Assembly (NCBI GenBank): GCA_022566515.1
Contig: JADFIT010000001.1
Coordinates: 16,685 to 80,684 of the forward strand
Origin: Gemmatimonadota bacterium
Lineage (GTDB): Bacteria; Gemmatimonadota; Gemmatimonadetes; Gemmatimonadales; GWC2-71-9
Length of the DNA: 64,000 nt
Reading direction: 5' to 3'
Below are positions 1 through 64,000 of this stretch, one piece after another. Every line of letters begins with the position of its first letter. The first letter of the stretch is position 1. Both the position numbers and the translations under genes were made by a program. The notes beneath the pieces are model-generated. The model made no database searches. It saw only the letters and a list, made by a program, of their open reading frames with translations, and had not been told where the DNA came from.

Positions 1-16
1 CACCACCAGCGGAGAC

Positions 17-1825
17 ATGTTCTTCCGCAGTCTGTCCGTCAGCCAGCTTCGCTCCAACGTGGCCCACGTGTCTGCCGCCACCGGCATCGTGGGGTTGGCC
101 TATGGGCTCAGCGGCGGAATTCTGGGGAGCGACGCAATCTCACTTTCCAATCTGCTGCCACTCACTCTGGCGCTGGTTGGGCTGCCTCTCCTGGCCCGCG
201 GCACCTTCTATCTCGAGATGGCACTTTCCGGGGTGAGACGCATCGCTTGGGCACTCACCATCAGATGGGAGGGAATCACCGCCATCTTCGCCGCAGCCCT
301 CGCCCTAGGGTGGTCTGCACTGGCCACTGCCAACGCTTCAACTACCGACGCGGTCGCCTTGTCCGCCGTACTCATCCTCTCGACGGCGGCGCTTCACTTC
401 ACGCTCAAACGAGCCGTTCACGCAGATGAGCTGCGCCTGGTCAACCGGCTGGCGGAGGCCGTAGCGGCGGACGCCAGCATCGAGCGAAGCTTTGAGCGAA
501 TCCAACAGGTCACACAGGCACTGGTTCCCTGGGAGCACATGGGGTTCGCGCGCTACGACGAGGCCTCGAACGAGATGGAGCTCATTGCCGATACGGCCAC
601 GAGAGAGCCAATGCGTTTCGATGCGGGCCGCGGCCTCACCAGCGAGGTCGTAGAATCTCGCAAGCCGGTAGTCAGCAGCAACGTTGCCGAAAGGGAACTT
701 ATCGTGCCCGCCGGCGAACGTGCCGGGGCCGAGATTCTGATCCCTCTCTTCCGAGGAGACACACTGGTTGGGCTCTGGAGCGTGCGACACTCCGACCCAC
801 AGGCGTACCGCCCGGCCGACGCCGACCTCCTCAACCTCCTCGCCCCGCAGCTGGCACTTCGCCTGGCCCTAAGGGAAGTCCTGCTGCCAATGGTGCAAAC
901 GTCAGAACAAGCAGCCCAGGATGCCTCTGAGGTGCAGACGAGTGTCGGCGAGCTCGAACAGGCGTACCAATTCGCGTCGGCCAGAGCGCAGAAAGCGTTG
1001 GCCGGGGCGGAAGAGGCGGCCTCCCACATAGCCGAAACCGTAACGGCACTCGTCCAGTTGGTCGACGGCATCCAGAAGGCCGCCGCTCTGGGTGACGAGA
1101 CGCAGGAGGCCACACATAAAATGGCGGAGACTGCGTCAGACTTGCACGAATCCAGCGCAGCAGCAGTCGGGCGGTTGACGCGAATCGCCGAGACCCTCGA
1201 GGTGGGCGCGGCAGAAGTGGCCAGGTTACGCGAGGCGGCGAACGATGTCGAAGGATTCTCGGGAACCATTGGGTCCATAGCCCATCAAACCAACCTGCTC
1301 GCGCTGAACGCCACTATCGAGGCCGCTCGGGCGGGCGTTCACGGCAGAGGCTTTGCCGTCGTTGCCAACGAGGTCCGCCTCCTTGCCGAGGAGAGCGCGA
1401 AGGCGGCCCGCAGCATCGCGCTGAGCGCCCAGACCACCCGCAAGGTGATCGATAGCTCGGCGAGGTTGATGGAGGAGATAGGCACGCAGCTGAGCGAGCT
1501 TTCCCGGCATTCAGAGGCGTGGGGCACAGAACTCAGCCGGATCGCCGAGGCTGCTGAAGATACCCGCCGGTTGGGTCGGATGATGAGCGATCTGCCCCGG
1601 GAAAATCTGGACCTGGCCGACCAGGCGAAGGGGATTCTCGGCGGAGCCAAAAAGGCCGCCCAGCAGGCCGCCGCAGATGCCAAGACGGTGTCGGACACCT
1701 TGAGGCTCCAGCACCGCTCTGTCAGCACCCTCACCAACAGCGCAAGAAAACTGGCCTCCATCGCTAAGAGTCTCGAAAAGCCCGCCGCCCTGGTAGGTCA
1801 TGAGAGGCACAGGCAGCAGGACTAG
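17..1825 (+). CDS. Membrane-anchored GAF-domain methyl-accepting chemotaxis protein (MCP signalling domain)
   Basis: The ORF is complete, with GGAG upstream of the ATG. The first ~130 aa are hydrophobic (several TM segments). The central region is GAF-like ([11 protein letters not shown]...). The C-terminal half carries the MCP hairpin-tip motif [40 protein letters not shown]. No HAMP-like segment is obvious. Confidence 0.85.
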
Positions 1826-2026
1826 CCGGAATATCCTACCACTGCGCTCACATGCCGTTGCCGTCAGAGGGTGACTGCCATCACTGAGACCCGCAGGTTT
1901 TGGTGACATGCTTCGGCACCGGAAATTCCGGAGAATGTTAGACTTAGTGAACCGTGTTGGACCAGATTCCAACTCCGAGGCCCTCCATCGAGGGTTCTCA
2001 AGAGATGAATTAACGGAGGTCTTCGG

Positions 2027-3604
2027 ATGCCGACTCCGACGCTGCGCAACAGCTTGGGCGCCATAGGTGCCGCCACCCTACTGCTCGCATTTGCGACTCC
2101 CGCGGGGGCCCAGGTGGGCCAAGGCACCCAAATCGAGCTGGGTACTTTTGGTACGTTCACAAAATACGACAATTCAAATCTCGGCTTCGGCGACGAATTC
2201 GGCGCCGGTGGCCGGCTGGCGATCTTCTTCAGTCGATTGCTGTCGTTGGAAGCGTCGGGAGACTACACGGAAACCAACACCGGCCCTCAGGGCAGCAGGG
2301 TCACGGCAACCCGAGTCGCTGGAACGCTCTACGCCCACGCGCCCATTGGGGGCAGTGCCTGGGCCATCGGGCTGGGCTACGAGCGTCTTTTCTATCGGGC
2401 GGCCCAACAATTCGAGGACAACGGATTTCACGTCGTGATGGGACCACGCCTCTCGCTGGGCGGTAGGGCCGCGTTCCGGATTGAGGGACGCGCCACCTAC
2501 GTGCCGAGTTCCAACGCACCGTTGGCCAGTGGCAGCTCTATTAATATCAGCGCCACCGCAGGCCTCTCGATATACAGCTTCGGCGGGACGCCACGGGACG
2601 ACGACCAGGACCGTGTTCGCAACAGCCGCGATGACTGCCCCGAAACGCCCCTCGGCGCGACCGTCGACGGCGCCGGTTGTCCCAGCGATTCAGACACCGA
2701 CGGCGTGCTGAACGGATTGGATCAGTGCCCTGATACTCCTGGCGGCGCGGACGTGGACGGGGTTGGTTGCCCCTCCGACTCCGATTCCGACGGAGTGCTC
2801 AACGGAATCGACATCTGCCCAGACACGCCGGCAGGCGCCGTTGCCGACGAGAACGGTTGCCCCACCGACCAGGACAGCGATTCTGTGTTCGACGGCATCG
2901 ACCAATGTCCCGACACACCGACCGGAGCGATCGTGGATGCCAGCGGTTGTCCCTCGGACGAGGACTCCGATGGCGTATTCGACGGGATCGACCAGTGCAC
3001 AGGCACGCCCATGGGCGTGATGGTCGACGATCTGGGTTGCCCCATGGACCAAGACCAAGACGGCGTTTTCGACCACTTGGACGAGTGCCCTGACACCCCG
3101 CTCAACACTATGGTGGACGAGCGGGGCTGCGAGCCGGACACAGACACAGACTTGGACGGTGTCATCGACAGCCTGGACCGTTGCCCGAGCACCGCTCCCG
3201 GCACCACCGTGGACAGCGTGGGCTGCCCGGTCCTATTCGTGGTCGACGAAGTCACGCAGAGGGTTGAACCGCTGGTATTGCAGGGCGTGAACTTCGCCGT
3301 TGGTAGTTCACGGCTCACGCAAGGCTCCTACGCCGTGCTGAACGTGGTGGCGGTGTCCCTCCTGGGACACCCGGAAGTAGGAATCGAGATCGGCGGGCAC
3401 ACGGACGCCACCGGTGGGTACGACCTCAATATGCGGTTGTCCCGTGGCCGCGCCGAGGCCGTCCGTGCATACTTGGCGCAACAGGGTGTGCCTCTCAGTC
3501 AGATGGCTGCACGGGGGTACGGACCGGATCAGCCGATCGCGACGAACGCAACTTCGGCCGGCCGAACGGCCAACCGGAGAGTAGAACTGAGACGGACCAA
3601 CTGA
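2027..3604 (+). CDS. OmpA-family outer-membrane protein with thrombospondin type-3 (TSP3) calcium-binding repeats
   Basis: Signal peptide (LLLAFATPAGAQV). N-terminal beta-barrel-like region. Seven ~30-aa D-x-D-x-DG-[VI]-x-D-x-x-D-x-CP-x-TP repeats. C-terminal OmpA-like peptidoglycan-binding domain (GHTDATGGYDLNMRLSRGRAEAVRAYL...NRRVEL). GGAGG lies before the ATG. Confidence 0.9.
   Translation: MPTPTLRNSLGAIGAATLLLAFATPAGAQVGQGTQIELGTFGTFTKYDNSNLGFGDEFGAGGRLAIFFSRLLSLEASGDYTETNTGPQGSRVTATRVAGTLYAHAPIGGSAWAIGLGYERLFYRAAQQFEDNGFHVVMGPRLSLGGRAAFRIEGRATYVPSSNAPLASGSSINISATAGLSIYSFGGTPRDDDQDRVRNSRDDCPETPLGATVDGAGCPSDSDTDGVLNGLDQCPDTPGGADVDGVGCPSDSDSDGVLNGIDICPDTPAGAVADENGCPTDQDSDSVFDGIDQCPDTPTGAIVDASGCPSDEDSDGVFDGIDQCTGTPMGVMVDDLGCPMDQDQDGVFDHLDECPDTPLNTMVDERGCEPDTDTDLDGVIDSLDRCPSTAPGTTVDSVGCPVLFVVDEVTQRVEPLVLQGVNFAVGSSRLTQGSYAVLNVVAVSLLGHPEVGIEIGGHTDATGGYDLNMRLSRGRAEAVRAYLAQQGVPLSQMAARGYGPDQPIATNATSAGRTANRRVELRRTN
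2597..3229 (+). repeat. Seven tandem ~90-nt coding repeats (TSP3-type) inside the OmpA-family gene
   Basis: The protein repeats are DDDQDRV..GCP, SDSDTDGVLNGLDQCPDTPGGADVDGVGCP, SDSDSDGVLNGIDICPDTPAGAVADENGCP, TDQDSDSVFDGIDQCPDTPTGAIVDASGCP, SDEDSDGVFDGIDQCTGTPMGVMVDDLGCP, MDQDQDGVFDHLDECPDTPLNTMVDERGCE and PDTDTDLDGVIDSLDRCPSTAPGTTVDSVGCP. Confidence 0.9.
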
Positions 3605-3614
3605 CCGAGGATCG

Positions 3615-3782
3615 GTGCAACAGCAAAAGCGACGAACCTGTCTGTCACCGGGTCTTGCGCTGCTGGCGGCCATGCCGCCGGCGGCGCAAGTCGTCCCGGC
3701 TCCTGAAACGGTCCTCGGCTTCGTGGCCGGAGCGGGGTTCTTCAACGCGCTCAAGCCTTATCTAAAGACGGGTAAACCCTAA
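3615..3782 (+). CDS. Possible 55-aa signal-peptide-bearing small protein (below the ORF-track cutoff), or a gene remnant
   Basis: Hand translation from the GTG at 3615, with GAGGA 4 nt upstream, gives MQQQKRRTCLSPGLALLAAMPPAAQVVPAPETVLGFVAGAGFFNALKPYLKTGKP*. It has a basic n-region, a hydrophobic h-region and an AAQ-type cleavage site. It ends 5 nt before the next gene's ATG. Confidence 0.35.
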   Translation: MQQQKRRTCLSPGLALLAAMPPAAQVVPAPETVLGFVAGAGFFNALKPYLKTGKP

Positions 3783-3787
3783 TCACC

Positions 3788-5152
3788 ATGCTCACCAGAT
3801 CTCTGGCCCTGCTCTCTTTGAGCGGGCTGATCGTCGGCTCTCCACCTCTCGGGGCCCAGCAGAATCCCGACCCCGCGGTCGCGTGGCGGGGAGTCCATCG
3901 TGACATGGAGCGGCCGGACTACCTGAGGGATCTCGTCTCTCTCGGTTTGCCGAACATAGCTATGCCGCCGCCGCCCACCGGCGACCCCTCCGGCGCGTCG
4001 CCGCTCGCGCTAGAGCCTGCAAGCGGCACCCATACGTGGAGAGGGATCCATCGCGATACCGATCGGCCCGATTATCTGAGCGCCGTAGTCCCACCAAACG
4101 TACGACCCATTCGACTCCCGCCGCCGCCGGTGGGCGAAGCTCCGGCTATCGTGCGCGGCCTGTATCTCAACGCCTGGGTGTTCGGCGGCAAGAGGTTCTA
4201 TGATCTCGTGCGGCTGGCCGACACGACCGAAGTCAACGCCTTCGTCATCGACGTCAAAGACGCAACCGGCTATCTCACCTACCGCTCCAGCGTACCCATT
4301 GCCATCGAGATCGGCGCCAACGGCCTCGTGCGGGCCTCTGACGTTCGGAAGCGATTGGCGTTACTGCAACGGCACGGCATCCATCCCATCGCGCGGATTG
4401 TCGTCGCGAAGGATCGGTTGCTTGCGGACGGTATGAAGGATTGGTCCGTGCAGCACGTTGATGGCGGGCTGTGGACTGACAGGCTCGGTCATCACTGGGT
4501 GGATGCATATCGCGACTCCGTCTGGCTCTATGCAGCCGACATCGCCCAAGAGGCCGTGCTCATGGGCTTCGCCGAAATCCAGTTCGACTACATCCGCTTT
4601 CCCGACGAGCCGGCGGAGCTGCTGGACAAGGCGATCTTCCCCGCTCGCCTAGCAGGCCAAAGTCGGCGCGACGCAGTAACCACCAACCTCGCCAAGCTCC
4701 GCGACCGCGTCAAAGCCATGGGGGTCCCGTTCACCGTAGACGTCTTCGGCCTCACAACCTCGGCCCGAACCGACATGGGGATTGGACAGTACTGGGAGGA
4801 CATATCGAGCCTGGCAGACGTGGTGCTTCCCATGGTGTATCCCAGCCATTACTACAAAGGAGCATACGGCGTGCCCTTCCCCAATGCGGAGCCGTACACG
4901 ATCGTTCACCGGGCGTTGGCGGCCGGCCTGAAGCGGAACGACAAAATCCGCAACGCCGCACGCATTCGCCCCTACCTCCAGTCATTCTCCATCCGCCGCG
5001 TTCGCTACAGAGCGGCAGAGATCCGCGCGCAGATGGAGGCGGCTTACGACCTCGGCATAACAGACTGGGTGCTATGGAACGCCAGCGGCCGCTATCCCGC
5101 CGACGCTTTTCTCTCTAATGGCATGTCTAGCATGACATCACCGAGCCGCTAG
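3788..5152 (+). CDS. Secreted putative glycoside-hydrolase-like TIM-barrel protein (DUF4015/COG1306-like)
   Basis: It has a signal peptide, a duplicated Pro-rich N-terminal module, and then YLNAWVFGG...VNAFVIDVKDATGYLTYRS...FAEIQFDYIRFPDE. From memory this is typical of the 'putative glycosyl hydrolase' DUF4015 family. The family call is from memory only. Confidence 0.6.
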   Translation: MLTRSLALLSLSGLIVGSPPLGAQQNPDPAVAWRGVHRDMERPDYLRDLVSLGLPNIAMPPPPTGDPSGASPLALEPASGTHTWRGIHRDTDRPDYLSAVVPPNVRPIRLPPPPVGEAPAIVRGLYLNAWVFGGKRFYDLVRLADTTEVNAFVIDVKDATGYLTYRSSVPIAIEIGANGLVRASDVRKRLALLQRHGIHPIARIVVAKDRLLADGMKDWSVQHVDGGLWTDRLGHHWVDAYRDSVWLYAADIAQEAVLMGFAEIQFDYIRFPDEPAELLDKAIFPARLAGQSRRDAVTTNLAKLRDRVKAMGVPFTVDVFGLTTSARTDMGIGQYWEDISSLADVVLPMVYPSHYYKGAYGVPFPNAEPYTIVHRALAAGLKRNDKIRNAARIRPYLQSFSIRRVRYRAAEIRAQMEAAYDLGITDWVLWNASGRYPADAFLSNGMSSMTSPSR

Positions 5153-5199
5153 GGGGCAGGCCGCCTGAGCCCTACCGGGGCTACCGGCAACGTCGCGCC

Positions 5200-7245
5200 C
5201 TACCCTGCCTCTACCGCGTCGGGCATTTGCCCGGGCGTCCATTCGGTGATGTACCCCGCAATCGCGCTTGCCGCCGTTGTGTAGGGACTCGCGAGATAGA
5301 GCTGCCCCGGCCCGGAACGGCCTGGAAAATTCCGGTTGATCGCGCTTATCGTCACCGTTTCCGTGTCGTAGGAAACGCCGGGCCCGGCGTTGATGCACGC
5401 CCCGCATGACGGCTCAATGAACTGGGCGCCTACCTTGGCGAACACGTCGAGGTATCCCTTCTCCTCGCAGTAGCGCTTCACCTCTTGCGAGCCGCACTGA
5501 ATGAAACATTCAACGTCCAGGTGCACGCGCAGGCCCGCGTGCACCGCATCTTGGAATACTCTGGCGTACATGTCCATGTCCGACTTCTTGCCGGCGGTGC
5601 ACGACCCGGCATAGGCAACGTCCACCTTCACGCGATCTCCCAACTCGTGAATAAACAGGCCATTGCCCGGATCCCCGGGAAGCGCCACCATCGGCTGCAA
5701 GGAGTCTGCGTCAATGTCGATGACTTCCTCGTAATCCGCGTCTTCATCTGAGTACAGACCGGCAAGGAGAGGACGCACTTCGTCGGGGTCCAAGCCTCGC
5801 TCGCGAGCCAAGAAGTCGACCACCTTTTCGTCGGGCGCCACGATGCCCGTGAAGGCGCCCACCTCTGCAGCCATGTTCGTCATCGTGGCGCGCTCGTCCA
5901 CCGATAGATCCTGCACGGCTTCCCCGGCATACTCAACGATCTTGCCGATTGCATGCCCGTTGCGCACATACGGGTGGCGCAAGATCTGAAGCATGAAATC
6001 TTTCGCCGTAACGTGCTGCGGCCTCTTGCCGTTGATCCGTATCAACAGCGACGGAGGAACCCTGATTCGCACGTCCTTGGTGAGCCAGGAGTTGAAGATG
6101 GCTGTCGTGCCAACCCCGAAGGCAACACATCCGATTGCGCCTGCGTGGGGTGTGTGGGAATCGCTGCCGATGATCAAATGTCCGGGTAACGCATACTGCT
6201 CCAGGACTTTAGAATGGCATATGGCTTCGGAGCCCCGCGGCGTCTCGTTCCTGCCTATGCGCGGCAACTCGCCGTAGAGCTTCACGCCCTGCTTTTCCGC
6301 AAACCCCTCCTGCTTCGCCTTCAACTCCAGCGCAACATCGAGCAGTCCATCGGCCTTACGCTCATCCGTCATCGCCAGTTCGAGAAACGTCAGGTGATCT
6401 CTGAAGAACAACACCGACTCGGGATCGATGATCTTCGCATCGGCACCCAGGTGCTGCTCCCAAAAAATCGCCGCCATCGGTGTCACGTACTCGTGGCTGA
6501 AACGGATGTCAGTCCGCACGAACCCCTCGTCTCCAGCACGTAGATAAGAGACACCAACTCGATCCGTGGAAAGATCCACCACCCAATGACGGACAAAAAT
6601 CTTCTCTGCAAGCGTCATTGGACGCGGACCTGTTGAAACAGCAGGCACGGTCGCGCTCCCTTGGAGCCGCGCCACGTTGTACTGGAAGAGACCGCCGTAT
6701 TCGATGACCCCGCGCGTGATGTCCCCCACACCTTCAGTGAACACGCTCAACGGGATCTCTTCGCCGCTACGCACCCGTTCGATCAGCGAGAAATCCGTGC
6801 TGGTCAGAACGCCGAGGTTTTGACAGTTCTCACGATAGATGCGCTCGATGCTCTCCGCGATCACCAACCTGATGCCGGCACACATCTCGGCATACGGCGA
6901 CTGCTCGCGTGAAGAACCCTTGCCACGACGTTTCCCGCTCACGGAGCAAGCGAATCCACCGGCCTTGACGCTTCCCCTCGTAACGGGTAGCTCGTCGCCG
7001 CACTTGAGGCCTAAATACGGAAATTCGCCGAGCTTTGCGTCATAGTAGTAGCAGATGTACGCAGGAGTGATTTCGTCTGTGGAGATGTCGTCCCGCAACT
7101 CGAAATCGTCGGGAAACGTGAGATCTTCACCTGCGAGCTGGCGCCGTACCAGCTCTGCATCCTCTGTAAGGAAGAACACGCGCCCGGAAAGGTTGACATG
7201 GTCGGGGAGTTTCTTGGGCGAAAGGTTCTTTAAGCGGCTATTCAT
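5200..7245 (-). CDS. Aconitase/isopropylmalate-isomerase-family Fe-S dehydratase with the swivel (LeuD-like) domain at the N-terminus
   Basis: The N-terminal ~190 aa contain the LeuD/swivel motif GKGSSREQSPYAEMCAGIRLVIAESIERIYRENCQNLGVL. The rest is a LeuC/aconitase catalytic core with IIGSDSHTPHAGAIG, YAGSCTAGK and EPSCGACINAGPG (three Cys cluster ligands). Confidence 0.8.
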   Translation of the reverse strand: MNSRLKNLSPKKLPDHVNLSGRVFFLTEDAELVRRQLAGEDLTFPDDFELRDDISTDEITPAYICYYYDAKLGEFPYLGLKCGDELPVTRGSVKAGGFACSVSGKRRGKGSSREQSPYAEMCAGIRLVIAESIERIYRENCQNLGVLTSTDFSLIERVRSGEEIPLSVFTEGVGDITRGVIEYGGLFQYNVARLQGSATVPAVSTGPRPMTLAEKIFVRHWVVDLSTDRVGVSYLRAGDEGFVRTDIRFSHEYVTPMAAIFWEQHLGADAKIIDPESVLFFRDHLTFLELAMTDERKADGLLDVALELKAKQEGFAEKQGVKLYGELPRIGRNETPRGSEAICHSKVLEQYALPGHLIIGSDSHTPHAGAIGCVAFGVGTTAIFNSWLTKDVRIRVPPSLLIRINGKRPQHVTAKDFMLQILRHPYVRNGHAIGKIVEYAGEAVQDLSVDERATMTNMAAEVGAFTGIVAPDEKVVDFLARERGLDPDEVRPLLAGLYSDEDADYEEVIDIDADSLQPMVALPGDPGNGLFIHELGDRVKVDVAYAGSCTAGKKSDMDMYARVFQDAVHAGLRVHLDVECFIQCGSQEVKRYCEEKGYLDVFAKVGAQFIEPSCGACINAGPGVSYDTETVTISAINRNFPGRSGPGQLYLASPYTTAASAIAGYITEWTPGQMPDAVEAG

Positions 7246-7304
7246 GCTGGAAAGATCATGGAACGCTCGCCACCGGGCAAGCTCTCCTGTACTATTGATG
7301 TGTC

Positions 7305-8228
7305 ATGTCGAGTGCTCATAAGTCTCTTGGTCCCTTGTGGTTGGCCATCCTCGGGTCGGCCATTGCGATGTCATGCAGCCGAGAACCCGACGACGATGCA
7401 CGACCGCTCATTCCCGAGGTTCACGAACGCACTGGGTACCTTCCCTCGAGCCTCCGAGAGAGTTCGGGCGTGGCAGTGAGCCGCCGCCAAGAGGGCGTCC
7501 TGTGGTCTCACAACGACTCGGGCAATGAAAACCGTCTCTACGCGATAAATCTCCAAGGCGTAGAACTCGCCACGTTTCGCGTGAAAAACGCCAAGAACCG
7601 CGACTGGGAAGATATCGCGATCGGTTCCTGTCCCACGGGGAACGGTGACTGCCTCTACATAGCCGACACAGGGGACAATCTCCACCGCAGGGAGACCGTA
7701 TCCATCTACGTGATACCGGAACCGGAAATCTCGTCCCGCCAACGCGGTCTGCTTCGCGATACTGAAGCCATACTAAGAATTGACTTGCGATACGAAGACG
7801 GCCCGCAAGACGTAGAGGCTATGGCTGTAGGACCGCATGGTGAGATACTGCTCGTCACCAAGGGGCGAAGGGCACCGATACACACCTACGTTATTTCGCG
7901 GTCACAACTGTTGGCAGGTCCCGAGACAATCGCTCGATCAAGGATCGATCCCGGCGTTCAGCGGCTCCGTATGCTCGGCCGCTGGGTCACCGGCGCAGCC
8001 ATATCTCCCAGTGGAAAGCGTGTCGTCCTTCGAACCTATACCGAGTTATTCTTCTATACCTACGATGCCAGCGGTTCTCTCATTCCCCAGGGTGATCCCT
8101 GCTTCATAGGTGGATCAGAACCGCAGGGAGAGGGTGTGGATTTCCTCCACGAGGACACGGTCATACTGACGAGCGAAATGCTACCCGGTCGTCCGGGGCC
8201 GATTACGCTGGTGAGATGCCCCACATGA
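7305..8228 (+). CDS. Lipoprotein, predicted beta-propeller-like, function unknown
   Basis: Lipobox LGSAIAMSC. Motifs ESSGVAV, WSHNDSGN, DWEDIAIG and LYIADTGDN are reminiscent of phytase-like/SdiA-regulated propeller families. The assignment is uncertain. Confidence 0.6.
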   Translation: MSSAHKSLGPLWLAILGSAIAMSCSREPDDDARPLIPEVHERTGYLPSSLRESSGVAVSRRQEGVLWSHNDSGNENRLYAINLQGVELATFRVKNAKNRDWEDIAIGSCPTGNGDCLYIADTGDNLHRRETVSIYVIPEPEISSRQRGLLRDTEAILRIDLRYEDGPQDVEAMAVGPHGEILLVTKGRRAPIHTYVISRSQLLAGPETIARSRIDPGVQRLRMLGRWVTGAAISPSGKRVVLRTYTELFFYTYDASGSLIPQGDPCFIGGSEPQGEGVDFLHEDTVILTSEMLPGRPGPITLVRCPT

Positions 8229-9907
8229 CTGGCCCGGCGTCGTGCTCACCTGGGATCCTCTCGCGCTGCGGAGTAGCAGCGGTGACGCTCGTCGTCGCAG
8301 TCACTGGAGCATCTGCTCAGTCCGTTCCGGATACCACCGCACTTCAGCGCGCCCTGGCCGTGCCAACGACTCGCACGATCGATGCGCACATCAAGTTTCT
8401 CGCAGATGACCTCTTGGAGGGCCGAGCGCCCGGAACACGGGGCGCGGCGATAGCCGCCCGCTACATCCAATCGCGGTTCGAGGAAGCGGGCCTCCAACCG
8501 GGTGCGCCGGATGGAACTTTCTTCCAGCAGGTTCGGCTGGTCGGCGTCACTCCGTCGCCGTCACTGGTCGTCGGAGTCGCGCGCCGTACCATGGTGCTGC
8601 AGTACCTGGAAGAGTTCGTCGCCTGGCCCCAGGGCCCAGACCGAAGCGTGATCGCCGATGGAGAGATCGTGTTCGTCGGTTACGGTATCGACGCACCAGC
8701 ATGGAGCTGGGACGACTACAAGCTGGAGCCATTGACGGGCAAGATTTTGCTGATGCTCGTCAACGATCCGGGTCTCCGCGATTCGTCCGTGTTCAACGGA
8801 CGGGCGATGACCTACTACGGGAGCTGGAGCTACAAACTCGAACAAGCTGCGCGGCTGGGTGCCGCTGGCGCCCTGCTGATACATACGAACGAAAGCGCAA
8901 CATATCCCTGGACGGTGGTGCAGAATTCCTGGTCCGGCCAACAGATCCAAATCGAAGGACAAACTCCCCAAACACTGCGCTTCGGCGCTTGGATCACCGA
9001 GCGAGCCGCACGGCAGATCGTCAGGGCGGCGGGCATTGATTACGACCTCATGGTTCGGCGCGCAGCGCGACGTGACTTCCACCCCGTCACGCTGAACGCG
9101 CATGCGGTCATCGACATTGCCAGCCGCGTTCGGCGCTTCACTTCCGTGAACGTCATCGGGCGATTGGAAACAGACCACGGAGACGACGGAGAGATTGTCG
9201 TGCTAACGGCGCACTACGATCACCGCGGCATCGGCACTGCCCTCAACGGTGACTCCATCTACAACGGCGCCCAGGACAACGCGTCAGGTGTCGCAGGACT
9301 GCTGGCAACAGCTGCGGGTTTGGCCGCCGCCGGGCCGCCGCCGAATCGTTCCCTTTACTTCGTGGCCACGACGGCCAAAGAATCCGGGCTCCTCGGGGCA
9401 ACCGCCTTCATTCGTTCCCCGCCCGTACCCCTGGCGCGAATAGCCGCAGCAATAAACCTCGACGGGGCCAACGTGTGGGGTGCTACCAGAGACGTGGTCA
9501 TGTTGGGTGCGGAGCTATCCACCCTGGGGAAGCTCGCCGAGGCGGTCGCCCGCGCAGAAGGCCTTACGTTACTGGCGGACCCCAACCCCGAGACTGGGAG
9601 CTTCTTCCACTCCGACCATTTCCCCTTCGCAAGGGCCGGCGTCCCAGTCCTCTTCCTTGGCACCGGCCGGGACTTCGTGAACCGCCCGCCTGACTGGGGC
9701 CGTACCGAAACCGAGAAGTACCTGGCCAACCGGTACCATCAACCGTCGGATGAATATGACCCCAACTTCCGCTACGAAGGCCTGATGCAGCAAGTAGCCT
9801 TAATGACGCGCCTGGCATGGACCCTGGCTGGCAGTCTCGTGTTTCCCGTCTGGAACGAAGATGCCGAGTTTCGCCAAGCCGGCGAGCGGCTGCGGCCCGG
9901 TCGGTAA
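8216..9907 (+). CDS. M28-family aminopeptidase with inserted PA (protease-associated) domain
   Basis: It has a signal peptide and the metal-ligand context TAHYDHRGIG...YNGAQDNASGVAGLLATA...FVATTAKESGLLGA...HSDHFPFARAGVP. It overlaps the upstream gene by 13 nt. The start could instead be the second Met. Confidence 0.85.
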   Translation: MPHMTGPASCSPGILSRCGVAAVTLVVAVTGASAQSVPDTTALQRALAVPTTRTIDAHIKFLADDLLEGRAPGTRGAAIAARYIQSRFEEAGLQPGAPDGTFFQQVRLVGVTPSPSLVVGVARRTMVLQYLEEFVAWPQGPDRSVIADGEIVFVGYGIDAPAWSWDDYKLEPLTGKILLMLVNDPGLRDSSVFNGRAMTYYGSWSYKLEQAARLGAAGALLIHTNESATYPWTVVQNSWSGQQIQIEGQTPQTLRFGAWITERAARQIVRAAGIDYDLMVRRAARRDFHPVTLNAHAVIDIASRVRRFTSVNVIGRLETDHGDDGEIVVLTAHYDHRGIGTALNGDSIYNGAQDNASGVAGLLATAAGLAAAGPPPNRSLYFVATTAKESGLLGATAFIRSPPVPLARIAAAINLDGANVWGATRDVVMLGAELSTLGKLAEAVARAEGLTLLADPNPETGSFFHSDHFPFARAGVPVLFLGTGRDFVNRPPDWGRTETEKYLANRYHQPSDEYDPNFRYEGLMQQVALMTRLAWTLAGSLVFPVWNEDAEFRQAGERLRPGR

Positions 9908-10014
9908 TTCAACCTCTTACCCTGATCCCGTAAAAACGGTAATTTCCCGCGCGGTTCGCCGGCTTCGCTGTCAAATTTAGAGGAGCACATCTGCAACTCC
10001 CTACCTCACACAGG

Positions 10015-11097
10015 GTGCCCGTGACTTGGCTGCGGACCCATGCGTCCACACCAATTCGCCTGCGTACCCTGACCGAAATCCTGCCCCCAGAAGCTGTCGA
10101 CCGAGAGGAAGTCGCAGCTCTCAGAAGCGAATTGCTCCAATACAAGGGGGTCACGGAGATTATCAAGAAACAGCGCAGCAACGGCGTCTGGGCGTCGAAC
10201 ATCCTTGGCCTTGGAGAATCCAAGTCATTGGGGATAAAGGATATAGGTACAGTCTCCCAGTATCGACGCCTTTTGGAACTTGGCGTTCCAGTCACCGACG
10301 GCGCGGTGCAACTCACCAACAGGTTGTTCTACCGACTACTCTCGCGCGATATGGATCCCAAGCTTCTGTTCGAGTACCAGAAAGCCGCCAAAACCAATCC
10401 AGATCTGGTTATCTGGGCCCGGGCGTCCATGCACGAGGCGGCCGCCGCCGCGCTGGCCCACGCCGGGCTGGTCGAAGACCCCCGGGTCAGAGGAGCAGCC
10501 CAGCATGTAGTCGACGCCTTGTCACATTTCCTCAAGAGTGACGCAGCAACAAAACCCACTGTCAAAAAGGGGATGAGGCACATCCTCAACCCAGATGCAC
10601 ACCCACCCAGCATCTACTCGGTCGCGCTCCTTGCCTACATGCCGAATTTTCAGCGCGAGCAGGCCAGTTTCATCGAGCTGCTACAGCAGTTTCTAGCCCA
10701 ACCAGCTCCCAAGAAGTCCTTCGTCGTCTTGGTGGGAAAGAAGAGCTACAAGCCCACAACACAAATACTGGGAGATCCCCTGCAAAACGACAGCGCCGGC
10801 CGGCCAAAGGATCTGCCGTTTGCACTTCATTGGATGGAGTTGCTGGCACGGCTGAATTGGCTCCGTGCTTCGCCTTCCGCTCAACGTGCCCTCGCACGAC
10901 TCCTGAAGGATTGCGACGCTGAAGGGGTCTGGACGGCAAAGGGGCTCCGATCGTTCCCCAAGAGCCCGGCCGGCCTCACCAGATTTACCTTTCCCTTGGA
11001 GCACAGCGACAAGAAACAAGAGGCGCGCCGGGCAGACGTCACCTTCCGACTGGCCCACCTGGCCAAACTGATGGGGCTAGAATTGGAGTACCGCTAG
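10015..11097 (+). CDS. Hypothetical protein, all-alpha, with a squalene-cyclase/prenyltransferase-like QW-type motif
   Basis: 360-aa ORF with a GTG start. IIKKQRSNGVW fits Q-x3-G-x-W. A second similar element is DCDAEGVW. The sequence looks helix-rich. I recognise no family match. Confidence 0.55.
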   Translation: MPVTWLRTHASTPIRLRTLTEILPPEAVDREEVAALRSELLQYKGVTEIIKKQRSNGVWASNILGLGESKSLGIKDIGTVSQYRRLLELGVPVTDGAVQLTNRLFYRLLSRDMDPKLLFEYQKAAKTNPDLVIWARASMHEAAAAALAHAGLVEDPRVRGAAQHVVDALSHFLKSDAATKPTVKKGMRHILNPDAHPPSIYSVALLAYMPNFQREQASFIELLQQFLAQPAPKKSFVVLVGKKSYKPTTQILGDPLQNDSAGRPKDLPFALHWMELLARLNWLRASPSAQRALARLLKDCDAEGVWTAKGLRSFPKSPAGLTRFTFPLEHSDKKQEARRADVTFRLAHLAKLMGLELEYR

Positions 11098-11116
11098 GAG
11101 TAATTAGGGTACCTGT

Positions 11117-11830
11117 CTATTGTAACTTCGAACTCAAGCTGTGTTCTACCAGATGCACCGCAGCCCCCTTCACAGCGCCACGTATAGCAGGGTCGGTTGT
11201 CCAATACCCTGATGTACTCTCACCCACCTTCGCGATCACCGCTACATCCCCAGCCAGAAGAAGGAATACCGCACCGCCGAAGAGCACCTCTGCTCGAGTT
11301 TCGTCTATCGATCCCCTTGGGTCCACCGGCAGGTCACCAGGGTCTTGGCCGATGATCCATACGGCACTCGGACGGGAGTCCATGGCCCGCCGGTGCCAGG
11401 CTGGCCCCAGCGCCGCAATGAGATCAGAAGTCCCAACACAGGTCACCTCTCCCGGCTCCCGGGCCAGCGTCCGCAGTGCGACATCCAGCAGCCCCCTCGT
11501 GCCTCGAAGCTGCACGATCGTGGCGCCGCTCGGCTGCCCGAGACCCTGGATCTGTGATTCCAGGACATCGAGCCTTCGGGTCTGGGCATCGATGATTCTG
11601 GCAAGAATCGCATCAGGGCGCTCCGCCCGGTAACGCTGCGGCTGATCGTCACTCGACGTCGCCGCACCCTTGGCCACCAGCCCGTTCAGCGCCTGATAGG
11701 CGTTGGCCCTTGCGATGCTCAACGCTTTGGCCAGAGCATACCCGCTGCACGGGCCCAAATCCAGAAGGGCTCCATAGGCGCGGTTCTCGGTTGGCGTAAA
11801 GCCAAACGGTGTCAGATCGACGTCTGCCAT
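11117..11830 (-). CDS. TrmB-family (winged-helix) transcriptional regulator
   Basis: The N-terminus FGFTPTENRAYGALLDLGPCSGYALAKALSIARANAYQALNGLVAKGA is a typical TrmB-type HTH. The C-terminal domain has no motif I recognise. Confidence 0.75.
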   Translation of the reverse strand: MADVDLTPFGFTPTENRAYGALLDLGPCSGYALAKALSIARANAYQALNGLVAKGAATSSDDQPQRYRAERPDAILARIIDAQTRRLDVLESQIQGLGQPSGATIVQLRGTRGLLDVALRTLAREPGEVTCVGTSDLIAALGPAWHRRAMDSRPSAVWIIGQDPGDLPVDPRGSIDETRAEVLFGGAVFLLLAGDVAVIAKVGESTSGYWTTDPAIRGAVKGAAVHLVEHSLSSKLQ

Positions 11831-11834
11831 GAGA

Positions 11835-11850
11835 AGTAGTTGTTACTACT
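11835..11850. promoter_or_regulatory. Inverted repeat AGTAGT-tgtt-ACTACT, candidate operator just upstream of the TrmB-family gene start
   Basis: Read directly: catgagaAGTAGTtgttACTACTactaag. It begins 5 nt upstream of the start codon (minus strand). A related repeat lies at 36621-36641. Confidence 0.3.
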
Positions 11851-11948
11851 ACTAAGCAGACACTGCCGTTATCGCAATAGAGGTAGCTTCCCGGTCGTTG
11901 CCCGGCCACCCCAACCGCATGGGGTTGGGGGTTGCCCCCCTTTACCCA

Positions 11949-14399
11949 TCAGCTCAGGGTGGTGACAAGGTCGGGGCTTCGACTCGCCTTGTCCTTCCCC
12001 GCAGGGAGGTCGCCCAGCCGGAGGGCCGCGTCGAGTACATCACCGAGTGTGGCTGCCGGATGCACGGTTATTAGCTGTCTCTCGGCTTCGCTGAGGTCCT
12101 CCAGATCGGGAAGATTGTCCTTGGGGATGATGACGTTGGTGATCCCGGCCCGAACGGCGCCCAGAATTTTCTCCTTCACCCCACCGATGGGTAGAACCCG
12201 ACCAGATAGCGTGACCTCACCGGTCATCGCCACGTCGTGACGAACCGGGACGCCGCAAAGAACACTCACAAGCGAGACGGCCATGGTCACACCCGCCGAG
12301 GGTCCATCCTTGGGAATGGCTCCGGCTGGAACGTGAATGTGAATGTCCTTGTCGTTCAAGAGTTCGGGATCGATTCCCAACTCTTCGGCATGGGATTTGG
12401 CATAGGTCAGGGCCGCCCTGGCTGATTCCTTCATCACCTCGCCCAGATGGCCGGTTAGGACCAGTTGACCCTTTCCACCCATGACCGAAACCTCGACGAA
12501 CATGATGTCGCCACCGGCAGGCGTGTAGTACATGCCGGTTGCCACACCCACTTGGTCTTCCCGGGCAGCTCGCTCCGGATGGACGGTTGGCCGGCCGATC
12601 AGATCACCGATTTCGGCTTTCTTGAGCTCGAACCCTTTCACCTCGCCCGCCTCGATCTTCCGCGCCACCTTCCGCGCGACCCTGCCCAACTCTCGTTCAA
12701 GTTGTCGGACTCCTGCCTCTCTGGTGTATCTCGATATCAGAGCACAGAGAGCCTTATCACCCAGCTCCAGTTGGTTGGCGTCGAGTCCTGCATCTCTCAG
12801 TTGGCGAGGCAGCAGGTATCTGCGCGCGATCATCAACTTTTCCGCCTCTGTATAGCCAGAGAACTCCACCACCTCCATCCTATCCAACAGGGGGCCCGGG
12901 ATGTTCTGGATAAAGTTCGCTGTGGCCACGAAGAGAACTTCCGAAAGGTCGAATGGCACACCGAGATAGTGGTCGGTGAACGTATCGTTCTGCGCCGGAT
13001 CTAGCACTTCAAGAAGCGCGGAGGCGGGATTGCCCTGGTGAGACACGCCAAGTTTGTCGACTTCGTCCAAGAGAAAAACCGGATTCTTCGTTCCAACCGT
13101 CTTCATCCCCTGCATGAGCCGTCCCAGCATCGCACCGACATATGTGCGGCGGTGCCCACGAATGTCGGCCTCGTCCCGTGCCCCACCCAGTGAAATGCGA
13201 ACGTACTTCCTTCCCATAGCACGAGCGATGGACTTGGCGATCGAGGTCTTGCCGACGCCAGGTGGCCCTACGAACAAGAGTATCGGACCCTTCGGCTGCT
13301 TGTCGTCCTCGTTGCCCGGTGCCTCCGGCATCTCGTCGGAACCGCCAGCCAGTCGCTTCGCTTGACGCAGCTTGCGCACGGCGAGGAACTCCAACACACG
13401 GTCCTTCACGTCCTGCAGGCCGTAGTGATCCTCATCGAGAATCGCCGCAGCTTCCTGGAGATCTAGGTGGTCTTCACTGCGCTCGTTCCACGGCAGCTCC
13501 GCAATCGTCTCCAAATAGGTTCGAATCACCTGAGATTCCATGGAATCTGAAGACGTACGCCCTAGCCGAGACAGTTCTCGCTCTACCTCTTTTCGTGCCT
13601 CTTCCGGAAGGTCCAGTCCCTGCAACCGCTCCCGCAATTCATCGATCTCGCCTTCCGATTCCTCTTCACCCAGCTCCTTGCGAATGGCCTTGAGCTGTTC
13701 CCTCAAGAACATCTCGCGTTGCTTGTGGCCAATCTCCTCCTGAACCTGATTCTTGATGTCTTCCTGGACCTCCAGCAGCTCGATCTGCCGCTGCACGTGT
13801 ATCAACACACGCCGCAGGCGCTCTTCCACGCCCAGCGTCTCGAGTACTGCCTGGCGCTCCTTTGGCGAGATATCGAGATACCCACCGACAACGTCGGCCA
13901 GGGCACCGGCGTCACTCACTGTTTGAAGCACCTGCTGCACAGTCTCCGCCGAAATACCGGTCTTCTCTCCTAGCTCCGCCGCGCGTTCCCGCAGCTCCTT
14001 GTACAGAGCGGCGAACGCTGCATCAGCCGGATCTATCGGTTGGAGATCCAACGCCTCCTGAACGATGGCCACGATGTGATCAGCTTTCTTGTTGTACTGA
14101 AGCACCGTGGCGCGGTATTCGCCATGTAGCAGCAGCTGGATTCCACCCAACCCACGCTGCATCTGACCTATCTTCGCCACCACGCCGATCGTGTGAAGGA
14201 TCTCGGGATCAACCGCCTCCACGTTCTCCCGCTGTGATACTGCGAAGACGAGCCGGTCTTCCGTGTTCACGGCAGCTTCAATGGCTCGGAGCGTCCCCGG
14301 CCGGCCGGCTCCCACCGGAGCCGTCACTCCTGGGAAAAGCACCAGATCCCGAAGTGGGAGCACTGGCAATCGCAGGCGTTCTTTGGGCTTTTCGCTCAT
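11949..14399 (-). CDS. lon: ATP-dependent Lon protease (endopeptidase La)
   Basis: Walker A GPPGVGKTS, the substrate-binding N domain (LPVLPLRDLVLFPG) and the protease motif PKDGPSAGVTM are present. I prefer the start at MSEKPKERL (14399) over the track's 14495, because the extra 32 aa (MFSLWRYRLAAQ...) look non-native. Confidence 0.95.
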   Translation of the reverse strand: MSEKPKERLRLPVLPLRDLVLFPGVTAPVGAGRPGTLRAIEAAVNTEDRLVFAVSQRENVEAVDPEILHTIGVVAKIGQMQRGLGGIQLLLHGEYRATVLQYNKKADHIVAIVQEALDLQPIDPADAAFAALYKELRERAAELGEKTGISAETVQQVLQTVSDAGALADVVGGYLDISPKERQAVLETLGVEERLRRVLIHVQRQIELLEVQEDIKNQVQEEIGHKQREMFLREQLKAIRKELGEEESEGEIDELRERLQGLDLPEEARKEVERELSRLGRTSSDSMESQVIRTYLETIAELPWNERSEDHLDLQEAAAILDEDHYGLQDVKDRVLEFLAVRKLRQAKRLAGGSDEMPEAPGNEDDKQPKGPILLFVGPPGVGKTSIAKSIARAMGRKYVRISLGGARDEADIRGHRRTYVGAMLGRLMQGMKTVGTKNPVFLLDEVDKLGVSHQGNPASALLEVLDPAQNDTFTDHYLGVPFDLSEVLFVATANFIQNIPGPLLDRMEVVEFSGYTEAEKLMIARRYLLPRQLRDAGLDANQLELGDKALCALISRYTREAGVRQLERELGRVARKVARKIEAGEVKGFELKKAEIGDLIGRPTVHPERAAREDQVGVATGMYYTPAGGDIMFVEVSVMGGKGQLVLTGHLGEVMKESARAALTYAKSHAEELGIDPELLNDKDIHIHVPAGAIPKDGPSAGVTMAVSLVSVLCGVPVRHDVAMTGEVTLSGRVLPIGGVKEKILGAVRAGITNVIIPKDNLPDLEDLSEAERQLITVHPAATLGDVLDAALRLGDLPAGKDKASRSPDLVTTLS

Positions 14400-14482
14400 T
14401 GTATCTAGCTTCCGTACGGGAAAATCATCACGCTTCATTACCACGCCACACTGCACCGTTTGTGCCGCCAGGCGGTACCTCC

Positions 14483-14513
14483 ATAACGAAAACACCGCGT
14501 TAACGGCGGTGTT
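14483..14513 (-). terminator. Rho-independent-type terminator downstream of the 87-codon ORF
   Basis: On the minus strand the stem AACACCGC / GCGGTGTT (8 bp, 7-nt loop) runs directly into TTTTCGTT. Confidence 0.55.
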
Positions 14514-14579
14514 CCTGACATCGGTGGCGCTTGCATGAAGACTGTTACTGCCAAAATGGCAGTCCTCGACTGCCGGGGG

Positions 14580-14843
14580 CTACCTTTTTCGTATTTTTCT
14601 GGCTCCTTCGAGACACGAGAGCAAGTCAGCATCACTCGAGTCGCCCAACAATCCGGCACTCATCGTCGTCTCACGCTCCGCCTCGTCGGGGTTGGATTCA
14701 CACACGAAGCGAACAATATCCGCCGGCCCCAGGGACCCACTGCCACCTCCGGTAGTGTTCACAATCCCAGAGGTTCTGCCGATGCGCTCTACCTTCCAAC
14801 TTTTGCCTTCGCGGTCACTAAATGTTCGCATGGAGCCTGTCAC
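14580..14843 (-). CDS. Small hypothetical protein (87 aa)
   Basis: The ORF MTGSMRTFSDREGKSWKVERIGRTSGIV...ADIVRFVCESNPDEAERE has protein-like composition and is followed by its own terminator hairpin. No family is recognised. Confidence 0.5.
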   Translation of the reverse strand: MTGSMRTFSDREGKSWKVERIGRTSGIVNTTGGGSGSLGPADIVRFVCESNPDEAERETTMSAGLLGDSSDADLLSCLEGARKIRKR

Positions 14844-15031
14844 CGATTCCGTAGCCGAACGGTTGCCAGAGAGTTAGAGCCGCAGTAATCTACGGACACT
14901 TCGGACCCGATGCCACATCTCCGGTGACCTGGCGAGCAGCGCCGTCGAGTCGGGGGTAATGGTCTATTCCTTGCGTGGCTGCTACGCGGGAAGATCCCCG
15001 CACACTGCGAGCGGTTCAAGTCAGGAGTCTG

Positions 15032-16933
15032 ATGGCGGAAACCAACACCCCATCCCTTGCTGCACGACTGGCCGATTCCCTGACGGACGAGTACACCATC
15101 GAGGGCGAAATCGGACGCGGCGGCATGGGGGTTGTCTTTCTGGCCCGAGATCTGAAGCTGAAGCGTCGGGTTGCCATCAAAGTCTTGCCACCCGATTTGG
15201 CGTACCGATCTGAGATCCGGACCCGTTTCGCCCGTGAAGCTCAGACCGCGGCGCGCCTCTCCCATCCCCACATTGTTCCGATCCATGCGGTTGGCGAAGC
15301 CGATGGGCTCGTTTATTTCGTCATGGGGTTCGTAGACGGCGAGCCACTCGGCGCCCGGCTCAAACGCAGAGGAAAGCTCCCCATCGAGGAAGTCCGGCGT
15401 ATCATGAAGGAAACGTCGGACGCGTTGGGAATGGCGCACACGATGGGAATCATCCACAGAGACATCAAACCCGACAACATCCTGTTGGACGGTACGCGGC
15501 GGCGGGTGATGGTTACTGATTTCGGGATAGCCAAGGCGATGACCGATGCGGGTAGCGGCAATCTGACGGGAACCGGAGTCGCTATCGGTACGCCGACGTA
15601 CATGAGTCCCGAACAGGCCGCCGGCGAGAGTGACATAGACGCTCGCAGCGATCTCTACTCCCTCGGAGTGGTAGGCTACGAGATGCTCTTGGGCCGGGTG
15701 CCGTTCAAGGCATCCACGGTACCCGGCATACTCATGAAACAGATCACCGAGCCCCCACCCGACATCATGGTGAGTCGACCCGAGTGTCCCGAGGAGTTGG
15801 CGGCCACCGTCATGCGGTGTCTCGAGAAGGATCCAGAAAGCCGCTGGTCCACGGCCGATGCGCTGCGGCGGGCCTTGGAGAGCCGCACGTCAGCGCCCTA
15901 CCGAAAACCGTCCCGGCCCTCGGCTTCCAGGAGCCGCCCGGCCCACGGCCGCCCCCGCCCCAAACGTGAGCGGCCGTGGCAAGAGTGGGACGACGATTCC
16001 CGGCCCGTTCCCGCGCAGCGGAGACCACGCGATCGGGCAGCGCGGCGGGAGCGTCCCGCGGCCAAGCAACCGGCCAAGGGCACCGATTCCGCCGAGCCGA
16101 AGATCGTCCGTCATTTTCGCAGCGCCTTCGCCTCATACGTTTCGGTCAACGGCAGCCTGATGATGCTGAACCTGTTGACGGGAATCGACCAGCCTTGGTT
16201 CCTCTTTTGCGCCATCCCATGGGGGATCGGCATGGCCTCGAACTACGGCAAGCTATGGACGTCTGGCTACAGCTGGCGGGACGTCATCAATCGGCCGCCG
16301 GCCGCAGACGCGATCGAGGCGCCGAAGTCGAAGAAAAAGCGAGGCTCCGAAAAACGATTGCCGCAAGCGTCGGTGGCTCAGGAAGCAAGCACAGGCGACT
16401 ACGGCAAGCTGGCGGGACAGATGCGTCAACTCCAGTCTGATCGGCAGGCCATCATGCAGATGGTTGAGCGGCTCCCTGACTCCGAAAGGCAGCTCCTACC
16501 TGACATCTCCCCCACCGTGGACGCACTCATGAATCGAGCGGTGGAATTGGGACGCACTCTCAAGCAGATGGAGGGTGAGGTGGACCAGAGTGCCTTGGAC
16601 AAGCTGGACGGTCGGCTGAAGGAACTCGAATCGCAAGGTCCGGGACCTGAACGCGAGCGCCGACTCGACTTGATGAGACGTCAGCGACAAACGCTCGTCG
16701 ATCTCATAGAGCGCCGCACCAAAGTCGAGGCACAGTTCGAGTCATGCGCTCTCGCAATCCAAAACGTGCGTTTCGACTTGTTGCGGCTGCGTTCAGCCGG
16801 CGTGAGCGCCGTACTGGACAACCTGACGATGGTTACGCAGCAGGCGAAGGCGCTGGCCATCGACGTAAACGCCGCCATCGACGCGGCTGGCGAGATCAGA
16901 GAGGCAATAGGAAGGTCGACGCCGAGACCGTGA
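15032..16933 (+). CDS. Hanks-type Ser/Thr protein kinase with basic linker, 2TM hairpin and C-terminal coiled-coil domain
   Basis: Kinase motifs GRGGMGVV, AIKVL, HRDIKPDNILL, DFGIAK and GTPTYMSPEQ are present. The start is taken at MAETN (AGGAG 5 nt upstream). An Arg/Pro-rich linker is followed by two adjacent TM helices (FRSAFASYVSVNGSLMMLNLLTG..WFLFCAIPWGIGMASNYG) and a ~200-aa heptad-rich tail. Confidence 0.9.
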   Translation: MAETNTPSLAARLADSLTDEYTIEGEIGRGGMGVVFLARDLKLKRRVAIKVLPPDLAYRSEIRTRFAREAQTAARLSHPHIVPIHAVGEADGLVYFVMGFVDGEPLGARLKRRGKLPIEEVRRIMKETSDALGMAHTMGIIHRDIKPDNILLDGTRRRVMVTDFGIAKAMTDAGSGNLTGTGVAIGTPTYMSPEQAAGESDIDARSDLYSLGVVGYEMLLGRVPFKASTVPGILMKQITEPPPDIMVSRPECPEELAATVMRCLEKDPESRWSTADALRRALESRTSAPYRKPSRPSASRSRPAHGRPRPKRERPWQEWDDDSRPVPAQRRPRDRAARRERPAAKQPAKGTDSAEPKIVRHFRSAFASYVSVNGSLMMLNLLTGIDQPWFLFCAIPWGIGMASNYGKLWTSGYSWRDVINRPPAADAIEAPKSKKKRGSEKRLPQASVAQEASTGDYGKLAGQMRQLQSDRQAIMQMVERLPDSERQLLPDISPTVDALMNRAVELGRTLKQMEGEVDQSALDKLDGRLKELESQGPGPERERRLDLMRRQRQTLVDLIERRTKVEAQFESCALAIQNVRFDLLRLRSAGVSAVLDNLTMVTQQAKALAIDVNAAIDAAGEIREAIGRSTPRP

Positions 16934-16947
16934 TTTCTTTGTTCTCA

Positions 16948-19083
16948 CTAATACCTCGCAATCTCACTTATCGCCGCCTCCAAATCCCACACCTGGGGTA
17001 GAATTACATTCTCCAGGTCTGGCGAGTAGGCCACGAATGTGTCTGTCGCGGCGACACGCCGTACCGGGGCGTCGAGCCACGAAAAATGCTCGTCTGCAAT
17101 GCGAGCGGCGATTTCCGCTCCATATCCCCACGACAGCGAGTCTTCGTATGCCACGATCACCTTGTTGGTCTTCGCCACTGAGGTACCGAGGCTCTCCCAA
17201 TCCACGGGGCTCAACGAGCGAAGATCGATCACCTCTGTGCTAATACCCTCTTCGTCGGCAAGCTTCTTGGCAGCAACAAGTGTGCGTTGCACCACCGCCC
17301 CGTACGTGATGACCGTGAGATCCGTTCCCTCACGCACCACCCGGGCCTTCCCAAACGGAATCATGAAATTTGGGCCGGGGTTGGACGCCTTGTTGTAGGT
17401 CTGGCGGTACAGATGTTTGTGCTCGAGGAAGATGACCGGATCTTCACACCGGATCGCCGTGCGAAGCAATCCGCTGGCGTCGAGAGCCGTTGACGGACAC
17501 ACCACCCGCAGGCCGGGAACGCTGGTGTACACCACCGCACCCGTTTGCGAATGATAAATCCCTCCACCCCTGAGATACCCGCCGTAAGTCACCCGAACAA
17601 CCACGGGGCAACTGAAATCTCCGTTACTTCGCCAGCGTAGGGAGGCCATCTCGTTGCGCAACTGGTGGTAGGCGGGCCAGATGTAATCGAAGAACTGTAT
17701 TTCGACGACTGGCTTGATGCCACGCGTCGCGAGACCCACCGCGCGACCGATGATGTTGGCTTCAGCAAGGGGGGAATTGTAGACACGGTCACCGCCGAAC
17801 TCGCGCTGCAAACCCCACGTCACCTTGAAGACACCACCTTTCCCCTTCAGGTCATCGATATGCTCGTCGCGGGAAACATCGGCCACGTCCTGTCCGAAGA
17901 CGATCACCCGCGGATCGCGAATCATTTCGTCCCGCATACACTTGTTCAGCAGATCCACCATCGTGGTCGGAGTTCCACTGAACTGCGGGTCTTCCTCAGT
18001 GTCGAACTCCTCGCTCGTGGGATCCACACTCTCCGAATAGACATGTAAGTGCAATGTTTCCGGATCGGGCTGCGGTGACGCCAGCGCCAGGTCCGTGGCC
18101 AGTTGCACTTCCTCCTCCGCATGTGCCTTGATCTTCTCGATATCCTCTTCGGTTGCAATACCCTCTGCAATCAGTCGAGATGGAAAGGTCTCGATTGGGT
18201 CCCGGCCGGCCTCCTCCTCCCGCTCGGCACTTGGCTTGTACGCCCTCTCGTCGTCAGAAAGAGAATGGGAATAGGGCCGGATCACCCGCGCATGAACCAG
18301 TGCCGGTCCTTTCCGCGCGCGGCAATGCCCCACGGCAAGCGAAACAGCGTCGTACGACGCCACGGGGTCGCAGCCGTCTACCTCTTCGATACGAAGATCT
18401 GGAAACTGCGAAACGAGCTTGGATATGGACCCCCCGGCTGTCTGCACCTCGATGGGCACAGAGATCGCATAGCCATTATCCTCGATCATGAACAACACCG
18501 GGAGCTTGAGATTGCACGCCGTGTTCATGGCCTCCCAAAACTCGCCTTCGCTCGTCGCTCCCTCACCAGAGCTTACGTAGACGATCTCGTCGTCCTTAAT
18601 CAGCTCGTCGCCATCGGGAATCCCGTCGATCCTGGAGTAGCGCAGCCACGCCTCGGCACATCCAACCGCGTTGAGAAACTGCGTGCCCGTCGGACTCGAC
18701 GAGCTAACTATGTTCAGCGCTTTGTGTCCCCAGTGCGACGGCATTTGCTTGCCGTGAGAGTTCGGATCGTCGGCAGCCGCAACCGCCGACAGCAGCATCT
18801 CGGTGGGGGTCATGCCTAATCCCAAGCACAACGCTCGGTCCCTGTAGTAGGGGTAGAACCAATCGTGTGCCGGCTTCAACACTTTGGCCGCGGCAGCAAG
18901 GACAGCCTCATGTCCAGCGCCTGACATCTGGAAGAAGGTCTTGTTCTGACCCTTCAGTTTGATCTCCCGGTCGTCCAGGACCCGGGAGATCAACATCACC
19001 CGGTACAGGTCAAGAAGATCTGACTTGGTGAGTCTCCGAGAGGCAGAACGTTGCGTCCGCGAGCCAGTTTGGGTTTGCATCAT
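16948..19083 (-). CDS. Thiamine-diphosphate-dependent 2-oxoacid dehydrogenase E1 component, fused alpha+beta subunits
   Basis: The N-terminal half is E1-alpha-like ([11 protein letters not shown]...[13 protein letters not shown]...[15 protein letters not shown]). The C-terminal half is E1-beta-like (VFGQDV...[37 protein letters not shown]). Confidence 0.9.
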
Positions 19084-19102
19084 GAGGTAAGAGAATAAAC
19101 TG

Positions 19103-19348
19103 TCAGCGCAGCTTCGTCAGCTTTTTCAATGCCTGCAGTTTCTGGAGCGCGGTTTTCTCGTTCGGCGCATCACCGATGCTGTGGATCGCATCCCGTATAT
19201 CCATCAGCACCTCGAGCAGGAGTTGCTCTCGCTGATAGGCAGCGTCCGTATCCATCATCCTCCCGGCGTCCTCGGCCTGCTGGGCCCGATCGTACGCTTC
19301 GCGGTAGATGCTCTCTAGATTCGTAAGGATCTTGTCGCGTGAACGCAT
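19103..19348 (-). CDS. Small hypothetical protein (81 aa), predicted helical
   Basis: The [33 protein letters not shown]...[11 protein letters not shown] lies 19 nt upstream of the E1 gene on the same strand. No family is recognised. Confidence 0.5.
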
Positions 19349-19433
19349 GGCTCCTCTGGACTAATACTCGAACATGCCGGTCTGGCCCCGCCAGCCCCGG
19401 GGTCTCGATGCATCGGCCCGGTAGGACAGGGAA

Positions 19434-20675
19434 TCACCACCGCAAGACCACCAAACCGCTCGGGACCTTAGGCGCAAAGTACGTTGATTTCTGGGGCATG
19501 AAGGCCCCTGCATCTGCCACCGCCAGAACCTGCTCCACCCCTGTTGGCCTCATCAATACGGCCGCCGATGCCCCCTCGGAATAGACACGTTGGATCACCA
19601 TCTTGGTCGAGGGGCCGTAGCTGATCTTACACGGAGACCCACCGACCGATCGTAGGGGATCGACAACCAAGCTGTCGATCTTCGCCACGTCGAGCGCCAG
19701 AACGGTAGGCTCATCTGCAAACGGCAACCACGAGAGATCAACGCCTTCCTTCACCTGGAGGCCAAGAAACGTTGGGCCGGGAAGATACACCACGCACCTC
19801 AGCCGCTCTCCGACTCCGCCCAGATAGACCTCTACGTCGCCGGCGGAAGCCAGGTCAGTCGGCTCGAACCGCTCTTCCAGCAGGCTCACGACCGCCGACC
19901 TGTCTATCGGGCTGCCGTGGATAATCCGATGCGTAGGAAGAACCGTGAGGCCCGGATCGCCCAGAGGCACGATCAGCCCCAGGGTTCGATCTGCCGCCGA
20001 GTTTTCGGCATGATAAATCTGCGCCGTTTCGTAGCGATGGTGGCCATCGGCAATGTAGAGGGCGCCGTCATCCCCGGCGGCACTGGCGATTGCTTTCCCC
20101 GCTTGTCCCGGTACGCTCCAAAGCGATATCCTCACACCGTCCAGTACCGTCTGAAAGTCGGAATCCCCGGCCACCACCGACAGAAGCAACTCCTGGAGTA
20201 CGCCGCTGCTATCTCGACACATCAGCAGCAGGGCCTCGAACATCGCCCGGGTGGACTGCATGAGAGCCAGACGGTCTTCCTTGGGGCCTCTATGCGTTCT
20301 CTCGTGTGGTCTAACCCGGCCCTGCGAATACGGCTCTACCACCACCGCAGCGATGACACCGGTTCGCACCTTTGTCTCCCCATCCGGGGCCTCGAACTCC
20401 TGTCGAACGACATAGACAGCGGGCTCGCGGTCTTGGACCAATACACCTTGGCTGCGCCATGACTCCAGGATCGTGGCTGCATGCCCGTACCGGTTGCCAT
20501 TCCCGGCGGGAAGAATCAAACGAACGATGTTGTGCTCGCTCCGCTCGCGGTAGATTCTTCGCTGCTCCGTTGAGATCACATCATAGGGAGGCGCGATCAA
20601 GTCGCCAGACCGCTCTAAGTCGCGGTACCGCTCTCCCTTGAACGGCGTGACAAGCGCAGTAGATCCGTCAGTCAT
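19434..20675 (-). CDS. DUF1015-family protein
   Basis: ALYIADGHHRYETA and the PPYDVIS-type N-terminal motif are as remembered for DUF1015. I prefer the start at MTDGSTALV (AAGGTAGG upstream) over 20741. Confidence 0.8.
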   Translation of the reverse strand: MTDGSTALVTPFKGERYRDLERSGDLIAPPYDVISTEQRRIYRERSEHNIVRLILPAGNGNRYGHAATILESWRSQGVLVQDREPAVYVVRQEFEAPDGETKVRTGVIAAVVVEPYSQGRVRPHERTHRGPKEDRLALMQSTRAMFEALLLMCRDSSGVLQELLLSVVAGDSDFQTVLDGVRISLWSVPGQAGKAIASAAGDDGALYIADGHHRYETAQIYHAENSAADRTLGLIVPLGDPGLTVLPTHRIIHGSPIDRSAVVSLLEERFEPTDLASAGDVEVYLGGVGERLRCVVYLPGPTFLGLQVKEGVDLSWLPFADEPTVLALDVAKIDSLVVDPLRSVGGSPCKISYGPSTKMVIQRVYSEGASAAVLMRPTGVEQVLAVADAGAFMPQKSTYFAPKVPSGLVVLRW

Positions 20676-20860
20676 GCCTACCTTTCGGGAATTTCCAGAG
20701 TTTCGATATCCGGACGGAAACCGTCGGCCCAGCCCGGCCACCTCTTCAGCTCAGCGGATGCGGGCGTCAAGCAATCTAGCGCTCAACTCGCTGAACGGTA
20801 CGCACCTTACGCCTCGATTGGCCTCCAGATCGCAAGGGCCATCAATTTCTTGCTTCGGCG

Positions 20861-21751
20861 TCACTCCCAGTGCTTCGCCGCCTGAACGGCTTCCTCGAGT
20901 AGCTTGCGATATGAATCCAGACGCGCACGACTGATCTCTCCAGAGTCAGCGGCGGCGGCAACGGCGCAATTCGGCTCTGCCACGTGACGACAGTTGTCGA
21001 AGCGACAGTGCGGAATTTGGGAGGCGAACTCTGGAAAAGCCGCGGCGAGTTCCTGCGGCAGGACACCCCATAACCCCACATCGCGCAACCCCGGTGTGTC
21101 CACCACAAAGCCGCCGTCTTTGAGGCTGTGCATTTCGGTGGTCGTGGTCGTGTGACGTCCGGCACCGCTTCGCCGACTCACTTCGGCTGTTCTGAGCCTT
21201 AGGCCTGGCTGCAGCATGTTGAGGAGGGCGGATTTTCCCACGCCGGTGGAGCCGGTAAACAATGAAACGCGGTTCGCGAGCTTACGCCGCAGTGGCTCGA
21301 CGCCGACGCCGTGCGGCACGCTCGTGACTATCACGTCATAACCTGCTGCACCGTACGGCTCGCCAAGCGATGCTGCGTCGTCCACGAGATCGGCCTTGTT
21401 CACGACGACCACGGCAGGTAGGTGATTCGTTTCGGCCACCACCAAAAAGCGGTCTATGAGGTGAGTGTCCCATCGGGGTCGGTCTGCCGCACCCACAACA
21501 ATCACCTGGTCTAGATTGGCTGCGATGGAGCGTACACCGCGGGACTTTCCCGGCATTCGCCGCCGCAACACGGTACGTCGCTCAGCGACTTCCTCTATGG
21601 TCACGGACCCGTTTTCGTGTGCGTGCAGCAATACCTCATCACCCACCAGGACGCGCTTGGCCTCGCCCCGTTTCATTCGACCACGAAGAGAGGCATCCAG
21701 AGTCTCGCCGTTGCTAAACACACGGTAAGTCCCCCCGATGATGGAAAGCAC
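20861..21751 (-). CDS. rsgA: Ribosome small-subunit-dependent GTPase A
   Basis: The GTPase is circularly permuted: VVVNKADL (G4) precedes GSTGVGKSALLN (G1) and VVDTPG. The C-terminal zinc motif is CRFDNCRHVAEPNCAV. Confidence 0.9.
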   Translation of the reverse strand: MLSIIGGTYRVFSNGETLDASLRGRMKRGEAKRVLVGDEVLLHAHENGSVTIEEVAERRTVLRRRMPGKSRGVRSIAANLDQVIVVGAADRPRWDTHLIDRFLVVAETNHLPAVVVVNKADLVDDAASLGEPYGAAGYDVIVTSVPHGVGVEPLRRKLANRVSLFTGSTGVGKSALLNMLQPGLRLRTAEVSRRSGAGRHTTTTTEMHSLKDGGFVVDTPGLRDVGLWGVLPQELAAAFPEFASQIPHCRFDNCRHVAEPNCAVAAAADSGEISRARLDSYRKLLEEAVQAAKHWE

Positions 21752-21768
21752 GGTTCCGTATCTCTGCT

Positions 21769-22092
21769 CTACCAGTCCGGCAACCCTCCTTTTTCCTCGA
21801 TGAGCCGTTCCAGGTGCCCCTTGACTTGGTGGAGAGTCAAAGCGTAGAGGGCCGATTTCACTTCCGCCCGCCGATCCGCCACGGCTAAGGGCTCGGTTTC
21901 CAAATGACCAACAGGCTGCGCTCCGTCAGGAGACCACCGAACGAAGATCAAAGCGGCCGAATATTTCTTGTTTGCGATCTCATCCTCTTCTATGTAAACG
22001 TCCACCGAATAGGACGCACCATCAGACCCTTCGAAGGCGGGTGGACGGGAATGCTTCTCAAAATAGCCACCCAACGACGCATCCGGCATCAC
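21769..22092 (-). CDS. Hypothetical protein (107 aa)
   Basis: The ORF start overlaps the stop of the proline dehydrogenase gene by 4 nt. No family is recognised. Confidence 0.6.
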   Translation of the reverse strand: MMPDASLGGYFEKHSRPPAFEGSDGASYSVDVYIEEDEIANKKYSAALIFVRWSPDGAQPVGHLETEPLAVADRRAEVKSALYALTLHQVKGHLERLIEEKGGLPDW

Positions 22093-23021
22093 TTCCAGAA
22101 ACGGGCCTCTTTCAGAACACTGATGGTAATGAACGCGAGGTTAGCCGGGCGCTCGGCGAGCCGGCGCATCAGATAGGGATACCACTGCGTGCCGAACGGA
22201 ATGTAGACGCGCATGTTATAGCCATCGTTGCGGAGCTTCTGTTGGAGATCGCGTCGCACGCCGTACAGCATTTGAAATTCGAATCGGTCAGCAGAGACCT
22301 TCTCCTTCTTCACGAATTCTATCGTGCGTTTGACAAGTTCCTCATCGTGCGTGGCGATGCCCGTGTAATTGCCCCTTTGCACCAGAAGCTCCATCAGCTT
22401 GGCATACGATTCTGACACCTCGCGCCGCTCTTGAAACGCAATATCCGCAGGCTCCGCATACGCTCCTTTGCAGAGCCTAACACGTGCCTGCAGCTCAATG
22501 AGCGCCTCGACGTCAGCAGCAGATCGGCGCATGTAGCTTTGGATCACCACACCGGTCAAGTCACCGAACTCCGGGAGCAAACGCTGCGAAAACAACTTCA
22601 GCGTCCGCTCAGTGTGGAGCGAGCCCTCCATGTCGATACGGACGAAGATGTCATGCTTGCGCGCGCGTGCGAGCACCTTGTGCATGTTGGCCACGCAGGT
22701 CTCTTCGCTAAGATCGAGACCCATCTGCGTCAGCTTGACCGACACATTCGCATCGACTCCCGTCTCGGCGATTCGGTCGAGGATTTCTATGACCTCATCC
22801 CTGGATCGCGCCGCTTCACTCTCATCAGTGACGCTTTCGCCCAAGAGATCCAGGGATGTGGATATCCCTTTCTCGTTCAGTCCGCGTGCCGCTTGAATCG
22901 CTTCGTCCAGCGTCTCACCTGCCACAAACCGACTTGCGAATTTGCGCGAGAAACCATTGCGCCTCACCAGTTCGAAGACTTCTTCTTGTTCGCTAAGCCA
23001 GAGCAGTGCGCTTCGAAGCAA
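22089..23021 (-). CDS. Monofunctional proline dehydrogenase (PutA catalytic-domain-like)
   Basis: The ~310-aa TIM-barrel PRODH pattern is present: SLDLLGE, VSVKLTQ, IDMEGS, VIQSYMRRS, VRLCKGAY, ATHDE and FQMLYGVR...YIPFG..WYPYLMRRLAERPAN. Confidence 0.85.
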   Translation of the reverse strand: MLRSALLWLSEQEEVFELVRRNGFSRKFASRFVAGETLDEAIQAARGLNEKGISTSLDLLGESVTDESEAARSRDEVIEILDRIAETGVDANVSVKLTQMGLDLSEETCVANMHKVLARARKHDIFVRIDMEGSLHTERTLKLFSQRLLPEFGDLTGVVIQSYMRRSAADVEALIELQARVRLCKGAYAEPADIAFQERREVSESYAKLMELLVQRGNYTGIATHDEELVKRTIEFVKKEKVSADRFEFQMLYGVRRDLQQKLRNDGYNMRVYIPFGTQWYPYLMRRLAERPANLAFITISVLKEARFWK

Positions 23022-23035
23022 TGTGTTGAATTCCG

Positions 23036-25162
23036 CTAATTGTTGGGGTAAAAACGAAGGTTGGAAGCTGCCATCCGCTGCAATACCGGTGCCGGAGCGA
23101 ATCGATCGCCATAGGCCTGGGACAGCCGCTCGAGCGTGTCTACCGCCCGCGCCGCCCCGATGTCATCGAGCTGCCGTAGCGGACCACCCTGGAATGGTGG
23201 GTAACCAATCCCAAATACTGCACCCACATCGCCGTCCCTCGCCGAGCGAACTACTCCTTCATCCAAGGCGCGAGCCGCCTCATTCAGCAGCGCAAAGACG
23301 AGCCGCTTCTCGATATCGATGTTGGGCACCGGACGGGCGTTCACACTGAGCACTTCGTAGACCGACTGATCCACCCCCTTCCTCTTGCCCTTCTCGTATC
23401 GATAGAAACCACGCCCGCTCTTCCGACCCAATCGTCCGTCGTCAATCATTCGACCAAGCCCGTCTATCGGCGTGAGTCTGTCTCCCAAGGCCTCATGCAT
23501 TACCAACGACCCCTTGTGGGCGACGTCCAAACCCACCTCGTCGAGCAGCTGGATCGGTCCAACTGGAAAACCAAAACGCTTCATGCTGCGATCGATGTCT
23601 TCGATCGACACTCCCTCATTCACCATCCGCCCTGCCTCGTTGAGGTAGGGAGAGAGAATGCGGTTGACCCAAAACCCCGGATGATCGCGCACCACGATTA
23701 CGGTCTTTCCCATACGACGACCGAAGTCGACCGACGTGACCGTCACCCACGGCTCCGTATGATCCGTAACGATGATTTCGAGCAGCGGCATTTTCTCCAC
23801 CGGAGAAAAGAAATGCATGCCGATCACACGACCTGGATGCCGAGCGGCCTCGGCGATGCGGGCGATCGGTATGGTGCTCGTGTTGGATGCCAGGATACAG
23901 CGCTCTCCCACCAGAGTCTCCAACTCACGAAACACCTGACGTTTCACATCGAGGTCCTCGAAAACTGCCTCGATCACCAAGTCCGACCGACCGAATCCCG
24001 CCCAATCGGCTCCACCCGATACGAGGGCCTCCAAACGCCGGTACTCGTACTTCGTGAGTCGTTTACGCTCGAGCCTGTCCCTGAGGATCTTGCGTCCCAG
24101 ATCCACTCCCCTCTTCACTCTATCGAGACTAGTATCACGAAGCCGCACATCGACGCCCGCCCGCAAGACGGCGGTCCCCGCGATGGCCGCCCCCATGAAC
24201 CCGGCACCCACAACGGCAAGGCTCTTCACATCTTTCACTTCCGGCTCCGGGCCTTCGACACCGGAATCTTTTTTTAGCGCCGCAGTCGCGAAAAAGATCT
24301 GGACGAGCTTGCGAGATACCTCACCAACACCCAGTTCGGCAAAGTGCTTTGCCTCGCAATCCAACCCCGCCGCGATGCCGTGCTTGAGTCCGTGCCGTAT
24401 CGCATCGAGAGCGGCGAGAGGAGCAGGGTAATGGCCCCTGGTTTTCTTCTTCACCTGCTTTTCCGCCGTTGAAAAAACGATACGGCGTCCGAGAGGGTTT
24501 CTATCGAGCACGACCGACGCTAGCCCGCCTCGTGGCCGCGCTGGTTTCCAACCGCCGGCGAGCTTGCGGGCCGCCTTCATCGCTACTTCTTCGAGGATCG
24601 CAGGGTGCACCAACTCATCCACGATACCGAATCGGTAAGCCCTGTGGGCGGACACGACCTTACCAGCGAGGATAATGTCCAACGCCGCTCGGACTCCGAT
24701 CAACCGAGGAAGGCGCTGGCATCCGCCGGCGGCTGGTATGATGCCGAGCTGGACTTCAGGGAGCCCCAAGGTCGTCTTTGGATGGTTCGTGGCAACGCGG
24801 TACGTACACGCGAGCGCCGCTTCCAACCCACCTCCCAAGCACGCACCGTGAATGGCTGCCACCACCGGCTTGTCCAGCTCGCCGAACCGGCTGACCAATC
24901 GCTGCCCGCCGCGCACGAGTTGCAGCGCTTCGTCGCTCGATTTCAGTCGGACGAATTCGTCGATGTCAGCACCGGCGATGAAGCTGTCCCGCTTTCCCGA
25001 CAGGAAAACGACCGCGCGAACGTCGGCATCGCCACGCAATTGGTTGAACAGCGGCTCCAATTCGTCCCGCACGCCGGCGGTGATCTTGTTGACGGGTTCG
25101 TCTGGTAAATCAAAGACGACGCGCGCAATGCCGTCGTGAGTGTCCACCGTAAACGCTGTCAT
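23036..25162 (-). CDS. Fatty-acid oxidation multifunctional enzyme (enoyl-CoA hydratase / 3-hydroxyacyl-CoA dehydrogenase), FadJ/FadB-type
   Basis: The N-terminal crotonase fold (FIAGADI...AAIHGACLGGGLE) is followed by the Rossmann motif VVGAGFMGAAIA and a 3-HADH C-terminal domain. The start at MTAFTV lies 1 nt after the thiolase stop. Confidence 0.9.
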   Translation of the reverse strand: MTAFTVDTHDGIARVVFDLPDEPVNKITAGVRDELEPLFNQLRGDADVRAVVFLSGKRDSFIAGADIDEFVRLKSSDEALQLVRGGQRLVSRFGELDKPVVAAIHGACLGGGLEAALACTYRVATNHPKTTLGLPEVQLGIIPAAGGCQRLPRLIGVRAALDIILAGKVVSAHRAYRFGIVDELVHPAILEEVAMKAARKLAGGWKPARPRGGLASVVLDRNPLGRRIVFSTAEKQVKKKTRGHYPAPLAALDAIRHGLKHGIAAGLDCEAKHFAELGVGEVSRKLVQIFFATAALKKDSGVEGPEPEVKDVKSLAVVGAGFMGAAIAGTAVLRAGVDVRLRDTSLDRVKRGVDLGRKILRDRLERKRLTKYEYRRLEALVSGGADWAGFGRSDLVIEAVFEDLDVKRQVFRELETLVGERCILASNTSTIPIARIAEAARHPGRVIGMHFFSPVEKMPLLEIIVTDHTEPWVTVTSVDFGRRMGKTVIVVRDHPGFWVNRILSPYLNEAGRMVNEGVSIEDIDRSMKRFGFPVGPIQLLDEVGLDVAHKGSLVMHEALGDRLTPIDGLGRMIDDGRLGRKSGRGFYRYEKGKRKGVDQSVYEVLSVNARPVPNIDIEKRLVFALLNEAARALDEGVVRSARDGDVGAVFGIGYPPFQGGPLRQLDDIGAARAVDTLERLSQAYGDRFAPAPVLQRMAASNLRFYPNN

Positions 25163-25163
25163 G

Positions 25164-26456
25164 TCAGCGACGCTCCAACACCATCGCGAACCCCATCCCT
25201 CCCTGGGCACACACCGAGATCAGGCCGAACTGAACGTCGCGTCGGGCCATTTCGTTGGCGAGTGTCAAGGTGATGCGCCCACCCGTCGCACCGAATGGAT
25301 GTCCGATCGCGAGGGATCCGCCCATGACGTTCAAGGTGTCACGGTTGACTTGGCCAATCGGTTCAGGGCGACCCAGCCGTTCTTGCGCCCATTTCTTGGA
25401 TTCGAAGGCCTGGATGTTCGAGAGAACCTGCGACGCAAACGCTTCGTGCATTTCAACGAGACCCAACTCCCGCCAGGTGATCCCCGCACGGTCGAGGGCC
25501 ACAGGCACAGCATACGCCGGACCCATCAACAGCTGATCACCAGGGTCCAAAGCCGCCACAGCATACGATCGGATATATGCCAGGGGCACGTATCCAAGTG
25601 CCTTGGCAGCGTCCTCGCTCATCAGAAGCAGGGCCGAGGCACCATCGGTCAGCGGAGAGGAATTTCCAGCCGTTACCGTGCCATACCTGCGGTCGAACGC
25701 CGGCCTCAGCGCAGCCAGGCGGTCCAGTGTGCTGTCGGTGCGGATGCCGTTGTCCATCGATATTGGGTCGCCGTGATATGGAAACAACGGCGCTATCTCC
25801 GCCGTGATGCGGCCGTCTTCCGTACCGGCGGCCGCCAGGCGATGGCTCCGCAGGGCAAAGGTGTCCTGGTGCTCCCTACTAATTCCGTTTTCCTTGGCCA
25901 TCTTTTCGGCCGACTGGCCCATCGACTCTCCGGTGGAGGGCTCGGCGATCGCGGGCGCCACCGGCACGAGATCTCTCGGCCTGATTCCCGCCACCAGCTT
26001 GATCCGTTGGGAAAGGGTCTTTGCCTTGCTCAGCCCGACGAGCATTTCACTGAAACGCTTCGAGTGGAGAATGGGAACGTTGGAAAGGCTCTCAGCCCCG
26101 CCCGCAATGACAACCCGCGCATACCCGTGCGCAATCTGGTCCGCACCTTGAGCAATGGCGGAGTTTGCAGACGCACACGCCCGATTGACGGATGCGGCGG
26201 GGATGGACTTGGGAAACTGCGGTAGGAGACTGACCTCACGGGCAATATTCGGGGTGAGAGCGCTGGGAACGACCTGGCCGAAGTACATTTCGTCAACCAG
26301 ATCTCCGTCTAGGTTCATCCGATGCACCAGCTCGACGGTCGTCCGCCGTGCAAGGTCAACGGCCGGAATGTCCTTGAGCAAAGTGCCGGACCTACAGAAC
26401 GGGCTCCGGCAACCTCCGACTACGGCAACCCGCGATCCTGTACGTGGCGAAATCAT
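25164..26456 (-). CDS. Acetyl-CoA C-acyltransferase (thiolase), FadA/FadI-type
   Basis: Thiolase motifs VNRACASANSAI (active Cys), NGGSLAIGHPFGATG-like (MGGSLAIGHPFGATGGR) and CAQGGMG are present. The start is taken at MISPRTGSRVAVVGG. Confidence 0.9.
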   Translation of the reverse strand: MISPRTGSRVAVVGGCRSPFCRSGTLLKDIPAVDLARRTTVELVHRMNLDGDLVDEMYFGQVVPSALTPNIAREVSLLPQFPKSIPAASVNRACASANSAIAQGADQIAHGYARVVIAGGAESLSNVPILHSKRFSEMLVGLSKAKTLSQRIKLVAGIRPRDLVPVAPAIAEPSTGESMGQSAEKMAKENGISREHQDTFALRSHRLAAAGTEDGRITAEIAPLFPYHGDPISMDNGIRTDSTLDRLAALRPAFDRRYGTVTAGNSSPLTDGASALLLMSEDAAKALGYVPLAYIRSYAVAALDPGDQLLMGPAYAVPVALDRAGITWRELGLVEMHEAFASQVLSNIQAFESKKWAQERLGRPEPIGQVNRDTLNVMGGSLAIGHPFGATGGRITLTLANEMARRDVQFGLISVCAQGGMGFAMVLERR

Positions 26457-26502
26457 TCGCGGAAAGCTAGTGACCCTTGTGGCCGGCAGGCAGGGAGAGC
26501 CA

Positions 26503-26979
26503 TCATTCCCGACGCACAGCAACGACACTTGCGAGGGCAGCCGAGCGCGAGTCGAACGCTTCGACTACCTCTCTAGCGAACACCACTTCAAAGGGCTCAA
26601 CTAGGGCGCTCAACTCACCCCGCTTCAGTACGTGCTCGGGCGAACTCGGGCCCCACCCAAACACATGTTGACTCTCCAGAAAGGTCTCGTAAATAAAATG
26701 ACCACCCGGCTTCAAAGCCTGCTTGAAATGCTCCATCCGGTTACGGTCGAGGTAATTGAACCCCATGACGACGTCGAAGGCTTTCTCGGGAAGGGAAACG
26801 GTGGTGAGATCTGCGCATTCCCAGGTGACGGTGAGCCCGCGTTCTGCAGCCCGGACACGGGCGATCTCCAGTCGGTCGGCGTTGTGATCGAGTGCCACCA
26901 CGTCGGCACCGAGCGCCGCGGCGGCAATCGCATGCCGTCCCTTACCACATGCGATATCAAGCACCTGGATGCCAGGCAT
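26503..26979 (-). CDS. Class I SAM-dependent methyltransferase (short form)
   Basis: VLDIACGKGRHAIAAA...VVALD is SAM motif I and begins only 6 aa after the start. The in-frame upstream codons back to the stop at 27064-27066 contain no ATG, GTG or TTG, so the N-terminus really is short. Confidence 0.7.
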   Translation of the reverse strand: MPGIQVLDIACGKGRHAIAAAALGADVVALDHNADRLEIARVRAAERGLTVTWECADLTTVSLPEKAFDVVMGFNYLDRNRMEHFKQALKPGGHFIYETFLESQHVFGWGPSSPEHVLKRGELSALVEPFEVVFAREVVEAFDSRSAALASVVAVRRE

Positions 26980-27040
26980 GATGAGCCGCCGGTGCCATTG
27001 GAACCAGGTGCTCGGTCGCTGGTCTTGATCCTGAGCTAAC

Positions 27041-28708
27041 GTGCTCGTGGACTCCCCCTTTTCTCAAGCGACGCGCACCGAGAATCTAGCTGCAATCGCA
27101 GCTGATCCGGTGGACCTCCTAGTCATAGGCGCCGGGATCAACGGCGCTGGCATCGCCAGAGATGCCGCGATGCGCGGTATCCGAACCGCCCTCATCGACA
27201 AGGGCGACTTCGGCGGAGGAACCAGCGGCCGGTCGTCCAAGCTCATTCACGGCGGTCTCCGCTACCTCGAAATGGGCAACCTGGGTTTGGTTTTCGAGGC
27301 AAGCAGAGAACGACGGACCCTCATGCGGATCGCTCCCCACCTCGTGTGGCCCAGGTCCTTCATTTTCCCGATCCACTCGGGTGGGCGTCTCCCAAAGTGG
27401 AAACTAGCCGCAGGGCTCATGCTCTACGACCTGCTGGCACTATTCCGCAATGTGCGGAGGCATCGGATGTTGGGCAAGCAACGCATGCGCCGTGCCGAAC
27501 CTAATCTGCGCAGCCGAGGCCTCAAGGGCGGCGGGCGCTACTACGACGCACAATGCGATGACGCGCGGCTCACTCTCGCCAATGTCAGAAGCGCACACGA
27601 GCACGGCGCGCTGGTCGCCAACTACGTCGTCGTGGACGACTTCGAACCGGCAGACGGACGCGTCCGCCGAGTCCGGGCCACAGACCGCGTCACGAACTCA
27701 AGTTACACTTTTCGCGCCAAAGTCGTTGTAAACGCCACTGGCCCATGGTCGGACGAACTCCGCGCCAAGGACGGCAGCTCGGGCCCTGTGTTGCGCAGGA
27801 CCAAGGGCGTGCACGTGGCCGTCCCTCGGAAACGGCTGGGGAACACCGAGGCGATAGCACTGACATCACCCATCGACGGCCGGGTCATGTTTGTCGTCCC
27901 GTGGGGCGACCTGTCCTACATCGGGACGACCGACACGGACGACCTCACGGACCCAGATCTGGTGAGAGCAACCGCGGAGGATGTGATCTACCTTCTGCGT
28001 TCGGCTAACGCCCTCTTTCCAGAGGCGCGCCTACAGCCGGCCGACATCGTGTCGACCTGGGCAAGCATCCGCCCCATGGTGGCCTGTGCCGAGGCCAAGG
28101 ATCCCAGCGCCGTGTCCCGTGAACATCGGATCCTAGAGAGCGAGTCCGGGATAGTGTCGGTCATCGGGGGAAAGCTCACTACCTATAGGGCGGTCGCAGA
28201 GGAGGCGGTGAACTTGGTCGCCGCCAAGCTTCACAAGATCGATGGCAGAAGGATCGCCGGTCGCGCTCCCACAGATAAAGATCCGCTTCCCGGTGGCGCT
28301 ACTCAGGACCTGGACGTCCTGATGAAAGACATCACAAGGGAGGGTTTTAGCCGAGAGACGGCCGAACACTTGGTACGGGCATATGGCACGGAATCGGCGG
28401 CGGTTGTCAATCTGGCACAGTCAGATCCCGACCTCGCCGACGCCATCGTGAAGGGCCATCCCGCCATCCGCGCCGAGTTGGTCCATGCCATCCGCCGGGA
28501 GATGGCGATGACCCTGTCCGACCTTTTGATCCGGCGGACCCATCTCTTCTACGAAGTGTTGGGACACGCCGTACCTGAAGCCCCGAGCGTGGTCGATCTG
28601 GCTGCCCGGGAGTTGGGATGGGATGCGGGTCGCAAAGCCAGCGAGTTGGCCGCCTACCTTCAGGAGATTCAGGACGGCATGGCCTTCCGGGACGACCTCC
28701 GGGTCTGA
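27041..28708 (+). CDS. glpD: FAD-dependent glycerol-3-phosphate dehydrogenase
   Basis: GTG start. FAD motif DLLVIGAGINGAGIARDAAMRG. SSKLIHGGLRYLE. GlpD-type C-terminal helical domain. Confidence 0.88.
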   Translation: MLVDSPFSQATRTENLAAIAADPVDLLVIGAGINGAGIARDAAMRGIRTALIDKGDFGGGTSGRSSKLIHGGLRYLEMGNLGLVFEASRERRTLMRIAPHLVWPRSFIFPIHSGGRLPKWKLAAGLMLYDLLALFRNVRRHRMLGKQRMRRAEPNLRSRGLKGGGRYYDAQCDDARLTLANVRSAHEHGALVANYVVVDDFEPADGRVRRVRATDRVTNSSYTFRAKVVVNATGPWSDELRAKDGSSGPVLRRTKGVHVAVPRKRLGNTEAIALTSPIDGRVMFVVPWGDLSYIGTTDTDDLTDPDLVRATAEDVIYLLRSANALFPEARLQPADIVSTWASIRPMVACAEAKDPSAVSREHRILESESGIVSVIGGKLTTYRAVAEEAVNLVAAKLHKIDGRRIAGRAPTDKDPLPGGATQDLDVLMKDITREGFSRETAEHLVRAYGTESAAVVNLAQSDPDLADAIVKGHPAIRAELVHAIRREMAMTLSDLLIRRTHLFYEVLGHAVPEAPSVVDLAARELGWDAGRKASELAAYLQEIQDGMAFRDDLRV

Positions 28709-28802
28709 AATCCGCATCGGCCATCCCCCGGCGGTTAGATTTACACGGCTCGGCGGAACGGCGGCGTCACCTCCGACTCTCCCGATCGAAGGCAGGGGCC
28801 GG

Positions 28803-29036
28803 TTAGCGACGCTTCACCAGACCCCACAAACTCACCGCGGCCCACGTTGTCTCCAAAACAATGAAGCCGGCTCGGCGATCGTAGACCGCAACCACCGTCA
28901 GCAGCAAGGCACCGATGAGGTTGGCCCAGAGATACAGCAGCCCATGACTCTTCCACGAACCCCGCTGAAGCCTGAAAAAGGAGAGCAGGATCAATCCGGC
29001 GCCGCCAATGGACAGAATTTGCACGAGGACGTTCAT
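28803..29036 (-). CDS. Small integral membrane protein (77 aa, 2-3 TM)
   Basis: The sequence MNVLVQILSIGGAGLILLSFF...LLYLWANLIGALLLTVVAVY...AAVSLWGLVKRR is strongly hydrophobic and periodic. It resembles small conserved membrane proteins, but the family is not verified. Confidence 0.6.
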   Translation of the reverse strand: MNVLVQILSIGGAGLILLSFFRLQRGSWKSHGLLYLWANLIGALLLTVVAVYDRRAGFIVLETTWAAVSLWGLVKRR

Positions 29037-29072
29037 GGCACCAAGCCCAGTAGACAGAGTGGTTGGCTAAGA

Positions 29073-29312
29073 TTGGTAACGGCACTGACTGTTCGGGCGG
29101 TGGTCAACCCTCGCTTGGCCATCGATCTCATTCGACTGCTATGGGCCTTCCGCGCGCGAGGTTGGTACCGCAATCCGCCGTTCCTCCCCCTTCCTCCACG
29201 TGAGTACACTCGCTGGCGAATGTACACCGCTTACGGGAATGAAACCGCCATCCCGCCTGTGGAAGATGTCGTTCGCTTCGCGAGATGGCGCCGCGAGGTC
29301 ATGCATTTGTGA
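29073..29312 (+). CDS. Possible small conserved protein (79 aa, TTG start), overlapping the queG start
   Basis: Only the 3' part of track ORF 28623-29312 is free of the opposite-strand membrane gene. Its translation ...RLLWAFRARGWYRNPPFLPLPPREYTRWRMYTAYGNE... looks like a conserved motif-rich peptide. The start is uncertain. Confidence 0.35.
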   Translation: MVTALTVRAVVNPRLAIDLIRLLWAFRARGWYRNPPFLPLPPREYTRWRMYTAYGNETAIPPVEDVVRFARWRREVMHL

Positions 29313-30247
29313 ATCCTCAGAACCGGGCCGTCGCTGTGAAGGAGATGGCCTGTGGTTTGGGTTTCCACAGCTGCGGCATCACAGATCTGTCTCCCACCCC
29401 GCATAGCCAGCAATTGGCAGAATGGCTGGATAGTGGCTTCGCGGGAACCATGGCGTACATGCACCGGCAGGAGCCCCAGCGGAAGGAGCCCGCCGGCATC
29501 ATTCCCGGAGCCAATTGCGCGGTGGTAGTGACCAGGAATTATCACAGCCCCGATCCTCCGTCGAACCCCTCGCGAGGGAAGGTCGCGAAATACGCGCGAG
29601 GGAGGGACTACCACGAAGCCTTGAGCGGACCGCTACGACAATTGGCGGACGAAGTGGCACGACTAGGCGGCCCCGGCACCATCGCGAGAGCCTTTCTGGA
29701 TGCCGGACCCGTCCCGGAAAGGGAGCTGGCGCAGCGAGCCGGGTTAGGCTGGATTGGGAAGAACACAATGCTGATCGACCCTCGAGCCGGTTCCTTTCTC
29801 TTCATCGGATCAGTTCTCACCAACGCTGATCTCGCCGTGGATTCCCCGTTCGAGGCCGATAGGTGCGGCACCTGTCGGCTATGTCTCGACGCCTGCCCCA
29901 CCGACGCATTTCCCGACGAGCGGGTGTTGGACAGCAGGCTTTGCATCTCCTACCTGACCATAGAGCACCGGGGCGAGATCTCCCTCTCCCTCGCTTCTCA
30001 TATGGAAAACTGGGTCTTCGGATGTGACATCTGCCAGGACGTTTGTCCGTGGAACCACAAGTTCGCTCAACCGGCTATTGATCCCGTGCTGGAGCACAGG
30101 GCTCGACTTGCGACGGTAGATCTCCAGGAAATGGCTGAGATATCAGACGAAGAATTCGATCGTCGTTACGGCTGGACGGCGATGGAGCGCCCTGGCGCAG
30201 CCGGCATGCGTCGCAACGCTCACGCGGTGCTCTCGTCCGGCAGATAG
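29285..30247 (+). CDS. queG: tRNA epoxyqueuosine(34) reductase
   Basis: Motifs GLGWIGKNTMLI, CGTCRLCLDACPTDAF, CISYLTIEH and VFGCDICQDVCPWN are present. The exact start is uncertain; an alternative lies a few codons downstream. Confidence 0.9.
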   Translation: MAPRGHAFVNPQNRAVAVKEMACGLGFHSCGITDLSPTPHSQQLAEWLDSGFAGTMAYMHRQEPQRKEPAGIIPGANCAVVVTRNYHSPDPPSNPSRGKVAKYARGRDYHEALSGPLRQLADEVARLGGPGTIARAFLDAGPVPERELAQRAGLGWIGKNTMLIDPRAGSFLFIGSVLTNADLAVDSPFEADRCGTCRLCLDACPTDAFPDERVLDSRLCISYLTIEHRGEISLSLASHMENWVFGCDICQDVCPWNHKFAQPAIDPVLEHRARLATVDLQEMAEISDEEFDRRYGWTAMERPGAAGMRRNAHAVLSSGR

Positions 30248-30305
30248 AATCTGCTGCCAGATGTCAGGTTGTGGTGGTGAATCTGGAGGCGACAGCGGGC
30301 CTTGC

Positions 30306-31088
30306 TCAGAGACCCGTAGGGTTATCCAAGAACTTCCAGGGAATACCGAATTCCTGTTCAAGGTGGGCTGCCAGAGCCTTTACGCCGAACGTTTCCGTGG
30401 CATAGTGACCGCCGTAAATGACGTTGATCTCCCACTCCGCGGCGTCGAAGTGTGTGTGGTGGGTGCCCTCACCGGTCAAGAAGGTGTCCATCCCGGCGTC
30501 CCGCGCCTGCTCTATCATGGATCCACCCCCACCTGTCACGATCCCGATTCGTCTGACATCGGACGGACCAGCGGGAATCACATGGGGGGCGTCGCCGAGG
30601 AGGTTGGTCACCCTAGCCACCAGCGAATCTCTCGACTCACTAAGTGTCCCGGCAAGGCCGATAGCGGTTCCGTGATAATCGCCGAACGGCTGCGTATCAC
30701 TCACTCCCAGCTCTGCCGCTAGGATGGCGTTGTTTCCAACCGTGGGATGGCAATCGAGGGGGATGTGTGCACTGTAGAGCGCAATGTCGTGGTCCAGCAG
30801 TCTCTTGAGACGGCGCCAATGGCGGCCGGTAGCAGCCTGGGCGGGACCCCAAAACATTCCGTGATGAACCAATAGCAAGCTTGCCCTGCTGTCCACCGCG
30901 GCGTCAATCGTAACCTGACACGCATCGACTGCGGCGGCGATCCGTTGCACTGATCCCGAATTCTCCACCTGGAGACCGTTCAACGCCCCCGGGGCGTCGG
31001 GAATGTCGGATACCGCCAGGAAACCGTCCAGGTAAGTGACCAGCGTCTCGAGCGGTACCGACTGCCCCGGGCTGCTAGATCTGGTCAC
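30306..31088 (-). CDS. Nif3-like dinuclear metal centre protein (GTP cyclohydrolase 1 type 2 homologue)
   Basis: GTG start. LLLVHHGMFW, ALYSAHIPLD and FLTGEGTHHT...INVIYGGHYATE are characteristic of NIF3/YbgI. Confidence 0.88.
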   Translation of the reverse strand: MTRSSSPGQSVPLETLVTYLDGFLAVSDIPDAPGALNGLQVENSGSVQRIAAAVDACQVTIDAAVDSRASLLLVHHGMFWGPAQAATGRHWRRLKRLLDHDIALYSAHIPLDCHPTVGNNAILAAELGVSDTQPFGDYHGTAIGLAGTLSESRDSLVARVTNLLGDAPHVIPAGPSDVRRIGIVTGGGGSMIEQARDAGMDTFLTGEGTHHTHFDAAEWEINVIYGGHYATETFGVKALAAHLEQEFGIPWKFLDNPTGL

Positions 31089-31144
31089 CAGGCACCCTGA
31101 GTGATGGGAACACTAACATGACATCATGACGACATCATAATGAC

Positions 31145-31172
31145 ACAACGAAACGGGCGCCCTTCGGCGCCC
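31145..31172 (-). terminator. GC-rich hairpin terminator after the bactofilin gene
   Basis: On the minus strand GGGCGCC-gaag-GGCGCCC is followed by GTTTCGTTGTG. It lies ~70 nt after the bactofilin stop and before the Nif3 gene. Confidence 0.5.
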
Positions 31173-31242
31173 AAGTCATCTCGACGTAAGAGAGTGAAAA
31201 TCAACAACTTAGCAATGCACAGCTCACAAATGACTGCAATGC

Positions 31243-31767
31243 TCAATCGCTGGAGGCACCCTGTCCCACTGCCGGCTGCCATGAGATCCTGGAGGCCGGT
31301 TTCGCCTCCGATTTCTCAGCTTCGGCTTCCGATTTCCGCCCATCACTCTGGTCACCAGTAGGCAGCTCGCCGGTGCTTGGGTCTCGGGCGAGGGCCTTCG
31401 GATCTTCCATTCTGAGGTGCCCGTTGACCTCGCCACCCTCCTGGAGGAGAATCCGCTTGGTGGTAATGTCGCCATTGACTTGGGAGCCGGCTTGGACCTC
31501 CACGCGCTCATCAGCATAGATAGCCCCCCTCACTTCTCCACCAATGACGGCTTCGCGAGTCAAGATATCACCCTCGACTATGCCACCTTTAGCAACGAGA
31601 ACCTGTCGTTCGGCCCTTATGCTCCCCGATACCATTCCCTCCACCTTCACTACACCGTTGGTGTCCAGCCGGCCATCAATGCGCATTCCGGTGGCAACAA
31701 CCGAAAGTCCCGGCTCCCTTCCGGCTAGCTTGTCCTGTGAGGCAGTGCGGTCGTCCTTCTTGCCCAT
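31243..31767 (-). CDS. Bactofilin-family cytoskeletal protein
   Basis: The beta-helical DUF583 core has repeated G-x-[VI]-x-G motifs (IDGRLDTNGVVKVEGMVSGSIRAERQVLVAKGGIVEGDILTREAVIGGEVRGAIYADERVEVQAGSQVNGDI...). It is flanked by charged, disordered N- and C-terminal tails. Confidence 0.9.
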   Translation of the reverse strand: MGKKDDRTASQDKLAGREPGLSVVATGMRIDGRLDTNGVVKVEGMVSGSIRAERQVLVAKGGIVEGDILTREAVIGGEVRGAIYADERVEVQAGSQVNGDITTKRILLQEGGEVNGHLRMEDPKALARDPSTGELPTGDQSDGRKSEAEAEKSEAKPASRISWQPAVGQGASSD

Positions 31768-31771
31768 TCTG

Positions 31772-32584
31772 CTAATCCTCCCGGATCGTCGATTGTGGAT
31801 CGATTAAAATGTCGCCCCGTCTCTTTTCAAAATGCAAGTGCGGGGCCGTGGACCGTCCGGTGCTTCCTGAGAGCGCGATAACTTGGCCGGCATCCACTCT
31901 ACCTCCCGGCAAGACCAAGAGCCGTGACGCATGACCATACATCGTCCGGTATCCGTCGGGATGATCGACCAAAACAAACAGACCGTACTCCGGATGGAAA
32001 CCCGCTTCCGCCACGGTTCCGCCGCCCGCAGCACGGATGGGGGTGCCCCGGGGAACAGCGACGTCGATGCCGGGATGGGGCCGAAGCCCTTCTCCTGCAA
32101 CCGAGAACCCGCGTGTAACCATGCCGTGGACTACCGAATCGACCGGCCAATAGAGCGGTAGAGACGGTCCGCGCCTACCGTATAGTGGCTCAGCGTCCGG
32201 TTCCTTGGCAACCAGGGCAGGCAGAGTCGGCAATCCGTCCACGCGCTCAACAACGGTGGTCAGAGGCTCCGCGATGATCTCGGCTCCCAGAACCGTCCGG
32301 ATCTGGTCATATCGCGCCTCCAGTTCTTTCAGAGTTGCCGCCAATTGTTGCACCTGGTTGTTCTCTTCGGTGAGGCGCGCGATCTCGCCGTTCAATCCCG
32401 GGACACGGGCTGCGGTGCGGGCTATGGGCGTGTAGAGCACCGCCGCCAGAGCCACCAGAGCTACGAACACGATGCTGCCGACTACGAGCGTTTTAAAGAG
32501 CCACGCCGGCATCGAGTAGATCTGTGATTCAGGGTCCCCGTGCCAATGAAGCGAAATCGTGACGGTGGATCGGCTCTTGCTCAT
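31772..32584 (-). CDS. Membrane-anchored M23 (LytM-type) peptidoglycan metalloendopeptidase with coiled coil
   Basis: The protein has a ~28-aa cytoplasmic tail, one TM helix (LFKTLVVGSIVFVALVALAAVLY) and a coiled coil (EIARLTEENNQVQQLAATLKELEARYDQI). The M23 domain has intact HPGIDV (HxxxD) and PHLHFE (HxH) motifs. Confidence 0.9.
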   Translation of the reverse strand: MSKSRSTVTISLHWHGDPESQIYSMPAWLFKTLVVGSIVFVALVALAAVLYTPIARTAARVPGLNGEIARLTEENNQVQQLAATLKELEARYDQIRTVLGAEIIAEPLTTVVERVDGLPTLPALVAKEPDAEPLYGRRGPSLPLYWPVDSVVHGMVTRGFSVAGEGLRPHPGIDVAVPRGTPIRAAGGGTVAEAGFHPEYGLFVLVDHPDGYRTMYGHASRLLVLPGGRVDAGQVIALSGSTGRSTAPHLHFEKRRGDILIDPQSTIRED

Positions 32585-33465
32585 CCTTCAAAGGGTTCCC
32601 CTAGTACGATTTCCAGAATGCGTGCAAGATCGTCGTTAGAGTAAAAGTTGATCGTGACCCGCCCGCTGCCCTTTCCACGCAGCGCTACGAATACGTCCGT
32701 GCCGAGTTTCGTGCGCAGTACGTCCTCAACGCGCCTTATGTGGGCATGCTGAGGCGAATCGTTGCGGCTATACCTCGGCCGTCGCTTACTCGGCTTTTTG
32801 CTGCGCGTCAGCGCTTCTGCTTCTCGAACCGAAAGCCGATCCGTAACCATTCGCTCGGCCAGCAACGGAATCGTGCGCGCATCGCTCACCTGAAGCAGCG
32901 CGCGCGCGTGTCCGGTCGAGAGCTTACCGCCGTGAACGAGATCCTGCACCATCTGTGGCAGTCGCAACAGGCGAAGTGCATTAGCTACCGTTGAACGGTC
33001 CCTGCCAACGAGGTCACCCACCTCAGCCTGCGATACATCGAACTCGGTAATCATCCGCTTGTATCCGCGTGCTTCGTCGATGGGAGACAGCGCGTCCCGC
33101 TGTAGGTTTTCCACTAACGCCAGTGTAAGCAGGGTGCGATCATCCACCTCCCGTATTACGGCATCGATTGTTGGCCAACCCAGGGCTTCCGCGGCGCGGC
33201 ACCGCCTCTCGCCTGCGATCAACTCGAAGACGCCGTCGCCCCCAGGTCGCACGATGATCGGTTGCAACAGTCCCACCTGGTCCAAAGAGGTCTTCAGTTC
33301 AGCAAGAGCCTTTTCGTCAAACCCTTGTCGTGGTTGATATCGATTGGGACGAACGGCGCCGATAGGAATGTGTGTCAGCGAGCCGTCGGCGCGTGCTTCG
33401 ATGACCGTTGTGGGACCGAGCAGCGCCTCGAGTCCACGACCAAGACGGCGGGAGTTTTTTTCCAT
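32581..33465 (-). CDS. parB: Chromosome partitioning protein ParB (Spo0J)
   Basis: LGRGLEALLG, RPNRYQPRQ.FDE, GLLQPIIVR and LIAGERRCRAA (arginine patch) are present, with an HTH and a C-terminal dimerisation domain. Confidence 0.95.
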   Translation of the reverse strand: MEKNSRRLGRGLEALLGPTTVIEARADGSLTHIPIGAVRPNRYQPRQGFDEKALAELKTSLDQVGLLQPIIVRPGGDGVFELIAGERRCRAAEALGWPTIDAVIREVDDRTLLTLALVENLQRDALSPIDEARGYKRMITEFDVSQAEVGDLVGRDRSTVANALRLLRLPQMVQDLVHGGKLSTGHARALLQVSDARTIPLLAERMVTDRLSVREAEALTRSKKPSKRRPRYSRNDSPQHAHIRRVEDVLRTKLGTDVFVALRGKGSGRVTINFYSNDDLARILEIVLGEPFEG

Positions 33466-34284
33466 CTATACCGTTATTCTAGTGGTTACACCGGCACGTG
33501 AAGTCGATCGCGTGTCGGCTTCGCACGAGCGGACAAATTCTTGCGCAAAGGCCAAGTAGCTCTTCGCACCTACGGACTGGACATCGTAGAGCAAAATCGG
33601 CTTGCCGAAACTCGGTGCTTCGGCTATGCGAACATTGCGCGGAACCATGGTATCGAAAACTTTTCCACCGAAGTATTCCCTCGCTTCGCTAGCGACTTGC
33701 TTCGACAGATTGAGTCGTGCGTCGTACATGGTGAGTAGCACGCCTTGGATCGCCAAATCCGAGTTGAAATTCTGCTGCACGAGTTTGATGGTGTTCAGCA
33801 GCTGTGAGAGACCCTCCAAGGCGTAATACTCACACTGGATCGGGATCAAAACCGCATCTGCCGCGGTGAGCATGTTGAGCGTGAGAAGACCCAACGATGG
33901 CGGACAATCGATGAGCACGAAATCATAGTCGTCGCGCGTCGGGCGCAGCGCCTCGCGCATCGCAGTTTCACGACTGGCGGTATTCACCAATTCGATCTCT
34001 GCACCTACAAGATCCTGGGTGGCGGGAGCCACATCCAACGCTGGAAGGGCCACCCTTTTCCGAATAACCTCCTCCAACGACCGCTCGCCCATCAGCGCGT
34101 CGTAGAGGGAGAGGTCCAGCAGTTGGCGGTCGATGCCTACTCCGCTGGTCGCGTTGGCTTGGGGATCTGCATCGATTAGAAGCGTGGGCCGCTCCGCAGC
34201 CGCCAAAGACGCTGCCAAGTTGACGGCAGTCGTGGTCTTGCCGACTCCACCCTTTTGATTGGCAATCGCTACAACAATACCCAT
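33466..34284 (-). CDS. parA: Chromosome partitioning ATPase ParA (Soj)
   Basis: The deviant Walker A VAIANQKGGVGKTTTAVNLA is present, along with LLIDADPQANAT and FVLIDCPPSLG. Confidence 0.95.
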   Translation of the reverse strand: MGIVVAIANQKGGVGKTTTAVNLAASLAAAERPTLLIDADPQANATSGVGIDRQLLDLSLYDALMGERSLEEVIRKRVALPALDVAPATQDLVGAEIELVNTASRETAMREALRPTRDDYDFVLIDCPPSLGLLTLNMLTAADAVLIPIQCEYYALEGLSQLLNTIKLVQQNFNSDLAIQGVLLTMYDARLNLSKQVASEAREYFGGKVFDTMVPRNVRIAEAPSFGKPILLYDVQSVGAKSYLAFAQEFVRSCEADTRSTSRAGVTTRITV

Positions 34285-34435
34285 TCTTGTATAATGTCCT
34301 GACTGTTAATTACTTATGCAAAAGATAGCCTTGCGATCAACTCGCCGTCTGTCGCGCCGAATATAGGCCACAAGGTCTAGGGAGTAAAGCAGTTTTGCGA
34401 ATATCATGTTGGTCCTGGCACCAAGAGGCTCCGTT

Positions 34436-34451
34436 TGTTTCACGTGAAACA
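34436..34451. promoter_or_regulatory. parS centromere-like site (perfect 16-bp palindrome TGTTTCACGTGAAACA)
   Basis: Read directly from the sequence. It matches the canonical chromosomal parS consensus exactly. It lies 152 nt upstream of the parA start. Confidence 0.9.
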
Positions 34452-34617
34452 CGAACAAGTCAGGCAGCCTGCCATTTGTTTGACCGGGTCACCGCAGAGC
34501 GCGCAGAGAGGCATTCCGGAAGCTCATTGACGAGACGCGGCAGGCTCGTCTTGAGTCCCCCGCTTCATCTCCGGGGTTTCTACGGTAAATACGTCACCGC
34601 AATTCCGGCCCGGAGTA

Positions 34618-36540
34618 CTAGGCAGCATTCCTTTTCAGCTTCATGACCTCGAGGACGAGATTCTGCAGATCGCTGGGTGAAACCCCAGGTATTCTTCCGG
34701 CCTGGGCGAGGGACTCCGGACGGACGCGTCCAAGCTTCTCTCTCGCCTCGGTGCTGATGCTTGCAATCTTCCCATAATCGAGGTCGGCCGGCAGATGAAA
34801 GTCGGTCAGCTCCGCGAGCTTCCTGGCAGCTTCTCGTTCTCTCGCCATGTACCCCGCGTACTTCATCTCCACTTGAGCCGAGACCCACGACTCTTCGTGT
34901 GCCTGGGGCATTGGGGATCCCGTGCACCGGAAAAGGTCCTTCAAGTGGACGCCAGGCCTCTTTATAAGTTCGCTAACTCGTTGTGTTTCAGTAATTTGAC
35001 TCTCACCACACGTGTCCAGATATGCATTCACCCGATCGGGACTAACAGACGTATCTGCCGCTGCCTTTAGGACCATCTCCTCTTCTTCCAAGCGGCGCTC
35101 CAATGTCCTTTGCTCCTCGTCGTTCAACATCCCAAGCTCGAGTGCCAACGGACCAAGCCTCTTCAGGGCGTTGTCCTGGCGGAGTAGCAGCCGATACTCC
35201 GAACGAGATGTGAAGAGACGGTATGGCTCATCTACACCACGTGTCACCAGATCATCCACCAAAACACCTATGTAGCCCGCGTCTCTGCCCAAGACGATGG
35301 GTTCCTCTCCCCTGTGCCGGCGTGCTGCGTTGATTCCAGCCACAACCCCCTGCCCAGCGGCTTCCTCGTACCCCGTCGTCCCGTTGATCTGCCCGGCGAA
35401 GAACAATCCCTCCACCGCCTTGACCTCGAGCCAAGGCGTCAGCTGCTGAGGCGGATAGTAGTCGTACTCGATCGCATAGCCCGGCCGAGTCATTCGAGCC
35501 TTCTCCAGCCCCGGCACGGCATGGAGAAACGCAATCTGGGCGTCCACCGGGAGGGACGTGGAAAGCCCATTCACGTACAACTCCGATGTCTCCAGACCTT
35601 CCGGCTCCAGGAAGATCTGATGACGCTCGGCATTGGGAAACTTCACGATCTTGTCTTCGATGGAGGGGCAATAGCGCGGACCACGGCCCGCGAGAGCACC
35701 GCCGTAGAGAGCGGACTCCTGAAGCCGATCCTCAATGATGCCTCTTAGTTCTTCACCAGTCCACGTAATCCAACACGGCAACTGTTCCGGCCGCGCACTG
35801 CGCACAAACTGACTGAACCTGAATGAGTCGCCCTCTCCGTCCTGCCGCTCCAGCCTCGAAAAATCCACCGATCGGCCATCCACCCGAGGCGGTGTACCAG
35901 TCTTGAACCTGTCTACCTCGAGACCCAAGGCCTCCAGTTGCTCGGCCATGTCAACCACCGCAGCATCTCCTGCGCGTCCAGCCCCTATCCGGGTCTCCAG
36001 GCCAATGTGAATCCGGCCGCGCAAAAACGTGCCCGCAGTAATGATCACCGAGTCTCCCCGGAACTTGCGACCGTCCTGGGTGACTACGCCCATCACTCTG
36101 TCTCCGCGAATCTCTAGACGCGCCACCGTGGCCTGCACCGTCTCGAGAGCGTCCTGTTCCTCCAGCAACGTTCTCACCGCCCGGCGGTACAGTCCCCTGT
36201 CACACTGGGCACGAGGTGACCAAACCGCAGGCCCCTTGGACCGATTCAGCATCCGGAACTGTATGGTCGCCCGGTCCGCCGCCCGCCCCATGATTCCCCC
36301 GAAGGCATCTACTTCGCGTACAAGAGTGCCCTTGGCCACCCCGCCAATAGCCGGATTGCAAGACATCTGACCGATTGTCTCGATGGCAGATGTTACCATG
36401 AGGACCCGAACACCCAACCGCGCAGCCGCGCACGCCGCCTCCGCACCGGCGTGGCCTCCCCCGACAACTATGACATCGAAATCCAATGCGGACACCAGAT
36501 CAGCTCCCCTCGGTCGGCCAAGAAATTTGCGGTCACGCAA
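34618..36540 (-). CDS. mnmG: tRNA uridine-5-carboxymethylaminomethyl(34) synthesis enzyme MnmG (GidA)
   Basis: FDVIVVGGGHAGAEAA, MSCNPAIGG, GPRYCPSIEDK and GQINGTTGYEEAA are present. The true start may be the GTG at 36495 rather than 36540. Confidence 0.95.
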   Translation of the reverse strand: MRDRKFLGRPRGADLVSALDFDVIVVGGGHAGAEAACAAARLGVRVLMVTSAIETIGQMSCNPAIGGVAKGTLVREVDAFGGIMGRAADRATIQFRMLNRSKGPAVWSPRAQCDRGLYRRAVRTLLEEQDALETVQATVARLEIRGDRVMGVVTQDGRKFRGDSVIITAGTFLRGRIHIGLETRIGAGRAGDAAVVDMAEQLEALGLEVDRFKTGTPPRVDGRSVDFSRLERQDGEGDSFRFSQFVRSARPEQLPCWITWTGEELRGIIEDRLQESALYGGALAGRGPRYCPSIEDKIVKFPNAERHQIFLEPEGLETSELYVNGLSTSLPVDAQIAFLHAVPGLEKARMTRPGYAIEYDYYPPQQLTPWLEVKAVEGLFFAGQINGTTGYEEAAGQGVVAGINAARRHRGEEPIVLGRDAGYIGVLVDDLVTRGVDEPYRLFTSRSEYRLLLRQDNALKRLGPLALELGMLNDEEQRTLERRLEEEEMVLKAAADTSVSPDRVNAYLDTCGESQITETQRVSELIKRPGVHLKDLFRCTGSPMPQAHEESWVSAQVEMKYAGYMAREREAARKLAELTDFHLPADLDYGKIASISTEAREKLGRVRPESLAQAGRIPGVSPSDLQNLVLEVMKLKRNAA

Positions 36541-36620
36541 AATAGCACCTTCTGGCCCTCGAGGGTTTGCATTTCACTGGCCCACAGCCGATACCGACCA
36601 TGCGAGACGCCAGCGACGTG

Positions 36621-36641
36621 TAGTAGTTGCATTGACTACTA
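36621..36641. promoter_or_regulatory. Inverted repeat TAGTAGT-tgcattg-ACTACTA in the mnmG / 36831-gene divergent intergenic region
   Basis: Read directly from the sequence. It shares the AGTAGTTG...ACTACT core with the repeat at 11835-11850. Confidence 0.3.
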
Positions 36642-36830
36642 ACTGCTATGTGACCCCGCCGACAAAGCACTGGGCAGGATGAAAGTCGAAGGACCTTTCC
36701 CACTCGGAACTTTTTAGGTGACACGGCTATTGGCACAATGCAGGCGGGACAACCAGAAGTGACAGGTTCCCGAGTCTGCCTCAACTAGTGCCTTGGTGAC
36801 GTTAGGAGTATCACGGCAGTCTGGACAATT

Positions 36831-37517
36831 ATGAAGCTACACGACGAGGGAAACCACGAGGATCGCGCCGACGTCATTGATTTGCGTCTGGCTGCGCGTC
36901 TACGCACTATTGCGGACTCGCAACGCGCGCCCAGACACCTGAGGGAGCGCATCTACGCTGGCATCGCGGCCGAGTCCTTTGCGGAACGCCGGCAGCAGTT
37001 TCGTTGGGATCTGGTTGGTGCAGGGGCAGGGGGTGCCCTTCTTGCGGCAGCCGCGGCCTTCGCCATCTGGTTGGCCGTGCCGGCCAACCGACCGCAGCTT
37101 CAGGCGGAGTCCTGGGTCGACATTGCATTGAACCAGGTTACCGGCGGGGCCATGATGCAGACCGACGAGCCTGAGTCCCTCAGTTCCTGGTTCGAGTCCC
37201 AGGTGGAGTACGCGGTCGATGTGCCGGATATTCCAGGCGCCGTCCTCCTGGGCGGCCGCCTTGCCTACGTCGGCGGGATCCGCGGCGCAGCGGTGGAGTA
37301 CGACGTTCACGGCCAGAACCTCGTTTATCTCATGGTGCCCCAGGGCAGCGTGATGGACATGCTAGCCTCGCAAGGAGACACGATGGTAACGTGGTCCTCC
37401 CGTGGCTATGAGATTGTCATGTGGAAACAGGGTGGCGGAACGCGAGCGCTCTTGGGCCCGCTACCGCAGAAGGAACTCTATCAAATCGCAGATCACTGTC
37501 GCCGGACCATGACCTGA
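36831..37517 (+). CDS. Single-pass membrane protein, function unknown (anti-sigma-factor-like topology)
   Basis: It has a ~60-aa cytoplasmic N-terminus, one TM helix (GAGAGGALLAAAAAFAIWLAV) and a ~140-aa extracytoplasmic domain. There is no zinc-finger motif and no adjacent sigma factor. Confidence 0.6.
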   Translation: MKLHDEGNHEDRADVIDLRLAARLRTIADSQRAPRHLRERIYAGIAAESFAERRQQFRWDLVGAGAGGALLAAAAAFAIWLAVPANRPQLQAESWVDIALNQVTGGAMMQTDEPESLSSWFESQVEYAVDVPDIPGAVLLGGRLAYVGGIRGAAVEYDVHGQNLVYLMVPQGSVMDMLASQGDTMVTWSSRGYEIVMWKQGGGTRALLGPLPQKELYQIADHCRRTMT

Positions 37518-37524
37518 GGAACGC

Positions 37525-37839
37525 CTAGTCGGCCCGCACCCAAATCCCTCCGCTCTCGATCTTCACCTCGTAAGTCCTCACCGACTCTTCCGCCGGTGGG
37601 GACTTTACGCTGCCGTCCCTGACATCGAAGACGGCGCCGTGGAGCGGACATTCCAGCTCGTAGTCCAACCCGACGCTGCCTTCGGATAGGGGATACTCGG
37701 CGTGGGTACAGCGATCGTCGATGGCAAACACGTCGCCGTTTACCCGAACAAGACAGACCCGTCGCTTGTTGGCGAGTTCTACCGATAGAAGCAGCCCTTC
37801 GCCCAGGTCGGCATCCTCAGCGACTCTCTCAAATTCCAT
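37525..37839 (-). CDS. Rieske [2Fe-2S] ferredoxin-like protein (last gene of the suf operon)
   Basis: The Rieske ligand boxes CTHAEYPL (C-x-H) and CPLHGAVF (C-x2-H) are present. Confidence 0.85.
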   Translation of the reverse strand: MEFERVAEDADLGEGLLLSVELANKRRVCLVRVNGDVFAIDDRCTHAEYPLSEGSVGLDYELECPLHGAVFDVRDGSVKSPPAEESVRTYEVKIESGGIWVRAD

Positions 37840-37879
37840 TTTGGCTTGAATTTAATGGCTGGTTGTTGGCGTAGACTCT

Positions 37880-38329
37880 CTACTCGGTCGACACAACACA
37901 ATCGGCGCGATCCAGGGCCGCCCTCAGGGTATGCCACAAGAGAGAGGCACACTTGACCCTTGCGGGAAACTCCCTCACACCTGAAAACACCGCCAACTTG
38001 CCCAACGCCTTCCGGTCCACACCGATTTCGGATCCGGTGATCATACGATGGAATTCACCGAATATTTCCTCCGCTTCTCCCACCGTCTTTCCCTTCACTG
38101 CAGACGTCATCAAGGAGGCGGACGCCTTCGAGATCGCGCAGCCGGATCCTTGGAATCCGATGTCCTCGATGACGTCGTTGTCCAGTCGAAGGTACAGTTT
38201 GAACTTGTCACCACAGAGGGGATTATCACCATCGGCGACGCGATTCGCTCCCTCTATCTCCTTGAAATTTCGCGGCGCCCGATTGTGATCCAATATGATC
38301 TGCTGATATAGCTCCCTCAGATCCGACAT
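37880..38329 (-). CDS. sufU: SUF-system Fe-S cluster assembly scaffold / sulfur acceptor SufU (IscU/NifU-like)
   Basis: NPLCGD, GSGCAISKASASLM and RVKCASLLW carry the three conserved Cys. Confidence 0.9.
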   Translation of the reverse strand: MSDLRELYQQIILDHNRAPRNFKEIEGANRVADGDNPLCGDKFKLYLRLDNDVIEDIGFQGSGCAISKASASLMTSAVKGKTVGEAEEIFGEFHRMITGSEIGVDRKALGKLAVFSGVREFPARVKCASLLWHTLRAALDRADCVVSTE

Positions 38330-39600
38330 TACTGAAACACTTTCCGCGCACCTTCAAGTGCCGCCGCCAGGACGTCTACCTCATCCTTCGTATTGTACAG
38401 AGCGAACGAGGCACGGGCGGTTGCCGCCACACCATAGAAATCCATCACCGGCTGGGCACAGTGGTGTCCTGTTCGAATCGCGATGCCGTCCTGGTCCACT
38501 ATCGTTCCCACGTCGTGAGCGTGTATCCCTTCAAGCAAGAAGGACACGACGGCCGTCTTATCCTCAGCGGTCCCAATGAGTCGAACCCCGTCCACTGCTC
38601 CGATGGCCTCGATCGCATAGCTGAGCACGTCGCTCTCGTACGCCATCACAACATCCCAATCCATTGTACCCAAATAGTCGATGGCTGCCCCCAGGCCGAC
38701 TACACCAGCAACGTTCGGAGTGCCGGCCTCGAACTTCGACGGTATCGGCGCGTAGCTCGTCCCCTCAAAGCTCACCTTGCGGATCATGTCGCCCCCGCCC
38801 TGATACGGCGCCATGGCTTCGAGCAACTCTGCGCGCCCGTAGAGCAAGCCGACGCCCGTGGGCCCGAACATCTTGTGCCCCGAGAGGCAATAGAAGTCGC
38901 ATCCTAGCTCCTGAACATCGATGGGCATGTGGGGGACAGCTTGTGCACCATCGATCAGAACCGGGATATCCCGGGCATGAGCCCTAGCGACGATCTCCCT
39001 CACCGGATTCACCGTGCCGAGTGCATTCGAGACGTGGCCGATTGCAACGAGCCGTGTCCTCTCGTTCAACAGCATGTCGAGGTCATCGAGAATCAGCTCG
39101 CCACTCTGCGACATCGGAATCACCCGGATCTTCGCACCCTTCTCCCCACTCACCAACTGCCACGGAACGATGTTGGAGTGATGCTCCAGATGGGAGACCA
39201 AAATCTCATCGCCCTCTCGGAGGCGGGGACGCAGGTATCCCGCCGCTACGAGGTTGATGGCGTCTGTCGTCCCACGGACGAAGACAATTTCGCGCGACTC
39301 CGAGGCACCGAGAAAGGCACGCGCCTTTTCTCGCACCTCCTCGTATGCGGCTGTGGCGTGCTCGCTGAGGTAGTGGACGCCACGATGGATGTTGGAGTTC
39401 TCGTAGGAGTAGAACCTCGTTACTGCATCGATGACCGTCTGGGGCTTTTGCGTCGTGGCGGCGTTGTCGAGGTACACCAGCGGCTTATCATTGACAGTCC
39501 TGCGGAGGATCGGGAAATCACGGCGCACCCGCTCCACGTCAAAGCCCTCTCCTGTCGAGGGGCTGAGCTCATCCTCTGTCAGGAGCGGCCGCACACTCAT
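38329..39600 (-). CDS. sufS: Cysteine desulfurase SufS (group II, PLP-dependent)
   Basis: YLDNAATTQKP, LSGHKMFGPTGVGLLYG (PLP Lys) and RTGHHCAQP (active Cys loop) are present. Confidence 0.95.
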   Translation of the reverse strand: MSVRPLLTEDELSPSTGEGFDVERVRRDFPILRRTVNDKPLVYLDNAATTQKPQTVIDAVTRFYSYENSNIHRGVHYLSEHATAAYEEVREKARAFLGASESREIVFVRGTTDAINLVAAGYLRPRLREGDEILVSHLEHHSNIVPWQLVSGEKGAKIRVIPMSQSGELILDDLDMLLNERTRLVAIGHVSNALGTVNPVREIVARAHARDIPVLIDGAQAVPHMPIDVQELGCDFYCLSGHKMFGPTGVGLLYGRAELLEAMAPYQGGGDMIRKVSFEGTSYAPIPSKFEAGTPNVAGVVGLGAAIDYLGTMDWDVVMAYESDVLSYAIEAIGAVDGVRLIGTAEDKTAVVSFLLEGIHAHDVGTIVDQDGIAIRTGHHCAQPVMDFYGVAATARASFALYNTKDEVDVLAAALEGARKVFQ

Positions 39601-40940
39601 GCGGCAAGTCCACCAACGGCATTCTCGAGACGTGCCCGGACCAGCAGGTCCATCTGATCCCGAAGCTCCGGGATCTTCACACGATTGAGGATCTCGACAC
39701 TGAAGCCGTACGTTAGCAGAGAGCGAGCAGCATCAGCGGAGATGCCGCGGCTCTGGAGGTAGAACGTTGCGCTGTCGTCGAGTGGTCCCAACGTCGCACC
39801 ATGCGTACACCTCACGTCGTCGGCGTAGATCTCGAGCTGGGGTTGACTGTCCGCCCGCGCATTCTCTGAAAGCAGGAGGTTGTTGTTCGTCTGTTTGGCA
39901 TCCGTCTTCTGGGCTCCGCGGCGGACAATGATTCGTCCATTGAAAACCCCGCGGGATCTCTCATCGAGAATCCCATTGAAGTGTTCGTGGCTGTCACAGT
40001 GTGGCACGGCATGCTCGATCACGGTGCTGTGATCCACGTGCTGCGTGCCACTCGCCATGTAAAGCCCGTTCAGCGTGCCCTCGCCACCCTCTCCCTCGAG
40101 CGCCATCCATATATCGTGACGAGACAGGGCGGCGCCAAAGACAAGCGCCGTCAGCGCATACCAACTGTCTCGACCCTGGTGCGAGTTCGTTGTCGCCACG
40201 TGATACGCGCGATCGCTCTCGCGCTGTATGCGGTAGCAATCCGCCCGAGCACCGTCTGCCAGCGCGATTTCCGTCACTGCATTGGTCCAGTAGGTGCGAC
40301 CTGGCAGGCCTGCATATGATTCCACCAGCCGGATCGATGCGCCTCGCTCGAGCACCACCAGATTTCTCGAGTGAGACATGACCGGCTCGTCGCCAGATGT
40401 TGCGAAGAACAGGATCTGCACCGGCTGCTCGATCACGGTGTTGGGCGGTACATAGACAAAGGCTCCGTCGCTTGCAAAGGCGGTGTTCAGGGCCGCGAAC
40501 GGATTGTCATCCACTGGATTGTACCGGCCCAGATATTGCTCCACCAAGTCCGCATCCTCATCCAGAGCTGCTGCCAAGCTCATGATCTTCACCCCAGGAG
40601 CTAACTCGGGAATCGTGGAGAGACGCTCGACAAAACTCCCGTTCACGAAAACCAGTCGCACACCGCTTTCGATCGGAAGAAGCAATGGATCGAGCTGTTC
40701 CGGAGTCGGCATCTGCGCGTCATGAGGCAAGACGAACGCCTGTTGGGTGATCGCCTTTACGCTGGTCAATCGCCAGTTCTCCTGTCTGGTCGTGGGGAAT
40801 CCCAGTTCCGTGAACCGCTGAAAGGCCTCTTCGCGCAGACGGTTGAGCCACGCCGGCGCAGCGGAAACACCATTCGATCTGAACTTGTCGAACTGAGCGA
40901 CGAGTCGCCCGGTGGCGTCTACCACAGGAGTCACAGTCAT
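39597..40940 (-). CDS. sufD: Fe-S cluster assembly protein SufD
   Basis: The ENWRLTSV N-terminal motif is present. The C-terminal beta-helix carries NLLLSENARADSQPQLEIYADDVRCTHGATLG. A 4-nt overlap links it to sufS. Confidence 0.9.
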   Translation of the reverse strand: MTVTPVVDATGRLVAQFDKFRSNGVSAAPAWLNRLREEAFQRFTELGFPTTRQENWRLTSVKAITQQAFVLPHDAQMPTPEQLDPLLLPIESGVRLVFVNGSFVERLSTIPELAPGVKIMSLAAALDEDADLVEQYLGRYNPVDDNPFAALNTAFASDGAFVYVPPNTVIEQPVQILFFATSGDEPVMSHSRNLVVLERGASIRLVESYAGLPGRTYWTNAVTEIALADGARADCYRIQRESDRAYHVATTNSHQGRDSWYALTALVFGAALSRHDIWMALEGEGGEGTLNGLYMASGTQHVDHSTVIEHAVPHCDSHEHFNGILDERSRGVFNGRIIVRRGAQKTDAKQTNNNLLLSENARADSQPQLEIYADDVRCTHGATLGPLDDSATFYLQSRGISADAARSLLTYGFSVEILNRVKIPELRDQMDLLVRARLENAVGGLAA

Positions 40941-40944
40941 GTTT

Positions 40945-41700
40945 CTACGCCGCCTCTTCCCGCAGCCAGTCGTAGCCCTTCTCTTCCAACTCCAGCGCCA
41001 ACTCTTTGCCTCCGGACTTCACGATGCGTCCCCTCGACAGCACATGAACCCGGTCTGGCACGATATAGCCCAACAGGCGCTGATAGTGCGTGACTAGGAT
41101 GGTCGCATTATCCGGCCGCCGCAGGTTGTTGACGGCATCGGCGACTATCTTCATCGCGTCGATATCCAACCCGGAATCCGTTTCGTCCAGGATCGCCAGC
41201 TTGGGCTCCAGAACGGCCATTTGCAGAATCTCGTTGCGCTTCTTTTCCCCCCCGGAGAATCCATCGTTCACCGGTCGGTCCATTAGGCTGTCATCCCACC
41301 CGATCACCTTGAGCTTTTCCTCGAGCACCTCGATGAAATCCAGCACGTCGAGTTCCTCCTTTCCCTGGCGCTTGCGTACCGCATTGACCGCCGCCCGGAG
41401 GAAGTAAGCGTTGGTGATGCCTCGAATGGTGACTGGGTACTGAAACGCGATGAAAAGACCGGCACATGCCCGATCTTCCGGTGCCATCCCCAAAAGATCT
41501 TTCCCCAAATACGTGACCGACCCCTCGGTCACCTCATAGGCAGGGTGGCCAGCCAAGACCTGGGCGAGCGTGCTCTTGCCAGAGCCATTCGGACCCATGA
41601 TCGCGTGGACCTCGCCTGCGTTGACGGTCAGATCGATACCCCGAAGGATTTCCTGGCCTTCGGCGCTGGCGTGCAGGTTTTTTATCTCAAGCATGTTCAA
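40945..41700 (-). CDS. sufC: Fe-S cluster assembly ATPase SufC
   Basis: GPNGSGKSTLAQVLAGHP, FSGGEKKRNEILQ, ILDETDSGLDIDA and VTHYQRLL are present. Confidence 0.95.
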   Translation of the reverse strand: MNMLEIKNLHASAEGQEILRGIDLTVNAGEVHAIMGPNGSGKSTLAQVLAGHPAYEVTEGSVTYLGKDLLGMAPEDRACAGLFIAFQYPVTIRGITNAYFLRAAVNAVRKRQGKEELDVLDFIEVLEEKLKVIGWDDSLMDRPVNDGFSGGEKKRNEILQMAVLEPKLAILDETDSGLDIDAMKIVADAVNNLRRPDNATILVTHYQRLLGYIVPDRVHVLSRGRIVKSGGKELALELEEKGYDWLREEAA

Positions 41701-41748
41701 TTCATGGCTCCAGGATGACTGATAATTCGGGGGAGTCGAAGCGGTGCT

Positions 41749-43176
41749 CTAACCAACACTTCCTTCGAGTGTGATACCGAGGAGCTTCTGCGCCTCCACG
41801 GCGAACTCCATGGGGAGTTCGCGAAACACTTCTCTACAAAAGCCGTTCACGATCATTGATACGGCGTCCTCGGCGCTGAGGCCGCGCTGCTGGCAGTAAA
41901 AGATCTGATCCTCGCCCACTTTGGATGTGGTTGCCTCGTGCTCCATCGTGGCCGTACTGTTACGTACGTCGATGTACGGGAACGTATGCGCCCCGCACTC
42001 GCTTCCTATCAGCATCGAATCGCATTGGGAATAATTGCGGGCGTTCGTGGCACCCTTCATGATCTTGACCTGACCACGATATGTGTTCTGGCTCCTGCCC
42101 GCGGAGATGCCCTTAGACACGATCGTGCTGCGGGTGTTTTTGCCGATGTGAATCATCTTGGTGCCGGTGTCGGCCTGCTGCCTGTTGTTCGTCACCGCAA
42201 CCGAATAGAACTCACCGACCGAGTTGTCTCCTTGCAGTATGCAGCTGGGATACTTCCACGTGATCGCCGAGCCGGTCTCCACTTGAGTCCATGAGATCTT
42301 GGAATTGTTCCCGGCACACTTCCCACGCTTCGTAACAAAGTTGTATATGCCGCCCTTTCCATCTTTGTCACCGGGATACCAGTTCTGTACGGTGGAGTAC
42401 TTGATCTGAGCATTCGCGTGCGCCACAAGCTCAACTACGGCTGCGTGAAGCTGATTCTCATCCCGCATCGGGGCCGAACAACCTTCGAGGTAGCTGACGT
42501 ACGCCCCCTCCTCCGCAATTATCAGCGTCCGCTCGAATTGCCCCGTGCCGGCGGCGTTCATACGGAAATACGTCGACAGCTCGAGCGGACACCGCACGCC
42601 CTTCGGGATATAGCAGAAGGAGCCGTCCGAAAACACCGCGGAGTTGAGTGCGGCAAAGAAGTTGTCGTTGTACGGTACGACCGAACCGAGGTACTGTTCG
42701 ATCAGCTCGGTATGATCAAGCACAGCTTCCGAGAACGGGCAGAAAATGACGCCGTGCTCGGCGAGGGTGTCCTTGAAAGTCGTGGCCACAGATACGCTGT
42801 CAAACACCGCGTCAACCGCCACACCAGACAACAGCTTCTGCTCTTGAAGCGGAATACCGAGCTTTTCAAAGGTCTTGAGAACTTCAGGGTCTACTTCGTC
42901 GAGACTCTGGAGCTGTTTCTTCGACTTGGGCGCCGAGTAGTAGGTGAGGGCCTGATAATCGATGGGCGGATAGGTGACATTCGGCCACGTGGGCTCCGTC
43001 ATCTTGACCCAATTACGATAGGCCTTGAGCCTCCACTCCAACATGAACTCGGGTTCCTGCTTCTTTTCCGAGATCGCGCGGACGATGTCTTCGTTCAGCC
43101 CCTGCGGGATGGTATCGGCATCGACGTCCGTCACCCACCCGTACTTGTATGGTTGGCCTACTTGTGTCTCGATCAC
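41749..43176 (-). CDS. sufB: Fe-S cluster assembly protein SufB
   Basis: YKYGWVTD..., NFVTKRG and [35 protein letters not shown] are present. Confidence 0.95.
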
Positions 43177-43188
43177 GGTTGTTCCCCG

Positions 43189-43851
43189 TCAGGCGTCCCC
43201 TTGCAGGCCGCCATGAAATTCAATGGTGTACTCACATGCATTGCACCCGCTCAAGATGTGGGTCTGGCGCTCAACTCGAGCACCCAATGCGTCCTCAAGG
43301 AACCGTAGTTCAGTATCACAAACTTCGGGCAAGCAATTGACCACGGCATGCAGCACGCAGTTGTGCACCGAAAGCATGACCTCACCGTCTTCCTCAGACG
43401 ACTCGGTCATGAAACCCGCCTCCCCCATGACGTTCGTCACGTTCTTCAGGCGATCGAACGGCGTGAGATTATCACTAACCCCACCCAACTGGCGCCGAAG
43501 GTCAGCGTATTGCTCCTCAACCACGGCAATCGCGGCTGCTCGCCCTTCGTTATCCACCACATGGCCAATCAGCCGCGTCAGCGCCTGTTCGTATTGCCTG
43601 GGGAACAGAGCCTCGCCATCGCTGCTCAGCCTAAAGGCATAGGTGGGAGCCCCGGTGCCACGCTGCTCCCGCCCGTACACGACCAACCCTTCGGCCTCCA
43701 GCTCCTTAAGGTGTCGGCGAACAGCGTTCGCAGAAACGCCAAATATCTCCCCAAGCTCTTTCGCAGTAAGGGGTTGAGCCCTCTTGATCTGGCGGATAAT
43801 ATCTCCCCGAAGGCCCCTTTGGCCGGCCAAACGCGGTGTCATATGATCCAT
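43189..43851 (-). CDS. SufR-like winged-helix transcriptional regulator with Cys-rich C-terminal domain
   Basis: The N-terminal HTH is LTAKELGEIFGVSANAVRRHLKELEAEGLV. The C-terminus has 5 Cys (NCVLHAVVNCLPEVC...GCNAC). It is the first gene of the suf operon. Confidence 0.7.
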   Translation of the reverse strand: MDHMTPRLAGQRGLRGDIIRQIKRAQPLTAKELGEIFGVSANAVRRHLKELEAEGLVVYGREQRGTGAPTYAFRLSSDGEALFPRQYEQALTRLIGHVVDNEGRAAAIAVVEEQYADLRRQLGGVSDNLTPFDRLKNVTNVMGEAGFMTESSEEDGEVMLSVHNCVLHAVVNCLPEVCDTELRFLEDALGARVERQTHILSGCNACEYTIEFHGGLQGDA

Positions 43852-44133
43852 AGCGCCGGAATCCTAAGCTGGTTGATGAGTTATGGCAACTAATTTAACG
43901 GTTTTGTTTGTGAAGTCGAAGCCCCAAATTTCGACCATCGATCGTATGAGTCGTAAGCTATTGGTAATAAGATATTTACGATGCTCTCAGAAACCGCATC
44001 CTTAAGTTTGTGAGGCTGAAACCGTTCGCCTCATCGAATTGACCGTTGAGGAACGGCTGAGTTGCCGCCACCGGGTGATTCTAGGTTGATTGCCATTGCT
44101 TGACTCAGGTTTCCGTCGTCATTTGGAGGACTA

Positions 44134-45405
44134 ATGAAAACGAGGGTGAGTTTCCGACCGGCTGTCCTGGGCATTTTCTTCATCGGAGCCTGTTCTGCAG
44201 GAGACACAGATTGGGCCGGTACTGTTGCCGATAGTGCCGGCATAACCATCGTCGAGAATCCTGCCGAAGGCATATGGAACGACAATAGCGCTTGGGGGCT
44301 GGAGGAACAGCTCAAGATCGGGACCGCCGACGGAGATCCCGATTACATGTTCGGCTCGATCACCGGCATCGCCGTGTTGTCTGACGAGCTGATTTACGTC
44401 CTCGACCAACAGGCCTCGCTGATTCGTGCGTTCGACCAGACGGGAAAGTTGCAGATATCGTTTGGCAGCAAGGGTAGCGGCCCCGGACAGATGGCGCTCG
44501 GAGCAGGGCCACTCCTCGTAGGCAAAGGCGACACGCTCTACGTACCGGACATCGGCAATCAGCGGGTGAACAAATACACAGCCGATGGCTCGATGGCCGG
44601 AAGCTTCCCAGTGCGAATGGGGCAGGGAGTTCCCTTCAAATGGGAGAGCAGCCGGTCGGGCTCGATAGTCAACCAGGTGCGCCGGCTGGCCTTCCAGCCG
44701 GACCAACCCGTCGACACCATGGATGTCGTCGCGGTTAGAAATCACGAGGGAGTGGCCGTCGACACACTGCTCAGGTTCCGCTCGGGAGGCACCATTTCCT
44801 TTGCAGGCGGCGCCCCTGAGATGAAATTGTTCAGTCCCGAACCCCTATGGACCTTGGCGGGCGACGGGGGCATCTGGCACGGCGTGAATGACGACTATCG
44901 CATCGGGCTCTACGAGGGCGGGTCCCTTACCAGGATCGTCACCAAGCCGTTCGAGTTGTCACCCGTGACCGACCGCGACCAAGAGGCCATCTTGACCGCG
45001 ATGAAAAATGCCATGGAGGGTTTGGGCCTTCCACCGCAAGCTTGGCAAATCATCCGCCAGGGAATGACTTTCGGCGACCACTTCCCTGCCTACGCACAAT
45101 TTCTCGGCGGTCCGAATGGGAGCCTTTGGGTGCAGCATCTCATAGTGCCCAGCGAGCTGAGCGACGACGAGCTGCGAGATTTCAATCCGCAATCCGGCCT
45201 CGGGGCACCAGACTGGGACGTCTTCGACCGGCAGGGGCGTTTCCTCGGGACCCTCGAGATGCCGGACCGGTTCCAACCACTTCGTTTCCTCGGGGACCGC
45301 ATTTACGGGATCTGGCGCGACGAGATGGACGTGCAATACGTGCTGAAGCTGCGGATCACAGGTCTGCCCGGCGTCGACACGGGCGGAGTGCCTATTGCCT
45401 ACTAG
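44134..45405 (+). CDS. Lipoprotein, 6-bladed beta-propeller (NHL-like) family
   Basis: Lipobox FFIGAC. Repeated [IV]Y[VI]xD-type blades (LIYVLDQQ, LYVPDIGNQRVNKY, ...). GGAGG lies before the ATG. Confidence 0.7.
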   Translation: MKTRVSFRPAVLGIFFIGACSAGDTDWAGTVADSAGITIVENPAEGIWNDNSAWGLEEQLKIGTADGDPDYMFGSITGIAVLSDELIYVLDQQASLIRAFDQTGKLQISFGSKGSGPGQMALGAGPLLVGKGDTLYVPDIGNQRVNKYTADGSMAGSFPVRMGQGVPFKWESSRSGSIVNQVRRLAFQPDQPVDTMDVVAVRNHEGVAVDTLLRFRSGGTISFAGGAPEMKLFSPEPLWTLAGDGGIWHGVNDDYRIGLYEGGSLTRIVTKPFELSPVTDRDQEAILTAMKNAMEGLGLPPQAWQIIRQGMTFGDHFPAYAQFLGGPNGSLWVQHLIVPSELSDDELRDFNPQSGLGAPDWDVFDRQGRFLGTLEMPDRFQPLRFLGDRIYGIWRDEMDVQYVLKLRITGLPGVDTGGVPIAY

Positions 45406-46004
45406 GTACTCTTTTCGTCTTCGCGCTGCTTCAGCCTCTCGTACTCACTGGGCGTGTTGAGGTCCTCCACCACGGCCGAGTCGCTCACCGGAACCCTCAC
45501 CACCCTATCCCGTTCGGCCCGGACCACAGCCCTGGCACCGTCCGAGTCAGATGCTTCGAGCAGTTCGTCAAAGACCTCCCTCCCAAAGATCACCGGGTGT
45601 CCCCCCTTTCCCTGGAAGACCGGCACCGCAATCGGGGCTGCCGACCGCCTGAAACCATCCACCAGCGTCTCGACAGTGGCGATAGTCACATGGGGCATGT
45701 CCACGGGCCACACCAGGAGACCCTCCACCGGCTGGGCCAGGATTTCGTGAATTGCGGCTCTGATGGAGCCGATCGGACCCGCCTCAAACTGCTTGGTGTA
45801 GACCACGGTGACGTCGCGTAAGTCGTGTTTTTCCAATATCTTATCGGCATCGGGCCCGAGGACGACTATGCGGCGTTGGATTCCTGCCGCTTCAGTGGCG
45901 TCCAGGATGCTCTGTAGGAAGGTCCGGCCTCGGTACTCCAGGAGGGCCTTGGGACACCCCATCCGTGAGGAGGTGCCTGCGGAAAGAATTGTGGCCGCAA
46001 TCAT
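45402..46004 (-). CDS. MobA/MocA-like nucleotidyltransferase (molybdenum cofactor cytidylyl/guanylyltransferase family)
   Basis: The N-terminal motif AATILSAGTSSRMGCPKALL is present, and the ~200-aa size fits. Confidence 0.75.
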   Translation of the reverse strand: MIAATILSAGTSSRMGCPKALLEYRGRTFLQSILDATEAAGIQRRIVVLGPDADKILEKHDLRDVTVVYTKQFEAGPIGSIRAAIHEILAQPVEGLLVWPVDMPHVTIATVETLVDGFRRSAAPIAVPVFQGKGGHPVIFGREVFDELLEASDSDGARAVVRAERDRVVRVPVSDSAVVEDLNTPSEYERLKQREDEKST

Positions 46005-46054
46005 GATTCATCCCTAGATTGGTGGTCCACTTGGAGGCTGGGGGAGTCCAGAAT

Positions 46055-46618
46055 ATGACGATACACCGAATTCGCTTGTTGGGTGACCCCGTTCTGCGGA
46101 TGCGGTCCGAACCGGTCACCAACCACAGATCGCCCGCCGTGCGGCTGGTTGGGACTGACTTGAAGGAGACGTTGCAAGACCTCAAGGCACGCCACGGAAT
46201 AGGCCGGGCGCTGTCGGCGCCCCAGATCGGCGCACCGATGCGCATGATCTACGTAGAGATCGACGAACCCTGGCTGCTTCTCAATCCGGAAATCATCGAC
46301 GTTGGTGTGGAGGACTTTCTGGTTTGGGACAGTTGTTTCTCTTTCCCAGACTTCATGGTCCAAGTACAGCGCGCCTATCACATCCGCGTGAACTACCTGG
46401 ACGCCCGGGGCAAGGAACAAGAGGTTGACGCCCAGGGGCCCCTTGCAGAACTGCTGCAACATGAGATCGACCATCTCGACGGCGTGTTGATCGTCGACCG
46501 GCCGGCCGGTCTGGACCCATTTTGTCTCCGGGAGGAATGGAACAAGCACTACGGTGACGTGGGCCTCTATGGCGAGCCCACGCCGCGGCACGAACCGCTG
46601 GCGAGCGCTCCGATTTAG
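46055..46618 (+). CDS. def: Peptide deformylase with divergent motifs 1 and 2
   Basis: Motif 3 QHEIDHLDG is present. Motif 1 reads GRALSAPQIG and motif 2 reads DSCFS instead of EGC[LF]S. The start is taken at MTIHRI, with GGAG upstream. Confidence 0.8.
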   Translation: MTIHRIRLLGDPVLRMRSEPVTNHRSPAVRLVGTDLKETLQDLKARHGIGRALSAPQIGAPMRMIYVEIDEPWLLLNPEIIDVGVEDFLVWDSCFSFPDFMVQVQRAYHIRVNYLDARGKEQEVDAQGPLAELLQHEIDHLDGVLIVDRPAGLDPFCLREEWNKHYGDVGLYGEPTPRHEPLASAPI

Positions 46619-46666
46619 CTGCGGCGGCCCTCTCTGCCTCTGGGACATGGAACCGCAGTTCCATTG

Positions 46667-47257
46667 TCACCTAACCGCTCGCACCTCTTCGTAGCGAAAG
46701 CACTTCACCAGATGATCGTTAACCATCCCCGCCGCTTGCATGAATGCGTAGCAGATCGTGGTACCGACGAACTTGAAACCCCTTTCCTTCAAGTCTTTGC
46801 TCATGCGATCGGAGTCGGGCGTACTCGCGGGAAGTCGTTTCAAGCTTCTCCAGCGATTCTGTTTCGGCTGGCCGCCAACAAACTGCCAGATGTAGGAATC
46901 AAACGATCCGTACTCGCTCTGCACTCGCAAAAACGCTTTGGCGTTCCCGACGGTTGCCTCTATCTTCATCCTGTTGCGAACGATGCCGGCATTCTCGAGG
47001 AGCTGCCCGATCTTTCGCTTCTTGTACCGCGCTATCAGTTGGGCGTCGAAGGCGTCGAAGGCGAGACGGAAATTTTCGCGCTTATGCAAGATCGTGCGCC
47101 AACTCAAGCCTGCCTGAAAGGCATCGAGGACGAGGAACTCGAAGAGTTTCCGGTCATCATGTAAGGGGACGCCCCACTCTTCATCGTGATACGCGATCAT
47201 GAGGTCGTCATCCGCCGGCCATTCGCAACTTGTTTTGTCTGGGCTCAAGCGAGTCAC
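46667..47257 (-). CDS. tag: DNA-3-methyladenine glycosylase I
   Basis: CEW....D.LMIAYHDEEWGVPLHDDRKLFEFLVLDAFQAGLSW and VGTTICYAFMQAAGMVNDH are present. Confidence 0.9.
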   Translation of the reverse strand: MTRLSPDKTSCEWPADDDLMIAYHDEEWGVPLHDDRKLFEFLVLDAFQAGLSWRTILHKRENFRLAFDAFDAQLIARYKKRKIGQLLENAGIVRNRMKIEATVGNAKAFLRVQSEYGSFDSYIWQFVGGQPKQNRWRSLKRLPASTPDSDRMSKDLKERGFKFVGTTICYAFMQAAGMVNDHLVKCFRYEEVRAVR

Positions 47258-47266
47258 GACTCCTTC

Positions 47267-48211
47267 TTATTTGCGCTGCGCGATGACGGATTGCAAATCG
47301 TCATCTAACTCCAGAACCACACCGAGTATTGCATTCATTGCCTTCACGTAGAAGTCGGAATTGATGTTCTCGAATTCGTCCGACGCCTTGTGATAGTCCG
47401 CATGATCTTCCACGCCGAAATACAAGAACGGGATCCCCTTTCCGTGGAACGGAGCATGGTCGGAGGAATTCGTCCAATCATCATTGCCCAGATCCGGCGA
47501 GTCGTGACCGAGCAGCAGCGTCACCTCGGCGTACCCCATTACTCGCTCCACGAAGGATTTCAGAAAGGGGTAGTGATATGTTCCGGCCACAAACAGCTCA
47601 TGGTCGCTGTGGCTGACCATGTCCAGGTTCACATTCACGGCAATTCGGCCCAGCCCCACCGGTGGTCGTTCCACGAAGGCTCGGGATCCCCCAAGGCCGC
47701 TCTCCTCGGCATCCACCGCTGCAAAGATCATCGAGTGCCGAGGCCTGTGATCGGCGAAGTACGCCGCTAGAGCCATCAGGCCGGCGGTCCCCGAAGCGTT
47801 GTCATCGGCCCCGTTATAGATCTGGCCATCGCGAATACCGAGGTGGTCGTAATGCGCTGTCACCACAATGAACCAGTCCGGTGTGGCCGAGCCCTTCAAA
47901 TATCCAACGACATTCACACCTTCCGACTCGGCGCCACGACTGGTTACGTCGAATCGGTGCAGTAAGGACTCATCGAACATCGAAAGTCCGAGCCGTGCGA
48001 ATCTCTCCTCCAGGTACTCGCGCGCCAGCCGACTGCCCTTTGAACCAACAAGCCGTCCCTCGAGCGAGTCATCAGAAAGAAAAGCCAGGTCGGCGAGCAT
48101 TTGCGTAGCATCAACTGCCCTGGCCTGAAACGTCGCGTCGGCTGCTCGGCCCGAACACCCGGCAATGACGACCGCACAGGCGAGAATCCGCCGATCTCTC
48201 CTACGATGCAT
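47267..48211 (-). CDS. M28-family lipoprotein peptidase
   Basis: The start is taken at MHRRRDRRILACAVVIAGC (lipobox). TAHYDHLGI...YNGADDNASGTAGLMALA...FAAVDAEESGLGGS...SDHAPFHGKGIP are present. Confidence 0.85.
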   Translation of the reverse strand: MHRRRDRRILACAVVIAGCSGRAADATFQARAVDATQMLADLAFLSDDSLEGRLVGSKGSRLAREYLEERFARLGLSMFDESLLHRFDVTSRGAESEGVNVVGYLKGSATPDWFIVVTAHYDHLGIRDGQIYNGADDNASGTAGLMALAAYFADHRPRHSMIFAAVDAEESGLGGSRAFVERPPVGLGRIAVNVNLDMVSHSDHELFVAGTYHYPFLKSFVERVMGYAEVTLLLGHDSPDLGNDDWTNSSDHAPFHGKGIPFLYFGVEDHADYHKASDEFENINSDFYVKAMNAILGVVLELDDDLQSVIAQRK

Positions 48212-48221
48212 TGTTCTGCGA

Positions 48222-48617
48222 TCAATCCAGTACGACGGGATACGCTGCGTCACGCCACGCTCTCATGCCCCCGTCCATGGACCAGACGTTGGTGTAACCC
48301 ATTTGCTGCAAACTGTCTGCGGCGAGGGCGGAACGATATCCTCCACCACAGTACAACACGATCTCGGCATCAAGATCCGGTATCATCCTCTCGATGTCGC
48401 GTTCGATGATCCCCTTGCCCAGATGAATCGCGGTGGGCAGGTGCCCCGCGCTCCATTCACCTTCCTCCCGCACATCGACTAGATGAAACGCTCGTCCTTC
48501 GTCCAACAGCCCCTTCACCGAAATCACGTCGTTCTCTTGTATCCGCGATTTCGCGTCGTTTACAATCTCCAGAAAGCGCGAGCCATGACTAGAAGTGGAC
48601 ACAAAACCTCCTTTCAC
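48222..48617 (-). CDS. Single-domain rhodanese-like sulfurtransferase
   Basis: LVDVREEGEWSAGHLPTAIHL and the active-site loop LYCGGGYRS are present. Confidence 0.85.
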   Translation of the reverse strand: MKGGFVSTSSHGSRFLEIVNDAKSRIQENDVISVKGLLDEGRAFHLVDVREEGEWSAGHLPTAIHLGKGIIERDIERMIPDLDAEIVLYCGGGYRSALAADSLQQMGYTNVWSMDGGMRAWRDAAYPVVLD

Positions 48618-49327
48618 CTCAGAGCTTCGAACCCCAAGTACTCCCGAACAAACTGATCATGTTCCCGGGCCCGTGCAGGCGTGCCCAGTGCATGTGTAGT
48701 ACCTGCCGTCATCCACAAAACGTCGTCCGCCGTGTCGAAGAGCGACCTCACCTCATGACCCGTGATGGCAACCGCACAACCGTCACGCGACAGTTGCTTG
48801 AAGATCTCCGTCAAGAACTCGGCGTCCTTGGGCACAATTCCCAGAAACGGCTCGTCAGCGAGGAGGCAGGTGGGCCCCCGCGCTACCGCCATAGCAAGCT
48901 CCGCACGCCGCCGCTCGCCCCCGGAGAGTTGGTGGGGGGCCCGGTCGAGCAGGGAACCGATATCGAGCAACGCTACGGCCTTTTCCACGTCATGGCCACC
49001 AAAATGATACTCGATGGCAGCGAGATGCTCCCCCAGTGTCAGGGACCGGCACAGCAGAGAATGTTCCGGAAGAAAGAACAGACCCCGTCTCGCCATGTCG
49101 GGCAGACGTGTGTGAGTAAGGCGGTGCTCACCAAACCGGACGACACCATAATCCGGCCGCAACAGCCCCGCTGCAATCTTCAGCAGTGTCGACTTGCCCT
49201 CCCCATTACGACCAACGAGGGCCGTGATCGATCCGGGATAGACACATAGCGACGCTGAAGCGAGCACGCGTCGAGATCCAAAGGACTTGCCGATTGATTC
49301 CGCAGCCAATCGGGCTGTTGCACTCAC
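48614..49327 (-). CDS. ABC transporter ATP-binding protein, LptB/LivF-like, divergent
   Basis: Walker A GRNGEGKST, signature LSGGERRR, Walker B LLADEPF, H-loop TGHEV and a C-terminal VREYLG are present. The start is reassigned to the GTG at 49327, which overlaps the stop of the upstream 3-TM ORF (GTGA). The track's 109-aa N-terminal extension is Arg/Gly/Ser-rich junk and overlaps that ORF. Confidence 0.85.
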   Translation of the reverse strand: MSATARLAAESIGKSFGSRRVLASASLCVYPGSITALVGRNGEGKSTLLKIAAGLLRPDYGVVRFGEHRLTHTRLPDMARRGLFFLPEHSLLCRSLTLGEHLAAIEYHFGGHDVEKAVALLDIGSLLDRAPHQLSGGERRRAELAMAVARGPTCLLADEPFLGIVPKDAEFLTEIFKQLSRDGCAVAITGHEVRSLFDTADDVLWMTAGTTHALGTPARAREHDQFVREYLGFEALR

Positions 49328-49650
49328 AGCGCCGCACCGAGGATTACTTCTGCCAACAGCACCGGCCCGGCAGCCAGCGCGCCTATCACAACGCGGCCTA
49401 CACCCATATTGGCGAGGAAGATCAGCTCGTTGCGCCGGCCAGCATCGAGGAGTACGAGGCCGCATACGAGCCCGGCGAGAGCAAGTGCAGCGAACGGTGC
49501 GAGCTGCAAGGCCGCCCGAAGAGGATGCTCGATTCCGGCCTCCTGGCCCGCCATGGCTCCCCCCGTAACTACCAGCTTCATCATGAGCCAGATCACTGCC
49601 GTCCGGCGCACTATGGCTCGAGCGAAGTTGGGGGCGGGAGCCGGCAACAT
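49324..49650 (-). CDS. Small 3-TM membrane protein resembling the N-terminal (TM1-TM3 / coupling-helix) part of LptF/LptG permeases
   Basis: There are three hydrophobic helices. The segment GRRNELIFLANMGVGR between TM2 and TM3 resembles the LptF/G coupling-helix motif (..SE[IL]xxxxAxGxS..), recalled from memory. It starts 4 nt after the amidohydrolase stop and overlaps the ATPase start. Confidence 0.55.
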   Translation of the reverse strand: MLPAPAPNFARAIVRRTAVIWLMMKLVVTGGAMAGQEAGIEHPLRAALQLAPFAALALAGLVCGLVLLDAGRRNELIFLANMGVGRVVIGALAAGPVLLAEVILGAAL

Positions 49651-49654
49651 TCAA

Positions 49655-51091
49655 CTAATGGTCGCGCTGGCTACTCGCTGCCCGTCCCCTCGGCATCCAG
49701 TCCAACTCCTCGTCCGCGTTTCGCGGCCCAATGGTTCCTTTGACTGAGGCTAGAAGCCGGCTGGGATCGTAGATCCTGCCGGCTTTCATTACCCACCGCA
49801 CATTACGCGCGTTGCGGATATCTGTCAGTGGATTCCCGCGCACTACGACTAGATCGGCAAGCTTCCCAGTCTCAATGGTGCCCAGTTTGTCGCCGACTCC
49901 GAGCGCGCGTGCCGCGTTGGCCGTCGCAAACTTGATCACGTCGGCGGGAGGAATTCCGGCCAGCGCAAAAGACAGCAGCTCGCGGTGAACGGAGAACCCC
50001 GAAAAAAACTCGCCCCAGCTCGGGTGATCGGTCCCCAGGGTGATGAGGTGGCCACCGCCGGCGTCGTAAAAGGCCTTGATCGTCTTGCGCTTCACCCAGT
50101 AGATCTTCTCGAATTGTTCGCTCACGCGCCGCGGGGGTCGCGTCGCCATGATTTGCCTCATGTACGGCGTGAGGAAGCTCTGTTCATCGGCGAAGTAAGC
50201 GAAAACGTCCGGATCCCTTTCGCCGTAATAGCCATATGCGGAGAGCGTCGCGTCGAAAAATACGTTGTGCTTGATGTACATCTCCGCGATCGCCGCAAAC
50301 TCCGCCGTGTTCGTTTCAAGACTCTCCAGCGACGAATAGGCAGGCCTCTCAGCGGAAATCCCGTCGCCCCCCAAGAAATGCTCGACACGATCGATGCCCA
50401 GAATGATGGCGTCCCGGGGATTGACCGTGCTCCGGAATCCGGATCCCAGATGCCCAGTGACAGTGACGCCGTACATGTGTGCACGCTCGATGAGTGCCTG
50501 CAACTGGTGTGATCGTATTCCCTTCGCCTTGAACGCCCGCACCCCCTGCGACATCCAGTAGTCCACATCGGCATGAATCTGCTCGGCCGACATGTCACGG
50601 TCCCAGCCGGGCCGCGATGTACCGAAGTACGGACCGGAATTGAAAATCCTCGGGCCAACGGCATCACCCCGATCGATGCGCATCCGTAGGTCGCGCATCT
50701 CGAGAGGATTCATCTCCCCCGCAGGGAACGTCGACGTAACGCCGTTGGCCAGAAAAAGCACTGGGTATGCGGTGCGCTCGTCCACACGTCCGCGGCCGAA
50801 CAAATCGATGGCGTAATGGGCGTGGAGGTCGAAGAACCCGGGCAGGACATACTCGTCATCATCCAGCTCGATGACGCGCGCCGATCCGAGGTCTTCGTCG
50901 TCGAGCCGAGCACCAACTTCGAAGAACCTTCCAGCACGGATCACCAGACCACTGTTCGGGACTGCCCGATCGCCCACGCCGTCAAAGAGGTGGCCGCCCC
51001 GAATAACGACGGTCTCCGCCGATTGCGCGGAGAGGGATCCGGCTGGACTCAATGCAACCAGGCAGAGTGCAAGACCCGAGCGGACGTTCAT
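49655..51091 (-). CDS. Secreted amidohydrolase-family metallohydrolase
   Basis: Signal peptide (LALCLVALSPAGSLSAQS). N-terminal FDLHAHY (HxH). The C-terminal KLADLVVV...P pattern is typical of amidohydrolase-superfamily members. Confidence 0.85.
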   Translation of the reverse strand: MNVRSGLALCLVALSPAGSLSAQSAETVVIRGGHLFDGVGDRAVPNSGLVIRAGRFFEVGARLDDEDLGSARVIELDDDEYVLPGFFDLHAHYAIDLFGRGRVDERTAYPVLFLANGVTSTFPAGEMNPLEMRDLRMRIDRGDAVGPRIFNSGPYFGTSRPGWDRDMSAEQIHADVDYWMSQGVRAFKAKGIRSHQLQALIERAHMYGVTVTGHLGSGFRSTVNPRDAIILGIDRVEHFLGGDGISAERPAYSSLESLETNTAEFAAIAEMYIKHNVFFDATLSAYGYYGERDPDVFAYFADEQSFLTPYMRQIMATRPPRRVSEQFEKIYWVKRKTIKAFYDAGGGHLITLGTDHPSWGEFFSGFSVHRELLSFALAGIPPADVIKFATANAARALGVGDKLGTIETGKLADLVVVRGNPLTDIRNARNVRWVMKAGRIYDPSRLLASVKGTIGPRNADEELDWMPRGRAASSQRDH

Positions 51092-51187
51092 GGCAACTCC
51101 CAGCGGTGATGAGGCTGGTGTGAAAGCTTTTCAGGGGTCGCGTTAGACGCAAGAGCCCCATAGCCATCATCCAGATCCCCTGATTAG

Positions 51188-52639
<1,452 letters not shown>

Positions 52640-52940
52640 CCACTGCCCGCAGGCAGTGTTAAGGCTCGACCCAACTCGGGCCCGAATCCTACACAACTCA
52701 CCGTCAACCTTTGTGCATGGGCGGGAACCGAGGGCAATGCATTCCGCGCCATTTACGCTTAGTGTCCTGTTGGTGTCATGTTACTGTACGCTCACTGATA
52801 CTACCTATAACAGCGTAACGTGTTGTGGTTAACTCTGTTACACGGTTTCCACATAAAATAGGGAAATGTAGAAAACTGCCCTGACCTGTTGGCTGGGACC
52901 CTCCCGCACGGCGTGCCCGTGTGCCATGTTTAGTTGAGTC

Positions 52941-54101
52941 ATGAGAAAATCTGGAGCACCCAGGGAGCCTCTCTTCCTCGCCAACGACGACGCACTGGAG
53001 GCGTTCGCCAGCCATCTGGAGGGGCAGTCGCGCATCGCCCTCGACACCGAGGCGGCGTCCTTCCACCGGTACGTGGACCGGATTTACCTGATCCAGGTGA
53101 GTACTGAGTCGCGGACCGCCATCGTGGATCCGCTGGCCATCAGCAACCTCAAGCCAATCGGTCGCTTGCTGGCCGACTCCTCTGTGGAAGTGGTGTTTCA
53201 CGATGCCGATTACGATCTCCGCGTGCTGGATCGTGATTATGGCTTTCGGGCGAAGTGTGTCTTCGACACGCGGATCGCGGCCCAGTTGCTCGGAGAGCCT
53301 TCTGTGGGTCTGGGCCCGCTATTGGAGAAGTATTTCGGCATCAAGGTAGACAAGAAGTTACAGCGCGCTGATTGGTCCCTCCGCCCGCTCACGCCCGAGA
53401 TGATCTCTTACGCCGCTTCCGACACGGCATATCTCCTTGGGCTGCGCGACGAACTGCGGACAAGGCTCCAGAAGCAGGGCCGGCTCGAGTGGGCCGAGGA
53501 AGAGTTCAAGCGTTTGGAGACGATCCGGTGGACTTCCAACGGTGGAAACGGGCAAGGATTCCTGCGGGTGAAGAACGCGAAATCACTACCGCGCAAATCT
53601 CTGGCCGTATTGAAGGCCGTGCATGAGTGGCGGGAGGCCAAGGCTGCGAGCCTAGACCGTGCGCCGTTCCGCGTGCTGGGCAATCAAGCGTTGGCTGTCC
53701 TTGCGCAGTCGGCGCCGACGACCCTTAGACGGCTTCGATCCTTAGGAGGAGTGCCGGCCTCTTCTGTCCGTCGGTACGGCGATGAGCTGATACGAGCCGT
53801 ACAGAAGGGTCTGGATACACCTGCCGACAAGTACCCCAAGGTTGAACGGCCAACGCGTCCTAAGATATCGCGAAATGCCCAGCAGCGCATGGAACGGCTC
53901 AAGGCGTTGCGGCGACGTGCCGCGATCGATTTGGGAATAGAGATAGGCGTACTCTGTCCCAACGGTACGCTTCAGTCTATCGCGGTAGCCGCTCCGACCA
54001 CCACAAAGGAATTGACGAAAGTCGCCGATTTGAAACGGTGGCAGTGCCAGGCGTTGGGGGCCACCGAGCTGCTCCAGGCTGTGAATGGAGGCGACAAGTA
54101 A
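52941..54101 (+). CDS. rnd: Ribonuclease D (DEDD 3'-5' exonuclease with HRDC domains)
   Basis: IALDTEA...LIQVS, VFHDADYDLRVL and YAASDTAYL (DEDDy) are present, followed by an HRDC-like region (LKAVHEWREAKAASLDRAPFRVL). Confidence 0.85.
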   Translation: MRKSGAPREPLFLANDDALEAFASHLEGQSRIALDTEAASFHRYVDRIYLIQVSTESRTAIVDPLAISNLKPIGRLLADSSVEVVFHDADYDLRVLDRDYGFRAKCVFDTRIAAQLLGEPSVGLGPLLEKYFGIKVDKKLQRADWSLRPLTPEMISYAASDTAYLLGLRDELRTRLQKQGRLEWAEEEFKRLETIRWTSNGGNGQGFLRVKNAKSLPRKSLAVLKAVHEWREAKAASLDRAPFRVLGNQALAVLAQSAPTTLRRLRSLGGVPASSVRRYGDELIRAVQKGLDTPADKYPKVERPTRPKISRNAQQRMERLKALRRRAAIDLGIEIGVLCPNGTLQSIAVAAPTTTKELTKVADLKRWQCQALGATELLQAVNGGDK

Positions 54102-54107
54102 GAGAGG

Positions 54108-54404
54108 TCAGTGCCCCATAAACGCCCTAACCTTTGGATCGATCTTTTCCGGCGTCCAGAACGGTTCCCACACCAACTCCACCTCGACACCCGTCACTCC
54201 ATCCAACATCCGAGCCGCCTGATCGGCATCGCCCATGATTTGCGGGCCTACCGGGCATCCAGGTGACGTGAGTGTCATCTTGATATGCACTTCTCCGTCC
54301 TCGACCTCCACGTTGTACACCAAGCCGAGGTCTATGATGTTGATGCCGATCTCGGGATCCTTCACCTGGCGTAGCGCTTTGCGTACGGCGTCTGCGTCAA
54401 TCAT
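54108..54404 (-). CDS. DUF59/MIP18-family Fe-S assembly-associated protein
   Basis: L.QVKDPEIGINIIDLGLVY...MTLTSPGCPVGP are present. AAGGAG lies 8 nt upstream of the ATG. Confidence 0.85.
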   Translation of the reverse strand: MIDADAVRKALRQVKDPEIGINIIDLGLVYNVEVEDGEVHIKMTLTSPGCPVGPQIMGDADQAARMLDGVTGVEVELVWEPFWTPEKIDPKVRAFMGH

Positions 54405-54620
54405 CCATGGCTCCTTGCTGCTTGACCATGCAGAAACTTAGCCCCTCTCCCGGCGTCGGGCCATGGAGGTGGCGCAATGGTCCCCACCACATCCCATTCC
54501 TTGGCGGCGGACGGCCACCCAGCGGTACACGCGATCGGCGACAAACATCGAGCCGGGAATCCGCAAGGCCCCTCGCGCGAGCCACCCCCACGACACGTGC
54601 GTGGCAGGACCAGGTCTCAA

Positions 54621-55763
54621 TCAGCACCGCGCTGCTCCTTCCAGCGCCCTAAGCAGGCCGCAAGATCGTTCCTTCAAGCGCAATGCAGCATCGGCAAGCC
54701 TACCGCGCACAGCTTTCAGTCGGGTGATTGAACGCCGCGTCCGCGGCGCGTAGACACGGTTGGTCAGCAAGATCACGAAAACGTTCTGCGACGGATCTAT
54801 CCAGATCGACGTTCCGGTGAAACCACCGTGCCCATAAGCCTGCGGAGACAACAAGGTTCCAGTGTCGTCGCTGCTGGTCGTGTCGTTCATGGCCCACCCC
54901 AACGCACGGCGGCCTTGCCCGGGGCGCGTAAATGCGTCAACCGTCTCCGGCCTCACCAAGGAAACGCCGTCACCGAGAGTTCCGCGACGCAGCTGCATTT
55001 GAGCGAACAGGGCAAGTTCGCGTCCGGTGCTGTACAGGCCGGCATGTCCAGCTACACCATTCAAGCGTGCCGCGTTTTGGTCGTGAATCACTCCCCTGAT
55101 CGGCTGGCCGTGCCACACGTTGATCGGCGCCGCACGGGAGCGCGCGGAACGGGGCAGATTGAATCGTGTCTGATTCATCCCCAGAGGAACGTGCAACTCG
55201 TCTCGAACGAATTCGTCCAATGGTGTTCGCGATACCGCTTCGACAATCCAGCCGACGAGCATCGCGTTCAGGTCGCTGTACTCAACGCGCGTGCCGGGAC
55301 GCCATCGAAGAGGCTCGGACATCACGAGCTCACGAGCATCCTCCGCATCATCGGCGAGCGTGTTGAGCGGCAAGAACGCACGCAGCCCCGAAGTGTGAGA
55401 CAGCAAATGGCGCACGGTAACGGCGTCCTTGCCTTCCCCTTTGAACCCGGCCAGGTAATCGCGCACGGGACGATCGAGATCGACCAGGCCGCGATCTATG
55501 AGAAGCATGATAGCGGGCGTCGTGGCAACAACTTTCGTAAGTGAGGCCAGATCGTAAAGCGTGGAGTCCGGCGACGGAACGCCAGAGCCGCCGGTCCATG
55601 TGAGCCGACCATAGCCCTTCGCCAGAAGCACGGCATCCGCTGTTCCCACCACCACAACGGCTCCAGGATACACTCCAGCCCCAATACCGTCCCGAACGAT
55701 TGTATCGATTTCCGCCAAGGGATGGGTTTGCGCGGTGAGGAGGAGCGCAAGAAGGTTTATCAT
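54621..55763 (-). CDS. Serine hydrolase, beta-lactamase class C / penicillin-binding-protein-like family
   Basis: The SxxK motif is in YDLASLTKVVAT. YSDLN and HGGFTG boxes are present. The N-terminus is hydrophobic. Confidence 0.85.
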   Translation of the reverse strand: MINLLALLLTAQTHPLAEIDTIVRDGIGAGVYPGAVVVVGTADAVLLAKGYGRLTWTGGSGVPSPDSTLYDLASLTKVVATTPAIMLLIDRGLVDLDRPVRDYLAGFKGEGKDAVTVRHLLSHTSGLRAFLPLNTLADDAEDARELVMSEPLRWRPGTRVEYSDLNAMLVGWIVEAVSRTPLDEFVRDELHVPLGMNQTRFNLPRSARSRAAPINVWHGQPIRGVIHDQNAARLNGVAGHAGLYSTGRELALFAQMQLRRGTLGDGVSLVRPETVDAFTRPGQGRRALGWAMNDTTSSDDTGTLLSPQAYGHGGFTGTSIWIDPSQNVFVILLTNRVYAPRTRRSITRLKAVRGRLADAALRLKERSCGLLRALEGAARC

Positions 55764-55784
55764 GAAGTGAAAGCGCAGACGGCT

Positions 55785-56528
55785 CTAGCGGGCCGCCGGG
55801 CCCTTGAGTGATCCCGGAGGCAGCGAGTACAGCAACATCGCCGTTTTTCGATCCCGGCTGGTGAGATCGTGAACCGTAGTGGTGGGATACATCACGTCCC
55901 TAGCCTGGTCGGAATGACCGAGCCCGAGGAGATGGCCGATTTCGTGAAGCGCTACCGTGAATACCGCGTCAAGCGAGAGGGGCCGTCCCAGATGCGAGTG
56001 AGTGGCAAGAGTCAGTGTTCCTTGCTGTAGGTGGCCATCACTACGCCACACGAGGTCTGCCTGTCCCGCGCGGCGTACCTCGAAAGCCTCAACCCACCGA
56101 ACCGTCACATCCGCATTGTCCGGCGTCCGAACGGTTTCGAAGTGGACGGGTATGCCTCCGACTCGGCGCCACCGCAAGAACGCATCTCGCACACGCCGGC
56201 CCAAGGCCGCTGTGTAGCCGGAGACCGCCGTGGGTTCGTAATAGACCAGTAGCGGGCGACGCTCGCGATCGACCCAACGCCGCAAAATGGAGTCTGACTC
56301 AGCCAGTGTTTCTGGCAAATACGTGTCTTCGGCCGCGATCGCCCGGAGCGTAGCCAGGCGTGCCTCCTCAGATTTTCCCGGCCCCGACGCGATGCTCCCT
56401 CCCATATCCCCAGCTCCCGACTCGGAGCTATCGGCCGCTGGCACCTCATCGACTGGGACCCTTCTCCCCAGGTTGAACGCGATGGCGGTGCCTACCACGA
56501 ATATCGTCAGGATCAGAGTTCGGCGCAT
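55785..56528 (-). CDS. Matrixin-like (M10) zinc metalloprotease
   Basis: It has an N-terminal signal anchor. HEIGHLLGLGHS is the HExxHxxGxxH zinc motif. Confidence 0.8.
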   Translation of the reverse strand: MRRTLILTIFVVGTAIAFNLGRRVPVDEVPAADSSESGAGDMGGSIASGPGKSEEARLATLRAIAAEDTYLPETLAESDSILRRWVDRERRPLLVYYEPTAVSGYTAALGRRVRDAFLRWRRVGGIPVHFETVRTPDNADVTVRWVEAFEVRRAGQADLVWRSDGHLQQGTLTLATHSHLGRPLSLDAVFTVALHEIGHLLGLGHSDQARDVMYPTTTVHDLTSRDRKTAMLLYSLPPGSLKGPAAR

Positions 56529-56650
56529 CGATGGAATATTCCCTCCCTCTCAACGATTCGCCACTCCCCAATGGCTAGCATCACGACACCCACCCTTCTA
56601 TGATTCACGCCTTTGCACGCCCTATACCGGATTAGAGCGGAGGTTATTCG

Positions 56651-58921
56651 TTGACTGCGCTGGCGCGCATCGTAGTACGCCTGAGGTTCCTGGTGGTAGC
56701 CCTTTGGGTCGTGGTGGCCGCGTTTGCGCTGCCGCGATCTGCCAGGGTTAGCGACTCCTTGCAAGCCGAAGGAGGGTCGCTGACGCCCACAGAGGCCGAA
56801 GCCGTGAAGCGGACCATGCTGGAGAATTTCCAGCGCCCGACCGTCAGCTTCATGGCCGTGGTGATCTCCGGGCCTGTCCCGATAGACAGTCAACCTTACC
56901 ATACACTCGTCGAGGTTCTCTCCAGCGCCGCCGAGTCCCAGCCGTACATCGACCAGGTGGTTTCCTATCTCACGGTGGCCGATTCCCGGCTCCTCAGCGC
57001 AGACCGCCACACCACCTTCTTTCTCGCTACGCTCACTGAGGACGTCGCCAGCAGTCCGGGTCACCTCACTCCCGAGTTTAGGCGAGTGATCAGACGAGCT
57101 GTCTTGAGCGTCCGGGATTCCGAGGGCTACGAAGTGCACGTGACCGGTGCCCCCGCACTCGACTACGACGGACGACTCGTCGTTGCAGAAGACGCCAGGA
57201 GGAATGAGCTGATCGCGCTAATCCCCGCAGCGGGGGTATTGGTCTTAGCGTTTGGCGCCCTCTTTGCCGCGCTCCTCCCGATTATTATCGGCGTCTTCGC
57301 AATCTCCTGCGCCCTCGCCGCCGTGCAGATTGCCGCCGTGTTTTTCCCAATGTCGGTGTTTGTTCTCACCATTGTGACGATGGTGGGGCTGGCGGTGGGA
57401 ATCGATTATTCGCTGCTGATCGTGACCAGGTTCCGCGAGGAGATGAACCGGGGCCAGAGCCCGAAGGAAGCGGCCACCAAGACGATATTGACCGCCGGGC
57501 GGGCAGTTGTCACGAGCGGACTCACGGTGATCGTCGGGTTTGCCACCCTGCTGATCACTCCAATCATTGAGACAAGATCTGTGGGAATCGGCGGCTTGTT
57601 CGTGGTCACCGTGGCGGTGGCGCTGGCGGTCACACTTCTCCCAGCCAGCCTCGCCATTCTGGGCCGGACAATCGATTGGCCCAACTGGCTCGCCCGGCGG
57701 CTTGCCTGGTACCACAAACCGACAGCCTGGGAGGGTTGGGCTCGATGGCTCTCCCGACACCCGTGGAAAGCCATCACCTTCGGGTTGGTGGTCGCCGGCT
57801 CCCTCACCTGGCCGCTGACCCACATACGGATAGGCCTTCCGGCAACGGGGTGGTTTCCCGAAGGCACCGAGTCGACGATTGGGGCCGAGATCATCGAGGA
57901 GCGCATCGGGTCGCGGGGGGCGTTGCTCCCGATCAGGATCACGCTCCAAGCCCCAGTAGGACGACAACTCCTGAGTTCGCGTTACCTGAACGGTCTGCGC
58001 CGCTTCTCCGATTCTATCCAAGCCGATCCCCGCGTGGCAACCGTGAACGGCCCGGTGAACATACGCCCCGGAATGTCGCGACTGGCGTACCTGGGGCTCT
58101 TCGGCAACCTCAAAGCCGCCCGCGCACGGTACCCCGAGTTCTTTGACGCGTACGTATCGCCCGACGGTCGGACCACGCTGATGATTGTGAGTCTCGCCGA
58201 CAGCACTACGTATGCTGGCGCGACGGAGGTCGTGCGGCGTATCCGTGGGATCGCTGCGAACGGCGTTCGCAGTCTGGACTCTGTGGAAATACTCGTGGGG
58301 GGGTTCTCGGCGGCGAGCCTCGATCTGCAGGAAAATCTCCTTGCCGTGTTCCCCACAATCATCGCCCTCGTGCTCGGTATCACAGCAATCATGCTTCTGG
58401 TGGCGTTCCGTTCGATCCTGGTGCCGATCAAGGCCGTGGTGTTGAACTCTCTCTCCGTGGCAGCGGCATTCGGGATGGTGGTGCTGGTATTCCAGGAAGG
58501 ATTCGGGGCCGGCTTGTTCGGCCTAGACGGGCCGACGGAGGCTGTATACGTAGTTACCCCGGTGTTGATATTCGCGGTGGTCTTCGGCCTCAGCATGGAT
58601 TACGAGGTGTTCTTGCTTTCACGGATGAAGGAGGCCTTCGATCGCACGCACAAGAACGACCTGGCGACGATGGAGGGATTGAGCGTGACGGCTTCCGTGA
58701 TCACGAGTGCGGCAGCCATCATGATCATCGTGTTCGGCACCTTCGCCTTCTCGCGGGTGTTGGTGGCAAAGATGATGGGATTCGGTCTGGCGGTAGCTGT
58801 GCTGTTGGATGTCACGCTGATCCGCATGGTATTGGTTCCGGCGGTCATGCACATTGCCGGCCGCTGGAACTGGTGGCCCGGCGTGCGCCTGCCGGCAGAG
58901 CCGCCGCGATCGGGCGATTAG
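56651..58921 (+). CDS. MMPL-family (RND superfamily) transporter
   Basis: TTG start. Two six-TM bundles each have a periplasmic loop. GIDYSLLIVTRFREE and GLSMDYEVFLLSRMKE are the duplicated MMPL signatures. Confidence 0.9.
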   Translation: MTALARIVVRLRFLVVALWVVVAAFALPRSARVSDSLQAEGGSLTPTEAEAVKRTMLENFQRPTVSFMAVVISGPVPIDSQPYHTLVEVLSSAAESQPYIDQVVSYLTVADSRLLSADRHTTFFLATLTEDVASSPGHLTPEFRRVIRRAVLSVRDSEGYEVHVTGAPALDYDGRLVVAEDARRNELIALIPAAGVLVLAFGALFAALLPIIIGVFAISCALAAVQIAAVFFPMSVFVLTIVTMVGLAVGIDYSLLIVTRFREEMNRGQSPKEAATKTILTAGRAVVTSGLTVIVGFATLLITPIIETRSVGIGGLFVVTVAVALAVTLLPASLAILGRTIDWPNWLARRLAWYHKPTAWEGWARWLSRHPWKAITFGLVVAGSLTWPLTHIRIGLPATGWFPEGTESTIGAEIIEERIGSRGALLPIRITLQAPVGRQLLSSRYLNGLRRFSDSIQADPRVATVNGPVNIRPGMSRLAYLGLFGNLKAARARYPEFFDAYVSPDGRTTLMIVSLADSTTYAGATEVVRRIRGIAANGVRSLDSVEILVGGFSAASLDLQENLLAVFPTIIALVLGITAIMLLVAFRSILVPIKAVVLNSLSVAAAFGMVVLVFQEGFGAGLFGLDGPTEAVYVVTPVLIFAVVFGLSMDYEVFLLSRMKEAFDRTHKNDLATMEGLSVTASVITSAAAIMIIVFGTFAFSRVLVAKMMGFGLAVAVLLDVTLIRMVLVPAVMHIAGRWNWWPGVRLPAEPPRSGD

Positions 58922-58925
58922 CCTT

Positions 58926-59252
58926 CTAGCTCCGGTCGCGGCATTCCGCCTTCTCGACCAACGGCAGACAAGCCTCCAGAGACCAGCTTCGCAGATCCCA
59001 GTGCCATGCGTTCACCCGCTTTCCTGTGCGCGGGTCCTTGAGCGGCTTGTGCTGGAGCCACTCGGGACGCAAACCGATCTTCTCTCCGGCCCGTAACAGC
59101 AACTGCCTGTCCGACGAAACCAGGTGGGCCATGGGCTCGCCGTTGTAGCTGTGACGGTGAAGCCACACCCCCCCATCGAGGGCGTGAATCATGCCTTCGC
59201 GCCGTCTCGCAAACTCCCGAATACCAGGGTCACACCGGACCCGTGCGCTCAC
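58926..59252 (-). CDS. DUF4031-like protein
   Basis: ...MAHLVSSDRQLLLRAGEKIGLRPEWLQHK...HWDL resembles the DUF4031 pattern recalled from memory. The GTG start overlaps the polA stop (GTGA at 59249-59252). The alternative start is Met21 (59192). Confidence 0.65.
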   Translation of the reverse strand: MSARVRCDPGIREFARRREGMIHALDGGVWLHRHSYNGEPMAHLVSSDRQLLLRAGEKIGLRPEWLQHKPLKDPRTGKRVNAWHWDLRSWSLEACLPLVEKAECRDRS

Positions 59253-61999
59253 TGTTTTGCGTCCAACCAGTTGGGTCCGATGCCCACGTCAACTACCAGC
59301 GGGACCTTCAACGTGGCGGCCGCAGACATCTCGCGCCGAACGATCTCAGCCACCTCCGTCGCGTGGCGCACCGGCGCTTCCAGGACCAGCTCGTCGTGCA
59401 CCTGCAGCAGCATGGCGGCCCCGAGATTTCCCCCCTTCAGCGCACGGTGCAGATTCACCATGGCGATCTTGATGAGGTCCGCCGCAGATCCTTGAATCGG
59501 CGAGTTCATGGCGGTTCGTTCCCCGAATGAGCGGATATTGAAGTTCTTGTCTTTCAATTCCGGGATGTAGCGCCGCCGACCGAACAGGGTTTCGACGAAG
59601 CCGTTCTCACGGGCCCGGACAATAGTGCTGTCCAAAAACGCCCGAACGCCCGCAAAGCGCTCGAAATACCGCGCGATGAACTCCTTCGCTTCTTCCTGGG
59701 AAACGTTGAGTTGCCGGGCCAGCGCGAACGGTCCCTGACCATATATGGTCGCGAAATTGATTGTCTTCGCCCGGGCCCGCATTTCGCCGGTCACAGCGGC
59801 AGGTTCGACGTCAAAGATGATAGCCGCCGTTTCTCGGTGGATGTCTCCTCCGCGCTCGAACGCATCGATGAACGCCGGGTCCTCGGAGAGATGCGCCAAC
59901 ACACGCAATTCGACTTGCGAATAGTCAGCCGTAATGAATGCACAACCGGCCGCCGGAACGAAGCAGCGCCTGATCTCGCCGCCGCGTGGCGTCCGTACCG
60001 GGATGTTCTGCAGGTTGGGGTCTGAGGAGGAGAGACGTCCCGTAGCGGCGCCGGTTTGATTAAAGCTCGTGTGCACACGCTGGGTTACGGCGTTAACGCT
60101 TCGAGGCAGGGAGTCGACATAGGTGGAGCGCAGCTTGGCCAACTCCCGATATTCCAAGAGCAGCTTCGGCAACCCGAAGCCCATGCCCGCCAGCTGGGCC
60201 AGCACGTCCGCATCAGTCGACGCCCCAGTCTTGGTTTTCTTGATGACAGGAAGTTGGAGCTTCTCGAACAATATGTGACGGAGTTGCAGGGTGCTGTTGA
60301 TGTTGAAGTCCGTACCCGCCTCTTTGTGGATGGATCGCTCGAGCGCCTGAAGCTCGCCGCGAAAATCGCTCGACAATCCGGCAAGCCGCTCCGAGTCTAA
60401 CGTGATGCCCTTCCACTCCATCTCGACGAGCACCGCGATGAGGGGCATCTCGATTTCCTCGAGAAGACGCCTGAGTCCTGTCGATTCCAGCTGAGGGGCC
60501 AAATAATCCCGCAGAGCGAGGATCGCCGCACAATACTGCCCCGCATACTGGCCCGCTTTATCCAGCGCGACCTCAGCAAAAGGACGTTTCCCCTTGCCCT
60601 TCCCCACAACCTCCTGGTAAGGCGGGATGCGCAGTCCAAGGTGTTCGACTCCGAGCGCGCTCAACTCATGTGACCGCTTTCCCGGATCCAACAGAAAACT
60701 GGCAACCATCGAGTCGTACGAAACGCCTCCCAACTCGACACCTGCCGTTCGAAGCCGAAGCCAGGTTCGCTTCAAGTTGTGGCCGGCCTTCGGCACCTTG
60801 GGATCCTCCAGCAGTTCTTTCAATCCCGCCATAGCGGGGTCGGTCAACGGTGGAAGGTTGAGGGGGGCCGTGTTGTTGAGCAGATCGCCATCGGGCGCTC
60901 GATGCGCAAGCGGTATGTACCACGCGCCCCCCGGCTCCACGGCCAGGGCAAGACCGTCCAAGCCAGCCACGTGCGCATCGCCCGGCGGACCATGAGTACT
61001 GATCGCCAGCACATCGGCCCGACGAGCCTCGGCAACTAGATCTTCGAGCTCCGAAACCGACGAGACCACAGTCCATCCGGCACCTTCGGTGGCAACGGGT
61101 TCTCCGCCGATCTTGTCCATCAACGAATGGAATTCCAGCTCCGCAAACAACGCTCGCAACCTCACCGCGTCACCTTCACGCACACGAAGCGCGTCGAGAT
61201 TCAACTCGACCGGCACGTCCTTGCGGATAGTCACCAAATCCCGACTCAACCTTGCGGAGTCGGCATCGGCGAGCAACGCCTCGCGAGCACGTTTGCTCTT
61301 TACCTCCGGTGCGTGCTCGAGAATGGAATCGAGGTCGCCAAACTCTTCGATCAGCTGCCGGGCTGTCTTATCACCGATTCCCTTCACCCCTGGCACGTTG
61401 TCCGACGAATCGCCGACCATCGCCAGGTAGTCAATCACCCTCTCGGGAGGCACTCCCAACCGGTGAGCGGCGTTCTGCACGGTCACAAATTCCTCTTGCA
61501 CCGCCGCAGGGCCTCCCCGCCCGGGGTTCAGCAAAGAAATCGTCGGCCCAATCAGCTGATAGAAATCCTTGTCTCCGGACACAATGACCGCGTGCACACC
61601 CGCCGCACCGGCAAACGTCGCCAGCGTGCCGATTACATCGTCCGCCTCATAACCGTCTACTGCAACGAGTGGGATGCCGAACGCTTCCAAGAGCTGCTCG
61701 ATCCGCTCGACCGAACTGTCGAAAGTATCCTGCAACTCCGCATCCAACTTCTCGCGGGTCGCCTTGTACTCTGGATAGGTCTCCTTGCGGAAGGACGACC
61801 CTGCATCATGCACCCATACTAGATACTCGGGCTTATACCGCTCGCGAATCCGAAGCAAGAAACTGGACACGCCCCAGGCCGCCGATGTGTTCTCTCCCCG
61901 TCCTGTCGTGAGCGGGCGCGCAATCATCGCAAAGAAGGCGCGATAGATTATCGCGTAACCGTCTATCAGAAAAAACTGGGGTCTCGAAGACTCAGGCAT
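59249..61999 (-). CDS. polA: DNA polymerase I
   Basis: A 5'-nuclease domain (FFLIDGYAIIYRAFFA), a 3'-5' exo-like domain and a family A polymerase domain (RRxAKTINFATIYG, QVHDELVLE) are all present. Confidence 0.97.
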   Translation of the reverse strand: MPESSRPQFFLIDGYAIIYRAFFAMIARPLTTGRGENTSAAWGVSSFLLRIRERYKPEYLVWVHDAGSSFRKETYPEYKATREKLDAELQDTFDSSVERIEQLLEAFGIPLVAVDGYEADDVIGTLATFAGAAGVHAVIVSGDKDFYQLIGPTISLLNPGRGGPAAVQEEFVTVQNAAHRLGVPPERVIDYLAMVGDSSDNVPGVKGIGDKTARQLIEEFGDLDSILEHAPEVKSKRAREALLADADSARLSRDLVTIRKDVPVELNLDALRVREGDAVRLRALFAELEFHSLMDKIGGEPVATEGAGWTVVSSVSELEDLVAEARRADVLAISTHGPPGDAHVAGLDGLALAVEPGGAWYIPLAHRAPDGDLLNNTAPLNLPPLTDPAMAGLKELLEDPKVPKAGHNLKRTWLRLRTAGVELGGVSYDSMVASFLLDPGKRSHELSALGVEHLGLRIPPYQEVVGKGKGKRPFAEVALDKAGQYAGQYCAAILALRDYLAPQLESTGLRRLLEEIEMPLIAVLVEMEWKGITLDSERLAGLSSDFRGELQALERSIHKEAGTDFNINSTLQLRHILFEKLQLPVIKKTKTGASTDADVLAQLAGMGFGLPKLLLEYRELAKLRSTYVDSLPRSVNAVTQRVHTSFNQTGAATGRLSSSDPNLQNIPVRTPRGGEIRRCFVPAAGCAFITADYSQVELRVLAHLSEDPAFIDAFERGGDIHRETAAIIFDVEPAAVTGEMRARAKTINFATIYGQGPFALARQLNVSQEEAKEFIARYFERFAGVRAFLDSTIVRARENGFVETLFGRRRYIPELKDKNFNIRSFGERTAMNSPIQGSAADLIKIAMVNLHRALKGGNLGAAMLLQVHDELVLEAPVRHATEVAEIVRREMSAAATLKVPLVVDVGIGPNWLDAKQ

Positions 62000-62016
62000 T
62001 GGTTAGGGGAGTATAC

Positions 62017-62046
62017 AGAAAAACCCCGCCGGCTTTCCGGCGGGGC
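62017..62046 (-). terminator. Rho-independent terminator of the cold-shock gene
   Basis: On the minus strand CCCCGCCGG-aaag-CCGGCGGGG (9-bp GC stem) is followed by TTTTTCTG. It lies ~28 nt after the csp stop. Confidence 0.8.
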
Positions 62047-62073
62047 TCTCAATAGTGATGGTGAAACTACCGC

Positions 62074-62283
62074 TCAGGAACTCGGCCGTTGCACGTGGGA
62101 CGCATGAAGCCCCTTCTCGCCCGGCTCAATCTCGAACTCCACGTCCTGTCCCTCAGCGAGGGTCTTGAAACCCTCCATTTGAATGGCGGAGAAGTGAACA
62201 AACACGTCCTCGCCACCACTCTCCTGCTCGATAAAACCGTAGCCCTTCGCATCATTGAACCACTTCACCTTCCCTTTCGACAT
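62074..62283 (-). CDS. Cold-shock protein (CspA family)
   Basis: [18 protein letters not shown] (RNP1) and VFVHFSAI (RNP2) are present. The start is taken at MSKG, with AGGAGG upstream. Confidence 0.95.
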
Positions 62284-62510
62284 CGGGGACTCCTCCTGCA
62301 AATAGATTGGTTACGCCAGCGTTCTGCCGGTCTTCCAAAAACCCGGTACCGCCAATTTTGTTGCGAGTACCCGGGACCTGTCAAGCGTCTGGAATGTGAA
62401 GAGTCGAAGGGGAAGGGATCGGTTGGGGAAGCCCAATGCCAGCAGCGGTTCGTAACGCCAAGCCCCACTTGGATGTACGTCAGTCGGACACGAAAACCGC
62501 GGTTGCTGGT

Positions 62511-63056
62511 TCAGGTCAGCATCCAGATGACGGCAGCCACGGCCGGTGCCAAAACGAGGTTGTCATCCAATGGCCGTGACCAACGCTCGGAGGCTGCCGC
62601 CGTGACCGAGGCGGCAACTACCGCAACCAGGGGCATCCTCAGGGCTAACAACACGACCAACGATGCAGCTAGCACCGCACCCGTACCAATCCAGCTCTTT
62701 GGCTCACCCCCGCCCCACCGACCGCCGACCGCCGACGCGATGGGATCTGCCACCGCAGCCGTGAGGATTCCCGCAGCGGCACCAGGCACCGGAATCCACG
62801 CCGCGCTGGCATAGCCCAACAAAAGCCAAAAAGCACCGCACGGCCGGCGAGACTCCTCGGGCCGGAATACTGGGACCGTACGGGCGAGCACTTCCCTGAA
62901 TGCGGCAAAGCGGAGGCGCACAAGCTCGACGAAGAGAGCGACCACGGCGAGCCCGGTTATTCCGAGCCGCAGAGTATGCCAGCCGGCAAGTACGCCGACC
63001 AGTACGACGGCCCCGGTGCTCACGTGGATGGTGCGCCGTAAGGCGCCGTCGCTCAC
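62511..63056 (-). CDS. Polytopic membrane protein, CTP-dependent diacylglycerol/polyprenol (dolichol/phytol) kinase-like family
   Basis: There are 5-6 TM helices. The AVADPIASAVGGRWG motif resembles the [GA]DxxA[SA]xVG.[RK].G box of that family. This is from memory. Confidence 0.6.
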   Translation of the reverse strand: MSDGALRRTIHVSTGAVVLVGVLAGWHTLRLGITGLAVVALFVELVRLRFAAFREVLARTVPVFRPEESRRPCGAFWLLLGYASAAWIPVPGAAAGILTAAVADPIASAVGGRWGGGEPKSWIGTGAVLAASLVVLLALRMPLVAVVAASVTAAASERWSRPLDDNLVLAPAVAAVIWMLT

Positions 63057-64000
63057 GGGTCGATGCCCTCGCCGTAGAGGGCGCTGTACAGCTCCCGGTT
63101 CCGCAAGAGCGTCTGCACGTAGCCACGCGTTTCAGCGAACGGGATCCGCTCGATGAAGAGGAACCAATCTCCCGCTCTAGCCTCCGGAAACCTGAGCCAG
63201 CGCCTCACCCGTGACCCCCCAGCGTTGTACGCAGCAAGGGCGGGCACGATCTCACCACCATACTGTCGGAGCATCTGCGCGAGGTGGGCCGCGCCGAGAT
63301 GGACGTTGGCGTCGGCAATTCCAAGAAACGCGTTGTCCCAGTCTACCCCAAGTTGGCGGGCCAAACCCCGGGCGGTGGCTGGCATGAGTTGCATCAATCC
63401 CCTCGCACCTGCCCGTGACGTAGCATCTGCATCAAAGGCCGATTCCTGGCGGACCAAAGCGGCCAGGAGAAAGGGATCCAGGTCGAATTCCCTTGCCTCG
63501 CGTTCAAGCAGCTGGCGGTTCGGCCAGGGGAAGATAATTCGAAGCACCCGGGGATCGTTCAGGCGGTGGAGCCCGGCGATCCGCCAACCTAACGCCACCG
63601 CTGATCTCGCTTCGCCACGGGCGATCAATCCCTCCGCCACGTCCATGAGTTCGGTTACGCCCCAGCGGTCAGGGTCGCTCAGGTAGTCTAGGAGCGCATC
63701 CGCTTCGTCCCGCAGATCCACAGCCTGCAGCAAGTCGAGCACCGCGAGCTGGCGGGTTACCTCGGGAGACGGCAGCGTTGCCGGGGGCGGCGCAAAGACA
63801 GGCGCAGCAAGCCCCGCGGCCTGCCGGGCCATGGTCCCGTAATATCCGATGGAATCGAGCCGGGCCAATGTCGCCCACTCGCCGAGAGCTGTGACGGTGT
63901 CCCCGGCATCCTTCGCCAACCGCGCAATCTGGAACTGCGCGGCGCGGGCCCGCGACCCTCTGTGTTCCACCTCCGCGCGAAAAATCTCTGTGGACCTCTT
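63053..64000 (-). CDS. Soluble lytic murein transglycosylase (Slt family), 5'-truncated by the window edge
   Basis: The SLT catalytic domain reads LAALVRQESAFDADATSRAGARGLMQLMPATA...AYNAG. The upstream superhelical repeats and the reading frame stay open to position 64000. Confidence 0.85.
   Translation of the reverse strand, partial: KRSTEIFRAEVEHRGSRARAAQFQIARLAKDAGDTVTALGEWATLARLDSIGYYGTMARQAAGLAAPVFAPPPATLPSPEVTRQLAVLDLLQAVDLRDEADALLDYLSDPDRWGVTELMDVAEGLIARGEARSAVALGWRIAGLHRLNDPRVLRIIFPWPNRQLLEREAREFDLDPFLLAALVRQESAFDADATSRAGARGLMQLMPATARGLARQLGVDWDNAFLGIADANVHLGAAHLAQMLRQYGGEIVPALAAYNAGGSRVRRWLRFPEARAGDWFLFIERIPFAETRGYVQTLLRNRELYSALYGEGIDP

Follow-up and report, generated by a model that had tools for sequence, protein, structure and literature searches.

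What does a gene pair for an M23 metallopeptidase and a bactofilin do directly behind parA and parB, and does its position there connect cell-wall remodelling with chromosome segregation? The question arises in a Gemmatimonadota bacterium, in a 64-kb stretch of DNA that was analysed as a whole (the window). Gemmatimonadota are an abundant soil phylum whose cell biology has been little studied. They have no known system for placing the division site, and their spherical polar appendages are unexplained (PMC11271474). Elsewhere, a bactofilin gene is paired with an M23 gene in 226 species (Pohl et al. 2024, PMC10945521), and the bactofilin BacA binds the cytoplasmic tail of LmdC (PMC10945521).

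The locus lies on the minus strand between mnmG and NIF3 and presents, in order, a perfect parS, a sigma-70-like promoter, the four genes and a GC-rich terminator hairpin, as follows:

34436..34451, strand not assigned: parS, perfect palindrome TGTTTCACGTGAAACA, approximately 150 nt 5' of the parA start, exact match to the consensus TGTTNCACGTGAAACA
34360..34388, minus strand: sigma-70-like promoter from a consensus scan, -35 TTTACT (34388-34383), 17-nt spacer, -10 TATATT (34365-34360)
33466..34284, minus strand: parA, 272 aa, Walker-type partition ATPase with KGGVGKT motif (Pfam AAA_31, 5e-66; CbiA, 2e-28)
32581..33465, minus strand: parB, 294 aa (Pfam ParB_N, 4.5e-31; HTH_ParB, 9e-32; ParB_C, 1e-8; TIGR00180, 1e-47)
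31772..32584, minus strand: M23 metallopeptidase gene, LmdC-like, 270 aa (Pfam Peptidase_M23, 2e-30)
31776..31782, minus strand: Shine-Dalgarno-like GGGAGGA within the M23 3' end, 8 nt 5' of the bactofilin ATG
31243..31767, minus strand: bactofilin gene, 174 aa (Pfam Bactofilin, 3e-22)
31144..31173, minus strand: intrinsic-terminator-like hairpin, GGGCGCC-GAAG-GGCGCCC at 31154-31173, then TTTCGTTGTG

The bacterium's chromosomal parABS system is encoded here. Its parS is the sole match with two or fewer mismatches in the window, where about 0.05 would be expected by chance; it is invariant in three close relatives (L084 to L086), each of which has two copies, and 80 of 89 parS-like sites at 62 related loci fall within 1.5 kb upstream of parA. 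ParA carries the deviant Walker A motif KGGxGK[ST] (NQKGGVGKTT in the translation). ParB displays the N-terminal RRLGRGLEALLG, a GERRCRAA box (AGERRCRAA, matching GxRRxRA), a helix-turn-helix and a C-terminal dimerisation domain, and scores 162 bits against TIGR00180, for which the cut-off is 58. The Pfam assignments bear out the ParA, ParB, M23 and bactofilin identities of the original prediction, and its coordinates for the three gene junctions, which measure 0, -4 and +4 nt, all hold. The parA stop codon (33466-33468) directly abuts the parB ATG at 33465, the parB TGA overlaps the M23 ATG as ATGA (32581-32584), and the TAG of the M23 gene (31772-31774) is followed 4 nt later by the bactofilin ATG at 31767. 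GAGGAT at equal distance from the bactofilin ATG is kept in L084 to L086. A tblastn search of the window revealed no additional gene for ParA, ParB, an M23 protein or a bactofilin, no RNA element was detected by an Rfam scan of the operon and its leader, and no tRNA genes were found.

The signals that would delimit a transcription unit have been retained while their surroundings changed. Both promoter hexamers are invariant in relatives with 74 to 92% identity in the M23 protein, and the flanking leader has diverged. The terminator hairpin has a folding energy of approximately -21 kcal/mol. No other terminator-like site occurs on the minus strand from the parA start to the end of the bactofilin gene, in agreement with the earlier proposal that the first terminator comes only after the bactofilin, and the stem of the hairpin plus the trailing TTT are invariant in L084 to L086. 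All three close relatives have kept parS, both promoter hexamers and this stem unchanged in DNA that has otherwise diverged around them, and the hairpin is likely the end of the operon.

The gene order is conserved phylum-wide and in neighbouring lineages. M23 and bactofilin genes occur together in all 75 orthologous loci, and parB stands directly upstream of the pair in 66 of the 70 loci with enough flank. The parB-M23-bactofilin order is found at every Gemmatimonadales and Longimicrobiales locus and also in Zixibacteria and Krumholzibacteriia, and independent gene calls in three close relatives give the identical layout. Median gaps within the block are -4 nt (parA-parB), -4 nt (parB-M23) and 2 nt (M23-bactofilin), against 251 nt before the block and 151 nt after it. 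Because more than 65 species-level genomes show this order, the adjacency is not due to chance, and the sporadic occurrence that a synteny comparison, proposed at the outset, might have revealed is ruled out.

Conserved adjacency could nevertheless be no more than inherited gene order, with the M23-bactofilin pair transcribed mainly from a promoter of its own inside parB and independently of ParAB levels. The pair is indeed separable from parAB: a SpoU methyltransferase gene is inserted at two loci (L073 and L083), parAB are absent from four others (L066, L068, L071 and L081), and the gap between parB and the M23 gene widens to 60 to 200 nt in several Longimicrobiales loci. Against this, of 68 loci, 38 retain the ATGA overlap and 54 have a parB-M23 gap of at most 20 nt, the consensus scan shows no minus-strand promoter-like site inside parB, and the conserved terminator is found only after the bactofilin gene. 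A hidden promoter in parB was also sought by scanning synonymous-site conservation across the four genes, a weak test with only four related sequences, and no distinct peak was seen at the parB 3' end. We regard independent expression of the pair as unlikely.

The M23 protein and the bactofilin are instead probably a bactofilin-recruited peptidoglycan endopeptidase module, co-expressed with ParAB from a four-gene parA-parB-M23-bactofilin operon. Transcription would start from the promoter just downstream of parS and end at the hairpin after the bactofilin gene, so that all four genes would be co-transcribed; translation of the M23 gene would be coupled to termination of parB via the ATGA overlap, and the bactofilin would be translated from a strong ribosome-binding site of its own. 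This scaffold protein is expected to polymerise beneath the cytoplasmic membrane and to recruit the bitopic M23 DD-endopeptidase through a conserved β-hairpin in the cytoplasmic tail of the latter, and this recruitment would confine peptidoglycan cleavage to particular sites, as BacA-LmdC has been shown to do in Hyphomonas and Rhodospirillum. With its genes inside the parAB operon, the wall-remodelling module would be produced in step with ParAB, and its output might also depend on ParB-parS autoregulation and on origin-proximal gene dosage. The co-regulation of segregation and a wall hydrolase suggested by the original prediction thus stands in so far as one conserved and coupled unit runs from parS and the promoter to the terminator, whereas its newness was overstated, given precedents in Myxococcus xanthus and Bdellovibrio.

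The M. xanthus genes parA-parB-bacM-MXAN_7474 form a co-transcribed unit (Koch et al. 2011, cited in PMC3899335 and PMC5703909), and the arrangement resembles the present one in having a bactofilin gene immediately downstream of parAB in a locus near the replication origin. There, parB and bacM are not separated by an M23 gene, the fourth gene encodes a lipoprotein to which no function is assigned, and BacM has a role in cell shape while being dispensable for segregation (PMC3899335, PMC5703909). Co-transcription is thus reported for M. xanthus, whereas the Gemmatimonadota operon is predicted. In Bdellovibrio bacteriovorus the bactofilin gene bd3904 directly follows parAB, an adjacency that is only drawn in a figure, and no M23 gene is reported with it (PMC10547168). 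Helicobacter pylori CcmA-Csd1/Csd2 and Borrelia burgdorferi BB0246-BbbG also combine a bactofilin with an LmdC-clade M23 protein in the control of local peptidoglycan remodelling, but these pairs are not linked to parAB, belong to helical or spirochaetal hosts and involve extra partners such as Csd5 and Csd7. Pairs of bactofilin and M23 genes and parAB-bactofilin operons are each already known, and it is their combination in one coupled unit that is undescribed in the searchable literature. A search of that literature retrieved no description of a parA-parB-M23-bactofilin operon, nor of any bactofilin in Gemmatimonadota, and the 226-species list of Pohl et al. (Figure 7-source data) contains no Gemmatimonadota, Longimicrobia, Myxococcus, Bdellovibrio or Caldithrix, which agrees with the earlier statement that the operon was uncharacterised for organisms of this kind.

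The data do not imply a direct physical link of the bactofilin-M23 pair to ParA or ParB, and caution about a link to ParABS is warranted because BacM of M. xanthus, although co-transcribed with parA-parB, is not needed for segregation. If the bactofilin-M23 complex were a physical component of the segregation machinery, this could take two forms: a membrane-anchored bactofilin scaffold might tether or position ParB-parS and/or ParA, like BacNOP-PadC, PopZ and HubP, or ParB-origin complexes might set the sites of the endopeptidase and so couple origin positions to sites of growth or division. A translationally coupled operon that is conserved throughout the phylum and outside it would suit either form, as would the organisation of ParABS by the Myxococcus bactofilins BacNOP (Lin et al. 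2017, PMC5703909), the absence of Min, MipZ, PomZ, MapZ and SsgAB from Gemmatimonadota, which divide at 1/2, 1/3 or 1/4 (PMC11271474), and the role of Borrelia bactofilins in organising the insertion of peptidoglycan at 1/2, 1/4 and 3/4 (PMC13393453). However, the M. xanthus association is physical and depends on PadC, a ParB-like adaptor from another operon, whereas the present system is known from its genes, and the window contains no PadC-like gene and neither a second gene with a ParB domain nor a second bactofilin gene. The variable, disordered C-terminal tails of the bactofilins, compared among relatives across the phylum, hold no motif that is conserved phylum-wide, and M23-bactofilin pairs occur without parAB in KSB1 and other relatives. 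Membership of the pair in the segregation machinery is accordingly quite unlikely in our judgement. Real mechanical coupling, in which the membrane-anchored bactofilin-M23 pair would mark the sites that hold ParB-origin complexes or be positioned by them, appears more doubtful still; were it true, regularly spaced origins would dictate where peptidoglycan is cut, which could account for the division of Gemmatimonadota at 1/2, 1/3 and 1/4 and for their spherical polar appendages. The operon offers a small and concrete set of genes with which to test whether the segregation of origins is linked to wall remodelling at particular sites. If co-expression is all that it provides, it would still extend the BacA-LmdC paradigm to a new phylum and add to it a compact peptidase with a conserved tail motif that is common to a Firmicute homologue.

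In the co-expressed module that we favour, the predicted parts of the M23 protein, all encoded on the minus strand, are the following:

aa 1-28 (32501-32584): cytoplasmic tail
aa ~29-52: transmembrane segment
aa 62-99: coiled coil
aa 100-153: disordered linker
aa 155-265 (31790-32122): M23 domain

An AlphaFold2 model places two strands in the tail (residues 7 to 12 and 21 to 26), forming the β-hairpin, followed by the transmembrane helix (27 to 59) and the coiled-coil helix (62 to 99), and the strongest hydrophobic stretch spans residues 32 to 50. Model and hydropathy together support the tail, single transmembrane helix, coiled coil and M23 domain described in the original prediction, and they correspond to the layout by which the LmdC clade is defined, namely an N-terminal transmembrane segment, at least one coiled coil and a C-terminal LytM domain (PMC8416486). 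The ligands reported as intact are so: HxxxD (H170, D174), H218 and HxH (H249, H251) are all present, and these five catalytic or zinc-binding residues are invariant in 73 orthologues. It is very improbable that the protein is a catalytically dead amidase regulator like EnvC, NlpD or DipM, as the EnvC LytM domain at the top of the Foldseek matches and weak NCBIfam matches to all three might suggest, when the residues invariant here are of the zinc-binding and catalytic kind that degenerate LytM factors have lost (PMC8416486).

BacA-LmdC of Hyphomonas neptunium and Rhodospirillum rubrum is among the closest known counterparts, with a bactofilin gene that tightly adjoins a bitopic M23 gene and a peptidase composed of a short cytoplasmic tail, transmembrane helix, coiled coil and a LytM domain whose active site is intact. 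The two systems differ in that LmdC has about 380 to 460 aa and up to three coiled-coil helices, against 270 aa and one helix here, and in that the Gemmatimonadota module sits inside a parAB operon. The M23 domain shares 45% identity (87 bits) with the Paracoccus LmdC orthologue and scores 77 to 85 bits against ShyA/MepM; since its identity to LmdC is no higher than to the MepM/ShyA type, its putative membership of the LmdC clade is suggested by architecture and gene context. PDB sequence and fold searches, including Foldseek matches of the model to M23 structures at a TM-score of about 0.8, retrieved the generic M23 fold and did not tell the clades apart. Conservation of the tail motif reaches from Gemmatimonadales as far as Zixibacteria and Calditrichota. 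A profile of the tail and transmembrane segment built from the 73 orthologues scores 12.0 bits against a bactofilin-adjacent M23 protein of Paenibacillus, a value reached by none of 2000 shuffles. Homology of the tail to that of alphaproteobacterial LmdC is not supported by this profile, the match to the Paracoccus denitrificans orthologue (3.9 bits, equalled by 47 of 2000 shuffles) not being significant.

The bactofilin has a β-helical core at aa 22 to 118, scores 79 bits against the Pfam family (cut-off, 27.9) and matches the PDB entries of BacA (2N3D, 2e-8) and of the Thermus bactofilin (6RIA, 6e-5). In a further difference from BacA, its N terminus, MGKKDDRTASQ, does not contain a membrane-targeting peptide of the MFSKxxK type, as defined in PMC12448750. 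The N termini of the bactofilins in many relatives read MAIFTEKG, MGIFSNP or MFSRP, and the MFSK-type peptide is frequent in the bactofilin family as a whole without defining it.

The region, read on both strands, holds six minus-strand genes whose identities are all backed by Pfam and NCBIfam, as follows:

34618-36540, minus strand: mnmG, the first of the six genes
34285-34617, minus strand: leader of 333 nt between mnmG and parA
33466-34284, minus strand: parA
32581-33465, minus strand: parB
31772-32584, minus strand: M23 peptidase gene
31243-31767, minus strand: bactofilin gene
154 nt, minus strand: spacer between the bactofilin gene and the NIF3-family gene
30306-31088, minus strand: NIF3-family gene

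The four-gene arrangement described in the original prediction is real, down to its junctions: the parB ATG directly abuts the parA stop, an ATGA is shared by the parB TGA and the M23 ATG, and the gap between the M23 TAG and the ATG of the bactofilin gene is 4 nt. Independent gene calls in three closer relatives (M23 identity of 92%, 74%, and 75%) give the same layout and overlaps. Across the comparison loci, distances computed with heuristic start-codon assignment have a median of −4 nt for parA-parB (exactly −4 in 43 of 61 loci), −4 nt for parB-M23 (exactly −4 in 38 of 68, ≤20 nt in 54), and 2 nt for M23-bactofilin (≤20 nt in 50 of 75), and the block is edged by medians of 251 nt (mnmG-parA) and 151 nt (bactofilin-NIF3). 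The labelled relatives of the M23 protein are Gemmatimonadetes, Gemmatimonadota, or Gemmatimonadales MAGs, G+C is about 60%, and the surrounding genes are housekeeping (the suf operon, fatty-acid oxidation genes, queG). Divergent from mnmG lies a 228-amino-acid open reading frame (36831-37517, plus strand) with a predicted transmembrane segment and no Pfam match. Farther along the window, a TPP riboswitch (Rfam RF00059; 51203-51301, plus strand; 68.3 bits versus a gathering score of 54.3) stands directly 5′ of, and slightly overlaps, an open reading frame of 449 amino acids (51290-52639).

The leader carries a perfect parS (TGTTTCACGTGAAACA) at 34436-34451, the sole match at ≤2 mismatches in the 64-kb window, where about 0.05 such matches are expected by chance. 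A comparison of 62 loci gave 89 parS-like sites, of which 80 are located at most 1.5 kb upstream of parA; parB, the M23 gene, and the bactofilin gene contain none. In consensus scans, the leader showed a single promoter-like site on the minus strand (TTTACT, 17-nt spacer, TATATT; 34388-34360), and there was one terminator-like hairpin 3′ of the bactofilin gene (GGGCGCC-GAAG-GGCGCCC; 31154-31173; folding energy of about −21 kcal/mol). When the window is aligned with three relatives, the leader is mostly diverged, but no change is seen in the parS core, in the −35 (CTTTACTC), or in the −10 (TATATTC); the terminator stem (GGGCGCC/GGCGCCC) is likewise invariant, as is the TTT after it, and the hairpin loop is variable. 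In all four sequences, a GGAGGA-type ribosome-binding site precedes the bactofilin ATG by 8 nt. The start codon of M23 overlaps the stop of parB and lacks a well-spaced ribosome-binding site, an arrangement suggesting that M23 translation is coupled to that of parB by termination-reinitiation. The 3′ end of parB showed no patch of synonymous conservation hinting at a promoter, a weak test with only four sequences. From these signals we infer that parA, parB, M23, and bactofilin form one transcription unit. With the −35 hexamer about 50 nt downstream of parS, the promoter could be modulated by ParB as it loads and spreads.

The leader holds one parS copy in the window (34285-34617) and two, about 35 to 45 nt apart, in each of the three closest relatives (L084, 888-1214; L085, 2494-2801; L086, 2549-2801), as in many other Gemmatimonadota loci. 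Between the terminator and the NIF3 gene (31089-31150, minus strand), the blocks TATGATGT and TTAGTGT are kept in all four sequences and may mark the NIF3 promoter region. In one Gemmatimonadales subgroup (L005, L009, L012, L016, L021, L023-L025, L028-L031, L033, L036, L038, L053, L055, and L056), the bactofilin-NIF3 spacer is about 950 to 1220 nt, versus about 150 nt elsewhere, implying that an extra gene was inserted after the operon.

The best-supported reading, which we regard as probable, sees parABS extended within its operon by a peptidoglycan endopeptidase module that the bactofilin recruits, the two being co-expressed. That the adjacency is inherited, with bactofilin and M23 expressed independently, is unlikely, as the conserved 4-nt parB-M23 overlap and the presence of a single conserved terminator both count against it.

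Gene order was followed by scanning an alignment of M23 orthologues against one genome per GTDB species, which yielded 80 loci whose neighbors were scored by tblastn with the six window proteins. An M23 orthologue was callable in 75 loci, and in each of them a bactofilin gene adjoins it. Of these, 70 have an upstream flank of ≥1 kb: in 64 a parB gene model lies ≤250 nt upstream of M23, and in two more (L038 and L056) a frameshifted parB takes that position. The synteny comparison proposed with the original prediction thus finds the adjacency conserved, with parB directly upstream of M23 in 66 of the 70. In a Calditrichaeota locus (L073), a SpoU-type methyltransferase gene separates the two, and in three loci (L066, L068, and L071) parAB was not found in the flank by tblastn. 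Every adequately flanked locus labelled Gemmatimonadales, Gemmatimonadota, or Longimicrobiales has the order (mnmG)-parA-parB-M23-bactofilin, usually with NIF3 next, and parA-parB-M23-bactofilin is also the order in Krumholzibacteriia (L060) and Zixibacteria (L069 and L072). The Gemmatimonadaceae MAGs L055 and L065 are among the carriers of the operon. More distant M23 relatives, looked up separately, gave three further contigs, reading mnmG-rsmG-parA-parB-M23-bactofilin (L082), parA-parB-SpoU-M23-bactofilin-ATP synthase (L083), and the M23-bactofilin pair alone (a KSB1 contig). The mnmG-rsmG-parA-parB of L082 is the common order; rsmG (gidB) is absent between mnmG and parA from the window and the Gemmatimonadota loci. 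Calditrichaeota-like lineages have, directly upstream of M23-bactofilin, a gene for a SpoU/TrmH-type RNA methyltransferase (L073, 6087-6899; L083, 3866-4834; L068, 5962-6753), which in loci with parAB separates parB from M23, and their bactofilin gene is followed by an ATP synthase operon (an atpI-like gene, atpB, atpE, atpF onward).

Both halves of the arrangement have precedents. The pairing of bactofilin with M23 is established, and the published list of 226 species includes no Gemmatimonadota (PMC10945521). A bactofilin gene downstream of parAB is already known as well: in Myxococcus xanthus, bacM is co-transcribed with parA and parB (PMC3899335), and in Bdellovibrio the bactofilin gene bd3904 is directly 3′ of parB (PMC10547168). 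What is new here is the combination of a parAB-bactofilin operon with a bactofilin-LmdC module, conserved across a phylum. A literature search found no paper on parAB-M23-bactofilin as a unit or on any Gemmatimonadota bactofilin, in keeping with the earlier statement that it is uncharacterized in such organisms. Division in Gemmatimonadota is FtsZ-based, with fission at 1/2, 1/3, or 1/4 positions; the cells have inert spherical polar appendages and lack Min, MipZ, PomZ, MapZ, and SsgAB, and the 2024 study reporting this does not mention bactofilin (PMC11271474). Given these missing positioning systems, a physical coupling of the bactofilin-M23 module to ParABS is attractive; however, it comes without an adaptor and is weakened by the precedent of Myxococcus BacM, which has a role in shape only, ParABS being positioned by a separately encoded BacNOP-PadC scaffold (Lin et al., PMC5703909). 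We consider such coupling improbable, and the original interpretation as a whole is partly supported.

The AlphaFold2 model of the M23 protein (mean pLDDT of 68.8, higher in structured parts) predicts the following parts:

residues 7-12 and 21-26: two strands of a hairpin in the cytoplasmic tail
residues 27-59: long helix containing the hydrophobic segment 32-50
residues 62-99: second helix, of coiled-coil character
residues 100-153: disordered linker
residues 155-265: M23 domain

The modelled succession of tail, transmembrane helix, coiled coil, and M23 domain agrees with the LmdC-like architecture first proposed. It is that of the LmdC clade, whose definition combines an active LytM domain with a transmembrane segment and one or two coiled coils (PMC8416486), and matches Hyphomonas neptunium LmdC as described (PMC10945521). 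Foldseek and PDB sequence searches retrieved only the generic M23 fold, including EnvC, ShyA, LytM, Csd1, and DipM. Against the Paracoccus denitrificans LmdC orthologue (L087), from a species on the published bactofilin-M23 list, the M23 domain scores 87 bits at 45% identity; MepM and ShyA give similar scores. The zinc-binding and catalytic residues of LytM-type enzymes (H170, D174, H218, H249, and H251), of which the HxxxD/HxH ligands were noted earlier as intact, are all invariant in 73 orthologues, which contradicts the reading of the protein as a catalytically dead regulator and leaves it very improbable.

In the cytoplasmic tail, a hydrophobic strand is followed by a turn with D or G and then by S/T-R-x-hydrophobic-x-hydrophobic just before the transmembrane helix; T9, H13, G16, and the S/T-R position are conserved. 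The pattern reads VTIVVHxDGxLxSRxYRxP in Gemmatimonadales and LTFIVVPHGDLETRTF in Longimicrobiales and is also kept in Zixibacteria, Krumholzibacteriia, and Calditrichaeota. The tail profile matches in register the N terminus of a Paenibacillus M23 protein (L088) whose gene likewise adjoins a bactofilin gene (12.0 bits, reached by 0 of 2000 shuffles); against the Paracoccus LmdC orthologue, the score was not significant (3.9 bits, reached by 47 of 2000 shuffles). The tail of H. neptunium LmdC (residues 1 to 38) binds BacA with a KD of about 15 μM, and in Rhodospirillum rubrum an N-terminal LmdC fragment is recruited by BacA (PMC10945521). That the tail is conserved is consistent with a conserved partner in the cytoplasm, predicted most simply to be the bactofilin.

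The bactofilin core is recognized by Pfam (79 bits) and by BacA (2N3D, 2e-8). Its C-terminal tails are long and variable, and no motif conserved phylum-wide was found in them. Many relatives start with MAIFTEKG, MGIFSNP, or MFSRP, which resemble the membrane-targeting peptide of the MFSKQAKS type (PMC12448750), and the window protein and its closest relatives start with MGKKDD, MARADD, or MSTRRE. The phenylalanine-containing N-terminal peptide (MxxF...) is missing in the window clade (L001-L004) and kept by most other Gemmatimonadota bactofilins, which suggests that direct membrane binding was lost in the window lineage. Since the client protein PbpC is able to replace the membrane-targeting peptide (PMC12448750), the bitopic M23 protein may, speculatively and by analogy, act as the membrane anchor in this lineage.
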